A stretch of DNA of 64,000 nt, taken from contig CDRNVI010000040.1 of the NCBI GenBank assembly GCA_977017575.1, positions 186,001 to 250,000 of the forward strand, read 5' to 3'. This document shows, one piece after another, positions 1 through 64,000 of the stretch; within the stretch, counting starts at the first letter, position 1; the number at the start of each line of letters is the position of its first letter. The stretch is from Paramoeba atlantica. Taxonomy: Eukaryota; Protista; Discosea. The notes below the pieces were generated by a model. That model was not told the origin of the DNA and did no database searches. It saw only the letters and a list, made by a program, of their open reading frames with translations. The translations under genes and the position numbers were made by a program.

Positions 1-82
1 GCTGCAGTCAACATGGTATTGCTTCTGTGGGAAGGCAAATTCGTCGAGTACAAATACATGCCAGGCTTGTGACACTGCGAAA

Positions 83-2860
83 ATGTCTGCGGCATCGCAA
101 TTAGGTGTCCAGCGTTCATCACACAGCAATCTAAATGAAGAATTACGTGACAATACAAAGGCTACTCTGTCACGAAACAGTACATCAGGGCAACAATTAA
201 ATGTTGAAAAATGGGAATGCGAACAGTGTAGTTTTACAAATTCGGGATCGGACGAAAGATGCTTTTCATGCTCTTTTCAACGAGCTGTTGAGCCCGCATC
301 ACCTTCAGGAACCAAGGAAACAACTTTGTCATGGTTCTGCTCCACATGCACCGCGGAAAACGATGAGAATGCTCAGAAATGCAAAGCTTGTGGCGCAATT
401 TCTTCCACCCAAACAGAACGGCGTTTGGACTGGAAATGCAGTGTATGTAGGTTCGTAAATTTTGCATCCCGACACGAATGCAGGGTCTGTCTGAATCCCA
501 AGTTGCCTAAGGCAAATTCACAAGATGCATGGCGCTGCCACTGTGGACAAGCCAATTCTCTGACTTCGACATGTACAGCATGTCACGCCAACAAATCATC
601 CGACTTGCCTATAGCTGCGAAGGAAGTGTCTTGGAAATGTGTTTGTGGGATAACGAATTCCATGTCTGCTCTTTTTTGTCCACAATGTGGAAAGTCAAGT
701 GCTGTTGGTAGCGTTTCTCGTGAAAATGTAGCCCCAAAAATGGATTGGAGGTGTACATGTCGCGCAATAAATTTTGCTCGACGTGCTTCGTGTTTTCGCT
801 GCGGGACAGCTCGGAGCGCCGACAGTCCTCTCGTAGAGTACGGCACACAACCGAACAACAAGATGAATTGGTATTGCCAAAACTGTCATACTTTTAACTT
901 TGCATCGCGAGCGAACTGCATAAAGTGCCGGGCGACATCAAAAGATCAGTGTGCACCTCGAACTGAGGTGAGTGAAATCAGCTGTGACTGCGGATATTCT
1001 TCTCCCACTGCCTTTGAAATATGCCCACAATGTTCCAAGACACGTAAGTCAATGAATACGATGTGCACATCACAGGACACAGATAAGAGAGGTGAGTTGT
1101 CCTACGGTGATGAAGCAGACTGGACTTGCATTTGCGGGTGCGTAAATTTCTCTCGTCAATTGCAATGTCTGAAATGTCAAAACTTGCGTCCTACAGGCAC
1201 AACTCCTACTGCTGCAATAAATCCAGCGAACTCCATGGATGATTGGCATTGTGAGTGCGGCATGCAGAACTTTGCGCAACGTAAAGATTGCTTTGGATGT
1301 ATGAAGCCTCGAACGAGCATAAGTGCTGGCGATCATGTTACAATGAATGTGACAGAACAAGCAAGAACTATGGTCAGGGTGTCAGTAGAACAGAGGCCAG
1401 GGGATTGGCTATGTCCAAGCTGTAGGGGGCTCAATTTTACATCGAGGAAATTTTGTTTTAGGTGTAATACGGCGAAGACAGCGAATGATCAAAGTTCCTT
1501 GAAGGATAAAGGTTCCAGTGCCTTAAACTTTGCAGCGAAACGACTTTGTAAGTGCGGTCGTGTGAATAAAGGGAATCAAGATGAATGTTTTGCGTGCAGA
1601 GCTAAGTTGCCTGAAGTAGAAGATAATTCAATTAATCAGCGGCATAGTCTAAATACGCGTGCTGCGCAAAACACGGGCCGGCCTGGTGATTGGCTTTGTG
1701 TCTGCGGTTACTTGAACTATCGCTCCCGCGCGTCATGCAATAAGTGTGCTTTGCCGCAATCAAGTGCCACAACTCATATATCTTCCGCTTCATCTTCTAT
1801 ATCCGTACATGGAGAGTGGACTTGTAAATGTGGTGCACTTAACTTTAGTCGAAGAAACGACTGCTTCAAATGTAGCGCTCCAATGGCTGAATCAACTTGG
1901 ACCTGTACATGTGGATCTCATCACGATCCCCGCATGAAACAATGTCTTTCGTGTTCAAAAGACCGTCCGAATCCCTCTAGTCACAGTACGAGTTCAAGCT
2001 CATCGGAGTCTGAATGGGAATGCCGTTGTGGTCAGAAAAATCCGTCGTCGTCGGCAGAGTGTTGCCTATGTAAAATAACGCGTGAGAAGAGTATTCAACG
2101 GCAGGACTGGGTTTGTAAATCATGCAGTTTTCCTAATTTTGCATCACGCGCTGCCTGTAAACGGTGCTCGTTGCCAAAAGGGGATGAAAATGTCGAAGTA
2201 ACTAAACTCGGTCCTGGTGCTCGAGATGGCGATTGGAGCTGTCGATTTTGCTCGTACAGGAACTTTGCTTCCCGGACACTATGTATGGCGTGTTCTACTC
2301 TGAGAACAAGTGATATTGAGGATTCGGATTCAAGCGCAACATCTACATGGGACTGTTTATGTGGAAATCAAAACTCTGATACAAGGAATGAATGTTCCAA
2401 ATGCATGATGCCGAACCCGAGGAAGCAAATGTTCTTACCTGGATCCAAAAAAAAGTGGTCGTGTCTTCTTTGTGGATGGAGCAACTTCGCACATCGAGAG
2501 GAATGTATGAAGTGTCAGTCACCACGATCAGATGAAGGGAACATCGACGACGAACCGGTTTCCTCATCTGTGGATGGTACACTGGAAAGCACTAATTCAA
2601 CTACTATTCGAACAGTAGACCAGTGCACCAAACCAGATGCAGTTGATTCCGATTCTTCAGTAGTCCGTTCCCACGAAACCCCGGAGGTTGGAATATCTGA
2701 TTCAGATTCAAATGACAATGAAAGTGTAAGTCTATCAAAAGCTACAAAAAAGCAATCAAAATCATCAGCGAAGAAGCCTAAGAGTCAGAAAAGGGACACA
2801 TCCAAGTCCAAAAAAGTGAAAAAAGGTAAAAAAGAACCCTTGACAACCTACGATTCGTAA
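83..2860 (+). CDS. Multi RanBP2-type zinc finger protein (about 20 fingers), probable ssRNA-binding
   Basis: 925-aa ORF with 20 counted W-x-C-x(1-2)-C-x3-N-x6-C-x2-C units, many with NFxxR; acidic then Lys-rich C-terminal tail. Confidence 0.9.
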   Translation: MSAASQLGVQRSSHSNLNEELRDNTKATLSRNSTSGQQLNVEKWECEQCSFTNSGSDERCFSCSFQRAVEPASPSGTKETTLSWFCSTCTAENDENAQKCKACGAISSTQTERRLDWKCSVCRFVNFASRHECRVCLNPKLPKANSQDAWRCHCGQANSLTSTCTACHANKSSDLPIAAKEVSWKCVCGITNSMSALFCPQCGKSSAVGSVSRENVAPKMDWRCTCRAINFARRASCFRCGTARSADSPLVEYGTQPNNKMNWYCQNCHTFNFASRANCIKCRATSKDQCAPRTEVSEISCDCGYSSPTAFEICPQCSKTRKSMNTMCTSQDTDKRGELSYGDEADWTCICGCVNFSRQLQCLKCQNLRPTGTTPTAAINPANSMDDWHCECGMQNFAQRKDCFGCMKPRTSISAGDHVTMNVTEQARTMVRVSVEQRPGDWLCPSCRGLNFTSRKFCFRCNTAKTANDQSSLKDKGSSALNFAAKRLCKCGRVNKGNQDECFACRAKLPEVEDNSINQRHSLNTRAAQNTGRPGDWLCVCGYLNYRSRASCNKCALPQSSATTHISSASSSISVHGEWTCKCGALNFSRRNDCFKCSAPMAESTWTCTCGSHHDPRMKQCLSCSKDRPNPSSHSTSSSSSESEWECRCGQKNPSSSAECCLCKITREKSIQRQDWVCKSCSFPNFASRAACKRCSLPKGDENVEVTKLGPGARDGDWSCRFCSYRNFASRTLCMACSTLRTSDIEDSDSSATSTWDCLCGNQNSDTRNECSKCMMPNPRKQMFLPGSKKKWSCLLCGWSNFAHREECMKCQSPRSDEGNIDDEPVSSSVDGTLESTNSTTIRTVDQCTKPDAVDSDSSVVRSHETPEVGISDSDSNDNESVSLSKATKKQSKSSAKKPKSQKRDTSKSKKVKKGKKEPLTTYDS

Positions 2861-3103
2861 AATTGAGCTCCGACTTATTCTCCCATGCGCATAATTCAGA
2901 ACCCGAGACAATGTGCATTGTACATGTTTGTTATACTATAAAAAGCGGCCCGTGTTTGCGTATTGCCCGATACAGAAATACGCTAACTCAACAATTTTAT
3001 TGCTTTTGCAAATTTGATAAACATTATCTGCATTCGTAGAATGTCTGTTTTGAAGAATTTTCTTTTTTCTTTTGGAGGAATACTGTAATCCTTTTACCAT
3101 GTA

Positions 3104-3856
3104 ATGAAACGAGTACTGCACCAAGACCGGCGGAGCGATTGGGTAATACTGCGCAATTCATCACTCACAGAAAGACAATTGCAGGAATATGAAGCAGAAT
3201 TGAAGTCGTTTTCAAATGTACACAAATGGGTACTATCTGCTCGACTTAGTGCTGAAAAGCTGGCATCTCATGTTTTCCCCTCTTTAAAGCTGCACCTAGA
3301 GACTTTGTCAGTGTTAGACCTAAGTCACAATATCATTAAAACCTCTAGGAAGCATACAATATCAAGTCCTACAACTCTACAGATCACACAAGGAATTTTG
3401 AGCCACGGATCAGAAAAAGAAAGTGTAAGGTGCCCAGTTCTTGAACTTATTTATTGTTTGCAGCTCCATCGCAACACAGTGCTCAAAATTTTAAAGTTAG
3501 CGGATAACCCTTTAGGTGATTTCGGGGCGGTGATGATTACGAGAAGCATTTGCCGCTTAGAACCATTCATAGAGCCGAGCAGAACGCATGTCAAAAATGT
3601 TGATCTACATGTTTTGGATTTTGCGCAGTGCGGCATCTCGGATTCCGGTGCCGTGGAAATTAGTCTTGCTCTCAAGATGGCAGCCTTTGGTGAACCCTTT
3701 TTCTTAAAACTCAACAAGAACAGAATAGGACCTAAAGGCACTTTTGAACTTGGAAGCGGCTTATCTGGCATGATCTCATTATCAGTAACAAAGAATAGAC
3801 CTTCAAAGAGTAAGGAAAATTCGAAACAAAAAAGGAAATCAAGACAGGTCAAATGA
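3104..3856 (+). CDS. Leucine-rich repeat protein (RNI-like)
   Basis: LSVLDLSHN, LKLADNPLGDFGA, LDFAQCGISDSGA and LKLNKNRIGPKG repeats. Confidence 0.75.
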   Translation: MKRVLHQDRRSDWVILRNSSLTERQLQEYEAELKSFSNVHKWVLSARLSAEKLASHVFPSLKLHLETLSVLDLSHNIIKTSRKHTISSPTTLQITQGILSHGSEKESVRCPVLELIYCLQLHRNTVLKILKLADNPLGDFGAVMITRSICRLEPFIEPSRTHVKNVDLHVLDFAQCGISDSGAVEISLALKMAAFGEPFFLKLNKNRIGPKGTFELGSGLSGMISLSVTKNRPSKSKENSKQKRKSRQVK

Positions 3857-4098
3857 ATTCGACATTTGATATACCCTGAACAACCGACCCGTCAACTTAC
3901 GAATATTGTTCTAATTTTATCGAATTTATTTAATATTTTAGCCCGTCGTCTACAGACTCCCAAATGCTTTGCAAAGATTGGAGCATTCTGCTTTTTATTG
4001 TCCAAGACCACAGAATCTGTCAGATTGTATTTTTACGTATAAAAAGTAGAAAAAATAATAATAAAAAAGCGTAACCTTTTTTACCCCCCTCCAAAACC

Positions 4099-5184
4099 AT
4101 GAGAACTGCGCTACGCGAAAAAATCTCCCAACGTCTTCGCTCCGTCTCCGTCCTCCACACCCTTCCCGAGCCCCCCCTCCCCCTCCCCTCCTGTGTGATT
4201 GCCACCCACAACGGCACCTTCCACTGCGACGAGGCCCTGGCCTGCGGGCTGCTGCTCCACGCCCCCCCGTTCGTGGACGCCGTTGTGCTGCGGACCCGTA
4301 CCCCGGGGTTCTTGGAAAAGGCCCAGGCGGTCGTGGATGTCGGCTGCGTGTACGACCCCGGGCGGCTGCGGCTGGACCACCACCAGCCGGAGTTCCAGGA
4401 CACCTTCCGCACCGCGCACCGTGGCTACGCCACACGACTCAGCAGTGCGGGACTCGTCTATCGGCACTTCGGGAAATCCCTGCTGAAGAGCTACTGTGAG
4501 GAATACGGCGTGCGACTGGAGAATACGGAAAAAGACTTGGAGCTGTTGTACGACCGGGTCTATCGACATTTTATTGAGCACATTGATGGGAATGACAACG
4601 GGGTGGATCCGTTTCAAGGGAAACCGACGGCGAATTACTTTGTCCCCAGCTCGCTTCCCGCACGGGTGGCGCGGCTTAACCCGCGGTGGAACGAGGAGAG
4701 CGGTGAGGAGGTGGTCGCGCGTCGGTTCACGCAGGCCATGGAGCTGACGTGTCACGAGTTCTTCGAGGCTGTGGAACAGGTCTGTGCCTCGTGGTTCCCG
4801 GCACGCGCCTTGGTGAGGGAGGCCGTGATGGGCGCCGCGGAGGTTCACCCCTCCGGGCGTGTGCTTAAGCTGAGCGCCGGGGGATTGCCCTGGAAAGATC
4901 ACCTCTTTGATTTAGAGGAGGAGCTTGCCTTGAAGGGTCGGTTTCTGTATGTGCTGTTTCAGGACACGATGGGGGAGTGGAGAGTGATGGCGGTACCGGA
5001 GACTCAGGGAGGATTTTCCAGTCGCAAAGCCTTGCCTTGGAAAGGTCTACGCGATGAGGAGCTCTCGCGCGCGTGTCATGTAGAGGGTTGTGTTTTTGTT
5101 CACGCTTCGGGATTCATTGGAGGAAATAAAACCGAGGAAGGGATCATGAAAATGACCAACGCCGCACTTGAGTCGACGAGTTGA
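4099..5184 (+). CDS. MYG1: MYG1 family exonuclease (UPF0160)
   Basis: IATHNGTFHCDEALA, RTR, DVGCVYDP..LDHHQ, LSSAGLVYRHFG, FVHASGFIGG motifs. Confidence 0.92.
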   Translation: MRTALREKISQRLRSVSVLHTLPEPPLPLPSCVIATHNGTFHCDEALACGLLLHAPPFVDAVVLRTRTPGFLEKAQAVVDVGCVYDPGRLRLDHHQPEFQDTFRTAHRGYATRLSSAGLVYRHFGKSLLKSYCEEYGVRLENTEKDLELLYDRVYRHFIEHIDGNDNGVDPFQGKPTANYFVPSSLPARVARLNPRWNEESGEEVVARRFTQAMELTCHEFFEAVEQVCASWFPARALVREAVMGAAEVHPSGRVLKLSAGGLPWKDHLFDLEEELALKGRFLYVLFQDTMGEWRVMAVPETQGGFSSRKALPWKGLRDEELSRACHVEGCVFVHASGFIGGNKTEEGIMKMTNAALESTS

Positions 5185-5461
5185 AGTTTTAATAAACTGA
5201 GTGGATTAGATGGATTCCGTAAATTGTATCTGTGATCGGTAAAGGTTGATTTCGTAGTGGGAGGCGCAGAAATTGCAGTATTTCACACGTTCGGGAAGTA
5301 GGCGCGTAGTTTCAAGTAGTACAGTCACGGATTATGGAAAAACTTAATAGCCTTATGAAAAGGTACGAATCAGTGTAAAGGCAGGATATATAGTGGGAGG
5401 TTCTGTCTGTGATTCTTGACATCGTTTTTATACTCTTTGATCCTTGCATATTTTAATTCTC

Positions 5462-6550
5462 ATGACCGATCTCAGTGATTTTCTGCAGAACTTATTCTCC
5501 GACGAGTACCTCTTTGATTCCGCACATGCTGCTTGGAGAGCTATGACGCAAAGAAATGAGGGTTGGATTTTGATATCACATTTTCTTACCTTTCCAGATG
5601 TGATGCAATTGTGTGAAAGTGTAGATGAAGTATTGGAGGCAGCCCGCCAGCTTGGCGAAACATTGGAGGTAAATCAGGAAGGAACCGCTATTCGAAGAAA
5701 AGATCCACTCCTTGAAAAAGACAATCCAGTACATCGGACACTCTTTGTGAAACCTATCCATCCTGATACGACAGACAAAGAAATAAAAAATTTCTTCTCC
5801 GTTTATGGTGTTGTTGAAAAAGTGGAAAAGAAGATTTTCACAGAATATGACAGAAACACAGGTCAATCGAGTCAGCGAATACGTCCTACAATGCTGATTC
5901 AATTTTCTACAGTAGAAGAGGCGAAAAAATGTGTCAATGCTAAACCTTCGTTCGGGAAACTGAACAATATTGGAGATCATTTCGTCCCCAGACTTCACGT
6001 TGACTTCTTTTCCGACTATGATGAGAAGAAATCTGAATTAGCTGAAGCTCGTTTTCTAAAACATAAACGAGAGGTTCTTATACACGGTGGCGAGGCTACG
6101 AATGCGAAGTCCTCAACTCCAAGGCCTTTCAAGTTTGTACAGACGGGTTCAATACTAAAAGTTTTGAAGGGACCACCGGGGGTTAGTTGGCGAGAGATTA
6201 AAAGTGTGTTATCAGAGATCGGAGGTGATCAATGCCGAGTCTCGTACGTGCGCGAAGATGGAGAGTCCGGTATCACTTATTTATACATGAAAACTTCCAA
6301 AGCAGCCGAAACCCTCGTAGATTTACACCGAAGTATTACAGGGACGGAAAGAGAACGAGTCTGTAGGATTGTTCCCGTTCTAGATATTTGTACTGGAGAA
6401 GAGGAGCAAGTCGCTTCCGAAGCTTATCTTGCGGAAGAAAATGCAAAAGCACGCAAAAAACATCACAGGAACGAAAAACGAGTTCACGGCAAAACAAATA
6501 GAGTAGCAGATAGTGGTCCTGCCACAGTTCTAAATTTACCAAAGGTATAA
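5462..6550 (+). CDS. La autoantigen-like RNA-binding protein (La motif + RRM)
   Basis: FSDEYL..EGWILI..F..V..LEV...GTAIRRKDP La motif followed by RTLFVKPI RRM; start placed at first ATG. Confidence 0.82.
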   Translation: MTDLSDFLQNLFSDEYLFDSAHAAWRAMTQRNEGWILISHFLTFPDVMQLCESVDEVLEAARQLGETLEVNQEGTAIRRKDPLLEKDNPVHRTLFVKPIHPDTTDKEIKNFFSVYGVVEKVEKKIFTEYDRNTGQSSQRIRPTMLIQFSTVEEAKKCVNAKPSFGKLNNIGDHFVPRLHVDFFSDYDEKKSELAEARFLKHKREVLIHGGEATNAKSSTPRPFKFVQTGSILKVLKGPPGVSWREIKSVLSEIGGDQCRVSYVREDGESGITYLYMKTSKAAETLVDLHRSITGTERERVCRIVPVLDICTGEEEQVASEAYLAEENAKARKKHHRNEKRVHGKTNRVADSGPATVLNLPKV

Positions 6551-6980
6551 AAATTACACTGCTGTATCACAAGTCAGTGATCTGAGTGCGATGTTGTCAT
6601 TGCGAAACATATCAATGCAAAACAATCATGGTCAATCGTAACAAATTCGAGTGTTTCTATAAAGCGTTTCAAAAAAGTTCTCCACAGTTCACTAATTTAG
6701 TATGATGAATTATGGCGAATGGAAAAAATGTTTTAACACAATGCAAGTTGTGTAGGTCTAAGCTAATATGCTATCTTGATATTTCTAATGCTTTGTATTT
6801 ACCCTTCATTGGTTCCCGAGTAGTTTTTGTTAGTTATAGAATACAAATGTCTCGTTTTTTCGCGGTAATACCATACTTTCTTGATGGTCATAGAACAGTT
6901 TTTGTATGCAATATCACCTTTACAAGGGCGAACAGCATTGTCAATTTCCTATTGTTTAACTCATTATTAAGACTATACAG

Positions 6981-8129
6981 ATGGACACGTCTTCGGAAAA
7001 TAGCAGCCCCTTCGGGATCAATATTTCTGGAATAGAAGAGAAAGATTTGCGAAGATTACAAGAGCTAGAAGATGAATTGGATCAGGTTTGGAGCAAATCT
7101 TCTGGATACGCGATTGACGATGAGGCGTGGAAGACTATGCCACTCTTTATGGAAAATATAACTGACAAGGACGTGGAGGAAAATGCCGCTGTCTGTGGAT
7201 TAACAAATCTCATGTATGAAGACACAAATCCTGAAGATGTTGCTGAAAGGCTTAAGAATTCAGGAAATCAGAATTTAAGCGTCGGCATTAAAACAGGAAA
7301 TTTAGAACTCTTTCGCTCAGCCGTGTCTTTCTACACCGAAGCGCTATCTGTCGAAGGTGCAAGCAGATCACTTAGGTGTGCACTGTACTCCAATAGGAGT
7401 CAAGCTCATCTTTATCTCCAAAATAACTATTCCGCTTTGCTGGACGCCGAGAGAGCTATTTATATGAATCCCGAGCATATCAAGTCATACCATCGCGCTG
7501 TTCAGGCATGTGTTAGGCTTCGGCGCTACGAAAAGGCTTTGAAGTTCGCCGAAAATGTCTTTGAAAGGGAGAAGAATTGGGCAGAGTTTTCGAAAATTGA
7601 AGCTAAGATACAAGATCTTTTGAACTCTCAGAAGGGAAAGAAGGTTGCTATCAGTCGTACCTACACAGAACGACTAGAATTAGAAAATAGCCTAATCCGA
7701 TACCTACAGGAAGAGCTCAAAATTAGAACCGCGGATACCGATATGGAGAACTTGCCCTGGCATTCGGAGGGTTTGACCGTCCTTTCCGAACTTACGAAAG
7801 GCTGTAGACAATTTCCTATCTTGTTTCTTTATGACGAATACGGTCAATGTGATTTTGTTCGTTCTGCCAATTGGGATACTACGCTACGTGACCACCTGGA
7901 AATGATACTCAGTGATCCTCCACCATGGGATACCGACAAAAGGTACGCCAAAGTTGATTCACTAGCTGTCTTTAATCGCAACCCTGGATCTACGAATTAT
8001 ACAGAGATAAACACATTCTGTGATATTCGGAGTGTTTTACAGCAACGTTCATACGTCATGCCTAGATGGGTAGCAATATTCCACGTTGTTCCGAGAGGCT
8101 CTGAATATTTCATGAGATGGAAAAATTGA
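6981..8129 (+). CDS. TPR co-chaperone, TTC4/Cns1-like
   Basis: PLFM..LMYE..PEDVAERLKNSGN, three TPRs (LYSNRSQAHL, KSYHRA), C-terminal PILFLYDEYGQCDFV domain. Confidence 0.85.
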   Translation: MDTSSENSSPFGINISGIEEKDLRRLQELEDELDQVWSKSSGYAIDDEAWKTMPLFMENITDKDVEENAAVCGLTNLMYEDTNPEDVAERLKNSGNQNLSVGIKTGNLELFRSAVSFYTEALSVEGASRSLRCALYSNRSQAHLYLQNNYSALLDAERAIYMNPEHIKSYHRAVQACVRLRRYEKALKFAENVFEREKNWAEFSKIEAKIQDLLNSQKGKKVAISRTYTERLELENSLIRYLQEELKIRTADTDMENLPWHSEGLTVLSELTKGCRQFPILFLYDEYGQCDFVRSANWDTTLRDHLEMILSDPPPWDTDKRYAKVDSLAVFNRNPGSTNYTEINTFCDIRSVLQQRSYVMPRWVAIFHVVPRGSEYFMRWKN

Positions 8130-8402
8130 TTACCGTCACTCCACTTCATCTTCTTCTATTTTCTTTTATACTACATTATATGCCCTTTAAAGGATAACAC
8201 CCCCCCTTAGCTTTTGTGCCGTGAGAGCGCTTGTAAGCTCTTAGTAAGATAGTTCGTTCATATTGGTCTCACTCAGAGGGGTGACTCCTTCCCAGGCGCT
8301 CCCAATAAGCTTCTACGGAGCTCCGACTTGGCGGAATGATTTTCGCAGAGGCCGAAATCCTCAATGCCCCTTCGAACATGCTGGGCTAACATGACATTGT
8401 TT

Positions 8403-8921
8403 TCAGCAAAAAGTTAGAGAGGAAAAAGAGGCTTTAGATAGGTAAGTGTATGGTCGAGCTATGAATACGATCAGTGAAATGCAACTAACGTGTAGGGAGT
8501 CAAATTCCTTTCGAAGTTCATTCAAGTCCGAGCGAAGAGACAAAATATCCTTTTCGAAGCGTTCAACTTGAGACACTCTCTGTGCACCAGTCTCACGCAT
8601 TTGTCTGTGACGATCTCGTGTTTTCTTGGAATCATCAACCGTGATTCCGCGAAAGCTTCTCCAGACTGACCGAAACCACTCCGCCACAATTTCTCGACCC
8701 TTCTGTGAAGGCTCATAATGCTTTACATTGTGACTTTCGAGAAATTCGCACAAGTTAATGGACAATAACTCCGAAGGCAACTCCGTTGTCTTGAGAGTCC
8801 ATCGTGCGTTGGGTGTATTCCATCTCCAATATTCTGGGAATTCACTTTCCTTCACATCTGATGTTGGATCCATGTATGGATCATCCGATTCATCAGGCGG
8901 AGGTAAGTCCATGGAAGGCAA
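8403..8921 (-). CDS. Hypothetical coiled-coil protein, possibly TE-derived
   Basis: ATG-started 172-aa ORF with protein-like composition and a heptad stretch; antisense to the gene cluster; no recognisable family. Confidence 0.3.
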   Translation of the reverse strand: MPSMDLPPPDESDDPYMDPTSDVKESEFPEYWRWNTPNARWTLKTTELPSELLSINLCEFLESHNVKHYEPSQKGREIVAEWFRSVWRSFRGITVDDSKKTRDRHRQMRETGAQRVSQVERFEKDILSLRSDLNELRKEFDSLHVSCISLIVFIARPYTYLSKASFSSLTFC

Positions 8922-8984
8922 TACGGAAAAAAGAATTTATAGTGCGTAAAATGTCGAGTATTTTTGATTGTTAGACGCTTTATT

Positions 8985-9872
8985 GCGGTGGTTGTAGAAC
9001 TACCGCTCTACACTCGATTATTGAAAAAAAAGTGAACAAAAACAGTGAAAATATAAAGGGGAACACAGTAATATAATAGAAGAAAAAAATATAAAAGGGG
9101 GCTCCGGTGGTCCAAAACTTAAAAAAAAAAATTGAAAAAAATGGGGGGTCCAGGGCGCGGGTCCAGGGGGGGTCATGGTCGAGCAAATTTTTTCGAAAAA
9201 ATTAGTTTTCGAAAAAAAACCGCAGAAAGGGTAGCCGGGGTCTTGGCGCGCATTTTCCACCCCCCTACCCGGGGGTGACCCCCCCGGGTAGTATCCGCAG
9301 GACGGGTCCGCCAGGTTCGGATTTTTTCGGAAAAATTTTTTTGAAAAAAATTTCAACTTGGCGAAAAAAATGGCAAAAAAAATATTTTTCCAAAATCGTT
9401 TCCCCTATTGTGTTTTGATAGTTTGGGACCTACACTAGCTTTCTCCGCAGTTGCTTTTGCAAGGTATCCCTTCTTCTAACCGTGGTGCGCCCCTCAAAAT
9501 GACCCATTTTTGACTAAAAAAGGTGAAAAAGTATTTTTCGGACCTAAAGGGGCATTTTTGTGTCGAAAGAATGGTATGGTTGGAGTCGCATTCTCTACCC
9601 AATACGTTCGGTAGGCTTTCATTCATGCCTACGAGTGATTTCCCATGCGCAAATATCGGATTTAGTACTCTGACAGCAAAAATACGCGAAAATCACCCCA
9701 TATTTACCCGAAATTCGGCTATTTTTGGCTATAATCTTTCCGTTTTCCAGGCTAAATTTTCTTTTTTAGGCTCTTCGTTAAGCGCGGCGGTAGTTTTCAA
9801 CGCGAAGCGCGCAGCATGAGTGACTTCTAAGTTGAAAACAACCACCGCGTTTAACGAAGAGCCTAAAAAAGA
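8985..9872 (-). mobile_element. Hairpin-capped repeat (family H), apparently complete copy
   Basis: 113-bp imperfect palindrome at 9760-9872, short related hairpin GCGGTGGTTGTAGAACTACCGC at 8985; segments homologous to 34600-34780, 47040-47170 and 48180-48330. Confidence 0.65.
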
Positions 9873-10287
9873 TTGACTTGTATTACATGCCGAAACCCTC
9901 GTTTCGGCAGAATAACAATTCCAGTAACATGATTTATGTATCGTCCGATGGAAGCAAAAAATATTGAGAAACTAAGGAAAAAAACATCGACGAAAGATAT
10001 CCTAGGCGCTCCCGGGCGCTCCCAGACGCTCCCACCCAGAGTCACCCCTCTCAATATCGTATTTCCTGTACTAGGCCCACTCTTTTTGAGATAATGCAAG
10101 AAGCTTTCTTTTTCTTGGGGACGAACTTTCATGTATCAAACTTCAAAAAAAAGATGTACAGTACTTATTTTCTGTGGGACATGACCGAAAACAAACGTGC
10201 GAAACCCAATAGGCATTCCAGCGAGCTTACCCGGTAGATCTGCTAGCGGCTTCTTTGCCCCAAATCAACCTCTGACCCCCAACCTCC

Positions 10288-11799
10288 ATGCCCACCCACG
10301 CCGTTCTCTTCAGCGGCCAAGGCTCCCAACGCCACCGCATGGGCGCCTCCTTCCTCTCCCGCCTCCCCCCCAAAAGCCCCTTCGCCACCACCTGGCAATC
10401 CGCCCGGGACTTTCTCAAAGACCACTACCAACTCGACCTCAGCACCCTCGTCAACACCCCCACCCCCGCCCTCCACTGCCTCCACCCCGCCGGGGGCCCC
10501 CTCCGCAAGATCACCCACCCCCCCACCGCGCTCCACTTCTCCCCGTTCACCCAGGTCGCCCTGGTCGCCTACCACGCGGCCTGTTGGCAGCAGCTCCTCC
10601 ACCAGGGAGCCGTCGACCCGAGCACTACCTATCTCGCCGGCCACTCCCTCGGGGAGATCGCCTCGCTCTATGCCGCGAACGCACTCTCGCTCCCCCAGGC
10701 GCTATCCCTGGCCTACGAACGGGGATGGCTGATGGAGGAAACCGTCCCGCGAGACTCAAATGGGGAGACCCCGTTTCGGGTCTACGCGGTGAGCGCGGCC
10801 CGGTGTGGGCTCTCGGAGAGCACACTGCTGGGGCTCGTGGAGGGGCTGTCGAGGCCGCTGATGGAGGGGACGGGGGAGGTGCTGGAGGTGGTGGGGTATA
10901 ATGTGGCCCATCAGCAGTACCTGGTGGCGGGCACCGTGAAGGGGTTGGCGGTGCTGGGGAAGGTGCTGGATCCGAAGTGGAGGGAGGGGAGGGAGGGGGA
11001 GGAGGAGGGGGTGGGGGTGAGGGAGACGGTGGAGGCGGTGTTGGAGAGAGCACTGCGGGAGGTGGAGCAGGATGCGGTGGAGTTGCCACGGCTTCGGGCG
11101 GCGTATGAGCAAGCGAGGGAGCAGGAAAGGTACCAGCCGGGGAGTCCGAAAATGGCGAAACGAAAAAACAAGTTTTTTCATATGGGCGTTCCGGCGAATC
11201 CGTTCTTGGATAACGTGGGATTTATTGTGCCTCCGGAGATAATCGAGGCTACGTTAGGAAGAGAAGGGCTGGCACGGGATGGGTTGAAGAGGAGACCGTG
11301 GTTTAAGCCCCTGGAGGGGGCATACCTTCCTTTCCACAGTTCCGTGTTTAGAAGAGGCACCACTGCTTTTCAAGAGATTCTAGATAGATGCATGGATGAG
11401 TCAACGTGTGAGAAATCAAACTATTTACGTACCATTCCTAATATTATGGGAAAACCTATATCGTGTGACGATCAATTCGTCTCGGATTTATGTGAGTGCT
11501 TGCGTATGGCCAATGTTGGAGAGCAGTGGAACGCGGGAAGGGCTGGGTACCCACCAACTACGCTTCCCTCCCCTAGTAAAAAGGTTTCGGATCTTATTCG
11601 TACCACCTTATTGGCACAGTTTTCGTCCGCAGTTCAATGGAGTGACACAATAGATTTCTTATTGGACCCCAAGGCTGCCAACGTTCAGTCAATAATTGAA
11701 GTCTCGCCGAGCCCTGTACTAGCTCCTTTGGTCATGAAGCAGATAAAGGAAAAAGGGTGGAGAGACGTTCCTGTACGACAAGTGTCATTCACTGTCTAA
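10288..11799 (+). CDS. Malonyl-CoA:ACP transacylase (FabD/MAT)-like acyltransferase
   Basis: HAVLFSGQGSQ, FTQVAL, GHSLGE nucleophile motif, ERG..M, N..Q.LVAG, PFHS, V.W..TI, IIEVSPSPVL. Confidence 0.82.
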   Translation: MPTHAVLFSGQGSQRHRMGASFLSRLPPKSPFATTWQSARDFLKDHYQLDLSTLVNTPTPALHCLHPAGGPLRKITHPPTALHFSPFTQVALVAYHAACWQQLLHQGAVDPSTTYLAGHSLGEIASLYAANALSLPQALSLAYERGWLMEETVPRDSNGETPFRVYAVSAARCGLSESTLLGLVEGLSRPLMEGTGEVLEVVGYNVAHQQYLVAGTVKGLAVLGKVLDPKWREGREGEEEGVGVRETVEAVLERALREVEQDAVELPRLRAAYEQAREQERYQPGSPKMAKRKNKFFHMGVPANPFLDNVGFIVPPEIIEATLGREGLARDGLKRRPWFKPLEGAYLPFHSSVFRRGTTAFQEILDRCMDESTCEKSNYLRTIPNIMGKPISCDDQFVSDLCECLRMANVGEQWNAGRAGYPPTTLPSPSKKVSDLIRTTLLAQFSSAVQWSDTIDFLLDPKAANVQSIIEVSPSPVLAPLVMKQIKEKGWRDVPVRQVSFTV

Positions 11800-12126
11800 T
11801 AGTCTATTACATTAAGTTCTACTATAGAACAGTACCTGATCACAACATTCTTCCTTGTGATACAGGGTATACTTGCCAATGGTTCCTTACCTGCAATTCC
11901 GATACTGCCGCCGGCAGTGCATTCACAAGAGGCAATGCCCAAAAAAGAGAATATTTCCACATATGATTTTGATGTTTCGAATTAACAGAGGGAATAGTTG
12001 GCCTAGTTTGTATCGTAAAACATGCACCTTTCTAAAAATATGCTTCTGTTTTATTTCTCTTTAAATTGATTGGGGCTTTGAAGTTTACTAGTTGTTAAGT
12101 TCCTTACATTATTCCATTCTATCTAA

Positions 12127-15100
12127 ATGGCAAGTCGCACAGATTCCTCGGAAACAATGGAGGAAGCAACTGAGAGTGCCGTCAGAGTTCTGGTCCGTGT
12201 TAGACCCTTTCATGACCGAGAACTTTCTACAGGGTTTTCAGTTCCAGTCATTCGAATGCCAAGAACGTCATCAACGAATGTTATTGTCCTGGACCCCAAT
12301 TATGAGTTCCGACCGAGAGAAATGTTTACCTTTGATTCTTGCTTGTGGTCGATTCCAAATGTACCTCAAACAGACTTTATTTCTCAGGAAACCATGTATC
12401 GAATTGCCGGAGAACCCGCGCGGGACAACGTTTTGGCTGGGTATAACGCTTGTATACTCGCATACGGTCAGACAGGAAGTGGGAAAACCTACACAATGAT
12501 GGGAGACCCAGAAAACAGTGAAGAGCAGGGTATTATTCCACGTGTATTTACCGATCTTCAGCACGCTTGCTCCAAAACTCCAGGTATGCACCTACAATGT
12601 ACTTACCTAGAAATCTACAATGAACGCGTCATGGATTTACTCGAAAAAAGTGACCGCGAGTTGCGAGTGAGAAATGATCCTCTGACTGGCCCATTTGTAG
12701 AGGGACTAAGCATTCACGGTATTAAAACAAAGCACGACATACTTCACCTGCTTAGAGTTGGTAACGCAGAACGCCACACCGCATCAACAAAAATTAACGA
12801 ACGCAGCAGTCGTAGTCATGCAATACTTACTATTTTCCTATGCCGCGGGAAAGACGGCACTCGTTGCGCGTCGAAGCTACATCTCGTAGACTTGGCTGGG
12901 TCGGAACGAACCTACGTCTCTGGGGCCGAAGGCATTCAATTTAAAGAAGCTACAAAGATAAATTTGAGTTTAACCACACTGGGTCGCGTCATTGATGCTC
13001 TTGCTGATCAGTCATCGGGTAGATCTGCCCTCATTCCACCATATCGTGAATCTCTTTTGACTTGGATACTTTCCGACTCCTTCGGCGGAAACAGTAAGAC
13101 CTGCATGATAGCAGCTATTTCACCAGCCTCAATAAGCGTTGAGGAAACAACAAACACGTTACGCTACGCCTCCCGAGCAAGGGAAATAATTAACATGTGT
13201 GTGATTAACGAGGACCCGTACGAAAGACGCATCAAGGAATTGTTAGCCATTATTGAACGGCTACGTAGACAATTATCGGTTGTCCAAGCACAGTCAAAGG
13301 GTATTTCGACCCCTTGGAGACGAAACCGGGCCGATGAACTTTCTCGTGGATCTCCTGCACTCTCGCTGTCTGCCAGGTCAGAAAAGGCGTCTTACATAGA
13401 AAGCCCGAACTCATCTTTAGAGCCTGGTGCCCGACGTCTGCGATTCGAAACCCCGGAGGAGGACTCAGTGAGTGCTCGACACGGAAGCGACAAGAAACTT
13501 AATATTGAGCTTGAAGATCTCAGAAAAAGGTACCAAAATTTAGTACAGCTTTGCAATGAGGCCAAAAGAAAAGCCGATGACGAAAGGAAGGCGCGAGAGG
13601 CTATAACAAGGAAACTTCGAAATGAGATGAACGAAATTATTTCTGATACTTCCAGCACCGTGAGTGGTGCTACAATAAATCTTAAAAGTTCTAGACGAAT
13701 GCAAAAGCACACGAATATTTCATCACATGGAGTTGTTCAAAGTGAAAATATAGAAAATGCAAAAGAAAAGTACTATGCGCAAAATGTTGCACTTTCCAAA
13801 GAAAATGAGGAACTGAAGAAAAAGCAAGGATCGCTTACTGAAAAAATAGAAGAGCAAGAAGCCCAAATAGCACGGTTGCGCCGACAGGTAAACGATCTTG
13901 AGGATTACAAGAAGTCACATTCCACAATAGGATTTGAGCGAGCCGCTGAAATGGAGGCATCGTTGCGGGCGGTTGCACTTGAATATGGTACGAGCACGCG
14001 GTCGGCTATTGCAAACATGACGTCGGCATTTACAACCTCTCTCGCGCAGCATAGTAAGGCCGTTATTCAAAGGCATGTTGCCGATGCAACCAAAGATCTT
14101 CGCAGAAAATGGATTGAAGAATCTGCCAAGCTCAAAGGCAACACAAGGAACAGGGGTGAATCCGTTGAGTATGATTCCCAGACGGGGAACGGTTTGTCAG
14201 GTTCTAGTAATCCAATTATAATGATGAACGAAGAGCATGATACGCAAATAAGACGAATTCGAGAAGAAAACGAAGCGGCCCTTACCGAGCTACGTGTGGA
14301 GCTAACTAGAGAATGTACAATGTTGGAAGATAAAGTATCTTCTCTTGAAGAAAAGACAGGCACCATGGAAAAGAACGAAGACAATTCTCATTTGCAAAGA
14401 CTTAGTGCTTGTGTTTCGGAAGAGCATCAAAACAGGGAAAGGGTATTTCGAGAATTTGTGGACGAAAGATACGCTATATCGACTGGTATGCTTTGTGAAT
14501 ATTCCGCACATTTCATAAAGCTTCAAGGACTTTCCAATGGTTATCAGGAGGAAATGAACCGCGCTAATGAACAAATGGAAACAATGGGTCACAAAATTAA
14601 TGTTGAGAAATCTTCTCTGCAAGTTGAGTCGAAGAACATGAGAGATGCAACTTCAGCAATTTTAAATGAGCAGGCTGTGGCCATGAGCAAAAAGTATCAA
14701 CTGTTTGAACAAACTATTTTTCCGTCTTTTGGAGTCGTACGAGAGCACGACTTCCTTCTTATCGACAACCTGAAACAAAGGGAGATAATGTCTACGGAAA
14801 CCGAAAAGAGGCTACGGGAAAAACTTGCGGACAACCACATCAAGAATGCCAATCTAGAAGCAGCACTCAATAGGAATCTTAATGATTTCATATCGTTCGA
14901 CCAACGCTGCGTGAAACCATTTTTGAATGATTTGGAATCTGAGAATGAAGCGGAGCTAGCTGCTATACAGATCAAATTTGATGGAATTATTGACCAGAAT
15001 TCTCTCTTTTTGCAACGAAAAGTTGATATGTTTAAGCAACGGTATAAGCTACAATATGCAGCTTACGAAGGACTTCACCAATCGCTCTGCAATTCGTACC

Positions 15101-16710
15101 GGACATTATTCTCGCAGTATCAGGAACGCACTGAGAAGATGTTTAAAGATAGTGTTATCCAAGACATCTCTAATCTACGGGCTTTGGAATCAGATTCCAG
15201 AAAGGATTTGCATTCCTTCGAGGAATATTGTCGACAGATTATTGAGACGAGCACCAGTATGGCAAGTAAGATAGTAGTCTCTACGGTGGATCGGTATAAT
15301 GAGCGATTACATGGAATACGCGACGATTATGAAACACGGCTGAAAGAAGCGGAAATTAGTATGCATGAACTAGAGAGAGACAAAGAGAGTCAACTCGAAG
15401 GCATGCTGAAACGGATGGGAAAAGTATCTGAAGAGAAACGTCAATGCGAAGTTCTCTATTCCTTCCTTGTAGATGAAGCAAAGGAACGTCGTCGTTTAGA
15501 GGCCCTGTATTTGGATGAATATTTCCGAATAGTGCATCATGAACTCGAACAACACGAAGTTGTTAGTTTGTATGACAGTAATATGTTAAATAGGCATGAT
15601 TGCCAAGAATTCCTATCAGGCCAGAAGCTGATTCTTTATAATTCCAGCGCAGAGATTTGTTTGCAGCGCGGAGAACTAGAAAATGCTTTTAAACAGGCTA
15701 GTGAAGCAACTCGTAATGAAAATCTTTTTAAGCTTGAAGAACAGCGTACGAATCTTAATGATCATTTTGAAGCAGATAAGAAACGCTCACTCGATGATTT
15801 TAGCGCTTCTGAGAAAAAGTGGCAATCACTTTTGATGGGGGCAGAAGGTCGTGCGCAGAGTTCTGAAGAGTATTCTAAAAAACTTGTTGTTTATATTGAA
15901 GAGTCCCAGGTATTAAACGAGGAGCACACATTCGAAATTCAACGCATGCAAGGTCAAGAGCAAGATGAAAGACTTGTTGCGCATTATCAATACGCACTTG
16001 AACGTGGAAGTATAGTGCAAGAATGCGATAGAATTTTACTAAAACTCAAAGTCCAAGAATATGAAACTCGTATTACACAAATGACGCGAGGATACGCTGC
16101 TGAGATGGATGCTTTAGGATCTCAGCATGCGCGCCAAAAGCAAAAAATTCAGAATATTGCAGAGCGTCGATTAGAGACATTAGCTTCCCTTCAAGAAACA
16201 ACTCCCCGATATTTGGAACTGTTTTCGGCAACTTTCCTTGCGTGGAATTCAGCGGTAGAAAACACTTGGATACAAAGCTTTAATATTTCGACACAAACAT
16301 GGAACATGCGTATGTCATCAACACATTCAGAAAAAGTGGATTATCTCAGGAAACTACACAGCAAAAAACTGGAAGAAATCGAAGCGCAGTCTTCGAAGAA
16401 CCTACAGGACGTGCGAAAAATCGACAAGAGCCATTTTCTAAATCGCTTTGCTTTGGAAACCGAGGAGCATCAGGAACGCTACAAATCTGTCGATGAATTT
16501 AGCAACAAGCTAATGGGTATTTATATTACATTTCATAACGTGGTTTTCAATGAGTTTAAACAACAGGTAGGAATGAGCCGCATGATTGAGTTTGCACTTA
16601 ACTCAGAAATGGATAAACGAAGTAAGCTTGAAGTGGAGAACCAGAAACTTCAGGGTGCGGTCGAGATGTACAAGTTGCTTCGCTTAGAGTCTGAACTTGA
16701 AACTGCGTGA
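12127..16710 (+). CDS. Kinesin with N-terminal motor (kinesin-3-like) and long coiled coil
   Basis: GQTGSGKT P-loop, LEIYNE, SSRSHA, DLAGSE, INLSLTTLG, IPPYRES; about 1100 aa of helical tail. Confidence 0.95.
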   Translation: MASRTDSSETMEEATESAVRVLVRVRPFHDRELSTGFSVPVIRMPRTSSTNVIVLDPNYEFRPREMFTFDSCLWSIPNVPQTDFISQETMYRIAGEPARDNVLAGYNACILAYGQTGSGKTYTMMGDPENSEEQGIIPRVFTDLQHACSKTPGMHLQCTYLEIYNERVMDLLEKSDRELRVRNDPLTGPFVEGLSIHGIKTKHDILHLLRVGNAERHTASTKINERSSRSHAILTIFLCRGKDGTRCASKLHLVDLAGSERTYVSGAEGIQFKEATKINLSLTTLGRVIDALADQSSGRSALIPPYRESLLTWILSDSFGGNSKTCMIAAISPASISVEETTNTLRYASRAREIINMCVINEDPYERRIKELLAIIERLRRQLSVVQAQSKGISTPWRRNRADELSRGSPALSLSARSEKASYIESPNSSLEPGARRLRFETPEEDSVSARHGSDKKLNIELEDLRKRYQNLVQLCNEAKRKADDERKAREAITRKLRNEMNEIISDTSSTVSGATINLKSSRRMQKHTNISSHGVVQSENIENAKEKYYAQNVALSKENEELKKKQGSLTEKIEEQEAQIARLRRQVNDLEDYKKSHSTIGFERAAEMEASLRAVALEYGTSTRSAIANMTSAFTTSLAQHSKAVIQRHVADATKDLRRKWIEESAKLKGNTRNRGESVEYDSQTGNGLSGSSNPIIMMNEEHDTQIRRIREENEAALTELRVELTRECTMLEDKVSSLEEKTGTMEKNEDNSHLQRLSACVSEEHQNRERVFREFVDERYAISTGMLCEYSAHFIKLQGLSNGYQEEMNRANEQMETMGHKINVEKSSLQVESKNMRDATSAILNEQAVAMSKKYQLFEQTIFPSFGVVREHDFLLIDNLKQREIMSTETEKRLREKLADNHIKNANLEAALNRNLNDFISFDQRCVKPFLNDLESENEAELAAIQIKFDGIIDQNSLFLQRKVDMFKQRYKLQYAAYEGLHQSLCNSYRTLFSQYQERTEKMFKDSVIQDISNLRALESDSRKDLHSFEEYCRQIIETSTSMASKIVVSTVDRYNERLHGIRDDYETRLKEAEISMHELERDKESQLEGMLKRMGKVSEEKRQCEVLYSFLVDEAKERRRLEALYLDEYFRIVHHELEQHEVVSLYDSNMLNRHDCQEFLSGQKLILYNSSAEICLQRGELENAFKQASEATRNENLFKLEEQRTNLNDHFEADKKRSLDDFSASEKKWQSLLMGAEGRAQSSEEYSKKLVVYIEESQVLNEEHTFEIQRMQGQEQDERLVAHYQYALERGSIVQECDRILLKLKVQEYETRITQMTRGYAAEMDALGSQHARQKQKIQNIAERRLETLASLQETTPRYLELFSATFLAWNSAVENTWIQSFNISTQTWNMRMSSTHSEKVDYLRKLHSKKLEEIEAQSSKNLQDVRKIDKSHFLNRFALETEEHQERYKSVDEFSNKLMGIYITFHNVVFNEFKQQVGMSRMIEFALNSEMDKRSKLEVENQKLQGAVEMYKLLRLESELETA

Positions 16711-16856
16711 GGGAGCATACCGTTTAAGTGCCTAGATTGCCTGGTCACATTCCTGCGCTCATATTTTTAAGATGCGCAGCTTTCATAAAATGTGCAAATT
16801 TCTAGTACTAACTTTTAGTCTACGAAAGTCGCTTATAGTATTATAATTTTTCAAAT

Positions 16857-17423
16857 TCTTTTTTAGGCTCTTCGTTAAACGCGGTGGTTGTTTTCAACTT
16901 AGAAGTCACTCATGCTGTGCGCTTCGCATTGAAAACTACCGCCGCGTTTAACGAAGAGCCTAAAAAAGAAAAATCTCCAAAAGATCATGAATAATCCATT
17001 TTTTTGGGGGAAAAAGCTCGATTTTTCGACAAAAATTGCGAAATTTTACACCATTTTTGGGCCGTTTTGGATGCCTTACCAGTAGGAGAAGGAGTCGAAT
17101 CTGTCGACAAAAACGTCGTAGAATGGTAGCTGAGGTCCAAAACTCTCCAAATACGGTTTAGGAGTCGATTTTGGAAAAATAATATTTTTACTTTTTGGGT
17201 CAAACGTTTTTTTTTTGGTACCCCAAAAATTTCGGAGTTTTTGACCTTGTCGGACCCCTTCCGCGCGTACCAGAGGGGGGTACGCCCAGGTGTGGGGGGG
17301 TGGAAATTCATCGCCGCGGCTTACTCTACCACTTCCCCGCGCTCGATTTCGAAAATCAAGATTTTGAAACGACGTATGCCCCCTGGACCCCCCCTGGACC
17401 CCCCCCCCCCATGGACCCCCCAT
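16857..17423 (+). mobile_element. Hairpin-capped repeat (family H), left part, interrupted by retroelement A
   Basis: 113-bp palindrome 16857-16969 followed by about 450 bp aligning with 54360-54735 and, inverted, with 34750-34975. Confidence 0.7.
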
Positions 17424-17425
17424 CT

Positions 17426-17459
17426 TTAACGATAAAGATACAGTTTCTGTACCTTGTTG
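17426..17459 (+). other. Spliced-leader exon-like sequence (34 nt, first 3 nt absent)
   Basis: TTAACGATAAAGATACAGTTTCTGTACCTTGTTG, identical to 23092-23125; contains the kinetoplastid SL core ACAGTTTCTGTAC; not followed by GT. Confidence 0.8.
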
Positions 17460-19362
17460 AATCCTTTTTCTTTTCTCTACCTCTACTCTTCTCTCCCCCC
17501 GATACATGCCCACGACACGACGTCGACGAGGCTACCGGGGGCGCAAGGATTCACCCGGTGGGCCCGATTCCCCACCTACCTCGACCTCAGGGGGACGCTC
17601 TACCACCCCTCTCAGGCGAGGTTCTAGCCCCCACTTCTCCACCGAGACTGTGGGGCTACACCAGCTCTCTATCGAGGAGCTGAAGAAGGCGAGGCCGGAC
17701 CTTGAAGTCCGTGCAAAGACCCCTTTCAAGTCCCGCGCGTGCGACTTCTGTGGCCTCCCTTTTGTGCCCGCCAGGCGGGATATGTGCTTTTGTGATGCGT
17801 GCATTTCCCTTCGAGCGCAGCACAGAAAAGACCTTCGCGCGCGTGCGAAGACGCAAACCCCCGGGATCCCTCCTCCCCTCTCTGCTTCTTCTCCTAGGTC
17901 CTCTCGACACCGGTCGGTAACCCGAAGACCCCCGCGCTCCATCTCTCCTCGGAGCCGCTCCCGGAACAGCGATGGCCCGCCACCCGGTGAGCGGTCGTTA
18001 TCCCTACCCACAATGGCACAGCAGTTCAAATCCATGGACGCTGTCCGCCTCAAGCTCCTTCCTGCCCGAACCGGCTCAAATCGCTTTTCCGCGGAGACAG
18101 GAAGATGCGCAGTCACCTTATGGCTGGCTGTGACCCTAAGCGCCGAACACGACGTAACATCAATGATGGAGAAAGAGGCCCGTGAACGTCGGGCCCTTAC
18201 ACTCGAAGCCGTTTGGACGCTGCACGACACCCACAAGTCCATCGAGGAGCGTATCTATCTCATTAATGAAGGGTGTCTGGTTGGCTCCGAATGCGGCATC
18301 GCACTCTTCAGCCGCACATTGTTGCCCTCCAGGCGCATCGCATCAAGGTGCACGGGCCGAAACGCCTAAGGGTTGCGTCACGGGCCCTGCTTCGGGAACA
18401 CGCCCCGGAAGCCCTCAGGAACAAGGCCGATCGCTTCTCCTCCTTCATGGCTCTATATGAGGAGTTCTGCACGATGGAGGCCCACCTCCAAAGGGCACAG
18501 GCGAGTGCGATGGCTGGCGACCCACCCTGGCCCCAGCCCACCTTTCGTTCTCCCCCTCTTCCCACACCTTTCCCTGGGATAGCGACGAAGCTAATCCCCT
18601 CGCAGGCTACACCTGCACCGCCAACCAATCCCCAGGTCGACTCTGTTTCAGAACCCTTCAAGATCCTGCTTGATCTTGGGCCGGAGTGAGCCGGATATGC
18701 CACTATCCCCTGCCCCCCGGACTCCTCTTTCCAAGCTTTCCTCGGCACAGTGGGGAACACTTTAGGGGTCCCTGGGGAAAATCTCCTCCTCAAAGACAGT
18801 GCTGGCGAAACCACCCCTATCACAGATCGGGAGGGCCTAGATCGCGCTCAACGAGTAGCGGTCAGCCTGTCCCTACCTCCGTACAACCCCCGTAACAACG
18901 AGGAGGCCGTTATTCGGGTGTACGATGGATCCATGCACGGGTTCATCAACGCCCCCGGACTGCAGGCAGCCCACCACATCCCGGCCGGTCTGAGTGAGAT
19001 TCTCGGTATTCCCCCAGTGCTGACTGGAGCTTGGAAACCTCGTGAATACGAGGAGGGCGTGCTATGGTGTTTCCTCCCTACAGAAACCCTAGTCAGCGAA
19101 ACGGGATGGACCACCCGGGTTGTCAAATGCAATCTACGCAGGGGATGCATCGAGGCAAACCCTGGCCCCAGACACAAGAACCGAGGGTCGCTGGCCTCAT
19201 CCGCGCCCCAGCCCCGGCAGGCACCGAGCGAGACTCCGAGTGCCCTCCTCCAGGAGCCCGACACCTCTTCCCCCAGCAGGGAAGGAACTATCATGGATGG
19301 AATCGCGGCTGTGACTTCTCCGCAACACCCTCCTCTCCATGCATCTTCCTCCCATGCTCCTA
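17426..19362 (+). mobile_element. Retroelement A: 5' part of an SL-headed non-LTR element (decayed, lacks RT)
   Basis: SL, pyrimidine-rich UTR, ATG 17506, CDFC-x11-CDAC finger, frameshift-split C2H2 finger, in-frame TGA at 18687, Ubl-like region, CNLRRGCIEANPGP; colinear protein similarity to 23166-24860; abrupt switch to AT-rich DNA near 19362. Confidence 0.78.
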
Positions 19363-19658
19363 ATAAAAGAATTGATCATTCGACGGAGCTATTACGGTGC
19401 ATTTCAACAAAAGACCAAATTTTTTCTTTCCTTCTGTTATTTTCCTACGGTGTATGATGCATCTCACCGATCATTCAAATTTTGCATGAACGAGAAATAT
19501 AGAAATAGAAATAGAAAAAACGTTCGCAAGGGGGAAAACAAGACCAGCGTTAAGAACTCAAGGAAAAAACCCAAACAAACTTCTTTAGAAATGTACTGTA
19601 GATATCAAATGGGTATAAAAGAGAACCAAGTTTTGATGTAAACGGCGTTACAGGTTAA

Positions 19659-20098
19659 CATGCCAGGGGGGCATGTTATGGTGCTACAGGCATGTTATGG
19701 TGTTACAGGCATGTTAAATTTCTGAACCTCCGTTTGAAAAAATAAGGAAAGCAATCGACACAAAAATTCTACATGAAAAAGGTCGGAGAACTCTACTATC
19801 AGGAGCTCAACACCTTCATCAGCAGCTTCGTCTTCCTCATCATCATCCTCTTCTTCTTCTTCCTGCTTGTCTTCCTCTTCCTCACCCTCCTCCTCTTCTT
19901 CAGAGAATTCTTCTTCACAGGATTCCTCACGAGTATGACCCTGATTCGACAATGAAAAATGAACACATTATAAAAAAAATACAGATTAAAGAAACGAGAG
20001 GAAAATATAGTGTATTAAAAAAAGGCTCGGCTTCGCCGAGAAAATCAGAAGGGGAGGGCATGTTATAAGGGTATGTTACATGCCGGGGGGGGGGCATG
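19659..20098. mobile_element. TTAA-flanked 440-bp MITE-like unit with GGCATGTTA repeats
   Basis: TTAA at 19655 and 20099, palindromic CATGCC..GGCATG ends, five or more GGCATGTTA-like motifs; encloses an acidic low-complexity stretch. Confidence 0.4.
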
Positions 20099-20299
20099 TT
20101 AACGTGATATAGGCATTTTAACCCGTGCTCTCGTTTATAAGAAAATGCTTTACTGAATTCGCACACATCAGAAATGTGTCATAAATATTCATTCAACAAT
20201 CGCATCGATTTGAGAATCCAATCGCTTAATATTGCAGTACACCGCCATCTTTTCCGGAGATATACTGCCTTGTCGACTACTGTACTTATGTGACATTAC

Positions 20300-21070
20300 T
20301 GAATCGCATTACTGGAATCGCAATCAGTGACTATGGGTCGAACCCAAAGGTAGCATCTTACAGCACGATGAACAGCATTGTTCATTGAGGCAAAGTCGCT
20401 TTCGCCCAAAATACCCAAACGCCGATATAGCTCGTCAATCTTTTTGGGCACCATTGAACGCACCATGCTTTTCATGATACATGGGCGGCAGTACCCAGTG
20501 GTGAGGACCTACGTATAGCACCGCTACCATAATGTGTTCCCCGAGAACCTGATCGGTGCCTCCGTCTAAAGCAATTCCAAACAACTCGTAGCTGTCGACC
20601 AGCTCATGAATTTGGCGCCATAATTTCGCTTCCAAGACGGCCATGTCGATTTCCAAAGTACCTACTTCTTTTGGCATGGTCCGCAGAATGTCACCTCTCG
20701 GGCGCATTGTACGGCCATCGTTGTCCAATCTGTTGCGCGAAGTGCAGGGCGACCGATAGAGGAATATTGGTGGATGCAGCGATGGTAGGAAAATCAGTGT
20801 GCCAAAATTCGTATAGTGTCTTCTCCTCCTGCACTAACGCCACAGATTGTTTCGAAATTCCATATGATTTAGGTGGCGGTTGTATGTCAATTCACAAAGA
20901 GAATGAAAAATTTCGGAGCAGCGCTTGCAACGTAGATGAATAAAGTGGTTCATTTGATCCAGCAGAGCAAGATCATCGCACATATTGCGTTTTTCCGATG
21001 AAAGACATGCAATGGCTGCCGTACAAACTTCATCAACGAAATTTTCCTTGATCGAATGAAGTCTGGGCAA
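20300..21070 (-). pseudogene. Degraded hAT-like transposase
   Basis: CKRC..RHLNH BED-like finger, NIPLSV..F..P.R..L region and FGIALDGGTD first-Asp motif, split by a stop and frameshifts. Confidence 0.5.
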
Positions 21071-21604
21071 GGCGGGCCCTCTCCTCTTCCGCTTCGAAGT
21101 TCGACGGGGGGGTCACGAGAGATTTCATCGAGAGAAGTTTGACTTGGAGCCTCTGCCCTACGCTCTGCGAGAGTAGTAGCCGCTTCTCGACGGGCACTAG
21201 CAGTGGCTAAGTTGTAAATAAGAGCAGCAGTATATTGCGAGTGCACAAACACTCGGTGTTTGTGGACCACATTTCGGTAACTTCGGTACGTAAAATTTCT
21301 TTCCTTGCAACAGATTCTTCAATTTCTATTTGAGAAAACAGAACATGCCGACATAAAGCGTTAGCTCGGAGTACGAGTTCAGACATTTGAAGAGAGAGCA
21401 CATGCTTTTCACCATGAGTTTCAACGTACGCCCTCACTCGTTCGTTCCGTCGACAAAGTTCTCGTTGAGATAGTTGACCTGATATTGACAAGTATTGGGT
21501 AACCAAACTGCGCGGCTCGGAATACTTTTCTTTGCCCTTCTTGCGTGGCATAAAACAATAGGACTTTGGTTGATTGTATAAAATTACCGCAGAAACACTT
21601 ATTA

Positions 21605-21982
21605 CTGTACCCCCCCCCTACTTATCTGTCACTACTTTTCGCGAAAAGGTGACAGATAACTAGGGCGGTAGGGGTGTGACAGATAACTAGGCGGATCAGT
21701 GTGCGACAGATAACTAGGGAGGGGGTCTGTCACAAAAAAAAGTCAGAACATGGAATTACAGAAACGGTTTATAATAGCACCACGCACGACTTTTGCTTGA
21801 AATACAAAAAAAAAGAATGTAAGTTTCATTTCATGACCTTTTTTGGAAAAAAGTATTTTACCTATTTTTAAAAAGCGACAGATAACTAGGGGGGGCAGTC
21901 GACCAAAAAAAAATCGAAGTGTCAAAAAGTGACAGATAACTAGGGGGGGTGATGTGTGACAGATAATTAGGGGGGGGTACAG
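21605..21982. mobile_element. TA-flanked MITE (Tc1/mariner-type ends), 378 bp
   Basis: About 28-bp TIR CTGTACCCCCCCC.TA.TTATCTGTCAC, TA on both sides, internal GACAGATAACTAGG repeats. Confidence 0.8.
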
Positions 21983-22884
21983 TAATACAAAACCTAAGTT
22001 TAATACAGAAACAAATAATATATTACTCATTGGATACGCAACCCAGGAACAACGGGGCGCGAAGCGCCGCGAGCTCCGTTTTTACCAGTACTGTTTCTAG
22101 AACTTTCTGGTTTTATATAAATTTGTAGAAAACTAGGAAGCTTCTTCGGTTAGAACTTATAAAGAATTATGAAAGGGGGGGTAATGCTTGTTTCTGTCTT
22201 ACGCTTGTTATGATATTGAATGGCACCAAGTTCGAGAAGCTTCTTTCTTACTTCGTCTACACCGTCTGTCTCCTACTCAGAACTTTCATAGGCTTTGGCG
22301 CGGTACACTTCTCTCAGCAGAACCCTAAACTTTTCGGGGCTAGGAGGAAGCTTCTCGATGAACGCTTTGATCTTAGCTCGGAGCGATGCAGGTTAGGAAT
22401 TCACTTCTCCAGTGAAGCTGTTCCAAACGTTTTTGAGAACCGTGGACATAGTACGTTCCCCCTTACTGTCCAATGGATGTTCAATTTTTGGACAAAGTTG
22501 ATAGATGCGCGCACGTACTTCGTTCCATCATTCGCCCAGGCAATTCTCTTTTTGCACGCCATAATGACGTGGGCAACATGAGAAAATGTTAGTCGAAGGC
22601 CGCAAAGACTACGCCGAAAGAATTGACTTGACAAAGAACGCATCGACCCTTTTGTTCATCTGGAGTCGGGCACCACTGGCAATAAATGCAAAAAGAAGGG
22701 CGGTTCGGACGCGAAATAGTGAACGATGTCGTGGTCTGACACTATCTCAAGCATTGCTTTCGAAGAATGGAGGATTGTATATTTATGAGTAAATACTATT
22801 GGGATTGTTTCTTACTTGTTCTATTTTGTAAGCCTGCGACAGTAATTCAACATTAACCTACTTCCCCCTCCATAAGTAATTATA

Positions 22885-23064
22885 CTGTCCCCCCTCCCCT
22901 TAAGCGCACCCGGCCAGACCCCCCTGTTTAAGCGCACACAGAGTTGAAGAGAAGGGGGCCGGCGGCGCGAAGCGGCGCCAATTTTTTTTTACGTAACGAT
23001 TCAGACCCCCCCGTTTAAGCGCACTTTTCACGGAAAACGAGGTGCGCTTAAACGGGGGGGACAG
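22885..23064. mobile_element. 180-bp TA-flanked MITE
   Basis: TIR CTGTCCCCCC..TTAAGCGCACC, TA duplication, internal CCCC(C/T)GTTTAAGCGCAC repeats. Confidence 0.8.
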
Positions 23065-23088
23065 TAAGTATAAATTATAAGTTTTTTG

Positions 23089-23125
23089 AACTTAACGATA
23101 AAGATACAGTTTCTGTACCTTGTTG
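23089..23125 (+). other. Spliced-leader exon-like sequence (37 nt)
   Basis: AACTTAACGATAAAGATACAGTTTCTGTACCTTGTTG; starts AACT and ends TTG like kinetoplastid SL exons; no GT donor follows. Confidence 0.82.
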
Positions 23126-25020
23126 ATTTATTTCCTCCTTTCCTTCACTACTACTTCTCCCCCCCATGTCAGAACTCCCGCTCAAGGGACTCTTGTTCTG
23201 CGCTTACTGTGGCTCGAAATTCGAACCACTCTCCCCCACCCACCGGTTGTGCCCAGTCTGTTTATCCACAACCGGCACTGCGTCCCGTATCATTTGGGAC
23301 AAACCTAGCACCCTTGGGCCCGTTAACAACGGACTCAGGCAGACATCCACCTCCCGAGAGGCCAGAAGCATCCCCCAGAAGCATCCCCCAGAAGCATCCC
23401 CCAGAAGCTCGTCCTCCCGCGCGAGGTCGAACTCGAGACCGCCCCTTCACCGACAGTCCGAAGGACCTCACACACGCTCGCCATCCAGTGTATCTTTCGC
23501 CCCCAGGAACACTTCTTCACATGACTCCGAGTCATACGCCGACAAGGCCAAATCCCTTTCACCCCCGATTCTTAGGAAAACAAGGTTAGGTACAGATCCC
23601 CCCTCAAACCTCTACACCCCTTGGCAGAGCCCCATCACTCAAGGAACAGCTAGCTCTCATAGGTAAGATGAACCAGGATTTCCTGGGTATCTACATCAAA
23701 CACCAGCGAGACGACGGAGTGCCCTTCGGGTTGAAGAGGGAAGTGACAGCCAACCGGCTGTCATGCGCCGTCCGAGAAATAGAGAGAGAGTACCTGGCGA
23801 CGAGGGATGCCCTCTACACCGAGTGGCTTGACCTCCTCTGTCAGGACGCCCGTCAGGAATACAGACATCGCCAGCTTGTCATAGACAAAGCCCACCTGTG
23901 TCAGACCTGCGGACAGGTTTTTCGGGACCAGCGACGTATGATCGAGCACAAAACCGTCCACGAAGTGGCCGCGGCCCGGGCGATGGTATCCCGTCTCTCA
24001 TCAGAGCACCGCCAGGGAGCTATGATGATTGCGGAACAACAGTGGGCCTCTGCCGCCGACCTCTTCAGCCATCTCTACCAACAACTCCAAAACCTGTACG
24101 CACCCCCCCGGCCCCTCCCCCGACCCCTCCCCCAGCCCCTCCCCCGGCCCCTCCCCCGGCCCCTCCCCCGGCCCCACGGAAACGTACAACTTGGAAGTGG
24201 ACAACCCTCCCCCCCCACCTTGCCGCCAAACCTCCCGCCCTCACAAACACCCCAACCGACGCCCCTAGCGGCCCTTACCCATCACCTCCCCACCAGCAAG
24301 GCGGACACCAACTCTCATCTTCGACGCAACCCTCCGAAGAACCATGGACTAGGGTCAACCTGCACCTCGGACCCCACTTGGCCGGACACATCCAGGTCCC
24401 CGTCCCTGCCAGACACCCCCTACAGAGTTTCGTACAAGCGGTGGGCTTTACCTTGGGGGTCCCCCCCGACCGCATAAGCCTGACCAACGAGCCGGGAGGG
24501 CCATACCTGGTGACCGATGAGGACCTGGAAGAGGCTGAGTGCATTTGGGCCTCTCTGCTCACTCCAAACCACGGCCCCTCCCACGGTCCCCACGTCAAAG
24601 TCTTCGACGGATCGGGAGCAGGAGCAAGCATAGAGACGCCGTCTAATCTCCCAGGCGAACATATCCCCTTTTCCCTATGCCACGCCCTGGGTGTAGCCCA
24701 GTGCTTCGCAGGAGCCTGGACGCCGTTCGTGTCGGAGGGCGGAACGGCTTGCTGGAGCTTCACGCCCACGGAGGGACTGATAGCTGACTCGGGGTGGTCG
24801 GCCGAGTTAGTCCGGTGTAACCTCCGTAGAGGGTGCATCGAAGCCAACCCGGGACCACGCCGCGCAAAACGGAAGAATAAAACGCCCAAATCCTCCGGCC
24901 CCGCGGACAGTAACCCCGTGAACGTAACGGGACAGACGAGCACTCAAACCGAGGACACCCCCACCCCACTACCCGACCCCCACATTACAGACCCCATTCC
25001 CACACCCCCGCATCAGGGGG

Positions 25021-25405
25021 GGGCATGCCGGACGCCAGCGAGGATTGCGCCGAGGCTGGCAGCCTCAGAGCGGGCCCGTATCCAAAATCCCATTGTAATG
25101 GGGGGTCCATCCCGACACACAACAGCCTGTCCTCGGGCCCTAAGTCCACATCCCCTGTTCTGGGGGGGCCATGCCGGACGCCAGCGAGGATTGCGCCGAG
25201 GCTGGCAGCCTCAGAGCGGGCCCGTATCCAAAATCCCATTGTAATGGGGGGCCCACCCCGACACCCAACAGCTTTTCTTCGGGCCCTAAGTCCACATCCC
25301 CTGTTCTGGGGGGGCCATGCCGGACGCCAGCGAGGATTGCGCCGAGGCTGGCAGCCTCAGAGCGGGCCCGTATCCAAAATCCCATTGTAATGGGGGGCCC
25401 ACCCC
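25021..25405 (+). repeat. 146-bp tandem repeat, about 2.6 copies, inside retroelement B
   Basis: ATGCCGGACGCCAGCGAGG recurs at 25025, 25171 and 25317. Confidence 0.95.
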
Positions 25406-25554
25406 GCACTCTCGCGGGACCCTGATCGAGCACATCGCGGCGGCCGCCAATGTGCCCAAAATTTCTCAGCGGACGACGGGAGAGGGGGGGACATCGGAGG
25501 TGGGGGGGTGTCTTCCACCACACGAAGCAAGCAATCCACCCCGACAACCCAGGG

Positions 25555-27694
25555 CATACCTATGTGTTCTATGAACACTTTTTTTTGTTCATTGAACACA
25601 TAGAACGCATTGAACACTTTTTGGGGAGGTACACATCACACGAACATGTCGATTATTATTCATAAAACCTTTTTGTTTTGCGCATATCCAAGTGATTACA
25701 CATGCCCTAGCTATGCAGTATAAGAATGCCGCGGTATGAGGTTCTCTCTTAGTACGCGTGGCAGCTTTTTTTGTACTCGCCGAACGTAATGCATTTCTCA
25801 TTTCAAAATATTTTGCTGTTGTTGTTGCAAAAAACTATTGTTTCCCTCATTTAGTCAAGCATTATCTATTACCCTCAACAATTTCTAATGAGAGGACGAG
25901 GTCCCACAGGAACCTTTCGTGCCCGTCGAAGAAAAATGGGAAGCCACCAATCCAAATACAAAAATAAATCCAGTATCCAATATGACCGACTTAAAGTCGG
26001 TTAAAAAGCTTCACACTTTCACCTTGAAAGCTTTCATCTATGACTTCCAAGTTCAGAGTTTATATTTGTCTGATACGGTACAAACAAACAATATTTTTCC
26101 CATAACCTACAAATAATCCTCAAGGTATTCAAAATTTGCAAAGATACAATTCCATCAATTCTTTCCTTACGTAGACGGTTTCCTATTACCGCCAGTTCTC
26201 GCAACCTTACCTCGAAGCACACTTCGTACCTCAGCTTCGCGCTTGGATGCCGGAATGTCTCGCGCTGGCCCATTTCCAAGGGATTTCATTTTGAGTAAGG
26301 CCTTCAAAGACCATAAAGGCTGTGAATTCTCCTCATTTTCCGAGTTGTCAGTTGTTTTTCTCCTTTTTGGTATCGGAAGCCGATCCACTTTCATGCGAAA
26401 CATAAATAATATACCATCAGCCTCACTTTCATACGAAACACAAGCCTTTATAAAATGATCACAGACGAATCCAATGGCTTGGGCGCTTAAAAATTATTCA
26501 AAAAGTGTGTTCAAAAATTAGTAATTTACGAGTGGATTATATTACGGTTACAGTGTTGTATTTAATTACGGTATTACTTAATTACGCTTTTAAGGTAAGC
26601 GTAATTAAATAATACCGTAATTAAATATAACACTGCAATCCATTTGCACCCCAATCCATTTCCATGGGGAACCACCCTCTCGAATGCGGTATTATTTTCC
26701 GAAATTGAAAAGTTTTTGCAAATTTTAGACCCCCTCCCCAGATGGAAATTTTCACCCCTGTATAAGCCTTTACTTATCCGATGTGTACAAAACGGTCTCG
26801 TTTGCCCCAAAACGTAAATACCGTATCGACAATACGGTATTAAGCTTTGACTCTCGCCTTATGCAGTGTATAAAATCGAACGGCGAAAAAATGACTAAAT
26901 GGTAATTCTTCTCTAAAATATACGTATTCGCTTCTTTTTGTTTCGTTTCTTCACGCGCAAAGTCTTTGTGTTGAGATCTGCAAAATGCTACAAAAATCAG
27001 CTCAAACGGATGCTTGTACGAAAGAAAAAGTGGTGGGTCACTTTTCATTGGGTGGGGTTTATGAACGCTTTCCGTGGTGGAGGGTGTTTATCGTCATGAA
27101 AGGCTCAATACAAAGGCAATGCTCTTCACCTGCGACTTGAAGAATATGATAGCCACGCTAACAAAGCAGCGAAAGACTTGGAGCGCTTTCATGGCCTGCT
27201 TCTGAATAGAAACCTGGGTCCAGATGAAAAAAAGAAAGTACTCGATACACTTGTGGGTGAAAGGGGACTTTTCAAAGAAAAAACCTGAATTTTTTTCCTC
27301 ATCTTCGTTGTCGTCATTTCCACTAAACATTCTTTTTGCACTGTGAACACATTATATGCATTAAAGAAGTTTGTGTGCCGAATTGATTAAACGCCTAACA
27401 CGTGTTAGGACCAACCTAACTGGGGGTTGGGGCCTCTTCGTGGTCCCCCTTGACGCTGGAATCATATCGATGGCACAGACTCGCACCACCTATTCTGCCA
27501 TGTACCTACATGTACGTGAGGATCTAGGTCGTGTAGTACCATCTGGGGCCATTTGAATGAAACAAAGCTTCAAAAAAAAATTGTTTGTACTTCAGGAAAA
27601 AAAATCGAAAAAGTGTTCTATTGGTTCATAAAAGTGTTCATTGAACCATAGAAACACTGAACACACACAAGTGTTCATAGAACACATAGGTATG
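25555..27694. mobile_element. 2140-bp non-autonomous TIR element with CCAGGG target duplication
   Basis: TIR CATACCTATGTGTTCTATGAACACTT; CCAGGG at 25549-25554 and 27695-27700 (2- or 4-bp readings also possible); removal restores an open frame; contains a Tc1 end fragment at about 26840-27062 homologous to 54745-54960. Confidence 0.85.
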
Positions 27695-27700
27695 CCAGGG

Positions 27701-30084
27701 CGCTCCAGTTGAGGAGCGTGGGCAAGCCCCTTCCCCCGAAAACTTAGCACAGCTCCTTGGGAGGGGGTCCTTACGTAAGCTGTACGCACTCCAATACCCG
27801 GCTTGGAAGGAATACACCGCCGGTGTATGCCATGATTTTATTAACAAGTCAGTGGAGGGCAAGGTCGAGATGGCCTGGAACCTCCTCCTCGCCGTTAAAC
27901 GTTTCCTTTTTCTCCCCAAGGACAAGCTGTCGCCACGCCAGCTAGCGCGCGAACTGAGAATGCGTGCCCATCTAGAGGGTTCGGAGACCTTGACTCCATC
28001 CCCGAGTCAGGCCAACGGCCCCCCGTGGTCTGTCAAAAACGGGTCGAGGAATTGTGCAGGGCGGGTTGCTTCTCCAGGGCGGCCAAAACGATGGAGGCGC
28101 CCCTCAATCCTCCGGCCAACCCCACGGCGGCCCTAGAACAGGCTAAGCGTCCACACCCCACAGGCGGGCTCTACACTGCGGGGAAATTCAGGTACAATAG
28201 GGACCGACACGGAACCCTACCCTCCCCAGCCGATGTGGCCAGGAAGGCTCAAAGCCTGGCCCCTATCCGCGCCCCCGGACCTACGGGATGGACCAAGGAA
28301 CTGCTTGTCCCAATCCTCATGGAAGATGGACCCCGCGACTGTATCACGTGGATAATCCACGGGATAATGACTAACTCCCTCCCCCCCTCAATGAGGGAAC
28401 TGCTCACGGGGGCGTCTTTAAAACTATTCACCAAACCGGACTCCCCGGCGGGGCGCCACTCTTCCTACAGGCCCGTCGCCATGGGAGGGTGCATCCTCAA
28501 GGTGGCGGGGCTCCTTGCCCTGGATGAAATCCGGGAACATCTCCCCACTTACTTTCAGGGCATCTAGTTTGGAGCCCAATACACGCAGGGGTGTGAGCAC
28601 ATAATTTATAATGTGCGACAGCACTTCAGGGACAGGCCGAAGGAGGTCATCGTGGCTGCAGACCTCGAGAACGCTTTCAATAGCATCTCACGGTCGGCAA
28701 TTTTTAGGGCGGTAAGGGGGGATCCGAAACTTCTCCCCATTGAGGGCATCACCCTTTTCAGCTACGGTACCACAAGTACCCTTCACCTTGGGGAAGGCCA
28801 ATGCATCACGAGCTCAAGGGGGGTCAAGCAAGGTGACCCCATGGCTCCCATCCTATTTGCCATAGGGATCCAGGGGGCAATCGCCAGAGTGGCGGCCAAC
28901 TTCACAGGTGCGCTGAAGGTCTGGGCGTACCTAGATGACGTCACCTTTGCTGGTGAACCCAAGGTTTGCGCGGAAGCCCTAGAGGCCCTCCGCGAGGAGC
29001 TGAAGCATCTTGGGCTACGGCTAAATACCGCTAAATGCAAAGTAACTACTAGACGCGAGGACCTCTTCTCCGAGTTCTCCGGATCTCGCATGGTCAACTC
29101 CCCCGGGGGGTCAAACTACTGGGGTCAAACTTCGTCGGGGTGTCGGAGGCTAGGGAGGAAGAATGGGTGCTTTCCAAGGCCCCCAAGGTAATCTCCTTCC
29201 TGGGGAAACTCAAGGACATTAGCAGGCAATGCGCCTTGCCCCTCTTAAGACTCTGTGAGAGTCCTCGATGGAACTGCATCGTAAGGACCCACGAGCCCCG
29301 GGTCACTAAAGTGGCCAATACCCAGGTCGACAAAGCTGTCCTGGCATCTGCTGAGGCCTTGCTCGGGGGGATGGGCTCCTTGGGAAAAACGCCGTTCTCC
29401 AATAACCTTTTCACGGCAGATTTCCTGGGGACCATCCCCTTCGAGCACAAGGCGGAAGAAATACAGGCCAAGGCGAAGAACGCCCTACAGGGCCGACCCC
29501 AAGGCATGTCAGCCAAGGAACAGCGGCGCAACCTCTGTGAGGCCGCGTTGGGGAAAGCTCCGACGGCTACCCAACTGGTCTGCATGCGACAGACCCAGAA
29601 CATTCACTCCACTAAGTGGGTGAACGCATGGCCCAACAGGCCGGAGTATTACATGCGGGACCCGCAGTGGGAGACTGCGGCCCGTCTCCGGTACTTGGTC
29701 GCCGGGGGCCCGACATATGCTTCCAGCAGGGACGGAAGACCGCCCAAGTTGATGTCACAGTTGTGAACCCACTGGCCCCGTCCTACGTGGAGAAGGAGGC
29801 CGCAGAGCCTTCTCATACCCTGAGGATGGCCGAAGCGGCGCTCACACGATGAGATGGCGACCGCCTGAGGGAAGGAATTTTACCCCTTGGCCTTCACCAC
29901 GTACGGGATCCCGGACCCAGAGACCTTGAACTTCCTAACCAAGGTGGCCCGGGCCCACACATCCGACAAGAACGGATGCATGTCCCACCTTCTGATGGCC
30001 ATAGGGGTGGCCATCCAGAAAGGTAATGCCCAGATTGTACAGGCGGCAGTACAAGACTGGTACCGCCGCGGGGTACGAGGCTAG
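27701..30084 (+). pseudogene. Reverse transcriptase + restriction-like endonuclease of retroelement B
   Basis: APGPTGWTKELL, YRPVAMG, DLENAFNSISR, GVKQGDPMAP, AYLDDV, GLRLNTAKC, RGPDI..VDVTV, FYPLAFTTYG, QKGNA; TAG at 28565, several frameshifts, CCHC knuckle missing. Confidence 0.92.
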
Positions 30085-30594
30085 CTGGGCGATGGGGTTT
30101 AGGGAGAGGGAAAAAAATGTAATTATAATTATAATTACTTATGGATGTGAAACTGGTGAACCTGGAGGGGAGTAAAAGTTGTTATATTAGATACTTGCCA
30201 TCACAATTTCACAAATAAGCGCTTCAAATAGATAATCGTTCTAATCCTACGTCAGTAAGGTTATCAAGCTCATGAGGCGTGTATGTTCTAGTGATTCTTC
30301 GGAACGTATATTGTTGATCACTTTGCCAAATTGAGTTTCTAGAGCGTCTGTAATTGTTTGACGTAGAACGCATTCGTGCTCAAAAACGAGTTCATTGAAC
30401 TTAAGAGTTTCATCCAGAGCGTGCTCTCAGTCACTTTCACTCATTTCGAAAATGGGGCGAAACCAGAGAACTTTTTTCTCAACCTACCTTTTCGATGGTC
30501 TAACAACAACCGAAGTAAAGTCCACGAGAAAAATGGCCGTTGTGGCTTGCACAAGTTGTCACTGGCTTGCAGTGGCAGTACGCATGAGGTCCAT

Positions 30595-30650
30595 TAAGTA
30601 GTGACAGGAAAGTAGTGACAGGAAAGTAGTGACAAGAAAGTAGTGACAGG
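30595..30650. repeat. 14-bp tandem repeat (AAAGTAGTGACAGG) x4
   Basis: Read directly from sequence. Confidence 0.9.
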
Positions 30651-31242
30651 ATCTTTTTCCTAAAACAAAAAAAATCCAATCGGTCGAAGTTGCATTTATA
30701 ATTACTTATGAAAGACATAGGAATTATAAGTCATAAGGGAGTAAAAGTGCGAGTTCAAGGCGTATTTATAATTACTTATGGAGGGGGGAGTATACAGAGG
30801 AGTTTATAGAAAATCCTTTTTAAAAAACTTGAATATTACCGTATATATTTTCAGAAGAAAGAATGTTTATTGCGCATTACCGTTTAGATAGGCACATTAC
30901 CGTTTAAATGGCACATTACCGTTCGAATACGAATTAAAACGGTAACCGACAGACGGTTTAAGTGAAGGAAGTGAAGTGAAGGAAGTGAGGTGCAATAAGC
31001 CTTTAATATGCTATATCCAGAACATTAGTTTTTCCTATTCTTAGAAAATTTCTGAATTAGGATACTAGCAAAGTTGGATGAATATCCTAATTCGACCTTT
31101 TTCAGCTTAATATCCTAATTCGCCTTCAGTATTATGCTAATTCAGCTTAATATCCTAATTCCGAATTAGGATATTGTTTCGACTTGCGGTTTATTATAAA
31201 TATTTATGCACTAAAACCTAGTATATCAAATTTGTTCTACCT

Positions 31243-31815
31243 ATGAATCCGATAGCAGGAAGTCTTCTACGAGCTACATGTGTTCTTTTCACTAAAGCGG
31301 AGAACAAAGATTCAAATATTCCAGTTAGTGACAATTTCACAAAGAGCGATGGTGCATCAATGTTGGCACCACAGATTAGTACGACAGAACTACAACCTAC
31401 CGAAAATCTACAGCCTACCGAAATTCAGTCTATTAGTATTACAAAATTTTCTTCGTTAACCTCTAAATCAAAACCAAACGTGCAGATTACAAGTAAAACA
31501 AAAGCCACCAAACTGCGAAATAAGTTGGCATTATATCACCTTTCTGATCTTGGGTTTAATAGACATCAAAAGCGTTATCTTAAAACTGTACCGCTTGGCG
31601 TTCAGGGTGGAGGTCATGTTAATGTAGATGGAAACCTTTTTTCCAAATCTACTCAAAAACGGTTAGACGCCCACGGAGTTGCGAGTGGTCTTTTTACGGA
31701 CCTGAACACCAGTGAAGGATCATCCGGAATCACTCACATATGGCTATCTAAAAAAGACATATATTCCATGGGCCTAAAGATACGATCAAATCCTGTGCCG
31801 TATATGCAGTGGTAG
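31243..31815 (+). CDS. Hypothetical protein (orphan ORF in TE island)
   Basis: 190-aa ATG ORF with no recognisable motif; preceded by TATCCTAATT repeats. Confidence 0.3.
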   Translation: MNPIAGSLLRATCVLFTKAENKDSNIPVSDNFTKSDGASMLAPQISTTELQPTENLQPTEIQSISITKFSSLTSKSKPNVQITSKTKATKLRNKLALYHLSDLGFNRHQKRYLKTVPLGVQGGGHVNVDGNLFSKSTQKRLDAHGVASGLFTDLNTSEGSSGITHIWLSKKDIYSMGLKIRSNPVPYMQW

Positions 31816-32099
31816 ACTACCATAAGTGTGCAGGAGGCATACACTCATAGAAACGCATTCTACACTTCACGTTGAATCGGATATTTAACGATATGGATTT
31901 CGAATTCGGAGTTCAGTCTAGTTTTTTTATCTTATCAATCTTTGTCTATGCATTATCACCACCTACGTAAACACGCTAGATACCGGTTCCAAGCCCGGCG
32001 TCGCTTCGTTGATACCTAGTATCATTGAAGCGAAGTGTGAGGAAGATAGGTGGACCCATTGAGCGGAGAACCGCTATACGACGCAAACTTTAAGTTTAC

Positions 32100-32820
32100 G
32101 CATTGAAAGAATGGAAGGAGAGAAAGAAAGACACGGAAAGCAAGGAAGAGAAGGAATAAAGGAAGGAATGAAGGAATGAATGAACGAAGGAAAGAAAAAA
32201 TGAAGAAATGAATGAATGAAAGTAGGAGAGAAGGAAAGAAAAAAGAAAGGAGGGGAGAGATAGATAGCAAAAGATGGAGACAGTGAGAAAAAACGAAAGG
32301 GAAAGAAGCGAGGAAAAGAAAGAATGTGACGGAAAGCGAGAAAGCAATGGAGAGAATGAATGGATGAATGCAAGAGCGAAGAAAAGAATGGAAACGCATT
32401 GAAAGAATGGAAGGAGAGAAAGAAAGACACGGAAAGCAAGGAAGAGAAGGAATAAAGGAAGGAATGAAGGAATGAATGAACGAAGGAAAGAAAAAATGAA
32501 GAAACGAATGACTGAAAGAATGATAGAAAGAATGAGAAAGAAAGAAAGAAAGAAGGAGAAAGAAAGAAATAAGGAGAAAGAAAGAAAGAAAGAAAGAAGG
32601 TGAAAGAAAGAAAGGAGAAAGAAAGAAAGAAAGAAGGAGAAAGAAAAGAGAAAGAAAGAACGAAGGAGAAAGAAAGAAAGAAGGAGAAAGAAAGAAAGAA
32701 CGAAGGAGAAAGAAAGAAAGAAGGTGAAAGAAAGAGAGAACGAGAAAAAAAGAAAGAAACAGAGAGGGAGAGAGAGGGAGAAGCAAGCAAAAGAGAAAGA
32801 GAAAGAGAGAGAGAGTCAAC
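32100..32820 (+). repeat. Polypurine (GAAA/GGAA) tract with an internal about 115-bp direct duplication
   Basis: Top strand almost all A/G; 32097-32215 repeated at 32395-32505. Confidence 0.95.
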
Positions 32821-32890
32821 AGCCCCAAAGGCATGCCTGTCACCCTCCGGCCTGGAACCAGTATCTAGGTGCATACGTAGGTGATGATAA

Positions 32891-34324
32891 TGTGAGGGTT
32901 GGTAGTCCTAATCTGGGCTTACCCAGAGAGGGTCCACCAACCCGTCATTATCGCGGCGCAGTAGACGCGCCATGGCAGGCCAGGCACCATGAAGGCCAAA
33001 AAAAAATGTTTTGACAACACCGGGCTTGAAACCCGGCCTGCACCAAAATCCGAAAACTAATTCGGCGGAATTCAAGCAGATTCGATAGAGCGTGGAGCCG
33101 CTGTTTGACATAGCGTGGAGCCGCTCGCATGGAGTGTGGAGCCGCTGTTTTAGCAGCGTGGAGCCACTCATGCTGATTTGATAGAGCGTGGAGTCGCTGT
33201 TTGACATAGCGTGGAGCCGCTCGCATGGAGTGTGGAGCCGCTGTTTTAGCAGCGTGGAGCCACTCATACTGATTTGATGGAGCGTGGAGCCGCTGTTTGA
33301 CACAGCGTGGAGCCGCTCGCATGGAGTGTGGAGCCGCTGTTTTAGCAGCGTCGAGCCACTCATACTGATTTGATGGAGCGTGGAGCCGCTGTTTGACACA
33401 GCGTGGAGCCGCTCGCATGGAGTGTGGAGCCGCTGTTTTAGCAGCGTCGAGCCACTTATACTGATTTGATGGAGCGTGGAGCCGCTGTTTGATATCGCGT
33501 GGAGCCGCTCGCATGGAGTGTGGAGCCGCTGTTTTAGCAGCGTCGAGCCACTCATGCTGATTTATAGGAGCGGAGATCCGCTGTTTGATACAGCGTCGAA
33601 CCGCTCGCATGTAGTGTAGATTCTCGCCGTTTCTGCAGCGTCGAGCCACTCATGCTGATTTGATGGAGCGTAGATCCGCTGTTTGATGCAGCGTCGAACA
33701 GCTCGCATGGAGTGTAGATCCGCATGTAGCGTTGAATCAGTCGCGTTGATTTGATAGGGAATGTGGCGTTTGATACAGAATATGACCGGTAGTAGGGTAC
33801 TGCCTCTCGTGGAATTGCAATGGAGCGTGTGACGGCAGTTGGATACAGTGTCGGTCTGGATGACTACAGTTCCACGTGTGGACTCTGACTCGCTTTTATT
33901 ATTACGTTTTGGATACGCCATACCTTTTGTAAGTGTGGTATCCCTGCATCATAGATGATGCGTAAATTAGTGGAACCCTAAATGACCAGTGCCATTGAGT
34001 CGTAGTTACTCGTTTAGTGGAGGGTTTCTAGGTTTTAATGGAGCGGCCTTTCCTAGAGTAGTTCCACTAGTAAGAGTAGTAAGAATGCTAATTCAGTATA
34101 GATTCCTAGTAATACAAGTAGAGACTAGTTGAAGTAGTACAGTTCTGTATAGTTCTGGTGGTTTAAACGTGTGTATATGTGGGGTTGCCGTCCGAATAAT
34201 TAACGTCTGAATAAATATTCTAAGAATGATGGTGTGCTCGGCTTCATTCATTGAACCGCCGTGATAATGACGGGTTGGTGAACCCTCTCTGGGTAAGCCC
34301 AGATTAGGACTACCAACCCTCACA
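32891..34324. mobile_element. 1434-bp TGT...ACA element with about 65-bp TIRs (Ginger-like ends)
   Basis: TGTGAGGGTTGGTAGTCCTAATCTGGGCTTACCCAGAGAGGG inverted at 34260-34324; flanks ATAA/ATAT are only an imperfect duplication. Confidence 0.75.
33084..33725. repeat. 96-bp minisatellite, about 6.7 units, built from AGCGTGGAGCCGCT sub-repeats
   Basis: Units start at 33084, 33180, 33276, 33372 and 33468, then degenerate. Confidence 0.95.
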
Positions 34325-34599
34325 ATATTGCCCTTCTTTTATGGCCAAAACCTCTAGGTAAAGGGGATTAGAGGTAAAAATGACACAGACACTGTAAAGA
34401 AAAAGGATCCGTTGAATTTTCATCACCAATGTTTGGTTGGTGCCAGGAGTTCTGTATATCGTCAGTAGAATACACTTTTTTAGATACGTCTTCCTCAACA
34501 ACTTCCATGTTGGCATTGGCTTCCTTGTTGAGGGAGACACTACTCCCTCGCTGCCCTATATTACCGCCTCCCTATTTACTACTGCGCTCATAAGTAATT

Positions 34600-34975
34600 T
34601 GTTGTGGTGGTTGTATAACTACCGCTCTACCCTCGATTATTGAAAAAGTGAACAAAAACAGTGAAAATATAAAGAGGAACTCAGTAATATATTCGAATAA
34701 AAAAATGTAAAAGGGGGCCCCGGTGGTCCAAAACTGAAAAAAAAATAAAAAAATGGGGGGTCTAGGGGGGGTCCATGGGGGGGGGCATACGTCGCAAGTT
34801 TTTTTCGATTTTTTTGCTTTTCAAAATCGATCGCAGGGAAGTGGTAGAGTACGCCGCGGCGATGATTTTCCACCCCTCCCCACCTCGGGGTGATCCCCCC
34901 CTGGTACGCACAGGAGGGGTCCGATAAGGTGAAATTTTCCGAAAATTTTGGGGTGACCAAAAAGGGGGTATGAGG
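34600..34975 (-). mobile_element. Family H fragment (short-hairpin end)
   Basis: 34600-34780 aligns with 8985-9160; 34750-34975 is the reverse complement of 17220-17423. Confidence 0.7.
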
Positions 34976-35893
34976 GCACTTCCCCTGAGTGGTCATCAAG
35001 GTGCCCGCGTGTCAAAACGGAAATCGTCGAAGGGACACAGAATCATCGAAGGTGTTTTAATTTGCTTTGGGGAAGATTCTGACACTTTCTTCGGACTTGG
35101 CGGTGGTCAAAGCTGGAGGTATGAATTTTAGATAAAAAAATAGGTAAGGCTGAGTAGAAACGTGAATGAAAAAAGCGTCCGAGGATACGAATTTTCATTG
35201 CGCTATGATCTGAAATTATTCGTTAACTTATATTTTCGAATCCGTAGGCTCGTTCTCACTGTCGCTTTTCTCAAAAATGATGGGAGACTTGCCGAAATGC
35301 TCCACAATGCCCTGGAGCATGTTGCGAAAGCGGTTTTGCCACGCTCATTATGGACCTCTCCGAATTTGACGCATTGAAGGGCGATGTTGCGCTAAAGGCC
35401 CTGGGCAGAAGCACAGAAATTATAATACTGGCGTCTAGTCCAGTCTTTTATAATTCGGTGGACACATTCCGCATGGTTAGCGTGGTAACCATGGAGCTCA
35501 ACGAACTCTTTGGAATGGTTCACCGCAAAGTGACGACAGAACTGTCCCATCCCCGAGTAACCACGCCACGCATCAGAGGCAACCAATGACCGCGCACTCT
35601 CCAAGTGCGGAAGTATGAAATTGCGTAAAGTTTGATAAACCCTTTATCAATTACATCGATGCTTTAATTTTTAACTATTTCTGTCCCCTCCTGATACAGT
35701 ACAGTAGTTTCATGATACAGTAATTTCATGATACAGTAATTTCATGATTTTTAAGCACCCCGTGCGTAACTTATTAAGTTAGGGGTTATCTATACTGATC
35801 TGCGATCATCAGATTTCCGGTGAATAAGGATGACTCTTCCTGATAAAAAATGTTTTAATATTTTAATTATGGAAACATCAGAATACACCTTGA

Positions 35894-38800
35894 ATGCATT
35901 CTAAGACACTTTTAGGAGAACCATTCTTTATATTTGCTTCCTACAAAGAACTGATGAAGTCGGTGCATCGCAGCGTCTATAAGTCGGGAATGACTGACGA
36001 ATTACTCCAGAGATTTTGCGTCCAACACGGAATTGCTAAGCAGAAAAAATCTGCCGAAGTCGACGCGCCTAAGACGGAAATCAACAAAAGTGGTGGAGAA
36101 ATTAAGAGTACGCAGCAAGTGCAGGGGTCGCAAAAGGAATGCAAAAACTTACTCGTGTCCACTGCTTACAGCGTTCCTCGTTCGCATTTCCTCGCACCAT
36201 ACGTTGTTGAACTCACTAGAACAAGAAAAGATGCGATAAAACAATGCGGAATGTTTGTTCCATGTCGAAACTTAATGAAGGATGATGCAACCATGAGTAT
36301 TTCGAAAACGAGTGAGCCTTCAAGCGAGGCATTTGCAAAGGAATCCTTTCTTGATAAAATGTTGTGCTTTCGCAAATTGAATTTGATGAGCGATATGGAA
36401 GAATTAAAATTGCAATTTGCAAAAAAGGTAAAAGTTTTAGAGAGCGATGAAAAGGACTGCGGTAAAGAAATACCTCTGTTGCTACCACTTACCGATGCTG
36501 ATGCAATTGTCCAATTTTTGCTGAAGTGTAAAGTTCGCGACTTACTTCAAGTCCTGTATGCAAACGATACGACATCTGGAAAGGTGTGTACGTCATCGGT
36601 TCTGAAAACGGATAATGACCCGCCAACAGTTTCGTACGTTTTGTTAGGAAGGAGTGTAAAATCAATTCTCTTTGATTATTTGCGAAAGCAGCGAGGTTAT
36701 TCTTTACTAAAATTCTCGGAAAACGGGAACCAATTGGAAAAATGTGATACTGGAGTCAATTTCTGTGAAAAATCTGGGCAGTCTGGCTCTGAAAATGACG
36801 AATTCTTGAAGAAATACTGCTCGAAGTTTGGCATTAAAACATGCAATGTGACCACTGCCATGTCTCACACATTTACTCACTTCGGAAATCGCTATCAGAA
36901 TTGGTGGCAGCATATCTGGGCCGTGGCTGATGTGCCGGTGGAAGTATATTTTGTCGAAGCAGTTTGCACGGTTCCACGCGTTAAAGGTAATGACACCGCT
37001 TCACCGAATTTACTGATACAGGGAAATCGATTGGCGCATGTGAGCACTAAAACTCATATTGTGGCACTTAACCTGCATACGTACGAGCGTACGAAAGCCA
37101 TGTCAATGGCCGAATTTCCTCGCATGATTCGGTCTCGCACATCGCAGCCGATTCTTCTTGTAACCGCCGCATATAAAAGCTCATTGTGCAACACTCTCCG
37201 CCAATGTTGTGGGGTACGAGTCCAAGTTTTGGATGTATATGAGGACGCGACTGTTATGTTGTGTAGAAGTGCTGCCTCGGAGGAAGATATATTTTTTCAG
37301 GTTTTTGGCAACGAAATAAAGGAGTCAACTAGACAACTTAACTGGGATGCGCTTCTTGAGCTGTTTGCATCCAAAGCATGTGACGGTACTGGTGGTTCTC
37401 TTCAACTTCTCAATAGAATCAAGGCCTACAGTTACTGGAAAAGGGATGAACTGACGTATCTCAATAAATTAAAGAAAGGCAAGTCCTCTACAGATGCTGA
37501 AAGTAGTGAAGGGAAATGCATTGCCCAAACGTTCGGGGTCCAAACCATTGGAAAACAAGCGTTCTATCCTGCGGACTACGTTAATGTGCAACGATGGGAT
37601 TCTGTTTGCCGTTCCACGCTGATGAGCCAAAAGCACGAGGAATCGACCGTTCGAGATAAGTACTCAAAATATCTTATTTTGGATCTAGAAACCACAACAC
37701 ATAAAATGCATGGCCGTGTTGCGAATTGTTTCAGTGATAAGAATCGGGTCGTTTTACCTGGATTACTGGACTACAAAGGCATGCTTTCTATTCCATCCGG
37801 AGGATATCAAACGAGCGCAGAAATGCAGTTACCTGATTTAGATCAGTTTACTGTCATCATCGGGCATAATATCAAGTTTGACCTTCTCTATTTGTGGAAA
37901 CAGCCGGCCTTACAACAGTTTTTTGAACGTGGTGGAAAGGTATGGGACACGTTGTACGCGGAATATCTATTGACCGGGCAGAAAGTGCGCATTGGAAGGG
38001 GAGCGGGATTGGACGTCGTAGCTCCGATGTATGGAGGCACGCGAAAAATTGATCATGTAAAAGAAGCTTGGAAAAAAGGCCTTGACACATCGGATATACC
38101 TGTCGAGATTCTTGCAGAATATCTTGCTGGTGACCTAAAAAATACCGAAATACTTTTTGAAAACCAGATTAAGAAAGCAGTAGAAATGGGGTCATTGACC
38201 ATGCTCCACGAACGCATGGACTTTTTGCTCGCAGCCTGCGAGGCGGAATACAATGGACTAATGACAGTCCCCATATTTCAAGCACCGGAAACGGATGCAG
38301 CGCCCGATGACACTCCCATAGAGGAATCATGTGAAAGAAATTCTAGCCCAACAGTTATAAAGGACGCCCCGACTAACAAAAAAGAAGATTTCTTTTCGTT
38401 CGGGGAATATACTCACGAGAACGGAGTGATTCGTCCAGAGTGTATTGCTGCCATGAGCTACTCTTCCAAGGTAATGATTGCACTCGGTCGTCCTTTTGGA
38501 TTACAGAACGTACAACGTCTTGTTAAGCCGGAAACATTTTATGAAGTTACCATCACAAACCAAGCGCTCAAGTACACGGAGCACCACGCCACGTTTGATG
38601 CGGATTGCGATAGAAAGCTAGTATCACATTTTTGCATATCTGGAAAGGCAGCAAGCGATTTAAAGAATGCCTCTGGATCTTTACTGCAGTTCGAATGGAA
38701 AAATTTGGAACAAATTTGTTTCGCATACCTTTTCGATCTTATAAAGTGGGACGACAGTCAGGTACTCTGTACTACAGTCGATTCATCGAAAAGCAAAGAG

Positions 38801-39499
38801 GAATTATTTCGGCGAATGTGCAAATGCAGTGCTCATATTTTGGATGAATCTATTCAAGTGAGCAATCAAATGTCTACGCCGGATAGCTGCTTTTTATATC
38901 AGGGAAGAGTGCTCCTCCCTTTTGGTGCACATGTTACAGTGGAAGAAAATAAATTTTTTGCCAATCGTAATCTTACTTCCTCTATCGTCTCAAATTTTGA
39001 TTTGTCTGCGCTTGCAACTGCTCCAGTGAGCTGCTTTGCAGCCGCCGTCGTTCAGAGTTCCTGCGCAAAAGTCTTTGCTCATCTGAAAAAGAATTATTCT
39101 GGGGATAGAAGCCTATTAGAAAATAGTACGTCGAACACAGAAGACAAAGCATCCTACTTTTGGAAAAAGTTATTTCGGAAGAAAGAAAGCTGTAAAAGTA
39201 AAAGAGCACTTTTGGTTCTCGTCGGTCCAACCAGTTTATGGTTAGACGTCGACACCACGGACGATACCGAAGTGCGAGACGATTTAATACGAGAGGTCAG
39301 CAACCTTATGCAGAGTGCTCTACAAGACTATGTAAATGCTTTTGTAGCGGCACCTGGGACGAAATGTGTAACGAATGAAAACAAAGTCCAAAATACACCC
39401 AAACTCGATGTGGAAGTCATATCAATTCCTTGTAAAGGAGTTTATCTTCAGCGAAAGACGAATTCAGGTGAAGAGCCGCTAATCAAAGAAACTTGTTAG
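35894..39499 (+). CDS. DNA polymerase I-type 3'-5' exonuclease protein (resembles kinetoplastid mitochondrial Pol I family) with no recognisable polymerase motifs
   Basis: ExoI ILDLETT, ExoII IIGHNIKFD, VWDTLYAEYLL, ExoIII EYLAGD, then EAEYNG; motifs A/B/C not seen. Confidence 0.8.
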   Translation: MHSKTLLGEPFFIFASYKELMKSVHRSVYKSGMTDELLQRFCVQHGIAKQKKSAEVDAPKTEINKSGGEIKSTQQVQGSQKECKNLLVSTAYSVPRSHFLAPYVVELTRTRKDAIKQCGMFVPCRNLMKDDATMSISKTSEPSSEAFAKESFLDKMLCFRKLNLMSDMEELKLQFAKKVKVLESDEKDCGKEIPLLLPLTDADAIVQFLLKCKVRDLLQVLYANDTTSGKVCTSSVLKTDNDPPTVSYVLLGRSVKSILFDYLRKQRGYSLLKFSENGNQLEKCDTGVNFCEKSGQSGSENDEFLKKYCSKFGIKTCNVTTAMSHTFTHFGNRYQNWWQHIWAVADVPVEVYFVEAVCTVPRVKGNDTASPNLLIQGNRLAHVSTKTHIVALNLHTYERTKAMSMAEFPRMIRSRTSQPILLVTAAYKSSLCNTLRQCCGVRVQVLDVYEDATVMLCRSAASEEDIFFQVFGNEIKESTRQLNWDALLELFASKACDGTGGSLQLLNRIKAYSYWKRDELTYLNKLKKGKSSTDAESSEGKCIAQTFGVQTIGKQAFYPADYVNVQRWDSVCRSTLMSQKHEESTVRDKYSKYLILDLETTTHKMHGRVANCFSDKNRVVLPGLLDYKGMLSIPSGGYQTSAEMQLPDLDQFTVIIGHNIKFDLLYLWKQPALQQFFERGGKVWDTLYAEYLLTGQKVRIGRGAGLDVVAPMYGGTRKIDHVKEAWKKGLDTSDIPVEILAEYLAGDLKNTEILFENQIKKAVEMGSLTMLHERMDFLLAACEAEYNGLMTVPIFQAPETDAAPDDTPIEESCERNSSPTVIKDAPTNKKEDFFSFGEYTHENGVIRPECIAAMSYSSKVMIALGRPFGLQNVQRLVKPETFYEVTITNQALKYTEHHATFDADCDRKLVSHFCISGKAASDLKNASGSLLQFEWKNLEQICFAYLFDLIKWDDSQVLCTTVDSSKSKEELFRRMCKCSAHILDESIQVSNQMSTPDSCFLYQGRVLLPFGAHVTVEENKFFANRNLTSSIVSNFDLSALATAPVSCFAAAVVQSSCAKVFAHLKKNYSGDRSLLENSTSNTEDKASYFWKKLFRKKESCKSKRALLVLVGPTSLWLDVDTTDDTEVRDDLIREVSNLMQSALQDYVNAFVAAPGTKCVTNENKVQNTPKLDVEVISIPCKGVYLQRKTNSGEEPLIKETC

Positions 39500-39908
39500 T
39501 GCCCTTCGAACAGTGAAGCGCCACACCTGAGAAAGCGAACCAAGCAGTTACACATTGGGGACTCCCGCTAATCTCTGATTGTTTATCCACTCCTTGATTT
39601 TTTGGAAATTTTATAATTGAAGAAGGAACTATTATAGGTATCTTTTAATTTAGAGGGAGTTTACTAATTATAAAATCATCCCTTTCTAGTCACTAGACAT
39701 CACGCAGGTTTTATACATGCATATTGATTCTTTAGCACTTTTAGAACGGCCTTGACACATGAGTCTTTTCCCCCAAATCGCCAGCTGCTGGGTTACGTTA
39801 GGTAGGAAGTTTAAGAAGTAAGTTTGAGTTGGTATTTTCCGAAAAGAATCACATTTCGTCTTTGAGAGTTTTAAAACTTTGTTGTCTAATTTAAATGATT
39901 TTTATATC

Positions 39909-40703
39909 ATGAGTAGCCCTACTATCTTGTCGTACTTGCACGAATTCAGTTCCCTTTCTGGGTTGAGCGTTTTGCTCTCCTGCGCAGTCGGACTGTCGGA
40001 CAACAAGGAATGCTCAGAGCCCAGTGAGGTTGCTGTGGTTCTAGATAAAACATTGTTCTACCCGGGTGGGGGTGGTCAACCGTGTGATATTGGCATTCTG
40101 GAAGGACCAGACTGGAAAATTAAAGTAACGAGCGTACGGTTTAATACACACCGTCAGGTGGTTCATCAAGGGAAAATAGATTACTCGTCTAATGATTCCT
40201 TGTCTTCGAAGGGGAACAATATGCCCGCAGTGGGATGTTCCACACGCCAGCACGTTGATGCACAAACACGTGGACTTCATAGTCGCTTGCATACAGCGGG
40301 CCATATTTTAGACATTGCCTTACTGGATGTTTTGCACCACAACGATAAAATGTCGGTTTATAAAGCGAATCACCACCCGGTTGGATCAGCAGTTGAATAT
40401 TCGGGTACCCTACCTTCACTGGTTGGCAACAAGACGGCCGCAAAGGAAACCAAATCGGCATTTATACGTGAGCTGGAGGATACGTGCAATGCGATTGTCG
40501 AACAAGACTGTCGTGTCCACCTTTCATTACAAACTTCATCCACTGATGGCAATCCCCTGCGACACATGTGGGTGGAAGGATACGACAGGAAAATACCTTG
40601 CGGCGGGACGCATATAAGCCATCTACGCGAAATAGGAAAAATGAGCATTCGAAAGATCGAAACAAAGAGTGGGGTGACGCGTGTAGCATATAGTGTGTCG
40701 TAA
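39909..40703 (+). CDS. Free-standing alanyl-tRNA editing protein (AlaX)
   Basis: TLFYPGGGGQPCDIG, RLHTAGHILD, PCGGTH Zn-binding motifs. Confidence 0.92.
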   Translation: MSSPTILSYLHEFSSLSGLSVLLSCAVGLSDNKECSEPSEVAVVLDKTLFYPGGGGQPCDIGILEGPDWKIKVTSVRFNTHRQVVHQGKIDYSSNDSLSSKGNNMPAVGCSTRQHVDAQTRGLHSRLHTAGHILDIALLDVLHHNDKMSVYKANHHPVGSAVEYSGTLPSLVGNKTAAKETKSAFIRELEDTCNAIVEQDCRVHLSLQTSSTDGNPLRHMWVEGYDRKIPCGGTHISHLREIGKMSIRKIETKSGVTRVAYSVS

Positions 40704-40842
40704 AAAAGGGGTGTATTCTTAGTGTGTGTTTCTTTGGTTTCACGCAAGAAATGCGTAACTGTGAGCCTTTAACAATAGGCAGTTGTCTTTTTTAAATTGC
40801 ACGGAACTATACTTCTTCGAATTTATCGTTTGTTTTATTTGA

Positions 40843-41226
40843 ATGTGCGCCTCTCGCGTTGCAAATAACAATCAACCGGACGTCACATGGCAAGATCAGC
40901 AAAAGATTTGTCTCTTCGGAAGGCTCAACACTCGTCAACAGGAACTAAAAGAACTCATCCTGCAAAAACAAGATGACATTTCAAAGTTAGAAGACGCATC
41001 GGACGAAATCTTTATTGCAGACGAAGTGAAATGTGTGATAGGAGAGTGCTTTTACCCCACTGAGGTGGATCATGTTGAGAAGCTAATCTCTACGCGAAAA
41101 TCCGAGCAGGCCGTCAGTCTTCAGAAAATGCAAGGGGAACTGCGAAACATAGAAGAGCGCATGAGGCGTCTAAAGTCAGAGTTAAAAATTCGTTTTGGTG
41201 ATAGCATATACTTAGAAAACGATTAA
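40843..41226 (+). CDS. PFDN4: Prefoldin subunit 4
   Basis: VTWQDQQKICLFGRLN, KLEDASDEI, IGECF, LKSELKIRFGDSIYLE. Confidence 0.9.
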   Translation: MCASRVANNNQPDVTWQDQQKICLFGRLNTRQQELKELILQKQDDISKLEDASDEIFIADEVKCVIGECFYPTEVDHVEKLISTRKSEQAVSLQKMQGELRNIEERMRRLKSELKIRFGDSIYLEND

Positions 41227-41507
41227 ACTGTTTTCTAAATACGAGAGGACATTGGAAACGAATAATTTTGTGCGTTGCACTTAGGTAAACAGTTTAAAAC
41301 TAATTTAAACTTAAACTAATTTAAAACTTCAGATCACAAGCATGACTCAATTCACAGTTTCCAAATAGCAGAAATTTTACGTTGAAGCACAATATTGAAT
41401 GATATGCGTATGTAGCTCTCATCCACGTGCTTACAACGAACACGATGTACAATGTAAATTTATATGTATTTCACTCAAGTCATTTGTATTGGATCTCTTT
41501 CAACTTC

Positions 41508-42098
41508 ATGGCTCGAGGAGGAATGCCTTTTAGGGGTGGGAATGCGAACCAGTACGGTCGAGGCGGAGCCAGCGGAGGGTCTCGGGGGTATGGTGGAGGT
41601 TTCGCAGCGCGTGGGAGAGGAGGGCAAATGCAAAACCGACGCGGCGGCTTTGCAGAACCCGATCCTCCAGAATATGTCGAGGAAGTCGCTGAATATATCC
41701 ATGCATGTGAGGATAAGTTGCTTTTTGCTTACAACAAGAAGCCGTATACGGTTCCTCGATTCAACGCCCTTGTGTACACTCGAAATAAAGTTAAAATGGG
41801 GCGTATCGACGACGTTCTTGGGACAACCTCCAAAATCATGTTTTCTGTAATACCTGAGACAGGGGTAGAGGCGAAGAGTTTAGAAAAGGGGTTCGTCTTA
41901 TGCATCAGTCCTTCACAGATCACTCCACTCAACCGCTTTACGGATCCACCGAAAACGTTTGCTCGACGGGGTCGCGGCGGAGGTCCTGGTGGCCCAGGTC
42001 GGGGTCGTGGCGGCCCGATGCGTTCAAGGGGAGGCGACTTTGGGAGGGGTCGCGCGGGAGGATTTTTAAGAGGGGGGTTTGTATCGAAAAGGTTTTAG
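41508..42098 (+). CDS. GAR1: H/ACA snoRNP subunit GAR1
   Basis: RGG boxes flanking PPEYVEEV..HACE..VPRFNA.VY..KVKMGRIDDVLG..PLNRF core. Confidence 0.93.
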   Translation: MARGGMPFRGGNANQYGRGGASGGSRGYGGGFAARGRGGQMQNRRGGFAEPDPPEYVEEVAEYIHACEDKLLFAYNKKPYTVPRFNALVYTRNKVKMGRIDDVLGTTSKIMFSVIPETGVEAKSLEKGFVLCISPSQITPLNRFTDPPKTFARRGRGGGPGGPGRGRGGPMRSRGGDFGRGRAGGFLRGGFVSKRF

Positions 42099-42420
42099 TA
42101 CATGAATAGATTCTTGTTAAGCGTATGCTAATTTAACTTAAGCATTGATACATGCAGTGTACTACATGTGTATACCGGAATATTTAACTGCTAAAATTAA
42201 CAGTGGGACTATTATCAAACATTATGTGTGTGATTCTGCGTACCAATTTCAAAGTTTAGCTCGGCAATATGTGATTACGGTTGAAGTATGTATTGTTGAG
42301 GAACTTTCTGAACAAAACTCTTCGTGTAATGTTTCCTTTAAAAGAATTTACGCGAACTTGGCAAACTGTAAGTCAATCTATTTTCTTCTCGTTCTTTTCT
42401 TAGATTTTTTGTACGCATAA

Positions 42421-43224
42421 ATGTTGCAATCTACACGTGTCGTTAACTGGATTTCTGCCTTCCAGCCTCGAATGAACGAACACAACTGCCACCTGCACAG
42501 TCCGTCTGCAATAACGCACGACGATGAATACGCAAAACGATATGCGCTTTGCCCGAGCCTCAGATTCTGGAATACATATCGATGCGTAGAGCAGGAAGAA
42601 CAAACGAGAAAAAAGCGGGGTTTCTTTCATTTGCCGAAATTAGATTATCCTATTGAACGAGGAGTATCGCCCTTATTTAGCCCGACACAGTTGAAAATTC
42701 ACTATCACCGATATCACAGAAAGATTGTGTCGGAACTCAACGAGCACACACTAGGAACAATGTTTGAGGCTCAGCCTTTGGATGTTATCATTCGGAAAAC
42801 TAACGCTGATGCCACACTTGCCACGTTGTTCCATGCCGCGACTCAACATTTTAATCACGCGTTCTTTTGGCGATGTATTACTCCTTTTGGGTCTACCATG
42901 TCACAGTCACTGCGGAACGCTCTGGTACTGCAGTATGGAAGCTTAGATGATTTTCAGGCTCAATTTCTTCAACATGCCTTAAATATTCCAGGCAGCGGGT
43001 GGGTATTTCTAGTGTGGGCGGACTACAAATTTGAGCTCCTGTCACTTGTAGATCCCGGAAGCTCGCCAATTGCTATGGATTATATTCCGTTGCTTAACTT
43101 AGATATGTCAGAACACAGTTACTACATTGACTACGAAATGGATCCAGCAAAGTACGTACGAAATTTTTTTCGTTGTATCAATTGGAATATAGTAGATAAA
43201 AACTGGAACAGATGTGTGAAATAA
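42421..43224 (+). CDS. Fe/Mn superoxide dismutase-fold protein, divergent
   Basis: LPKLDY, IHYHRYH, QHFNHAFFW, PGSGWVFL, LDMSEHSYYIDY, NFFRCINW. Confidence 0.85.
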   Translation: MLQSTRVVNWISAFQPRMNEHNCHLHSPSAITHDDEYAKRYALCPSLRFWNTYRCVEQEEQTRKKRGFFHLPKLDYPIERGVSPLFSPTQLKIHYHRYHRKIVSELNEHTLGTMFEAQPLDVIIRKTNADATLATLFHAATQHFNHAFFWRCITPFGSTMSQSLRNALVLQYGSLDDFQAQFLQHALNIPGSGWVFLVWADYKFELLSLVDPGSSPIAMDYIPLLNLDMSEHSYYIDYEMDPAKYVRNFFRCINWNIVDKNWNRCVK

Positions 43225-43405
43225 TCGAAATTGTAAACTAGAGGAAACTACTGATGGAAACTAGAGGTACGCATCTCGCTAAACTAGTCGTACCTGCTTA
43301 AGATTGTCCCATCTGCGTTCATAGTGTTACTAATTTTATGTACTCAATAATACATATGGGCTAATATATAGTTACCTTATACGAACCCCTTACGTGCTAT
43401 GATGA

Positions 43406-45352
43406 ATGGTTGCATTTAGAACCCTACTCAAACTTTCTTCTATTTTGTCAGTTTGGCACATGGATCAGATCGCCTGCCAAGGACCCCAGGAAGAATTTCG
43501 TAGCTTTGGAATCCTGGGCACTCCGTTTCCGTCGACAAATTTACACTACGATGCAGTCTGCAAACAGTTTTGCAAAGCAATTAATTTACTCACGAAAGTA
43601 CGTTGTGGATACGCAGAGCCTACTCCAGATATGAAAGGGGTGATCGTCTACTGCAAAAGTAAGTACGACGTTGAGAGAATTCATAAGCTAGGAAAAATAA
43701 CCGTTGTCAATACAAAAATTCTCCTTGAACCTCTCAGTAGAACTTTCCTGGCAGAGCGGGCTACAAGATTGGTTCTCATTCGAAATCTTCCTACTGATGT
43801 ATGCGCGTTTTACACCAATTATTTACTTACGACTTCCCTGCGCAACCATTCTGAGGAGAGTCTTTCAGTCTACTACAACGCTAAAAGTGTGGGCCCTGAA
43901 GGTGTAACTGTCGCAGTGCACTTTCCCGAACATGAATTTCATAAATACAAACAGATTCAGCAAAAATTGAATCACAAAGAATTATTTGGTTGCGAAATCG
44001 AAGCAAGAATATTGAAACACGACGAATCAAACGTGAATGAAGGCTTCATTGAAAACGAAGATAGCAATATTTTGAGTAAGAAGAGTGATGCGCGGCGCGT
44101 GAACGCTATTCGAAAGAAGAAAGTACCAGAGGAAGTTTCATATGCACAAAGTCCAGTTGTCGAACTTCATATGTCACGTCCTTGCACAATGGAACAAGTA
44201 GAAGAAATTCTGGATAGCTATCCCTACTGCACGTACAAGAAAATTGTTTCTGCAAACACTAGTTCTCTCTCTGGCCATTCTATCCCCAAGTTATCTAAAA
44301 AGCAACTTTCGAAACCTTCCGCTGGTAAATCCAAGGTTTCACGCTACCATGTATTGCTGCACGATTGGTTTACTGCTTTATTACTTCGCTCCGCATTGCT
44401 GGCACCGGCCATTAGTCCGTCATCCCTGTGCGTGAAAGACGTATCTCTTCTCGGAAATATGACTTGGGACTCAATTCCACTTTCCTCGCATGGGCTCCCA
44501 GGCTCCCACCCCAATGATAAGCGCTACATTCTTTTTCTCTCCGGACTTGAAGGTGATATGGAGGTGATAATTAATCACTCTCTTCAAAGCTTATTTTCAG
44601 GGGCCTCATCTGAGATGGAAATACGCTCCATTGGGTTAACCACACAAACAGCCTTGCTTTGTTTCGAAAGTGAGCACAGTGCTGCACTGGTACATACGTG
44701 GAGGAGACCCTCGCTTTTGGGAATGCCTTTGGAATACACTATGATCCCACGCGAGTATGTTCCTATGAAAATTCCTTTATCGACACCAGAAAAGCCTTTC
44801 CGTCTTCGGTTCTTTGTACAGATAAACCCATCTTCCGCGGCAACTTATACCGAGAGTGTAGGACACGACCTCCTATCCTCTCTTGCGAATTTTCTTCGTA
44901 GGCGCGTCACAGGTCCCTTGGCTGGAGGATTTCTTACTTGCAGCTATGTTCAGGAGCGCGATTCCCATATTTTTTACGAAGACCAGAACGGGGATGAATG
45001 TCAAATATCTGAAAACCAAGATAAAACGAACTTACGTACGTTTGAGTATAGTATTTTATTTGTGCACTCAGCGTGTCCCGACGTTGCCGCAGTGCTTTCA
45101 CTCAGTTCCGACCGGAAGTCAAAGCTTTGGCGAAATCGTGACTCTGATAATGGAGAGCTTATCTCGGGAACTACTTCGCGAAAACGGAAGGTCGGATCTG
45201 ATTCGTGTGACGAAACACACCCTTTCAGCGCCACAAAACAATCATCGGATTATCCTAATGATAGTGCATCACTGCAACGGAAACCTCCACGCAGATTTAG
45301 TTGCTATTATGTACTCAACATGTACGTTCGAGGCGTAAGCGACACAATATGA
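43406..45352 (+). CDS. Hypothetical protein with degenerate RRM-like segments
   Basis: 648-aa ORF on the cluster strand; RLVLIRNLP, ILFLSGL and TALLCFESEHSA resemble RNP2/RNP1. Confidence 0.65.
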   Translation: MVAFRTLLKLSSILSVWHMDQIACQGPQEEFRSFGILGTPFPSTNLHYDAVCKQFCKAINLLTKVRCGYAEPTPDMKGVIVYCKSKYDVERIHKLGKITVVNTKILLEPLSRTFLAERATRLVLIRNLPTDVCAFYTNYLLTTSLRNHSEESLSVYYNAKSVGPEGVTVAVHFPEHEFHKYKQIQQKLNHKELFGCEIEARILKHDESNVNEGFIENEDSNILSKKSDARRVNAIRKKKVPEEVSYAQSPVVELHMSRPCTMEQVEEILDSYPYCTYKKIVSANTSSLSGHSIPKLSKKQLSKPSAGKSKVSRYHVLLHDWFTALLLRSALLAPAISPSSLCVKDVSLLGNMTWDSIPLSSHGLPGSHPNDKRYILFLSGLEGDMEVIINHSLQSLFSGASSEMEIRSIGLTTQTALLCFESEHSAALVHTWRRPSLLGMPLEYTMIPREYVPMKIPLSTPEKPFRLRFFVQINPSSAATYTESVGHDLLSSLANFLRRRVTGPLAGGFLTCSYVQERDSHIFYEDQNGDECQISENQDKTNLRTFEYSILFVHSACPDVAAVLSLSSDRKSKLWRNRDSDNGELISGTTSRKRKVGSDSCDETHPFSATKQSSDYPNDSASLQRKPPRRFSCYYVLNMYVRGVSDTI

Positions 45353-45676
45353 ATTCTTTATTCATAGTGTCCTTTGTGCTATGAATTTTTTGAAAATCGT
45401 TTCGTTGATAATATTGCATATAAAGTAATACCACGTTTTTGTGGAAGCAAGGTATAGAGTAAAAAAATAGAGTTTCATATTCTATTCTAAGTTTTGGCTT
45501 CAGCTTTTATCAGTTTGTTTTCACTAAAGTTTATGTATTAATTTACATTGTATATTGAGACTTAATGTTTTTTTAATTATAATAATAATATTTTTTAATT
45601 TCAATAATGTGAAATAATTGAAATGATAGAATTTTTCTTCTTTATATCCAATGGATGTTTTTAGACAAAAAGCCGA

Positions 45677-46780
45677 TTGAAAATTATCATTTCGGAAGTC
45701 ATATCTAAGCAGGAATTACGAGATTTCCTGCATACCTGTGTTCGGACAAATAGATGGGAACGAGCCATAGCAATCTTGAATAATCAAAATAAGCTACGAC
45801 CTCGGTGTTCTGTGCTGCTTTCCGTAAAGGGACTTCTTCCGTTACTTCTTTGCAAGAATCCGTCATGCGTTACAAACCTAATATTGCAGACAAGAAATTT
45901 TATACAAGCTTACGAGGAAAGAGTTTTGTTGCATGCGTGCTCGATGTCTGGCACACGAAGCAGTCCTCCTGGAAAGCCGTATCAAGGATATGTAAATCAT
46001 GCGACGATGTGCGGGTGGATATCTTCTTTGTGCTCTTACTTGCTTTTCAGTCTGTCATACATATGTCCCGATCAGGCTTTGGGTCTTGCGTGCAGACTCC
46101 AGAATCATTATCAACATTTTGGACTGAAAACATCTCCATGTCAAATTTCTCTGCAGTTCGCACTCTTAAGATCACTAGACACAAATTGCAGCCCTAAAGA
46201 AGTAACCAGGATGCTGCAAAGCTTTCCTTCAGAGAGAAAACTTCTGACTGTAGCTCTGCTTCGCCACTATTATCAGAACAATAACGTGGTAGAAACGATG
46301 GCTTTTTTTAATGACGCAAAAATGATGAAGTATGTTACATCTACTCATTATGTGTATTTAGGAGCCATAGCTCGGAGGCGTGAATATTGGATTGAGGCCT
46401 CCGAACTGATTCTAGAACACTCTGAGAAAGAAGAAATCTCTCGTTGCCCACCATTGGCTTGTACATTAGCGCGTACTCTATATAAAGGAGGTAATTGGAA
46501 CGATGCTTTGAAAATTTTGGTTACACCTTTTCAAGGAACAGTTGAAAAGTTTCTTAAAGCACTTCACTATACTTCATCTGCATCTTTCGATGGTGCCCCG
46601 CTAGCTCTTGGTGCACCTCCCTCAGATCCCATTCACCTGCATTTACGAAATATGCTTCGCGACGCGTTACTCATATGTAACAGAATGAACCAAAATATTC
46701 TCGCCAAGAAACTAAAGATTCGCGCCCAAAATTTACGTGTACTCGCTTCAAAAAGAGTTTTGCGGAACAACGAACAATGA
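45677..46780 (+). CDS. Hypothetical helical-repeat (PPR-like) protein; start uncertain
   Basis: 367-aa open frame with WERAIAIL, YWIEASELI and GNWNDALKIL helices; no in-frame ATG at the 5' end. Confidence 0.55.
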   Translation: MKIIISEVISKQELRDFLHTCVRTNRWERAIAILNNQNKLRPRCSVLLSVKGLLPLLLCKNPSCVTNLILQTRNFIQAYEERVLLHACSMSGTRSSPPGKPYQGYVNHATMCGWISSLCSYLLFSLSYICPDQALGLACRLQNHYQHFGLKTSPCQISLQFALLRSLDTNCSPKEVTRMLQSFPSERKLLTVALLRHYYQNNNVVETMAFFNDAKMMKYVTSTHYVYLGAIARRREYWIEASELILEHSEKEEISRCPPLACTLARTLYKGGNWNDALKILVTPFQGTVEKFLKALHYTSSASFDGAPLALGAPPSDPIHLHLRNMLRDALLICNRMNQNILAKKLKIRAQNLRVLASKRVLRNNEQ

Positions 46781-46989
46781 TCAAGCAATGATCACTGAAT
46801 TCGCATTATAACTACTACGGCAGACCCCCCAGTAAGAGAATAGTTTTTTGGTCAAAATAGCCAAATCTCTCTTCCTGGGGGGACATGCTTTCTTGACCAG
46901 CTTTCTCTTTTCTGTCAACTTTCGTGACAAATTTTCCTTATTCTTGTTTTCTCAAGGCGTGTTAGAACACATATTTGGGTGGGTTTATG

Positions 46990-47170
46990 CTGCGAGCTTC
47001 GCATTGAAAACTACCTCCGCGTTTAACGAAGCGACTAAAAAAGTAAATTTGGCCAGGAAAGCCGAAGAAACAGGAAGGATTTACATGTAAGCCAAAAATG
47101 ATGATTCTTAGGTACAAATGGGGCCATTTTCGCGTATTTGCTTTCAGAGCACTAAATCCTACATCTGCAC
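46990..47170 (+). mobile_element. Family H fragment (right arm of hairpin plus adjacent sequence)
   Basis: GCTTCGCATTGAAAACTACCTCCGCGTTTAACGAAGCGACTAAAAAA, then sequence homologous to the reverse complement of 9640-9760. Confidence 0.65.
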
Positions 47171-47900
47171 GTCTGGAGCCAAAGCGGACGCGGTGAGAGC
47201 GGTCATTCCTCGAGTTAGTTCACCTTGTACCAGGAGTTCTGCCGGAACTTCTGTTCGCATCACTCCAACATGAGTAGAAGCTGATCGTTGCTTTTCGAGG
47301 ACGCTAACTGCGTTCTCCCAGAGTGAGGCATAATCCCCGGCCTGTCAGCGAGTAGGATATACAATGTATGTTTCGACCTCCACGGTGAGTGGCGGGGAGC
47401 ACACACTTCGGCAGCATGGCCAACAGAGTCCAAGCGGTTATGGTGTTTTCTTTCGCTGCGGCGCAAAGCACGTCTGAACGCACGGCGGCCCATAGTTGCC
47501 GGCATCGATACGAAACATTTTTGCAAGTGTTAATCGAGGTAATGCACACCGTGGCGAGCGATGGTAAACTGTCTATGGCGTTGTCAGCTATGTCGGATGG
47601 TAAATCCTGCACTTGTTTTGACGTGGGTATAGGCGTGTTGATACTTGGGGTACAAGAGGTGAGGTGTGAGCTCTTCTTGACTAGGTCATAGTTTTTCCTC
47701 CATGAGGGGTAACAGAACCTCGGCGGTCCACCATTCCTCGGAAATGGTTTCACTGCGTCGCAGGGCGACGTGGTTGAAAAAAGCTTGCCATTGACCTGTG
47801 TGGGACGCCTAGCTCCAGGAACACCATTCAGCCGGGCATTCGCGGGTCTCGCTTGGCATCAGCTTCGAGAGTGTAGTTACACTGATGCTACTCGAGTGAA
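47170..47900 (-). pseudogene. N-terminal fragment of a second CRE-like retrotransposon family
   Basis: CPAEWC..FFNH..EEWW finger-like motif, AWTLLAMLPKCVLPATHRGG and LLVQGELTRGMTAL..ALAP pre-RT motifs; ends before the RT. Confidence 0.65.
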
Positions 47901-48118
47901 GGAGAACGAAGCGTTGATCTGAGTACGACTTTTTGCCCCCCCCACGGAACACTTCCGTCTGCTTGCCGTGCAGGGTCCATCCCGTGTTGGCTTCCAGTTC
48001 TTGGGACGCTTACACAAGAACAATAAAAGCAGATATTTTAGATTTTCCCCTACTTTCTTCAAATTTTGCACCCCCCCTTATTTAATAGTCCTTTTTCCCG
48101 AAAAGCGGTAACAATTAA

Positions 48119-48661
48119 GAGAGTTGAAACCTGTTAAGTTTTGCCGGGTTTTGCCAGGTTTTGCCAGGACACCTATTTTGGGGGGTGTCATTTTGGGAGA
48201 CGTGTCACGGCTTCAAGAAGGGGTATCTTGTGAAAACAACGGCGTAGAAAGCTAGTATAGGTCCCCAACTCTCAAACTACTACAGGTGAAACGATTTTGA
48301 AAAACTATTTTTTAAGCCATATTTTTCGTCAAGTTGACTTTTTTTTCAATTTTCTTTTCAGAAAAAACAGAACTTGGCGGCCCCGTACTGTTGATACTAG
48401 GGGGAGTCGTCCTCGAGTACGGAGGTAGAAAATGTGCGCGAAGACCTGTGCTATCCCGAAGATGTGCTATCCTTTCTGGGGGTTTATTTCGAAAAACATT
48501 TTTTTCAAAATTTTCATTTTTTGTGGCGCGAAAATGTTATGCAGCGCACGATGGAGACCAAGTATGTTCTTCACTATTTTTGACAAAGTACTTTTCTTCG
48601 CCACGTCAATGAGGAATATGCGGGTTTTGCCAGGTTTTGCCTTTCATAGGTTTCAACCCTC
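48119..48661. mobile_element. Tourist/PIF-Harbinger-like MITE, 543 bp
   Basis: TIR GAG(A/G)GTTGAAACCT, flanks TAA/TAT, GTTTTGCC(A/G)G repeats; second copy at 61094-62073. Confidence 0.75.
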
Positions 48662-48885
48662 TATGTGGGGGGGTACAACATTTTCGAGCCCCATTAAATG
48701 TCTAAAATGCCTAGAAATACCATTTTTACTTGTCAATAAATTTGTGAATAATAACAGGGGCGTTTACGTTTCTAGCCCCTTTTGATTTTTGATGTGAATA
48801 TTTTGGATAAGAATGATATTGTGATAAGAATAATACGTTGAGGTTCTTTTATATGTCGGACCGATTTTCAGACTAAGACTGCCAC

Positions 48886-50205
48886 ATGGGGTCAAACACT
48901 CACTTCCGGATTTCATGTCCTGGAAAAGTACTCATTGTGGGGGGATACGCGATTCTTTATCCAGAAAACAAGGGGCTTGTACTTACCACCTCTGCTCGTT
49001 TCTACTCTGATATAACGACAAACTTGAGTCAGAACTCAACGGGATACATTGAAATACGCTCAAGTCGCTTTGACACAGTGTACGCTATAAAGTATAATGC
49101 CAAGGGTATTATGTGGCGCGTTTCGGAGGCAACCAATGTGTACGTGGAGTATGTGGTAACATGCATAGTAACATACGTGGTGGCATGGCATAAGCTACAT
49201 GAAAAAGACGTGCCCTTGCGTTTCATTACTGTTGATCTCAATGCGGATGACGCTTTCTACGGTGCTAGACGCGAGGTGGATCAGGAAATTTTTAAAAAAG
49301 ATGGCGCTTCCTTTCACAAAACAGGAATTGGGTCAAGCGCTGCTCTAACGGCTAGCCTGACGGGCGCTCTTCTGTATACCTTCTTTCCGTCTGAAAATGA
49401 GACAAAGTTTTCAGATCGATTTCTTGAGGATGCTCACGTTCTGGCGCAATTGGCTCATTTTCAAGCTCAAGGTGGGAAAGGAAGTGGATTTGACATATGC
49501 AGCGCAGTTTACGGGACTGGCATTTATCGGCGCTTCAGTCCTGAAATTTTCTCCGGTGTTTCATTTCGAAAGCTAGAGAGTTCGATATCATTAGAGAATT
49601 TCTTCAGATCATATCTTTGCGGCAATGTTCGACTCGATCACTACCATGAGCAAAAAAATCATGGATCTTTTTCCAGCGAAAGGGAGGATGGAAAGGACAC
49701 ATCTATTCACATTGTCTTAGCTCAAGCAGGAGAAGGCTCTTCCACAAGATCAATGGTACATTCTGTTATGAAGCACTTACAAGAACACCCCAACTCTACT
49801 GCATGGGCCTCTTTGGTTAAGGCAAACCACGAGTTCATGGAGCTTTGGGGGCTACTGGAGACTTCATGTTCCACTTCGTCCGAAGAAATTTGTATTCACA
49901 TGCAACGCGTGTTTCGTAGAATTCGTGAAAGTCTACGTGCTCTTGGTCTCGGTGCTAAATGTCCCGTGGAACCCTTAGAATATGAGGCCGTATTGAACTG
50001 TATATCGGATATAAAAGGCGTCATATGCGCAGGATGCCCCGGATCAGGTGGCTACGACGCTATATTTGCAGTTGTAAAAGGTTTAGAAAATAAGCGCTTA
50101 GTACAACACTTTCTCAGTCATACTGTGGAAAATCAATTACCTGAATTTAAAATTATTCGTGCTGATCTTGGAAACAAAGGTATTGTGATGGACAAACTGG
50201 ACTAA
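48886..50205 (+). CDS. Phosphomevalonate kinase (ERG8/GHMP type)
   Basis: SCPGKVLIVGGY, KTGIGSSAAL, AHFQAQGGKGSGFD, PGSGGYDA. Confidence 0.92.
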   Translation: MGSNTHFRISCPGKVLIVGGYAILYPENKGLVLTTSARFYSDITTNLSQNSTGYIEIRSSRFDTVYAIKYNAKGIMWRVSEATNVYVEYVVTCIVTYVVAWHKLHEKDVPLRFITVDLNADDAFYGARREVDQEIFKKDGASFHKTGIGSSAALTASLTGALLYTFFPSENETKFSDRFLEDAHVLAQLAHFQAQGGKGSGFDICSAVYGTGIYRRFSPEIFSGVSFRKLESSISLENFFRSYLCGNVRLDHYHEQKNHGSFSSEREDGKDTSIHIVLAQAGEGSSTRSMVHSVMKHLQEHPNSTAWASLVKANHEFMELWGLLETSCSTSSEEICIHMQRVFRRIRESLRALGLGAKCPVEPLEYEAVLNCISDIKGVICAGCPGSGGYDAIFAVVKGLENKRLVQHFLSHTVENQLPEFKIIRADLGNKGIVMDKLD

Positions 50206-50562
50206 GAGGCTACACCGCGGAGCACCGCAGCCATCCGTAATACGAGAACGTTATCCTTAACGAACGAGCTTTCGGGGAATTCTTCCTCAGATTTCGAGGA
50301 ATTCTTCACAGCCATAAAAAAGTATGTCAGAAAGTAATATTCTGAGCAACTACATTTTCATGAGCTTTATCCCATAGTTTCTTATTATTTAGCAATGACT
50401 ATTTTATCGTATACAATATTACAGTGCAATGTAATCATATGCAATGTTATTGTTTGGCTGAATTGTCTTGTTGATTCACCTTAATAGATGCCTTTCTTTT
50501 TATTTATCGGTTTCATATAACCATCAGAGCGGCAGGAATGGGTTAACGTGGCCGCTATTTCC

Positions 50563-52404
50563 ATGGGATCTTTTTTATCAAAAGCTACGATCACACCTTC
50601 CGAATTGTATAGCGCAAGTGCAGCGAGTACTCCCCATGTGGAAAGGCGTCATATCAATGTAGACCTCTGCGCAGAAGAAGAAACAGACATTACAGATCCC
50701 ACACTTTCTTCCACCAGAAACAACTCCCCAATAGAAATAAAAGATGCGGACCTGATCGGCAATGATTTATGCACCACACCAATAATAGGCGGAGAGGATA
50801 CTTTTTATGCGTACACTACGTACGAAACCAAGTTTCAGACTAGTTTACATGCGTGCGATAACAAAGTAGATCTGATTGATAACTACCGTCAAAAACAAAA
50901 AACGGTTGACACAGTTGAAGGTAATAAACTTAATGGGGTAGAGAAGTCACTTTTTCGACATTCTAGAGTACATCCTCTTAGGGGGTCTCATACTTCTGCG
51001 TTGAATTGCCGCAGCGATACTCGTGACGACGATCTACGAACAGAACGAACGGACCCTATCACGGGTGCCACGCCTCCTTCTAGCCCGCGATCTTCGCGTG
51101 GCTGGGCACTGCTTCGGAGTGTCGATGATCAATGCTATCCTTCTTTTTTAATCGAGAGCGACGTCTTCCGATTTGGCAGAAATGCGAATATGGAAGGTAC
51201 ACTGACTAAGTACCGTCAAATTAGCAGTGTACATTTTACTATTACGCGTCACAGGTGTCGTGCGAACGTAGAACCGGAAGTTGAACTGTACGACCAGAGC
51301 AGCAATGGAACGATAGTAAACAATCTTTGCATTCACCAAGACAAGTACGTTAAGCTTCGCAACGGGGATCACATTGCTGTTGCGGTGATGGATCCGCAAA
51401 AAAAATATTTAAAATGGACCTTTTTTATTAATTCGGTTGTACACCGCGCACTACTTGAGCGGCCGCTAAGTACGAGACGATGTCGAGAGTATAAAGTAAG
51501 TGCTACCTCACTTGGAAAGGCACGCACGGTTGTACAAGGAGAAGATGTAACGACGGGAGAGATCGTGGCCATTAAAAGAATATCGCGTTCAACTTCGAAT
51601 CTTTCGAACTGTGAGCGAGAAATTTCTATCATGACAACGCTGCATCATGATAAAATAGTAAAATACTTGGGGTGTCGTATTTTTCCAAAATATGCACTGC
51701 TCTACATGGAATGGTGCGAAGGAGGCTCTCTGAGGTCCCGTATTGATGCGAATCGTGGAAGGCACTTGCGCCCTTCTCTGCTTGCACGACATGTACAGCA
51801 ATTACTGCTAGGACTTCGATACTTGCACAGTCGAGGAATATGTCACAATGATATTAAAGCATCGAATATTTTGTTTACGAAGCGAAACGAGCTAAAAATA
51901 TCTGATTTTGGCCTCAGTTGGTCCAAGCACTCTAGTGTTGAGATGCCAACCTTGGGAAGCGTGCTTTGGGCGGCTCCCGAAATTCTGAGAGAGCAACCTT
52001 ACAGTTTTAAAAGTGACGTCTGGTCGTTAGGGTGTACTATTATCGAAATGCTCACAGGTTTGCTTCCCTGGAGTGAGATTTCTGATATTCTGACTTTGAC
52101 TCCCTACGAGGCCAAGTGGCGCATCTTAAAAGAAAACAGGCCCCCTTTCTACCCTTCTGATATTTTGGATACCAACGGCACCGCATTTCTTGAAAGTTGT
52201 CTAAATTTAGACCCTGGTAAAAGGCCGGAGTGCAACACCTTGTTAAATCACTCGTGGTTAGATTTTGAGCACTGCGATGAGCCTTCTGTCAATGTTAGTC
52301 TCTCGAGCGTGGCGCTAACTTCGTCCTGGTACAGTCCAACAGGTTCTATTAGACTTGGATCAGAGTGCAGCGAAGGAATCGCATTACCTCCCTCATCTTC
52401 ATGA
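50563..52404 (+). CDS. FHA-domain serine/threonine kinase (STE-like catalytic domain)
   Basis: FRFGR..ISSVHF..DQSSNGTIVN FHA; VAIK, HNDIKASNIL, DFG, GSVLWAAPE, DVWSLGCTIIEMLTG. Confidence 0.88.
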   Translation: MGSFLSKATITPSELYSASAASTPHVERRHINVDLCAEEETDITDPTLSSTRNNSPIEIKDADLIGNDLCTTPIIGGEDTFYAYTTYETKFQTSLHACDNKVDLIDNYRQKQKTVDTVEGNKLNGVEKSLFRHSRVHPLRGSHTSALNCRSDTRDDDLRTERTDPITGATPPSSPRSSRGWALLRSVDDQCYPSFLIESDVFRFGRNANMEGTLTKYRQISSVHFTITRHRCRANVEPEVELYDQSSNGTIVNNLCIHQDKYVKLRNGDHIAVAVMDPQKKYLKWTFFINSVVHRALLERPLSTRRCREYKVSATSLGKARTVVQGEDVTTGEIVAIKRISRSTSNLSNCEREISIMTTLHHDKIVKYLGCRIFPKYALLYMEWCEGGSLRSRIDANRGRHLRPSLLARHVQQLLLGLRYLHSRGICHNDIKASNILFTKRNELKISDFGLSWSKHSSVEMPTLGSVLWAAPEILREQPYSFKSDVWSLGCTIIEMLTGLLPWSEISDILTLTPYEAKWRILKENRPPFYPSDILDTNGTAFLESCLNLDPGKRPECNTLLNHSWLDFEHCDEPSVNVSLSSVALTSSWYSPTGSIRLGSECSEGIALPPSSS

Positions 52405-52626
52405 GAAACACGAAATAGTAAAGGTAAACGCTTGATAGTAAGGTAAAAGCAATTTATTCTCATGTGCATTATTTTCAAAATAATATTTTGTGAGCTTGGG
52501 ACTTCGTCCTTTTAAGGCTTCACTTCATAAGGTTTTTACTTCATTTCCTCTATCTGTGGCGGCATCTTGATTTGTTACCACCGTTTTTGATTCTTTGGAT
52601 ATCAATTACAACGTTTTTTTCTAGCC

Positions 52627-54132
52627 ATGAATCCAAGCACGGCATCAAATGCCTTTTCATTGGCGAAACGTTCTTTCTTATCTGGAAGTAATCGACGTAT
52701 AAAAGAGCGCATGAAGAACTTGAGCACTCTACGCGCATGCTTACAACAACATCGTGACGAACTTCTTAGTGCGCTTTATAAAGACTTGCGTCGAGCTCAG
52801 AATGAAAGCGCGTTGTTAGAAATAGATTGGTGTGTCGCCGAGATCAACAGTATGCTCAAGAATCTGCACACATATTCTACACCGGAACGATTTTCGTGTT
52901 ACCAAAAGCCCTTATTGAACATTCTTGACGATGTTTACATTTCTCCTCAGCCCAAAGGGGTTGTACTGATTGTTGGTCCTTGGAATTATCCGGTCCGTAC
53001 CTTAATTGGGCCCCTTATTGGCGCTATTGCAGCAGGCTGCGTAACTGTGCTGAAACCTAGTGAGGTTTCTGCTCATACAACAGACTGTTTGAAAAGGATT
53101 ATTTCTCATTCCTTACCTTCTGAAGTGGTACAAGTCTGTCCAGGAGACGCGCAACTTGCGGAGCAACTGGTAGACCAAAACTGGGATCATATTTTCTTTA
53201 CCGGAAATAAAACTGTTGGATCTCATGTAATGATGACGGCAGCAAAATATCTGAGCAGTGTGACACTTGAACTGGGTGGGAAGAATCCCTGTATCGTAGA
53301 TTGTGGAATAGATATGGAAGTCGCGTGTCGTCGAATCGCTTGGGGGAAATTTCTAAACGCAGGTCAAACCTGTGTTGCTCCCGATTATGTGTTGGTCCAC
53401 CAAAATATGACTGAGAAATTTATACGAAATGTTAAAAAAACATGTGAGGAATTCTTCAGCAAATACGTGGAAAAGTGTCCTCACTATGGACGCATCGTTA
53501 ATGTGAAACATTTTGACCGGCTTAGCCGTCTACTTCAGTGCGGAAAAGTTGTCTTTGGGGGAGATACAGATAGAGACGATCTATACATTGCACCGACCGT
53601 GATAATTGATGCCCAAGAGGGGTCAGAGCTCTGCTTTGAAGAGATATTTGGTCCTATACTACCAGTCATATCGTTTGCTTCTTGGCAAGAAGTTTTAGAC
53701 ATTGTACGAAAAAGAGCAAATCCATTAGCCGTGTATCTTTTCACATCAGATGATTGTACTATAAAAATGTTTGAAGATACGGTACCTTCCGGTGCTTTAG
53801 TAGTCAATGACGTTATACTTCAGTGTGCATGTCCTCTTCTGCCATTCGGAGGTATACGCACCAGTGGAATTGGGGCATACCAAGGTAAATATTCTTTTTC
53901 CGAATTCTCTAACTATAAATCTATACTGAAACGTACCACGAAATTAGAATTCATAAATTACCTTCGGTATCCACCCATTACCTTTAAAAAATATTTTTTC
54001 CTTTATTCGCTCCTATTTGCTGACCGTTTTCGCAATTGGGGTAATTTAAAATACTGGCAAGGTTGCTGTGCACTTTGTCTAGCACTAATTGCGGTTTTCT
54101 GCACAAGTAAGTTACTATCTGGATTAATTTGA
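52627..54132 (+). CDS. Aldehyde dehydrogenase family 3 (fatty aldehyde dehydrogenase-like)
   Basis: PKGVVLIVGPWNYP, LKPSE, IFFTG, TLELGGKNP, NAGQTCVAPDY, EEIFGP, PFGG..SGIG; hydrophobic C-terminus. Confidence 0.95.
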   Translation: MNPSTASNAFSLAKRSFLSGSNRRIKERMKNLSTLRACLQQHRDELLSALYKDLRRAQNESALLEIDWCVAEINSMLKNLHTYSTPERFSCYQKPLLNILDDVYISPQPKGVVLIVGPWNYPVRTLIGPLIGAIAAGCVTVLKPSEVSAHTTDCLKRIISHSLPSEVVQVCPGDAQLAEQLVDQNWDHIFFTGNKTVGSHVMMTAAKYLSSVTLELGGKNPCIVDCGIDMEVACRRIAWGKFLNAGQTCVAPDYVLVHQNMTEKFIRNVKKTCEEFFSKYVEKCPHYGRIVNVKHFDRLSRLLQCGKVVFGGDTDRDDLYIAPTVIIDAQEGSELCFEEIFGPILPVISFASWQEVLDIVRKRANPLAVYLFTSDDCTIKMFEDTVPSGALVVNDVILQCACPLLPFGGIRTSGIGAYQGKYSFSEFSNYKSILKRTTKLEFINYLRYPPITFKKYFFLYSLLFADRFRNWGNLKYWQGCCALCLALIAVFCTSKLLSGLI

Positions 54133-54247
54133 AAGCTACGTATTGTATCTTTGGGAATCTGAATATCTTACCTAACACATGAAGTTTTGTTAAATCTCTT
54201 TTCTAGCTACGATGTAAATTTAAACGGCACTTTCGGGGCGACTCATT

Positions 54248-54735
54248 TCTTTTTTAGGCTCTTCGTTAAACGCGGTGGTTGTTTTCAACTTAGAAGTCAC
54301 TCATGCTGCGTGCTTCGCGTTGAAAACTACCACCGCGTTTAACGAAGAGCCTAAAAAAGAAAAATCGCCAAAAGATCAAGAATAATCTACTTTTTTGGGG
54401 GGAAAAGCTCGATTTTTCGGCAAAAACTGCGAAATTTTACACCGAATTTGGGCCGTTTTGGATGCCTTACCAGTAGGGGTAGGAGGCGAATCTGACGAAA
54501 AAGACGTCGTAGAATGGTAGCTGAGGTCCCAAACTCCTAAAACATGTTTTAGGAGTCGATTTTGGAAAAATAATATTTTTACTTTTTTTTGGGTCAAAAA
54601 AAAAAAAATTGTCACCCCAAAAATTTCGGAAACTTTGACCTTGTCGGACCCCTCCCGCGCGTACCAGGGGGGGTACCCCCATGGGGGGGGGGGAATTATC
54701 GCCGCGGTCTACTCTACCACTTCCCTGCGCTTGAT
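54248..54735 (+). mobile_element. Family H copy, left part
   Basis: 113-bp palindrome 54248-54360 plus about 375 bp aligning with 16970-17345. Confidence 0.72.
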
Positions 54736-54744
54736 TTTCTATTA

Positions 54745-55681
54745 TAAACCCCCGCTCACGAAAAGTGACCCCCCTCTTTTTTTTCGTACAAATGTCCGTT
54801 TGAGCTCATTTTTGTTGCATTTTGCAGATCTCAACACAAGGACTTTGCGCGTGCAGAAATGAGACAAAAAGAAACGAATACGCACAATTTAGAGAGGAAT
54901 TACCATTTTGTCACTTTTTCGCCCTTCAATCTTATACACTCCTTAAGTTGAGAATCAAAACTTAATACTGTTTTGTCGATCACTATTTGAGTTAAAGAAG
55001 ACCATGCTTTACATACACATCGGATAAGTGAAGGTTTGTCCGATGGGGTTTGTTCGTCTACCGCCTCTTGGACCATAGACCAGACGTTTTCTATGGGGGA
55101 AAGGTCGGGCGAGTTGGGGGGCCAGTTTCTTAGAACATCACTCATTCAATTCTCAATATACTCTTTGGAGGCACGGGCAGTATGTGCCGTTGCCCCATCC
55201 TGTTGAAATACACTATTAGGGGGGAAATCTACCTGTTTTAATGTTTCTATGTACGTCTCACTTGTAATAGATGTGTCATTGTAGATGTCTCACTTGTAAT
55301 AGATGGTCACAGGACTCAAAGTGTATTCCCCGCTAGATTTTTTTTCGTTCAGATATTTTTTGATTATCCTTCTAGAGACGTTAAAATCACGGGATAATTG
55401 TTTTATCGGAACACCTTCTGCCTGTCTCATCTTCAAAAGAACCTTACCACTATCCGTAAGCCCCCCTTTTGGGAGCCGATATGGTGATTTGGTAATTTTT
55501 GGAAAAAAAAGTTGAAAAACCAATTATGTTTTTTGACTAAATTTTAAAATTTTAAAATGAGCTAAAAACAGCGGGAACGTACAGATCTCGAAATTTTGAA
55601 CGAAAAAGTGATATGATAACCCACCGACGCCCCCCTGTGCTAAAAATAAGGGGGGGTCACTTATTCGTGAGCGGGGGTTTA
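54745..55681 (-). mobile_element. Internally deleted IS630/Tc1/mariner element (DD35E remnant)
   Basis: About 35-bp TIR TAAACCCCCGCTCACGAA..AAGTGACCCCC; HTH fragment 55290-55523; FQQDGATAH..*..WPPNSPDLSPIENVW. Confidence 0.88.
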
Positions 55682-55953
55682 TTACTGTGTTTCTCTTTAC
55701 ACTCCCGTTCACATTTACTGCCCGCAATTGAGTGAGCGGCTCGTGGGAGCTTTTTAACTAATTCCTTCGCGATACGACATGTACGTCCGTTGTGCACCTT
55801 AGAAAAATGCGTTTTCGTTCATTATCTCCATATTAACGCAGCTAGAATATATTTACGTGATTTTTATCCATTTTTCTACGTTCACATTTCGTATTTTTCA
55901 AGATTTTCGCATTTTTTTTGCTATAAAACATTATTTCGTACGCCAATTGACCA

Positions 55954-57119
55954 ATGTATCATCCAGACGATGGTCTAATCCGCCTTCTGAATGGAAAACT
56001 CATGTGTCTTGATGCAGACGGCTATGATGCCCCACAGGTTACACAGAATGAGGTTTCTGACTGCGGGCTGTACGACACCCCGAGAATTACAACATCAGTT
56101 GCAACCCGCGTGAAAAAGGAAATCACCGGTCTGATTGCTGTCGGTGAGCTCTCCGACTACGATAAACCGATTATCACCACTTCAGTCGGAACCCGCGTGG
56201 GGGAGGACAGTATCGATCCAATCCCTGCTTCAGTGGCAAGAGGGTTTGACGTTCACAAGGCTCCGCAACATAACACGCAAAGAAAATATGCAGATGTGAA
56301 AAAAATTCGACGTTTGTCAAGCAAAATCAAACGTTTTGAAACGAAGATAGAAAAAAACTGCAAAAATTTTGCTATTGCGCTAGAGAACCTAGCAACTTTG
56401 CGAGAAGAGAACGTCATTTCAGCCAACACCAAAAAGAAATTAGAAGAGCGAAATAGACTCATAGAAGCAGAGTGTGATTCCAAGGCACTACATGAAAAGC
56501 ATTTTTTCGAGATGATGCTCAGGCAAGACTCGACCTTATTCGACCGTTTGGTTTTCTCTGACGAAACACCAATTTTAGCAGGAGATCTGAGCAAGAAGGC
56601 ATGGCAGCACCCTGACGCTCCCGTCTTTATGGGTCGCACTCATCATCCAACGCAAGTTATGGTGTGGGGAGCTTTTGATAGATTCAGAAATTACACGTAC
56701 CATTGGTGCGCGTTCGAAGAATTTTATTATTCCTACATTGCATCAGGAGGAACAGAAGCCATTCCACCGAACAAGGGCTTGGGAAGTTTATATTACCGCA
56801 AGGAAATATTAGACAAAACTTTTTTGCCATGTCCCAAGACCGTAATTCTGTCCTGGTGGATGATGGAGCCCCTGGGCATCGAGCGAAGGATACGATGCAG
56901 TGGTGGGAAGCTCGCGGGGATCTTACCATGCTACGCTTACTGCAAGCAGAGGAAGATGGGCCTTTTCTTCGTTGGCCAGCGGACTCCCCTGATCTCAACC
57001 CGATAGAGAATCTTTGGGACGCAGTAAAGCGCTTCAAAAATAAGAAGAGGCCACGAACCAGGCAAGAAATTATGTTCCTCTTTATATTTTCACTGTTTTT
57101 GTTCACTTTTTTCCAATAA
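55954..57119 (+). pseudogene. IS630/Tc1-type transposase with DD47E spacing, one frameshift, truncated C-terminus
   Basis: VFSDE, VMVWGAF, LVDDGAPGH, WPADSPDLNPIENLW; frame change at the T6 run 56820-56825. Confidence 0.82.
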
Positions 57120-57137
57120 TAGAGGGTAGAGCGGTAA
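57068..57137 (+). mobile_element. Family H terminal fragment
   Basis: Reverse complement of 34620-34685 (GTTCCTCTTTATATTTTCACTGTTTTTGTTCAC...GAGGGTAGAGCGGTA). Confidence 0.7.
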
Positions 57138-57278
57138 TTTCGCTTCATTTCCATTGAGAAAATGCATGAAAGGATCATTTACTGTATTTGAGCTGAACAG
57201 ATAGTTTGAACAACGGACTGTTTTTTTTTTCAGAAGTACATGTTTTAGTGTTTTTTACTGTTAGAATCGATTTGAATA

Positions 57279-59426
57279 ATGAGACAGACTTGCTCGCGTC
57301 GCCTCCAGGTTGGGCGAGCCGCGTATATAAGCCCCGGAAGGCAATATGAGACTTCATTGGACAGTGAAACACAGGTGAACATTCTCACCGCACTAAAGTC
57401 CACTTCAACATTTGTGGGTCGAAAAGATATTCGTGCTGGCAAGCTTATAGCTCGTGACCGCGCATTAGATTCGCCGTACGTGTCAGAAATGCGAACCTGC
57501 TGTACGCATCGTGTTGATGAAGGGACATGCAGGATTTCGTTGCTTTACAATGTAAACCCGCGTGATACTGTTTTGCAAGAAGGACCGGCGGTTTTCACAC
57601 CTTGGGTCAAACAAGCAGAGTGTAGAGATAACTGTACTTGGCTTCAAAATCCTAGTTTTGTGCTCTGGATTGAGGGACTTCCTTTATCTGTCGTTTTAAA
57701 GTGTCTTCGGACATTAGTTGCTCCATATGAAGCGAGGGTATCTCTTTATGGGGGTTCCTTCCCCTATACTACTTGTTCTGCCCGAGTGGTACAAATTCGG
57801 GGAACGGTTCCCGTACATTGTTTGGCTTGTTTCCAGATGCGAAACGCGTACATATCGGAGCCTTCTAGTAGCGGGAAATGTAGATCAATGACTGAAGAAG
57901 ACACACCACCATACACAGCTCACGTGCTTCTTCGACGCGTACGGCTTGAAAAGGGCGGTTCTCATATTATTGATGAGAAAATGGCGAGGTTGATGAACAG
58001 GGGCTTTATTAACTATTATGGGCTTGCCCGCTTACAATATTTTTATAGCGCTCGCCCGCTTCTACATCGCCGTTGGTCTGATATCCTGCCTCAAATGATT
58101 TTACAGGCTTTTACCTCGCACGATCAAGCTCCCTTGGAGCTGTCACAATATTGTAAAACAAAAAGCACCTCGGACGCCTCAAAACTGCTTTCTGCGATAA
58201 AGCGGATCTCGAAACTTCACTCACCCGCTAACAATAGCTATCAAGATCGAAGCTCCCAATTCCCCCGGCTCCCTTCATGGATCGAGTGCGCCCTGACAGC
58301 TGTAGTGGAGAGTGGAGGCAACCACTTGACAAGCCTGCGACACATTCCAGCCCTGCGGCTGCGAGACTGCATACTTGCGGTTCAGTGCCGCATGTGGAAT
58401 TACCTCGCGGGGCAGAGAGTCCAACGGTATGGCAGCGATCGTGTGGTCGTTGGCGACCTCGTTGTGGATCACGCTTTGCGGAAAGCGTTCTCATGTACAA
58501 CTTTTCCTCGCTATGTGGTGCGACATGTACGGGATGAAGAAGATGCGAAACGGTTTCGTATCTTTGATGTTGTCTTACCCCTACCGTATAACAGTTCTCC
58601 GTTACACGAAACTGACTTTCCGAGATTGGAAGGGGTTAATTCAAAGGCGTATGTGGAGCTTGCACAAAGGTGGGCGGTAGAGAGCTTTTGGAAAATTCCA
58701 GATGATATTGGCGCTCTCTGTGAAATGAAACCTCTTTGGCCAGAGTATCGCCTTGTGGTATCGAGGCCATTGTCTTTAAAGCATCGTCTTATGCTTGATC
58801 CTCTACCCCCTGTATTCTCTGGCCGACGATTACCAAGTCAACTTATTCCAGATGCCGCTAGAATATTAGTGAACGACAGAATAGCATTTGAACTGCGTCA
58901 ACATTCTGCAGACGAAAACAACGATTCGGTAGCACATCAAAAAACGAGAATATTGGATAGATTTCGTGTTAGTAGGTTAGCGAGCATGTCTCCGATGCTG
59001 TCTCCGGTTGTACGAGAACGATTAAAGGAACAGAACATCAGCCTTCCAAATCTACCTTTAGGCGATCCTTTCACTTACAGCAGCGTGAGTCTTGCGCTTG
59101 AAATACAACTACCTTATGACGTTAATCTCACAAGTTGCTTGCGTGAAACCTTTGCATTACTTCCCCCGTCTACAAAAGAGGAGTTGATGTACCAGCGGGA
59201 CGTCGCATCGGCGTACTACAGTAGCGCACCTGATTTTGGAAAAGCATCTTTATACGCCGATGCAGACGGAATGACCAAATTTTATGAAGACGTCGCGCCA
59301 AGTCCTGATAAAAAAGTTGCGGTTCACAAGGACGCGTCAACGAAGTCCTGGATTTGTGAGTTTTGTGGCTCTCCAAACACTTCTATGAGAAGACAATGCG
59401 GGGTGTGTGGCGTGGAACCCTCTTAA
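57279..59426 (+). CDS. TruD/Pus7-like pseudouridine synthase with C-terminal RanBP2-type finger
   Basis: GRKDIRA (catalytic Asp motif), RGFINYYG, AVQCRMWNYL..R, VVVGDLV, IFDVVLPLP; terminal WICEFC..N..RRQCGVC. Confidence 0.75.
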   Translation: MRQTCSRRLQVGRAAYISPGRQYETSLDSETQVNILTALKSTSTFVGRKDIRAGKLIARDRALDSPYVSEMRTCCTHRVDEGTCRISLLYNVNPRDTVLQEGPAVFTPWVKQAECRDNCTWLQNPSFVLWIEGLPLSVVLKCLRTLVAPYEARVSLYGGSFPYTTCSARVVQIRGTVPVHCLACFQMRNAYISEPSSSGKCRSMTEEDTPPYTAHVLLRRVRLEKGGSHIIDEKMARLMNRGFINYYGLARLQYFYSARPLLHRRWSDILPQMILQAFTSHDQAPLELSQYCKTKSTSDASKLLSAIKRISKLHSPANNSYQDRSSQFPRLPSWIECALTAVVESGGNHLTSLRHIPALRLRDCILAVQCRMWNYLAGQRVQRYGSDRVVVGDLVVDHALRKAFSCTTFPRYVVRHVRDEEDAKRFRIFDVVLPLPYNSSPLHETDFPRLEGVNSKAYVELAQRWAVESFWKIPDDIGALCEMKPLWPEYRLVVSRPLSLKHRLMLDPLPPVFSGRRLPSQLIPDAARILVNDRIAFELRQHSADENNDSVAHQKTRILDRFRVSRLASMSPMLSPVVRERLKEQNISLPNLPLGDPFTYSSVSLALEIQLPYDVNLTSCLRETFALLPPSTKEELMYQRDVASAYYSSAPDFGKASLYADADGMTKFYEDVAPSPDKKVAVHKDASTKSWICEFCGSPNTSMRRQCGVCGVEPS

Positions 59427-59732
59427 AAGGGACTAAAAGTCAATTTGGCGTTGTGCTCCATGCGGTTCATAGTCAACTTCGACTAACCAGAATCTACTTT
59501 ATGTATTATTTCATTCTTTCATATTACGCTACTCTATATTTCACTCTTTATCATAAGTTGTGGAATATGCCTTCGACCGGAGCGGTAGTTATACAATCAC
59601 CATTGATTGTCAATGGTTTCTGAAGAATGAAAAAATTACAACGAATGTCCGTACGTGTATACTGATGATCCTTGCTTGTTGTTTTTTCTCTGATATAAAA
59701 CAAGAGTCAAACTTTTACGTGGGTCCTTCGTG

Positions 59733-60965
59733 ATGTACAAAAGCCATCATGCCAGAAAAATTGGTCAACAAAGAAAGAAGGCCTATATTGCAGCCTACAT
59801 GAAAGCGCAGCAGGCCAACAACCAATTCTTCCGTATTGGGGCTGCCTCTATCTTACAACGTTCTCCAGGCGTGACGAAACCCCCCGAGGTCATACGTTTC
59901 GGGGCGTGGCGCCTTCCGCAACGAACAAAGCATCAAATTTGGAGAGCTCGAAGCACACAAAGTCAAGTTGAGCAGAGCGCTATCGATCGGATCCCGGATC
60001 CCACCTATCTGGGCTCTGTACCACATGTATGGGAAATATTGAAAAGCAATGCAACACATGGCGGAGCATCTGATTCGTGTGAGAAACCTGCACAAATGCC
60101 ATCTGAGCTAGAAGGGGTGCGAACTGCGAGAGCGATAAGTGAAACGGTAATACCAACGTATGCCAGTCCGGTTCATCTAGAATTACTACGAACACAGAAA
60201 AGCTGGCTGCGTGCCCTTGATATTTGCGTACACCATTTATGGGTAAATTTAGCGCGAGTTGAGAAAGAGGAAACTCCGGCATCACGCAATTACAGGTCTG
60301 ATGGTACTGGCAAAGCGCTTATTCAATGGAGAAACACGTCAAGGGTAAGAAATATAAGGAATGAATCAAAGAATAAACAAGACCAGCTCGCGGTTGTTGT
60401 TTCATTGTGTCCGAAGGACTGTAAGAAGTCACCATGGATATGCTATCGGATCGCCCGTCACTGTCAGGTACGACCACGGATGGACACGCTTCTTTCACTG
60501 CTTGCCCGAAACGGGGATGATGGAAATTGGAAAACGGCAATGAAGCTGATGACCGACTCACTCCAAGGTCATGACACCAAAGAACATGGAACAACAGATA
60601 GAATTTACAACACAGCTTTCCTACACGATTTAGAGTCCCAATTTGCTCTGTTGATAAATATTGTAGGTACACGAAAGCAAGTTATTCACAAAATTTTAGA
60701 CCACGTAGAGACGTATTTTCCCCAGCTCAGAAGTAGTCCCGCAATCTGGGCCGCCTACATGAAAAGTAAGGTGTGTGGATGGAGAGAGTGCATAGACCTT
60801 TATCTTCATAACTTTCCCAAATATCACGTGAGTTCAGATACCAGACTGTTCAACACCTTATTACAAAGATGTACAAGCGCGGGTGCTCTCGGGGTTGCAA
60901 GATCTGTACTTGAGATTATGGCAACAAAAGGTATTCCTCAGTCGACAACAAATATGCCAGAATAA
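59733..60965 (+). CDS. PPR-like helical repeat protein, probably mitochondrial
   Basis: Basic N-terminus; LFNTLLQRC..AGALGVARSVLEIMATKGI PPR-like unit. Confidence 0.6.
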   Translation: MYKSHHARKIGQQRKKAYIAAYMKAQQANNQFFRIGAASILQRSPGVTKPPEVIRFGAWRLPQRTKHQIWRARSTQSQVEQSAIDRIPDPTYLGSVPHVWEILKSNATHGGASDSCEKPAQMPSELEGVRTARAISETVIPTYASPVHLELLRTQKSWLRALDICVHHLWVNLARVEKEETPASRNYRSDGTGKALIQWRNTSRVRNIRNESKNKQDQLAVVVSLCPKDCKKSPWICYRIARHCQVRPRMDTLLSLLARNGDDGNWKTAMKLMTDSLQGHDTKEHGTTDRIYNTAFLHDLESQFALLINIVGTRKQVIHKILDHVETYFPQLRSSPAIWAAYMKSKVCGWRECIDLYLHNFPKYHVSSDTRLFNTLLQRCTSAGALGVARSVLEIMATKGIPQSTTNMPE

Positions 60966-61093
60966 TGTTTCAGAATTTTAATGAAACTTTCATTAAAATT
61001 CGCTAAAATGCTACTTTCGGATGATATTAACTCTCGGGCCTGCTTGTCAATCGAATACACAACCGTTCTTGAAACTATTGTAACGGCACATTA

Positions 61094-62073
61094 GAGGGTT
61101 GAAACCTGTTAAGTTTTGCCGGGTTTTGCCAAGTTTTGCCTGGTTTTGCCAGGATACCTATTTTTGGGGGCGTCATTTTGGTAGACGTGTCACGGCTTCA
61201 AGAAGGGGTATCTTGCGAAAACAACGGCGTAGAAAGCTAGTATAGGTCCCAAACTCTCAAACTACTATAGGTGAAACGATTTTGAAAAGCTGTTTTTGGT
61301 CAAAAGGGCATATTTTTGTACCAAATAGTTTGTTCAATGAAATTTCTCCCCGACGAGTAGAAGAAAGTTCTTAAACTAACAAAAACTTTTTACCCTTCCT
61401 CATTAATATTGTACAGAAATATTACAAATGCTTGCATTGCGGGATTGCAATCACCTTTCACCTTCGCATGGCGCTGAAGAGTTTTTAAAAATTCTAGTAA
61501 GGAATGTTCATCCCGTAAGTCAATGGTAAGATTTTACTCACTCAAATATATCACACCCTTCGCGGTAGAAGCTCATATTGTTGCATGAAATGTAATTTTA
61601 AAGGTGATGCTAACTTTCTTTTTATAACGGTTCCTTTGTAATGGAGGACTCTAATAAATTATTTAGTCAAATACTACAAAAATCGTTTTCAGTCAGTCGG
61701 AAGAGTTGGTACAAAAATATGCCCTTTTCACCCTGTTTTTTAAGCCATGTTTTTCGCCAAGTTGACTTTTTTCTCAACTTTCTTTTCAGAAAAAAACGAA
61801 CTCGGCGGCCCCGTACTGTTGATACCAGGGGGAGTCGTCCCGGAGTACGGGAGTGGAAAATGTGCGCGAAAACCTCGGCTACCCTTTCTCGGGGTGTTTT
61901 TCGAAAAATAATTTTTTCAAAATTTTCATTTTTTGTGGCGCGAAAATACTTTGCAGCGCACGATGGAGATCAAGTATATTCTTCACTATTTTAGACAAAG
62001 GAGTTTCCTTCGCCACGTCAATGAGGAATATGCGGATTTTGCCAGGTTTTGCCTTTCATATGTTTCAACCCTC
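61094..62073. mobile_element. Tourist/PIF-Harbinger-like MITE, second copy with nested insertion
   Basis: TTA-GAGGGTTGAAAC...GTTTCAACCCTC-TTA; aligns with 48119-48661. Confidence 0.82.
61298..61732. mobile_element. 435-bp MITE with 8-bp target duplication and GG termini (Merlin-like)
   Basis: TIR GGT(C/G)AAAAGGGCATATTTTTGTACCA; CTGTTTTT at 61290-61297 and 61733-61740; absent from the 48-kb copy. Confidence 0.82.
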
Positions 62074-62340
62074 TTAGTCTTGTTACGTTGATGTCGTCAT
62101 ACATGTACAATATAAATTTTTCTTATGTCAGACGATAGAGTTAAGGAGATTGAACACATAGCATTGTAAAAAGTCAAAATTGTATACTCCCCCTCTAATA
62201 ACCAACTACTTTTTGGGATAAGGTGACATACATTTTATGTGTACTTGACCGGGTAGAGTAAGTTAGTGAAGGTGTACAGTATATCATTTACAAGTTCTCC
62301 AGTCTGAATCCCCGTAAAAATATTAGTATAGCGCACATAC

Positions 62341-63576
62341 ATGACCAGTCGTAAGGAATCAGCATTGCGATGGCCAGATTTGCATCAGCAAGCAATATTA
62401 GAGGTACAAACAAAGCTGAGCTATACGTGTGTTAACCATACCGATGCGCAATATTATTCACCAATTCTAAGCGAGAAACTTATATGGGAGATTGCACTCG
62501 AGCGTAACTGGGATAAGTTGTGTGGTTCTGTTATCTGCGCGAACCGAAAAACAAATTTACATCCTTCGAAAGCAATAGATCCGCAAAGATTTTGGTTTTG
62601 TGGTGACACCTGCCTTTCCTGGATGAGAAAGTACGCAGAAGAGTGCTCGAGCCAGAGGTTTGATCCGCATAGAGTTTTTCTATTGCTTAACGCCATTTTT
62701 CCAGCACATTCACTAGATGACCTTGAGAGGGCATACAACAAATATGTATGCACCGCTACAAGCCCAAGATCTCCGAAGACGAAAGCCGACATCTCTGGCA
62801 CTGCGACTCCTAGTCGTTCAAATAAAGTTCTTGCAGAACGTACCAACTCGGAACGTATAGTTGTGAGTTCGCGTAAGACCGGTGGTTCGTTATGGAGTAG
62901 CGAGGCAAATAAAACTCCGATAACTCAAAACGTTTTCAAAGGGCACCGACGCGATGAACGCAACGTCCACCTAATCGATGAGCTACAAAATGCTACTGGT
63001 GCCACTTTGCTCACGGAAGGTATTCACAGCGATATTTTGTTGGGTGAAGAACAGTCAGGTGATATAGATTCTGATGACGATGATAATGTTGGACTTGTCA
63101 GGGAGTCGCTGTATAGCGGTGTTCCGATGCTACACAGTCTCTTGTTATCGTGGATAACTCCCCAAACGCAAGATGTCCTTCGCTCTGAATGTGAGTCGGA
63201 ATATCGTCATCCAATTGGGACCATGAATTCTTATCAGAAACTGGTCGATGAGCGCGTAATTGATTCACTTCATAGTTATGGTTTTGATATACCTCCCAGA
63301 ACACGTCAAAGCATCCGTCAAGTGGTCGAAACTTTTAAAATACATCCTACGTACCTTCGAGAGCTTGGCGAAATTGATGATTCCGGAGAATTCCTGTCCA
63401 CTAATAGTAACGAAGATTTATGGCTTGGCTTAGGATTGGTACTACTATGGAGATTAACAAACAGTCTTAATGGCAACATCAGGGAGAAAATTCAATACGT
63501 ATGGGAAACGCACCTGAAGTTTAAGTCGGAAGAAATTCTGTTTCTAGTTAAGAACTTCGAAGGACAACGCCAATAG
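62341..63576 (+). CDS. Rtr1/RPAP2-like protein
   Basis: EIALERNWDKLCGSVICAN...FWFCGDTC matches the EER..KxCGYPxC..FCSxxC zinc motif from memory. Confidence 0.62.
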   Translation: MTSRKESALRWPDLHQQAILEVQTKLSYTCVNHTDAQYYSPILSEKLIWEIALERNWDKLCGSVICANRKTNLHPSKAIDPQRFWFCGDTCLSWMRKYAEECSSQRFDPHRVFLLLNAIFPAHSLDDLERAYNKYVCTATSPRSPKTKADISGTATPSRSNKVLAERTNSERIVVSSRKTGGSLWSSEANKTPITQNVFKGHRRDERNVHLIDELQNATGATLLTEGIHSDILLGEEQSGDIDSDDDDNVGLVRESLYSGVPMLHSLLLSWITPQTQDVLRSECESEYRHPIGTMNSYQKLVDERVIDSLHSYGFDIPPRTRQSIRQVVETFKIHPTYLRELGEIDDSGEFLSTNSNEDLWLGLGLVLLWRLTNSLNGNIREKIQYVWETHLKFKSEEILFLVKNFEGQRQ

Positions 63577-64000
63577 TGCAGAAGAATCGTTTCTTCTCTT
63601 TATTCTCGTATCGTAGTGTGAGGTGAAAAACAGGTGTATTGTAGCGAGTGCGAAACAGTTAGAGTTACCTCTAATAGTTAGTTAAGAATTGTAGGAAATA
63701 TAGGACTGAAAAAGTGCATCCCTAGAACTATGAAAATATGAAATCTCAAATTCTAGAATAGTGACCAAAATTCTGAATTTGAATTTCAAGATCGAATGTA
63801 GACCTTATTTACACATAAAACGTTTTTTTGAAGTGTGAACGCATCTTTAAGGAAAGATATTTATAGCATAAGATGTCACGCTTTCGAAAGAAGCGTAATC
63901 GGCCCAACGTTTGGCATGAATCTCAATCCATTAACAATAATGTCAACGAAAACTTTGAAACGTTTTACAGAGCGACGCTACCCTGGGCAGAGGCACAACA

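Follow-up and report, generated by a model that had tools for sequence, protein, structure and literature searches.

Two elements with heavily diverged coding sequences open with the same 34 nucleotides in the window (the whole stretch of DNA analysed, 64,000 nucleotides), which raises the question whether this shared head is the spliced leader (SL) of the host and, if so, how an RNA leader became the 5' end of DNA. The 34-mer, TTAACGATAAAGATACAGTTTCTGTACCTTGTTG, is exact at 17426-17459 (element A) and 23092-23125 (element B), both on the + strand, with 0 matches expected from shuffles. The head of A matches the exon of the SL genes at 36/36 positions; the two bases before it are AT, where SL genes have AA. 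The head of B reads G followed by AACTTAACG... and contains the 37-mer quoted by the earlier note, one T short of the 38-nt exon, the missing T falling in a T4-T6 run (AACTT-AACG...). In both elements the head is followed at once by a leader rich in pyrimidines, which ends at an ATG (17506 in A, 23166 in B), without an intervening GT. Contigs from a possible RNA run show similar pyrimidine-rich starts after the SL in host transcripts. DNA of A and B can be aligned over the first 77 nt only (34/34 in the SL, ~65% in the leader), and the proteins share 36-52% identity across ~250 amino acids. The upstream flanks are unrelated, being C-rich 11/17-nt repeats for A and GTGCGCTTAAACGGGGGGG inverted repeats plus T6 for B. 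Because the window contains no SL 3' part other than the two heads, no SL follows the A7 tail of B. We also looked in the flanks for remnants of an SL gene promoter or intron, which the earlier note had named as evidence against its reading; the SL repeat unit matches the window at the exon only, and no such remnants lie beside A or B. The shared 34-mer, the lack of a GT, the unrelated upstream flanks and the missing SL after the tail of B had been noted from the letters of the stretch and are borne out here.

The head is the authentic exon of the host SL. The genome contains ~30-40 SL RNA genes in tandem SL/5S arrays, which read AACTTTAACGATAAAGATACAGTTTCTGTACCTTGTTG/GTATGAGAAGC (the slash marking the junction) in the layout AACTTTAACG...CCTTGTTG/GTATGAGAAGC, with 5S rRNA in the same tandem units; the SL RNA fold has a z-score of -6.9. 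SL promoter-proximal sequence plus exon start occurs at 34 sites, 33 of which are normal genes, and no SL gene interrupted within its exon was seen in the assembly. In the possible RNA run, made from the same strain, contigs show the SL in front of leaders that are unrelated to one another, in line with the identification proposed in the earlier note; none of these contigs covers element A beyond 17471.

A search of the 45.7-Mb genome returned 562 copies of the 34-mer. Once classed, ~40 sites were found to be exon followed by intron, and most of the remaining copies head unrelated sequences of UTR plus ORF, corresponding to ~500 insertions besides A and B. The first 30 SL-headed sites already comprise 17 families, mostly with an ATG 22-52 nt downstream and long ORFs, and the tagged sequences are mainly retrotransposons of several classes, together with SINE-like elements. 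The SL head, which had been ascribed to a single retrotransposon family, is thus not confined to one family; A and B are indeed related, but the trait is genome-wide and extends over several element classes. The 73 matches to the reverse transcriptase (RT)/endonuclease that were listed (66 of 2004 candidates scored) are dispersed, and the proposed search for family members inside SL arrays found none among them. The heads acquire point mutations as other DNA does, and in 5'-truncated relatives the breaks fall inside the SL. At SL position 2, thirty array genes have A, and 26 complete heads have T (13), A (9) or C (4); three heads carry an extra 5' G. This variation, like the extra G, is consistent with the copying of a modified cap.

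Table 1. Positions of the parts of elements A and B in the window.
Feature	Position	Strand	Remark
SL head of element A	17424..17459	+	nt 3-38 of the 38-nt host SL exon
5' leader of A, pyrimidine-rich, to first ATG	17460..17505	+	~65% identical to the B leader
5' coding part of A	17506..19360	+	Cys-rich/zinc-finger-like motifs, 2A-like CNLRRGCIEANPGP, frameshifts
SL head of element B	23088..23125	+	extra G + SL exon minus one T
5' leader of B, pyrimidine-rich	23126..23165	+	
N-terminal coding part of B	23166..25552	+	CxxC...CxxC at start, 2A-like NPGP at 24846
Nested DNA element interrupting B	25553..27696	.	42-nt terminal inverted repeats; foreign to the retrotransposon
C-terminal coding part of B	27697..30084	+	RT + endonuclease remainder
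A7 tail ending B	30110..30116	+	

A and B, both decayed, appear to belong to two related families of R2/CRE-like non-LTR retrotransposons. An uninterrupted relative (L044:1799-5914) matches RVT_1 with an E-value of 5e-20 and ends in CVCG...H...C followed by GPDICFQ...VDVTV, a CCHC motif and a PD-(D/E)xK motif (PD...D.T.V); the order in the single long ORF is RT, CCHC, restriction-like endonuclease. The best PDB matches are R2 proteins (9nl3, 9dou and 9nl2; E-values of 3e-8 to 6e-8), ahead of LINE-1 ORF2p. Zinc-finger-like motifs (CxxC, C2H2-like), an A-tail and internal repeats are present as in the CRE clade. A word-based protein search returned no trypanosomatid proteins among the matches to the RT/endonuclease region, and Rfam at the gathering threshold gave no match in the whole window.

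The earlier note had placed two elements across 17426-30117; both are there, but A is only a 5' fragment and B is interrupted by a nested element. Element A (17424-19360) comprises the 5' 1.9 kb of a family related to B, with the NPGP of its 2A-like motif at 19158. Its sequence stops at 19360, before any RT region within the window, and 19361-23087 is other repeat DNA outside the element. A family A copy on another contig (L045 on C26) continues into the region conserved with B. The 5' ends of this family differ in how much of the head they keep: the window copy has the full head, the C26 copy the last 16 nt after an A-run, and another copy GTTG alone. Element B, at 23088-30116, is an R2/CRE-like retrotransposon that is no longer intact; it has an RT and, at the C-terminus, a restriction-like endonuclease. 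It contains 2.7 copies of a 146-bp tandem repeat (25016-25406), which is present in more copies in other B elements, and is split by the nested 2.1-kb element, whose arms (25553-25594 and 27655-27696) are 90% alike. Its RT block (28001-29125) is kept, and the CCHC motif is lost to a ~200-bp deletion at 29703, which leaves the endonuclease remainder (GPDICFQ...VDVTV, 29703-30081) and a stop at ~30082. Relatives have their tail at the same point, A21 in L044 and AGGG-type repeats in another. Contig C39 carries a second copy of the block holding A and B, 98% identical, so the heads there and in the window are not independent copies; two B copies that are independent both sit in ATAATT-type repeats. 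A and B are oriented as the flanking + strand genes, which encode a kinesin and an acyltransferase.

Kinetoplastid genes are transcribed in long promoter-less units, and every mRNA receives its 5' end by trans-splicing; a leader encoded in DNA therefore marks sequence derived from RNA. We consider it probable, at roughly 0.7, that A and B are cDNA copies of trans-spliced RNAs. An element in sense orientation within a polycistronic unit would be read through by RNA polymerase II, and the 5' end of its RNA would be formed by ordinary SL trans-splicing. The RNA that is reverse-transcribed would then already bear the leader at its capped 5' end, and this mature mRNA would be turned into DNA by target-primed reverse transcription, the probable mode of integration, at A/T-rich sites away from SL genes. 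The true SL exon, the lack of an intron and of SL-unit remnants, and the 5' truncations inside the SL all agree with the dispersed retrocopies of an SL-bearing RNA that the earlier note had envisaged, and on this sequence evidence the heads most probably mark copies of leader-bearing capped RNA and not insertions into leader genes.

Two further lines of evidence show that trans-splicing does feed retroposition in this genome. A tandem tyrosine-recombinase element has its SL fused to ACTTTTCTT... at precisely the point where its unspliced duplicate reads ...TTAGACAG, which ends in an AG acceptor. Stacked heads, in which the SL is followed by an SL relic, number 30 genome-wide (~5% of heads); 16 of them, from at least eight different families, have relics starting after the SL-internal AG at nt 21-22 (AG22), thereby keeping 16 nt of the SL, and two after AG16. 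By our own arithmetic, the chance of 8 of 11 relics falling at one of 13 positions is ~2e-7. Some relics (TACCTTGTTG, CTTGTTG) are not preceded by AG. A head-bearing copy lacks an AG where SL meets UTR, and its re-splicing should leave relics; clean heads far outnumber relic heads, and A and B each have a single head without a stacked relic. No copy of A, of B or of the 14-copy L017 subfamily was found in which a polypyrimidine-AG acceptor occupies the site of the SL head. The proposal that the SL is re-acquired from the host each cycle accordingly stands in part: relic stacks show that re-acquisition occurs, but "each cycle" goes beyond them, given that most heads are clean, that the search for a source copy with an acceptor found none and that heads mutate like other DNA.

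The two routes that the earlier note had offered, trans-splicing and read-through from an SL promoter, each have support elsewhere in the genome, the former in the acceptor and relics, the latter in a single fusion. Each active family might have a source copy under an SL promoter, making capped SL-UTR-ORF RNA from SL nucleotide 1 with no need of trans-splicing; A, B and the other dispersed copies would be its progeny and their SL inherited, not re-acquired. We regard this as unlikely, although it would account for the dominance of clean heads and parallels the residence of CRE/SLACS/CZAR elements in SL genes (PMC12278014). At C41:279915-280877, a 924-nt stretch of SL-unit spacer that equals a unit on C3 at 100% identity precedes a full exon, which joins AATTATTTTCTTTATTTCATCTTTTCCAGG, the leader of the L017 family, with 0 mismatches; the element side was read for 30 nt. 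The 14 copies of the L017 subfamily share an identical 37-nt leader and are all SL-headed at the same junction (14/14, 0 headless). This fusion is the sole one among the 34 promoter-proximal sites, set against at least 17 head-bearing families, and none was found for A or B; its scarcity is weak evidence either way, because SL arrays may be under-assembled. It could also be a secondary product of the 38-nt homology, through which an SL gene and an SL-headed cDNA became linked, and the tyrosine-recombinase acceptor and AG22 relics point to trans-splicing. It is with considerable doubt that we suggest that some R2/CRE-like lineages took over a complete SL RNA gene promoter together with the exon and use them as a transcription unit of their own; for A and B, trans-splicing and not an SL-promoter source copy probably supplied the leader.

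R2-type RTs are known for template jumping, which lends something to an improbable third possibility, that RT copying a read-through transcript jumps within the 38-nt SL homology to the abundant SL RNA or another SL-mRNA and runs to its cap; every cycle would then yield a fresh clean head, and the SL would play the part that the R repeat has in retroviruses. Clean heads would then prevail even though head-bearing copies have no AG at the junction of SL and UTR, and both the relics not starting after AG and the duplications of partial SL plus SL at the complex 5' ends of L007, L010, L023 and L067 would fit. It explains neither the strong AG22 preference of the relics nor the tyrosine-recombinase acceptor, and it becomes superfluous if source copies with acceptors or promoters exist. 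Least credible of all is that the heads are remnants of SL genes hit site-specifically in the manner of CRE/SLACS/CZAR, with flanks dispersed later. The elements are of the restriction-like endonuclease/CRE type, and CRE-clade elements do target SL genes (PMC12278014); yet the SL is complete and borders the element leader at its 5' side alone, A and B are flanked by neither a promoter nor an intron nor another SL half, the upstream flanks are unrelated and no exon-interrupted SL gene was seen in the assembly. Insertion at a fixed SL-gene position is contradicted for A and B by the missing SL-gene remnants.

A and B also differ from the systems that resemble them most. The CRE clade (SLACS, CZAR, CRE1 and CRE2), whose members insert at a single fixed site within SL RNA genes, shares with the A and B families one long ORF that encodes RT and, C-terminally, a restriction-like endonuclease, as well as zinc-finger-like motifs, internal tandem repeats and an A-rich tail (PMC12278014), and also a kinetoplastid host and an association with the SL. 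In contrast, A and B lie outside SL genes, beside unrelated DNA, and their own first 36-38 nt are the SL exon. The R2 superfamily is similar in its RT and in the domain order RT, CCHC, PD-(D/E)xK, and R2 likewise depends on host read-through transcription for its RNA. R2, however, resides in 28S rDNA and forms its 5' end by a self-cleaving ribozyme, whereas A and B have flanks that are not rDNA, no Rfam match and the host SL as 5' end, and their targets are A/T-rich runs. The closest analogue appears to be the SL-relic retrogenes of dinoflagellates ("mRNA recycling"; Slamovits and Keeling 2008, as reviewed in PMC6050394). Here as there, a DNA-encoded SL without its intron heads retroposed sequences, and stacked truncated relics with a boundary at an AG inside the SL record repeated rounds. 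The present case differs in that it concerns Euglenozoa, with a 38-nt SL and the internal AG at nt 21-22, and in that the tagged sequences are mainly retrotransposons themselves, of several classes, plus SINE-like elements. In the literature searched, we found no description of SL-headed retrocopies in kinetoplastids.

Since trans-splicing is universal, an SL on a retrocopy is to be expected; the surprise lies in the scale and the details of the SL-headed insertions. With the leader as a tag, one can count retroposition events and put them in sequence, as for dinoflagellates but in a small and tractable genome, with relic stacks as a record of successive rounds, and cap-adjacent changes may report on cap-4-type modification. 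The fusion on C41 is a concrete candidate for an element-owned promoter and a link to the SL-gene-specific CRE/SLACS elements. If promoter capture did occur, it would provide capped, translation-ready RNA from SL nucleotide 1 without trans-splicing and make the leader a heritable, self-renewing 5' module; such an element-owned Pol II promoter would stand out in a genome otherwise nearly devoid of gene promoters and could bridge to the SL-gene-resident CRE/SLACS elements of trypanosomatids. The elements illustrate how mobile DNA comes by a cap and a fixed 5' end in promoter-poor genomes.

Elements A and B, the two spliced leader (SL)-headed elements of the window, share an identical 34-mer, TTAACGATAAAGATACAGTTTCTGTACCTTGTTG, for which shuffled sequence gave zero matches. 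In agreement with the earlier note, no GT donor is present at either head, the DNA-encoded SL at the 5' end of the element; the SL instead joins a pyrimidine-rich leader directly and the ATG follows. The upstream flanks are unrelated, since C-rich 11/17-nt repeats precede A whereas B is preceded by inverted repeats of GTGCGCTTAAACGGGGGGG and by T6, and no SL follows the A7 tail of B, since there is no further SL 3' part anywhere in the window.

Coordinates of the SL-headed elements and related features (plain numbers, window; C, contigs; L, extracted genomic loci)
Feature	Coordinates	Details
Block with A and B	17423-30117	12.7 kb
Recurrence of the block	C39:637415-649694 (-)	98% identity, elements in same order
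Element A	17424-19360	5' 1.9 kb alone
34-mer of A	17426-17459	+ strand
ATG of A	17506	
2A-like motif of A	19158-19169	in frame
Other repeat DNA	19361-23087	no RT of A
Element B	23088-30116	
34-mer of B	23092-23125	+ strand
ATG of B	23166	
2A-like motif of B	24846-24857	in frame
Tandem repeat in B	25016-25406	146-bp unit
Nested element in B	25553-27696	2.1 kb, 42-nt terminal inverted repeats (TACCTATGTGTTCTATGAACAC...)
Deletion in B	29703	~200 bp, CCHC motif lost
A7 tail		3' end of B
Uninterrupted B relative	L044:1799-5914	1371 aa, with RVT_1
SINE-like copy	L032:1440-1700	example of L031-L042
Solitary SL exon and intron start	C6:27023-27125	
Solitary SL exon and intron start	C83:132963-133065	
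Solitary SL exon and intron start	C87:74326-74426	
Solitary SL exon and intron start	C87:106884-106984	
Tyrosine-recombinase-type array	C1:9752-25063	spacing 5093 bp
SL-headed tandem units	C22:137424-155729	~2.28 kb, head-to-tail
SL-headed tandem units	C21:255-9432	~2.28 kb, head-to-tail
SL-unit spacer and exon fusion	C41:279915-280877 (to 280914 with the L017-type leader)	924 nt of spacer, then full exon
Orphan SL intron start	C25:199046-199087 (-)	AAAATT where exon expected

That the heads are the host SL is confirmed by SL gene arrays, by their fold and by SL-bearing contigs from a possible RNA run. Throughout the 45.7-Mb genome (248 contigs, the window being C40:186001-250000), the 3' end of the exon is followed by GTATGAGAAGC, a kinetoplastid-type intron start, at ~40 sites, 32 of which hold the full exon, with 30 reading AACTTTAACG... 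The genes form tandem arrays on six contigs (C97, C107, C11, C74, C3 and C24), and their repeat unit carries a 5S rRNA gene on the opposite strand. Exon and intron fold far better than shuffles (z = -6.9); Rfam detected only 5S rRNA at the SL gene locus, matching no SL RNA family there, and nothing in the window at the gathering threshold. Contigs of the possible RNA run, from the same strain, match the neighbouring kinesin gene at 100%, and several high-depth ones carry the SL followed by unrelated pyrimidine-rich leaders. Relative to the 38-nt host exon, the head of B is one T short in the T4-T6 run and starts with an additional G, and the match of A begins at nt 3.

A genome search for the head, sorted into SL genes and element heads as the earlier note had proposed, found the 34-mer 562 times (≤2 mismatches), ~40 of them in genes. 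The first 30 head sites lead into 17 unrelated downstream families; in most, a long ORF is present and an ATG lies 22-52 nt past the SL, and an A-run precedes about one-third. Graded 5' ends, heads on unrelated families and the lack of SL-gene flanks together support A and B as retrocopies of SL-bearing RNA. The grading is seen within family A, which has the full head in the window, an A-run and then no more than the final 16 nt in its relative on C26, and only GTTG in a copy inside another RT gene; this last copy had been considered as an SL-less subfamily (A2), which was rejected. At SL position 2, where all 30 array genes have A, the 26 complete heads from L001-L030 and L058-L077 divide into 13 with T, nine with A and four with C, and three heads carry an extra 5' G. 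Together with the T lost in B, such cap-proximal variants may have arisen by miscopying of modified nucleotides in the cap, and would then be a trace of its modification.

Other SL-derived sequences accompany these heads. An abundant dispersed SINE-like family (L031-L042) starts at SL nt ~11-13, so that it has only SL nt ~11-38, and continues with GTACATTTT... and a GC-rich hairpin; many hits for the SL 3' end plus GT come from this family. Unspliced SL RNA also seems to have been retrocopied, judging from four solitary, promoter-less copies of the exon (from nt 3-5) that continue into the intron for 67 nt. On C22 and C21, head-to-tail units each start with the SL, and their leader is 3 mismatches away from that of the L017 family, another SL-headed family.

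Insertion of A and B into SL genes was rejected, since the exon is the only part of the 1454-bp SL unit with a match in the window; the SL gene promoter or intron remnants that the earlier note had named as counter-evidence are absent from the flanks. Matches to the B-type RT/endonuclease (73 listed, with 66 of 2004 candidates scored) are dispersed, with none at SL-array coordinates. A and B share the orientation of the flanking + strand genes, with an acyltransferase and a kinesin upstream and further + strand ORFs downstream. The recurrence of the whole block on C39 represents a haplotig or a segmental duplication; many other matches also come in contig pairs (C12/C2, C26/C59, C60/C51), a pattern suggestive of haplotigs in the assembly.

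Element A belongs to a family related to B, and its C26 relative continues into a region conserved with B. As DNA, A and B align over the first 77 nt only, the SL being identical (34/34) and the leader ~65% identical; as protein, they share 36-52% identity across ~250 aa, and the RT/endonuclease of the two lineages, found elsewhere in the genome, is 73-77% identical. A 2A-like CNLRRGCIEANPGP is conserved in both, although the surrounding protein is only ~40-50% identical.

Element B is an R2/CRE-like non-LTR retrotransposon. Its uninterrupted relative has R2 proteins as best solved-structure matches, and its C-terminus reads CVCG...H...C and then GPDICFQ...VDVTV, a restriction-like endonuclease. 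The window copy is broken by the nested element, the deletion and frameshifts; copies of the nested element occur on many contigs. The only homologues retrieved for the RT/endonuclease region were unnamed metagenomic proteins and two metamonad proteins, with no CRE/SLACS reference among them, a protein atlas search contributed generic RVT_1 clusters only, and Pfam gave next to nothing for N-terminal ORFs, whether from A and B or from ten further families with heads. A second, independent B copy on C74 has an internally deleted head; ATAATT-type repeats surround both this copy and window B, so these elements may prefer a particular target of their own.

The earlier note had derived the heads either from trans-splicing or from read-through from an SL promoter. 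Signs of both were found in other families, whereas the search for either type of source copy of A or B gave none. In a tandem tyrosine-recombinase-type element (L001-L004, L029), the SL lies between two copies of a 34-nt segment; the first copy is preceded by ...TTAGACAG and the second adjoins the SL directly, so that the SL junction coincides with a genomic AG acceptor. At 30 heads, a second SL 3' part follows the SL within 12 nt. This relic, a truncated older SL, is exactly TTTCTGTACCTTGTTG, starting after the exon-internal AG22, in 16 of the 30 stacks, and starts after AG16 in two. The nine AG22 cases that we read represent at least eight different families, two with triple stacks; by our arithmetic, eight of 11 family-level relic boundaries would coincide at a single position, out of 13 detectable, with a chance probability of ~2e-7. 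Read from these boundaries, the stacks show DNA-encoded heads that would have entered read-through transcripts, to be respliced and retroposed once more, a recycling signature of the dinoflagellate type (PMC6050394). Non-AG relics are present too (TACCTTGTTG, CTTGTTG), which points to a contribution from RT slippage or template jumping. The claim that the SL is re-acquired in each cycle is possible: the AG22 relics show rounds of re-splicing, but clean SL-leader junctions predominate, in head-bearing copies without AG at that junction, and heads gather point mutations like other DNA (L044, L069, L073) and are thus not conserved copy by copy. Headless A or B copies, in which an AG acceptor would stand where the SL is, were not found within 3 mismatches of 29 nt, nor was a source copy behind the clean junctions identified.

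Read-through would require a promoter-driven source copy, and the fusion on C41 could be one. Among 34 sites with SL promoter-proximal sequence and the exon start, 33 are ordinary genes and C41 is the sole intron-less exception; its spacer, which has a break at unit position 492 and extends over the 5S region, shows 100% identity with the C3 unit, and its exon is joined without mismatch to the first 30 nt of an L017-family leader. The L017 subfamily comprises 14 copies whose 37-nt leaders are identical, and every one of them adjoins an SL head at the same point. The SL arrays of C3 and C11 yielded no L017-family sequence. On C25, AAAATT precedes an orphan SL intron start, which may mark the 3' side of an insertion placed where exon and intron meet. 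C41 could just as well have formed secondarily, when the cDNA of an SL-headed RNA joined an SL gene via the shared 38 nt, and no SL-promoter fusion was found for A or B.

The literature searched contained no report of SL-headed retrotransposons in kinetoplastids, which does not prove their absence, nor the exact SL string, and a 2026 preprint on free-living kinetoplastids does not mention retroelements. A/B-type elements share the architecture listed for the CRE clade (PMC12278014) but lack its defining site specificity, and the principle of SL tagging is already known from dinoflagellate retrogenes. New here are a census of SL genes and promoters, the fusion on C41, counts of cap-proximal variants and statistics on relic boundaries. 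The initial observation is real and its interpretation essentially right: the template of A/B-type copies is an SL-bearing RNA.

What the first reader, a model, noticed from the sequence alone, without database searches (positions are those of the whole stretch)
19128..24857. 2A-like ribosome-skipping motif conserved in both SL-headed elements
Seen: CNLRRGCIEANPGP occurs at 19128-19169 and 24816-24857 with 14/14 identical residues while 11 of 14 codons differ synonymously, and sequence just after NPGP is unrelated. Known: StopGo peptides end D(V/I)ExNPG-P and occur in APE-type elements such as L1Tc/ingi. Inference: this is a D-to-C variant 2A that separates an N-terminal zinc-finger protein from the RT-REL enzyme within one ancestral ORF. 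I do not know of 2A in CRE-clade REL elements.
Basis: partly seen in the sequence, partly recalled or inferred. Interest (0 to 1): 0.82.

Follow-up and report, generated by a model that had tools for sequence, protein, structure and literature searches.

The report
StopGo (2A) site in REL-type retrotransposons
Two decayed copies of a kinetoplastid retrotransposon keep a textbook ribosome-skipping (2A/StopGo) peptide that, in intact relatives, sits in one long reading frame between a zinc-finger/ubiquitin-like protein and the reverse transcriptase-endonuclease; this extends a known trick to a class of elements where I found no report of it.

Summary
CNLRRGCIEANPGP is encoded at 19128-19169 and 24816-24857, 14/14 residues are identical and 11/14 codons differ synonymously. 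The identical run is 15 residues in a domain otherwise 33% identical.

CIEANPGP fits the experimentally supported StopGo core (D/G/C/N)(V/I)ExNPGP. Natural p12=C variants were highly active in vitro (PMC12846837).

Relatives from an assembly of the same organism show the intact layout in one ORF: spliced-leader head, Zn ribbons, C2H2 finger, tandem ubiquitin-like domain, a ~22-aa GW...L.RG(G/C)(I/V)ExNPGP peptide, basic linker, RT. Family members vary only at p12 (C/G), p13 (I/V) and p15, the positions StopGo tolerates.

AlphaFold places the peptide just outside the confident fold. The RT-endonuclease part matches solved R2 proteins through the C-terminal endonuclease (E~5e-49). The nearest named relative is Crithidia CRE1.

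An intact CRE1-like element from another kinetoplastid carries two further sites (NVEANPGP, GVEENPGP).

Both window copies are dead: frameshifts, a stop, a 2.1-kb TIR insertion, and in a sister strain a 14-nt deletion through the element-1 motif.

Skipping itself is untested. I read it as a real StopGo site (about 0.72): a new variant of a known kind, of moderate interest.

The parts
17426..17459 (+). Element 1: spliced-leader (SL) head
   Evidence: It shares the 42-nt repeat D7 with element 2 and contains the kinetoplastid SL core CAGTTTCTGTAC. The sequence was read.
17506..19103 (+). Element 1: remnant of the N-terminal protein. It has a Zn ribbon at about 17740-17808, a C2H2 remnant at about 18290-18340 and a tandem ubiquitin-like domain at 18690-19103. 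It is broken by frameshifts and by a TGA at 18687.
   Evidence: ORFs and frame walk; Zn-ribbon match to element 2; alignments A1 and A2. The TGA at 18687 is CGA in the sister strain L005.
19104..19169 (+). Element 1: 2A/StopGo-like peptide GWTTRVVKCNLRRGCIEANPG|P
   Evidence: In the orthologous locus L005 a 14-nt deletion removes CIEANPG.
19170..19370 (+). Element 1: basic then P/S/T-rich linker remnant. The copy ends here and no RT follows before 22900.
   Evidence: Comparison with P0005 and P0002.
23089..23125 (+). Element 2: full SL head (AACTTAACGATAAAGATACAGTTTCTGTACCTTGTTG), 40 nt before the ATG at 23166
   Evidence: In the one run labelled 'RNA?' (X5) the same 35-37 nt lie within the first 60 nt of two contigs, or 292 nt in for a third, and are followed by different sequences.
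23166..24791 (+). Element 2: N-terminal protein region in three frame pieces. It has a Zn ribbon at 23199-23267, a C2H2 finger at 23890-23961, a PPPA repeat at about 24093-24187 and a tandem ubiquitin-like domain at 24375-24791.
   Evidence: The fold was assigned from a model of the relative P0010.
24792..24857 (+). Element 2: 2A/StopGo-like peptide GWSAELVRCNLRRGCIEANPG|P
24858..25552 (+). Element 2: basic start of the downstream product (PRRAKRKNK...) and linker, including three 146-nt tandem repeats at 25000-25437
25553..27696 (.). Foreign insertion: a 2144-bp element with 42-nt imperfect terminal inverted repeats and no ORF longer than 95 aa. It splits element 2.
27697..30084 (+). Element 2: RT-proximal region, RT (Pfam RVT_1, about 28628-29050) and a REL endonuclease remnant (about 29760-30084: DVTVVNPLA..., FYPLAFTTYG, AIQKGNAQIV), spread over three frames
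   Evidence: Homology to the linker and RT-proximal part of P0005. Family consensus and match to R2 structures.
30085..30117 (+). Element 2: short 3' tail ending in A7

Best explanation
The motif is the C-terminal core of a StopGo (2A) ribosome-skipping peptide. It belongs to a family of non-LTR retrotransposons of the RT plus restriction-like-endonuclease (REL/RLE) type in a kinetoplastid.

In an active element the RNA carries the host spliced leader at its 5' end and holds one long ORF. The ribosome first makes an ORF1-like protein of about 530-560 aa: Zn ribbon(s), a C2H2 finger and a tandem ubiquitin-like domain.

When the ~22-aa tail GW(S/T)xxxVxxxLxRG(C/G)(I/V)ExNPG occupies the exit tunnel, peptide-bond formation to the next Pro fails. 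The upstream protein is released, and translation continues from that Pro to make the basic-linker/RT/REL enzyme. One capped, trans-spliced, monocistronic mRNA would thus yield two proteins.

Shown here:
- the motif and its selective conservation;
- its fit to the published functional core;
- the continuous ORF in relatives;
- its position just after a folded domain;
- the REL-type nature of the enzyme.

Inferred, not shown: that skipping actually happens, and how efficiently.

The two copies in the window are dead relics and no longer express anything of the kind.
For: 1. Core fit. CIEANPGP matches (D/G/C/N)(V/I)ExNPGP. p12=C and p12=G are over-represented natural variants, and p12=C/N gave more than 95% activity in native context.

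2. Selection on the peptide, not the DNA. There are 15 identical residues with 13 synonymous nucleotide differences, in a domain otherwise 33% identical (3 of 200,000 shuffles).

3. Family-wide variation follows the StopGo degeneracy. Intact sites are CIEANPGP, GIESNPGP, GVEQNPGP and GVEWNPGP, so only p12, p13 and p15 vary. Obviously decayed copies break the invariant positions (CIKSNPGP, CIEANPRP, GLEWNRGP, CVEWNPDP).

4. Continuous ORFs across the site in L001 (1096 aa, from the ATG 17 nt after the SL into RT) and L002.

5. Modularity. P0012 and P0013 carry a second tandem copy of just the GW...RG.VE.NPGP unit.

6. AlphaFold2 model of P0010:225-470. pLDDT is above 83 up to residue ~150 and below 50 from residue 156. 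The W of GW is residue 157 and NPGP is residues 174-177, so the peptide is not buried in a fold.

7. Independent occurrence. P0047 is an intact 1855-aa CRE1-like element (31% identity over 623 aa, E=4e-69) from another kinetoplastid. It has a full 39-nt SL head and a poly(A) tail, and carries IIGNVEANPGP and IRGGVEENPGP.

8. Chance expectation of the core in the six-frame window is 4.7e-4, against two observed.

9. 2A sites are reported as functional in kinetoplastid L1Tc/ingi, and a paper title reports 2A as an expression tool in T. cruzi (abstract of PMC3708506 and title of PMC10830525).
Against: - No functional assay exists for this peptide.
- The six residues upstream of the core (CNLRRG, TQLIRG) do not match, as I read the text descriptions, any of the six described upstream motif classes. 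Upstream context is essential for activity, although 28% of viral sites are likewise unclassified.
- In deep mutational scans of F2A and P2A no substitution of D12 was well tolerated, so activity of p12=C depends on context.
- Large screens report that only about 7% of retroelement-associated predicted 2A peptides were highly active, and that many retrotransposon 2A-like peptides lower protein abundance rather than separate products.
- All copies seen in this organism carry some damage. No fully intact element with REL was recovered, and the one run labelled 'RNA?' (X5) covered only the SL, not the element body.
Confidence: 0.72

Rival explanations
1. It is a 2A-like translational attenuator rather than a separator. 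The peptide stalls or aborts ribosomes, so that little RT-REL is made relative to the N-terminal protein, with little or no clean StopGo restart.
For: A high-throughput screen of eukaryotic 2A-like peptides reports that most retrotransposon-associated ones reduce protein abundance (70% of ORF1p and 59% of ORF2p cases). Another screen found most retroelement 2A peptides only mid-range in activity. The upstream context here is unclassified.
Against: The core is canonical at every invariant position (E14, N16, P17, G18, P19). Natural p12=C/G/N sites tested in native context were highly active. The RT-REL enzyme must still be made for the element to move.
Confidence: 0.14
2. It is a ubiquitin-like processing site. 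The tail ...L(x)RGG after a tandem ubiquitin-like domain is cut by a host deubiquitinase or Ubl protease, as in ubiquitin fusion proteins, and the NPGP is incidental.
For: The domain in front of the site has an ISG15/di-ubiquitin-like fold (Foldseek E down to 9e-6). The G-subfamily reads LIRGG, LVRGG or LLRGG, which resembles the LRLRGG tail of ubiquitin and ISG15 (from general knowledge).
Against: The subfamily in the window has RGC, not RGG, and site 1 of P0047 has IGN. What is invariant is (I/V)ExNPGP downstream of the would-be cut, which a deubiquitinase does not need. About 25 residues, including a predicted helix, separate the last strand of the fold from GG, whereas ubiquitin has about 4. 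The GW...NPGP unit is duplicated on its own without a Ubl domain.
Confidence: 0.06
3. It is a conserved structural or binding motif at a domain end (for example a docking site or nuclear-import signal) with no recoding role. The match to 2A is a coincidence, inherited by both copies from one ancestor.
For: The two window copies are homologues, so their shared motif is a single evolutionary event. Basic residues follow the site.
Against: The chance of the eight-residue core is about 4e-9 per position. It recurs in two further forms in a different, CRE1-like element. The pattern of tolerated and untolerated substitutions mirrors StopGo rules. The segment is outside the confident fold.
Confidence: 0.06
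4. The conservation is an artefact of recent gene conversion or of assembly.
For: None found.
Against: There are 13 synonymous differences in 45 nt. An independent assembly of the same locus (L005, 98.4% identical) carries the element-2 motif unchanged apart from one synonymous change. Contigs of public runs cover the element-1 site (19000-19234 and 19000-19185) without gaps; for element 2 only summed depth was recorded across the site.
Confidence: 0.01

Closest known systems
2A sites of L1Tc (Trypanosoma cruzi) and ingi (T. brucei) non-LTR retrotransposons, and of APE-type non-LTRs of animals (Heras 2006; Odon 2013, PMC3708506)
   Same: The host group is kinetoplastid. There is an in-frame D/G-type (V/I)ExNPGP core inside a non-LTR retrotransposon ORF, and it serves the same presumed purpose of getting more than one product from one ORF.
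   Different: Those elements are APE-type and the site lies at or near the N-terminus, ahead of the APE domain (for L1Tc/ingi from general knowledge; for other non-LTR clades). Here the enzyme is RT plus REL. The site lies about 530 aa in, after an ORF1-like Zn-finger/ubiquitin-like protein; p12 is C or G and the upstream context differs. Published ingi-type proteins of Perkinsela read GDVHPNPGP at the N-terminus, which is a different site in a different element.
Viral StopGo sites with p12 = C, G or N (Li et al. 2026, PMC12846837)
   Same: The core octapeptide class is the same, with G at p11 in the window copies. Native-context variants were shown to be active.
   Different: Those are RNA-virus polyproteins. 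The upstream hexapeptides here, as I read the text descriptions, fall into none of the six described motif classes. The conserved Trp sits 20 residues before P19, not at p3-p4 as in the WV(R/K)DLT motifs.
CRE clade (CRE1, CRE2, SLACS, CZAR) of trypanosomatids
   Same: It shares RT plus a restriction-like endonuclease, N-terminal zinc fingers, an internal repeat region, a poly(A)/A-rich tail and an association with the spliced leader. CRE1 is the nearest named relative.
   Different: CRE elements sit at a fixed position inside SL RNA genes. These copies instead begin with the whole SL exon and have unrelated upstream flanks. No 2A is described for the clade, and CRE1 itself (P0062) has no NPGP. 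Clade membership by phylogeny was not tested.
R2 retrotransposon proteins (solved structures 9nl3, 9dou, 9nl2, 8gh6)
   Same: The family profile aligns from RT through the C-terminal endonuclease (E=5e-49 to 6e-29). LINE-1 ORF2p aligns over the RT only.
   Different: In the solved R2 entries a single chain spans RT through the endonuclease, and from general knowledge its N-terminal zinc-finger/Myb part belongs to the same polypeptide. Here the zinc-finger part would be released as a separate protein.
ORF1p-2A-ORF2p fusions reported in the pseudoscorpion Cordylochernes scorpioides (bioRxiv 10.64898/2026.06.17.732966)
   Same: A 2A-like peptide is placed between an ORF1-like and an RT-bearing part in one ORF.
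   Different: Those are LINE (ORF1p/ORF2p-like) elements in an arthropod, not RT-REL elements. The APE domain appeared to be present in only one of the two.
ISG15 / linear di-ubiquitin
   Same: The predicted fold of the ~150 aa before the site is two beta-grasp lobes. The G-subfamily tail contains L-x-R-G-G.
   Different: Sequence identity is 10-18%. The tail is far longer than in ubiquitin, GG is not conserved in the family, and there is no evidence of conjugation.

Membership tests
StopGo / 2A peptide | Core octapeptide (D/G/C/N)(V/I)ExNPGP | tested here: met
   CIEANPGP occurs twice in the window. GIESNPGP, GVEQNPGP and GVEWNPGP occur in relatives, and NVEANPGP and GVEENPGP in P0047. The core definition comes from PMC12846837.
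StopGo / 2A peptide | The site lies in frame inside one ORF with coding sequence on both sides | tested here: met
   L001 has a 1096-aa ORF, L002 a 264-aa ORF across the site and P0047 an 1855-aa ORF. In the window the local ORFs 18750-19457 and 23898-25244 run across the site, but the elements are broken elsewhere.
StopGo / 2A peptide | Upstream nascent-chain context of a recognised class (L-rich...SG, (R/K)DLTxE, DLTxDG, PAPRLV and others) | tested here: not met
   CNLRRG and TQLIRG were compared by eye with the motif descriptions; no match was seen. Only G at p11 and L at p8 recall L-rich classes. 28% of viral sites are also unclassified.
StopGo / 2A peptide | Demonstrated release at Gly and restart at Pro | not testable with these tools
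   This needs a reporter assay or protein chemistry.
StopGo / 2A peptide | The peptide is not part of a folded domain and can act as a nascent chain in the tunnel | tested here: met
   The AF2 model has pLDDT below 50 from G380 to beyond P401 of P0010, directly after a confident fold.
REL/RLE-type non-LTR retrotransposon | Reverse transcriptase domain | tested here: met
   Pfam RVT_1 scores E=1.4e-16 on 28613-29191, and also hits L001, P0047 and P0062.
REL/RLE-type non-LTR retrotransposon | C-terminal CCHC plus PD-(D/E)xK-type endonuclease downstream of RT | tested here: met
   The family consensus reads C.CG...H.L.C...RH...RPDL...DVTV..P.A...K...Y...F.P....YG. The profile aligns to R2 chains up to residue ~1133 of 1169. 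A window remnant lies at about 29760-30084. The CCHC part is not readable in the window copy.
REL/RLE-type non-LTR retrotransposon | No APE endonuclease | tested here: met
   Pfam gives no Exo_endo_phos hit on the L001 ORF, P0047, P0063 or P0062.
CRE clade | RT groups with CRE1/CRE2/SLACS/CZAR in a phylogeny with the other REL clades (R2, R4, NeSL, Hero) | not tested
   The only evidence is that the nearest named hit is CRE1 (E=5e-18, 29% identity). No reference sequences of the other clades were available as tool objects.
CRE clade | Site-specific insertion at a fixed position inside the SL RNA gene exon | tested here: not met
   The whole SL exon precedes the element, and the upstream flanks of the two copies are unrelated. 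The same holds in L001 and L003.

The most novel reading that the evidence does not exclude
The site is a hybrid of a ubiquitin-like tail and a StopGo core. The element encodes an ISG15-like tandem Ubl whose ...L-x-R-G-G tail runs straight into (I/V)ExNPG|P. StopGo would then release a Ubl-ended protein that host deubiquitinases could trim to a free di-glycine, giving a retrotransposon-encoded, possibly conjugatable ubiquitin-like protein. On this reading the StopGo peptide of the family arose from a Ubl C-terminus.
Probability: 0.05. Interest if true: 0.8.

Novelty: new variant of a known kind. Interest (0 to 1): 0.55.

Why it matters
StopGo sites in retrotransposons have been described for APE-type non-LTR elements (L1Tc, ingi and several animal clades). 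The older REL-type clades are described as encoding one multifunctional polyprotein.

This family, together with an independent CRE1-like element, indicates that REL-type elements of kinetoplastids also use the device. Here it splits an ORF1-like zinc-finger/ubiquitin-like protein from the RT-endonuclease.

This fits kinetoplastid biology. A trans-spliced, SL-capped mRNA is monocistronic, so an element whose full-length RNA is both message and template cannot use a second initiation site. StopGo solves that.

The family also supplies natural p12 = C, G and N sites with an upstream context (GW...L.RG) that I could not match to the described motif classes. That makes it useful for testing how the nascent chain positions the core. 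It offers candidate native 2A sequences for expression tools in kinetoplastids.

Tried and rejected
- Single-sequence phmmer of the RT and post-RT pieces against PDB gave nothing useful. A family profile was needed.
- Nine long multi-stretch hits of the domain profile (P0007, P0014 and others) are T/N/S-rich repeat proteins (units TYTFTPT.G.C / GTW.P). They match the AW..W.F.PTE segment spuriously and none has NPGP.
- A search with the N-terminal 2A region of P0047 found only itself.
- The supplement of the Cell Reports 2A survey that lists Perkinsela peptides is not held. I therefore cannot say whether this family was among them. The published Perkinsela ingi-type proteins carry a different site, GDVHPNPGP.
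- The organism was not established. The SL core, gene density and strand polarity fit a kinetoplastid, and the published account of Perkinsela (SL fragments next to retrotransposons) resembles this genome. The window's SL string was found in no paper.
- The assembly holding P0047 (GCA_020049755.1) could not be assigned to a species. Its SL fits a generic 39-nt euglenozoan consensus.
- RNA evidence: the one run labelled 'RNA?' covers only the SL, not the element body, so there is no support for expression of these copies.
- One call to the look-up of sequencing runs was unanswered and was repeated.
- dN/dS proper was not computed. Synonymous sites between subfamilies are saturated (48% nucleotide identity) and copies within a subfamily are pseudogenes.

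Full report
**Observation**

Both stretches translate to CNLRRGCIEANPGP. Codon by codon, 11 of the 14 codons differ and every difference is synonymous.

With the next residue (Arg) the identical run is 15 aa. It carries 13 nucleotide differences in 45 nt and no amino-acid change.

The run ends a ~170-aa alignable domain (A1) that is 33% identical outside the run and 48% identical at nucleotide level. Shuffling the identity vector gave a run this long 3 times in 200,000.

NPGP occurs only twice in the six-frame translation of the whole window. Both occurrences are the complete core, for which 4.7e-4 chance matches are expected.

**Anatomy in the window**

Both motifs lie in GC-rich islands (0.53-0.59 against about 0.42). 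Each island begins with the same ~35-nt sequence holding the kinetoplastid spliced-leader core CAGTTTCTGTAC.

In the one run labelled 'RNA?' this sequence lies within the first 60 nt of two contigs and 292 nt into a third, followed by unrelated sequences. I take it to be the organism's spliced leader.

Element 2 (23089-30117) reads, in order:
- SL, then the ATG at 23166;
- a CxxC...CxxC ribbon and a C2H2 finger;
- a proline-rich repeat;
- the conserved domain and the motif;
- a basic stretch and three 146-nt repeats;
- a foreign 2144-bp element with 42-nt terminal inverted repeats (25553-27696);
- the RT-proximal region, RT (Pfam RVT_1, E=1.4e-16), an endonuclease remnant and an A-rich tail.

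Element 1 (17426 to about 19370) is a 5' fragment with the same order of parts and no RT.

Both copies are broken by frameshifts, and element 1 also by a stop. An independent assembly of the same locus from a 1.6%-diverged strain (L005) has a 14-nt deletion through the element-1 motif and a sense codon where the window has the stop. These are dead copies drifting neutrally. The conservation dates from when their two source lineages were active.

**Relatives**

A profile of the domain searched against 1.84 billion representative proteins found 17 true relatives. The eleven whose source I looked up all come from ENA, and the five traced to a contig all come from one assembly (ERZ24900291). That assembly also contains the window's locus.

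L001 holds an uninterrupted 1096-aa ORF. It starts 17 nt after an SL head and runs through two Zn ribbons, a C2H2 finger and the domain. It continues through ...SGWSKAQVRTQLIRGGIESNPGP, then GTKRGRPPGKK, a linker and RT as far as the YLDD region.

L002 has one ORF across CIEANPGP into the segment that corresponds to window ~27735. This shows that the 5' and 3' halves of element 2 belong together.

Across the family the intact sites are CIEANPGP, GIESNPGP, GVEQNPGP and GVEWNPGP. Visibly decayed copies break E14, P17 or G18. Two members carry a second tandem copy of just the GW...RG.VE.NPGP unit, which argues that this ~22-aa unit is a module in its own right.

**What the flanking proteins are**

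An AlphaFold2 model built on the family alignment gives a confident (pLDDT above 83) two-lobed fold for the ~150 aa before the peptide. Confidence collapses from the Gly-Trp onward.

Foldseek finds ISG15 and linear di-ubiquitin as best matches in the PDB, and ubiquitin-like proteins in AlphaFold DB.

Downstream, a 12-sequence profile of the RT-endonuclease relatives matches solved R2 proteins from RT through the C-terminal endonuclease (E=5e-49). It matches LINE-1 ORF2p over the RT only (E=2e-21). No APE domain is detected.

The nearest named relative is Crithidia fasciculata AAA75435.2, which I take to be CRE1.

A 34%-identical sister family (P0027, P0063) encodes MLLE, OGFr_N and RT-REL in a single ORF of 2130 aa or more, without any 2A.

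**A second, independent case**

P0047 is an intact 1855-aa ORF found in NCBI assembly GCA_020049755.1 and in a Logan run. It is 31% identical to CRE1 over 623 aa (E=4e-69) and has a CCHC knuckle, RNase H, RT and REL.

It starts 9 nt after a complete 39-nt canonical SL and its record ends in poly(A). It carries two sites...LLIIGNVEANPGP at aa 95 and ...LLLIRGGVEENPGP at aa 157.

StopGo cores therefore occur in REL-type elements of at least two kinetoplastid lineages, at different positions and with p12 = C, G and N.

**Comparison with what is known**

Li et al. 2026 (PMC12846837) expanded the core to (D/G/C/N)(V/I)ExNPGP. They noted earlier confirmation of D12G and D12C, and measured more than 95% separation for natural p12 = C/N sites in native context.

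They also showed that upstream residues are essential, and they defined six motif classes. As I read their descriptions, the present context fits none of them, as is true of 28% of viral sites.

In deep scans of F2A and P2A, D12 substitutions were not tolerated, so activity depends on context.

2A sites in non-LTR elements are established for L1Tc and ingi and for several APE-type clades (PMC3708506). That paper describes the REL clades as single-ORF multifunctional proteins.

Recent surveys find hundreds of 2A-bearing retroelement contigs without resolving REL types. They report that many are weak or reduce protein abundance.

A 2025 survey lists 2A peptides in Perkinsela. The published Perkinsela ingi-type proteins read GDVHPNPGP at the N-terminus, which is a different site.

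The 2025 trypanosomatid mobilome review describes the CRE clade without any 2A. I found no report of StopGo in a REL-type element. The library searched is incomplete, so this is not proof of absence.

**Mechanism and rivals**

Best reading (0.72): a genuine StopGo site that releases the ORF1-like protein and lets the ribosome continue into RT-REL. This allows one SL-capped monocistronic RNA to serve as both template and two-product message.

Rivals:
- Attenuator rather than separator (0.14).
- Ubiquitin-like RGG processing by a host protease (0.06). This is weakened by RGC in the window subfamily, IGN in P0047, the long tail, and the invariance of residues after the would-be cut.
- A non-recoding motif (0.06).
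- Artefact or gene conversion (0.01). This is refuted by the synonymous differences and by the independent assembly.

**Verdict**

The finding is a new variant of a known kind. Interest is moderate, because the mechanism is known and unassayed here. Against that, the element class, the ORF1-like/Ubl partner and the upstream context appear to be new.

Noticed in passing
window 25553-27696: A 2144-bp non-coding element bounded by 42-nt imperfect terminal inverted repeats (starting GGCATACCTATGTGTTCTATGAACAC...) is inserted in the linker of element 2. It looks like a non-autonomous DNA transposon.
   Followed up: partly
window 25000-25437: Three 146-nt tandem repeats (100%, 92%, 77%) lie in the linker just after the 2A site. 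They recall the 'internal repeat regions' drawn for CRE-clade elements in the 2025 mobilome review.
   Followed up: no
L005 5320-5345 (= window 19144-19165) and window 24819-24854: Two independent deletions hit the 2A-coding segment exactly. One is a 14-nt loss in the sister-strain allele of element 1. The other is a 34-nt skip in contigs of two public runs at the element-2-type motif. They may be chance or microhomology.
   Followed up: no
L001 7525-7582: A partial SL (TTTAACGATAAGGACGTC) sits directly in front of the full SL head of an element. This matches the 'relic SL plus SL' pattern that another first-stage note reports elsewhere in this genome.
   Followed up: partly
L003 1-5890 (NCBI GCA_020049755.1, JAHZTO010043940.1): An intact 1855-aa CRE1-like element has a complete 39-nt SL 9 nt before its ATG and its record ends in poly(A). 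This suggests that SL-headed, mRNA-like copies are not peculiar to the window's organism.
   Followed up: partly
P0063 (2130 aa, ENA), sister family of the window's RT-REL: A single ORF joins an MLLE (PABP C-terminal) domain, an OGFr_N domain, a region with Cys-box and His-box patterns like a USP deubiquitinase (judged by eye; no Pfam hit) and RT-REL. This is an unusual N-terminal domain set for a non-LTR element.
   Followed up: partly
P0010 402-412, P0009 339-349, P0013 ~145-155: In the G-subfamily the downstream product begins with KRGRPPGKK or RPRGRPKG right after the StopGo proline. This resembles an AT-hook (RGRP core, from memory) and was not tested against a model.
   Followed up: no
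window 21649-21994 and 30553-30667: Short arrays of GTGACAGATAACTAGG-type and AAGTAGTGACAGGA-type repeats flank the elements. Depth in public runs is very high at 21561-21954.
   Followed up: no
window 17380-17425: A C-rich run (CCCCTGGACCCCCCCTGGACCCCCCCCCCCCATGGACCCCCC) lies immediately upstream of the SL head of element 1. It is unlike the A/T-rich sequence upstream of element 2.
   Followed up: no
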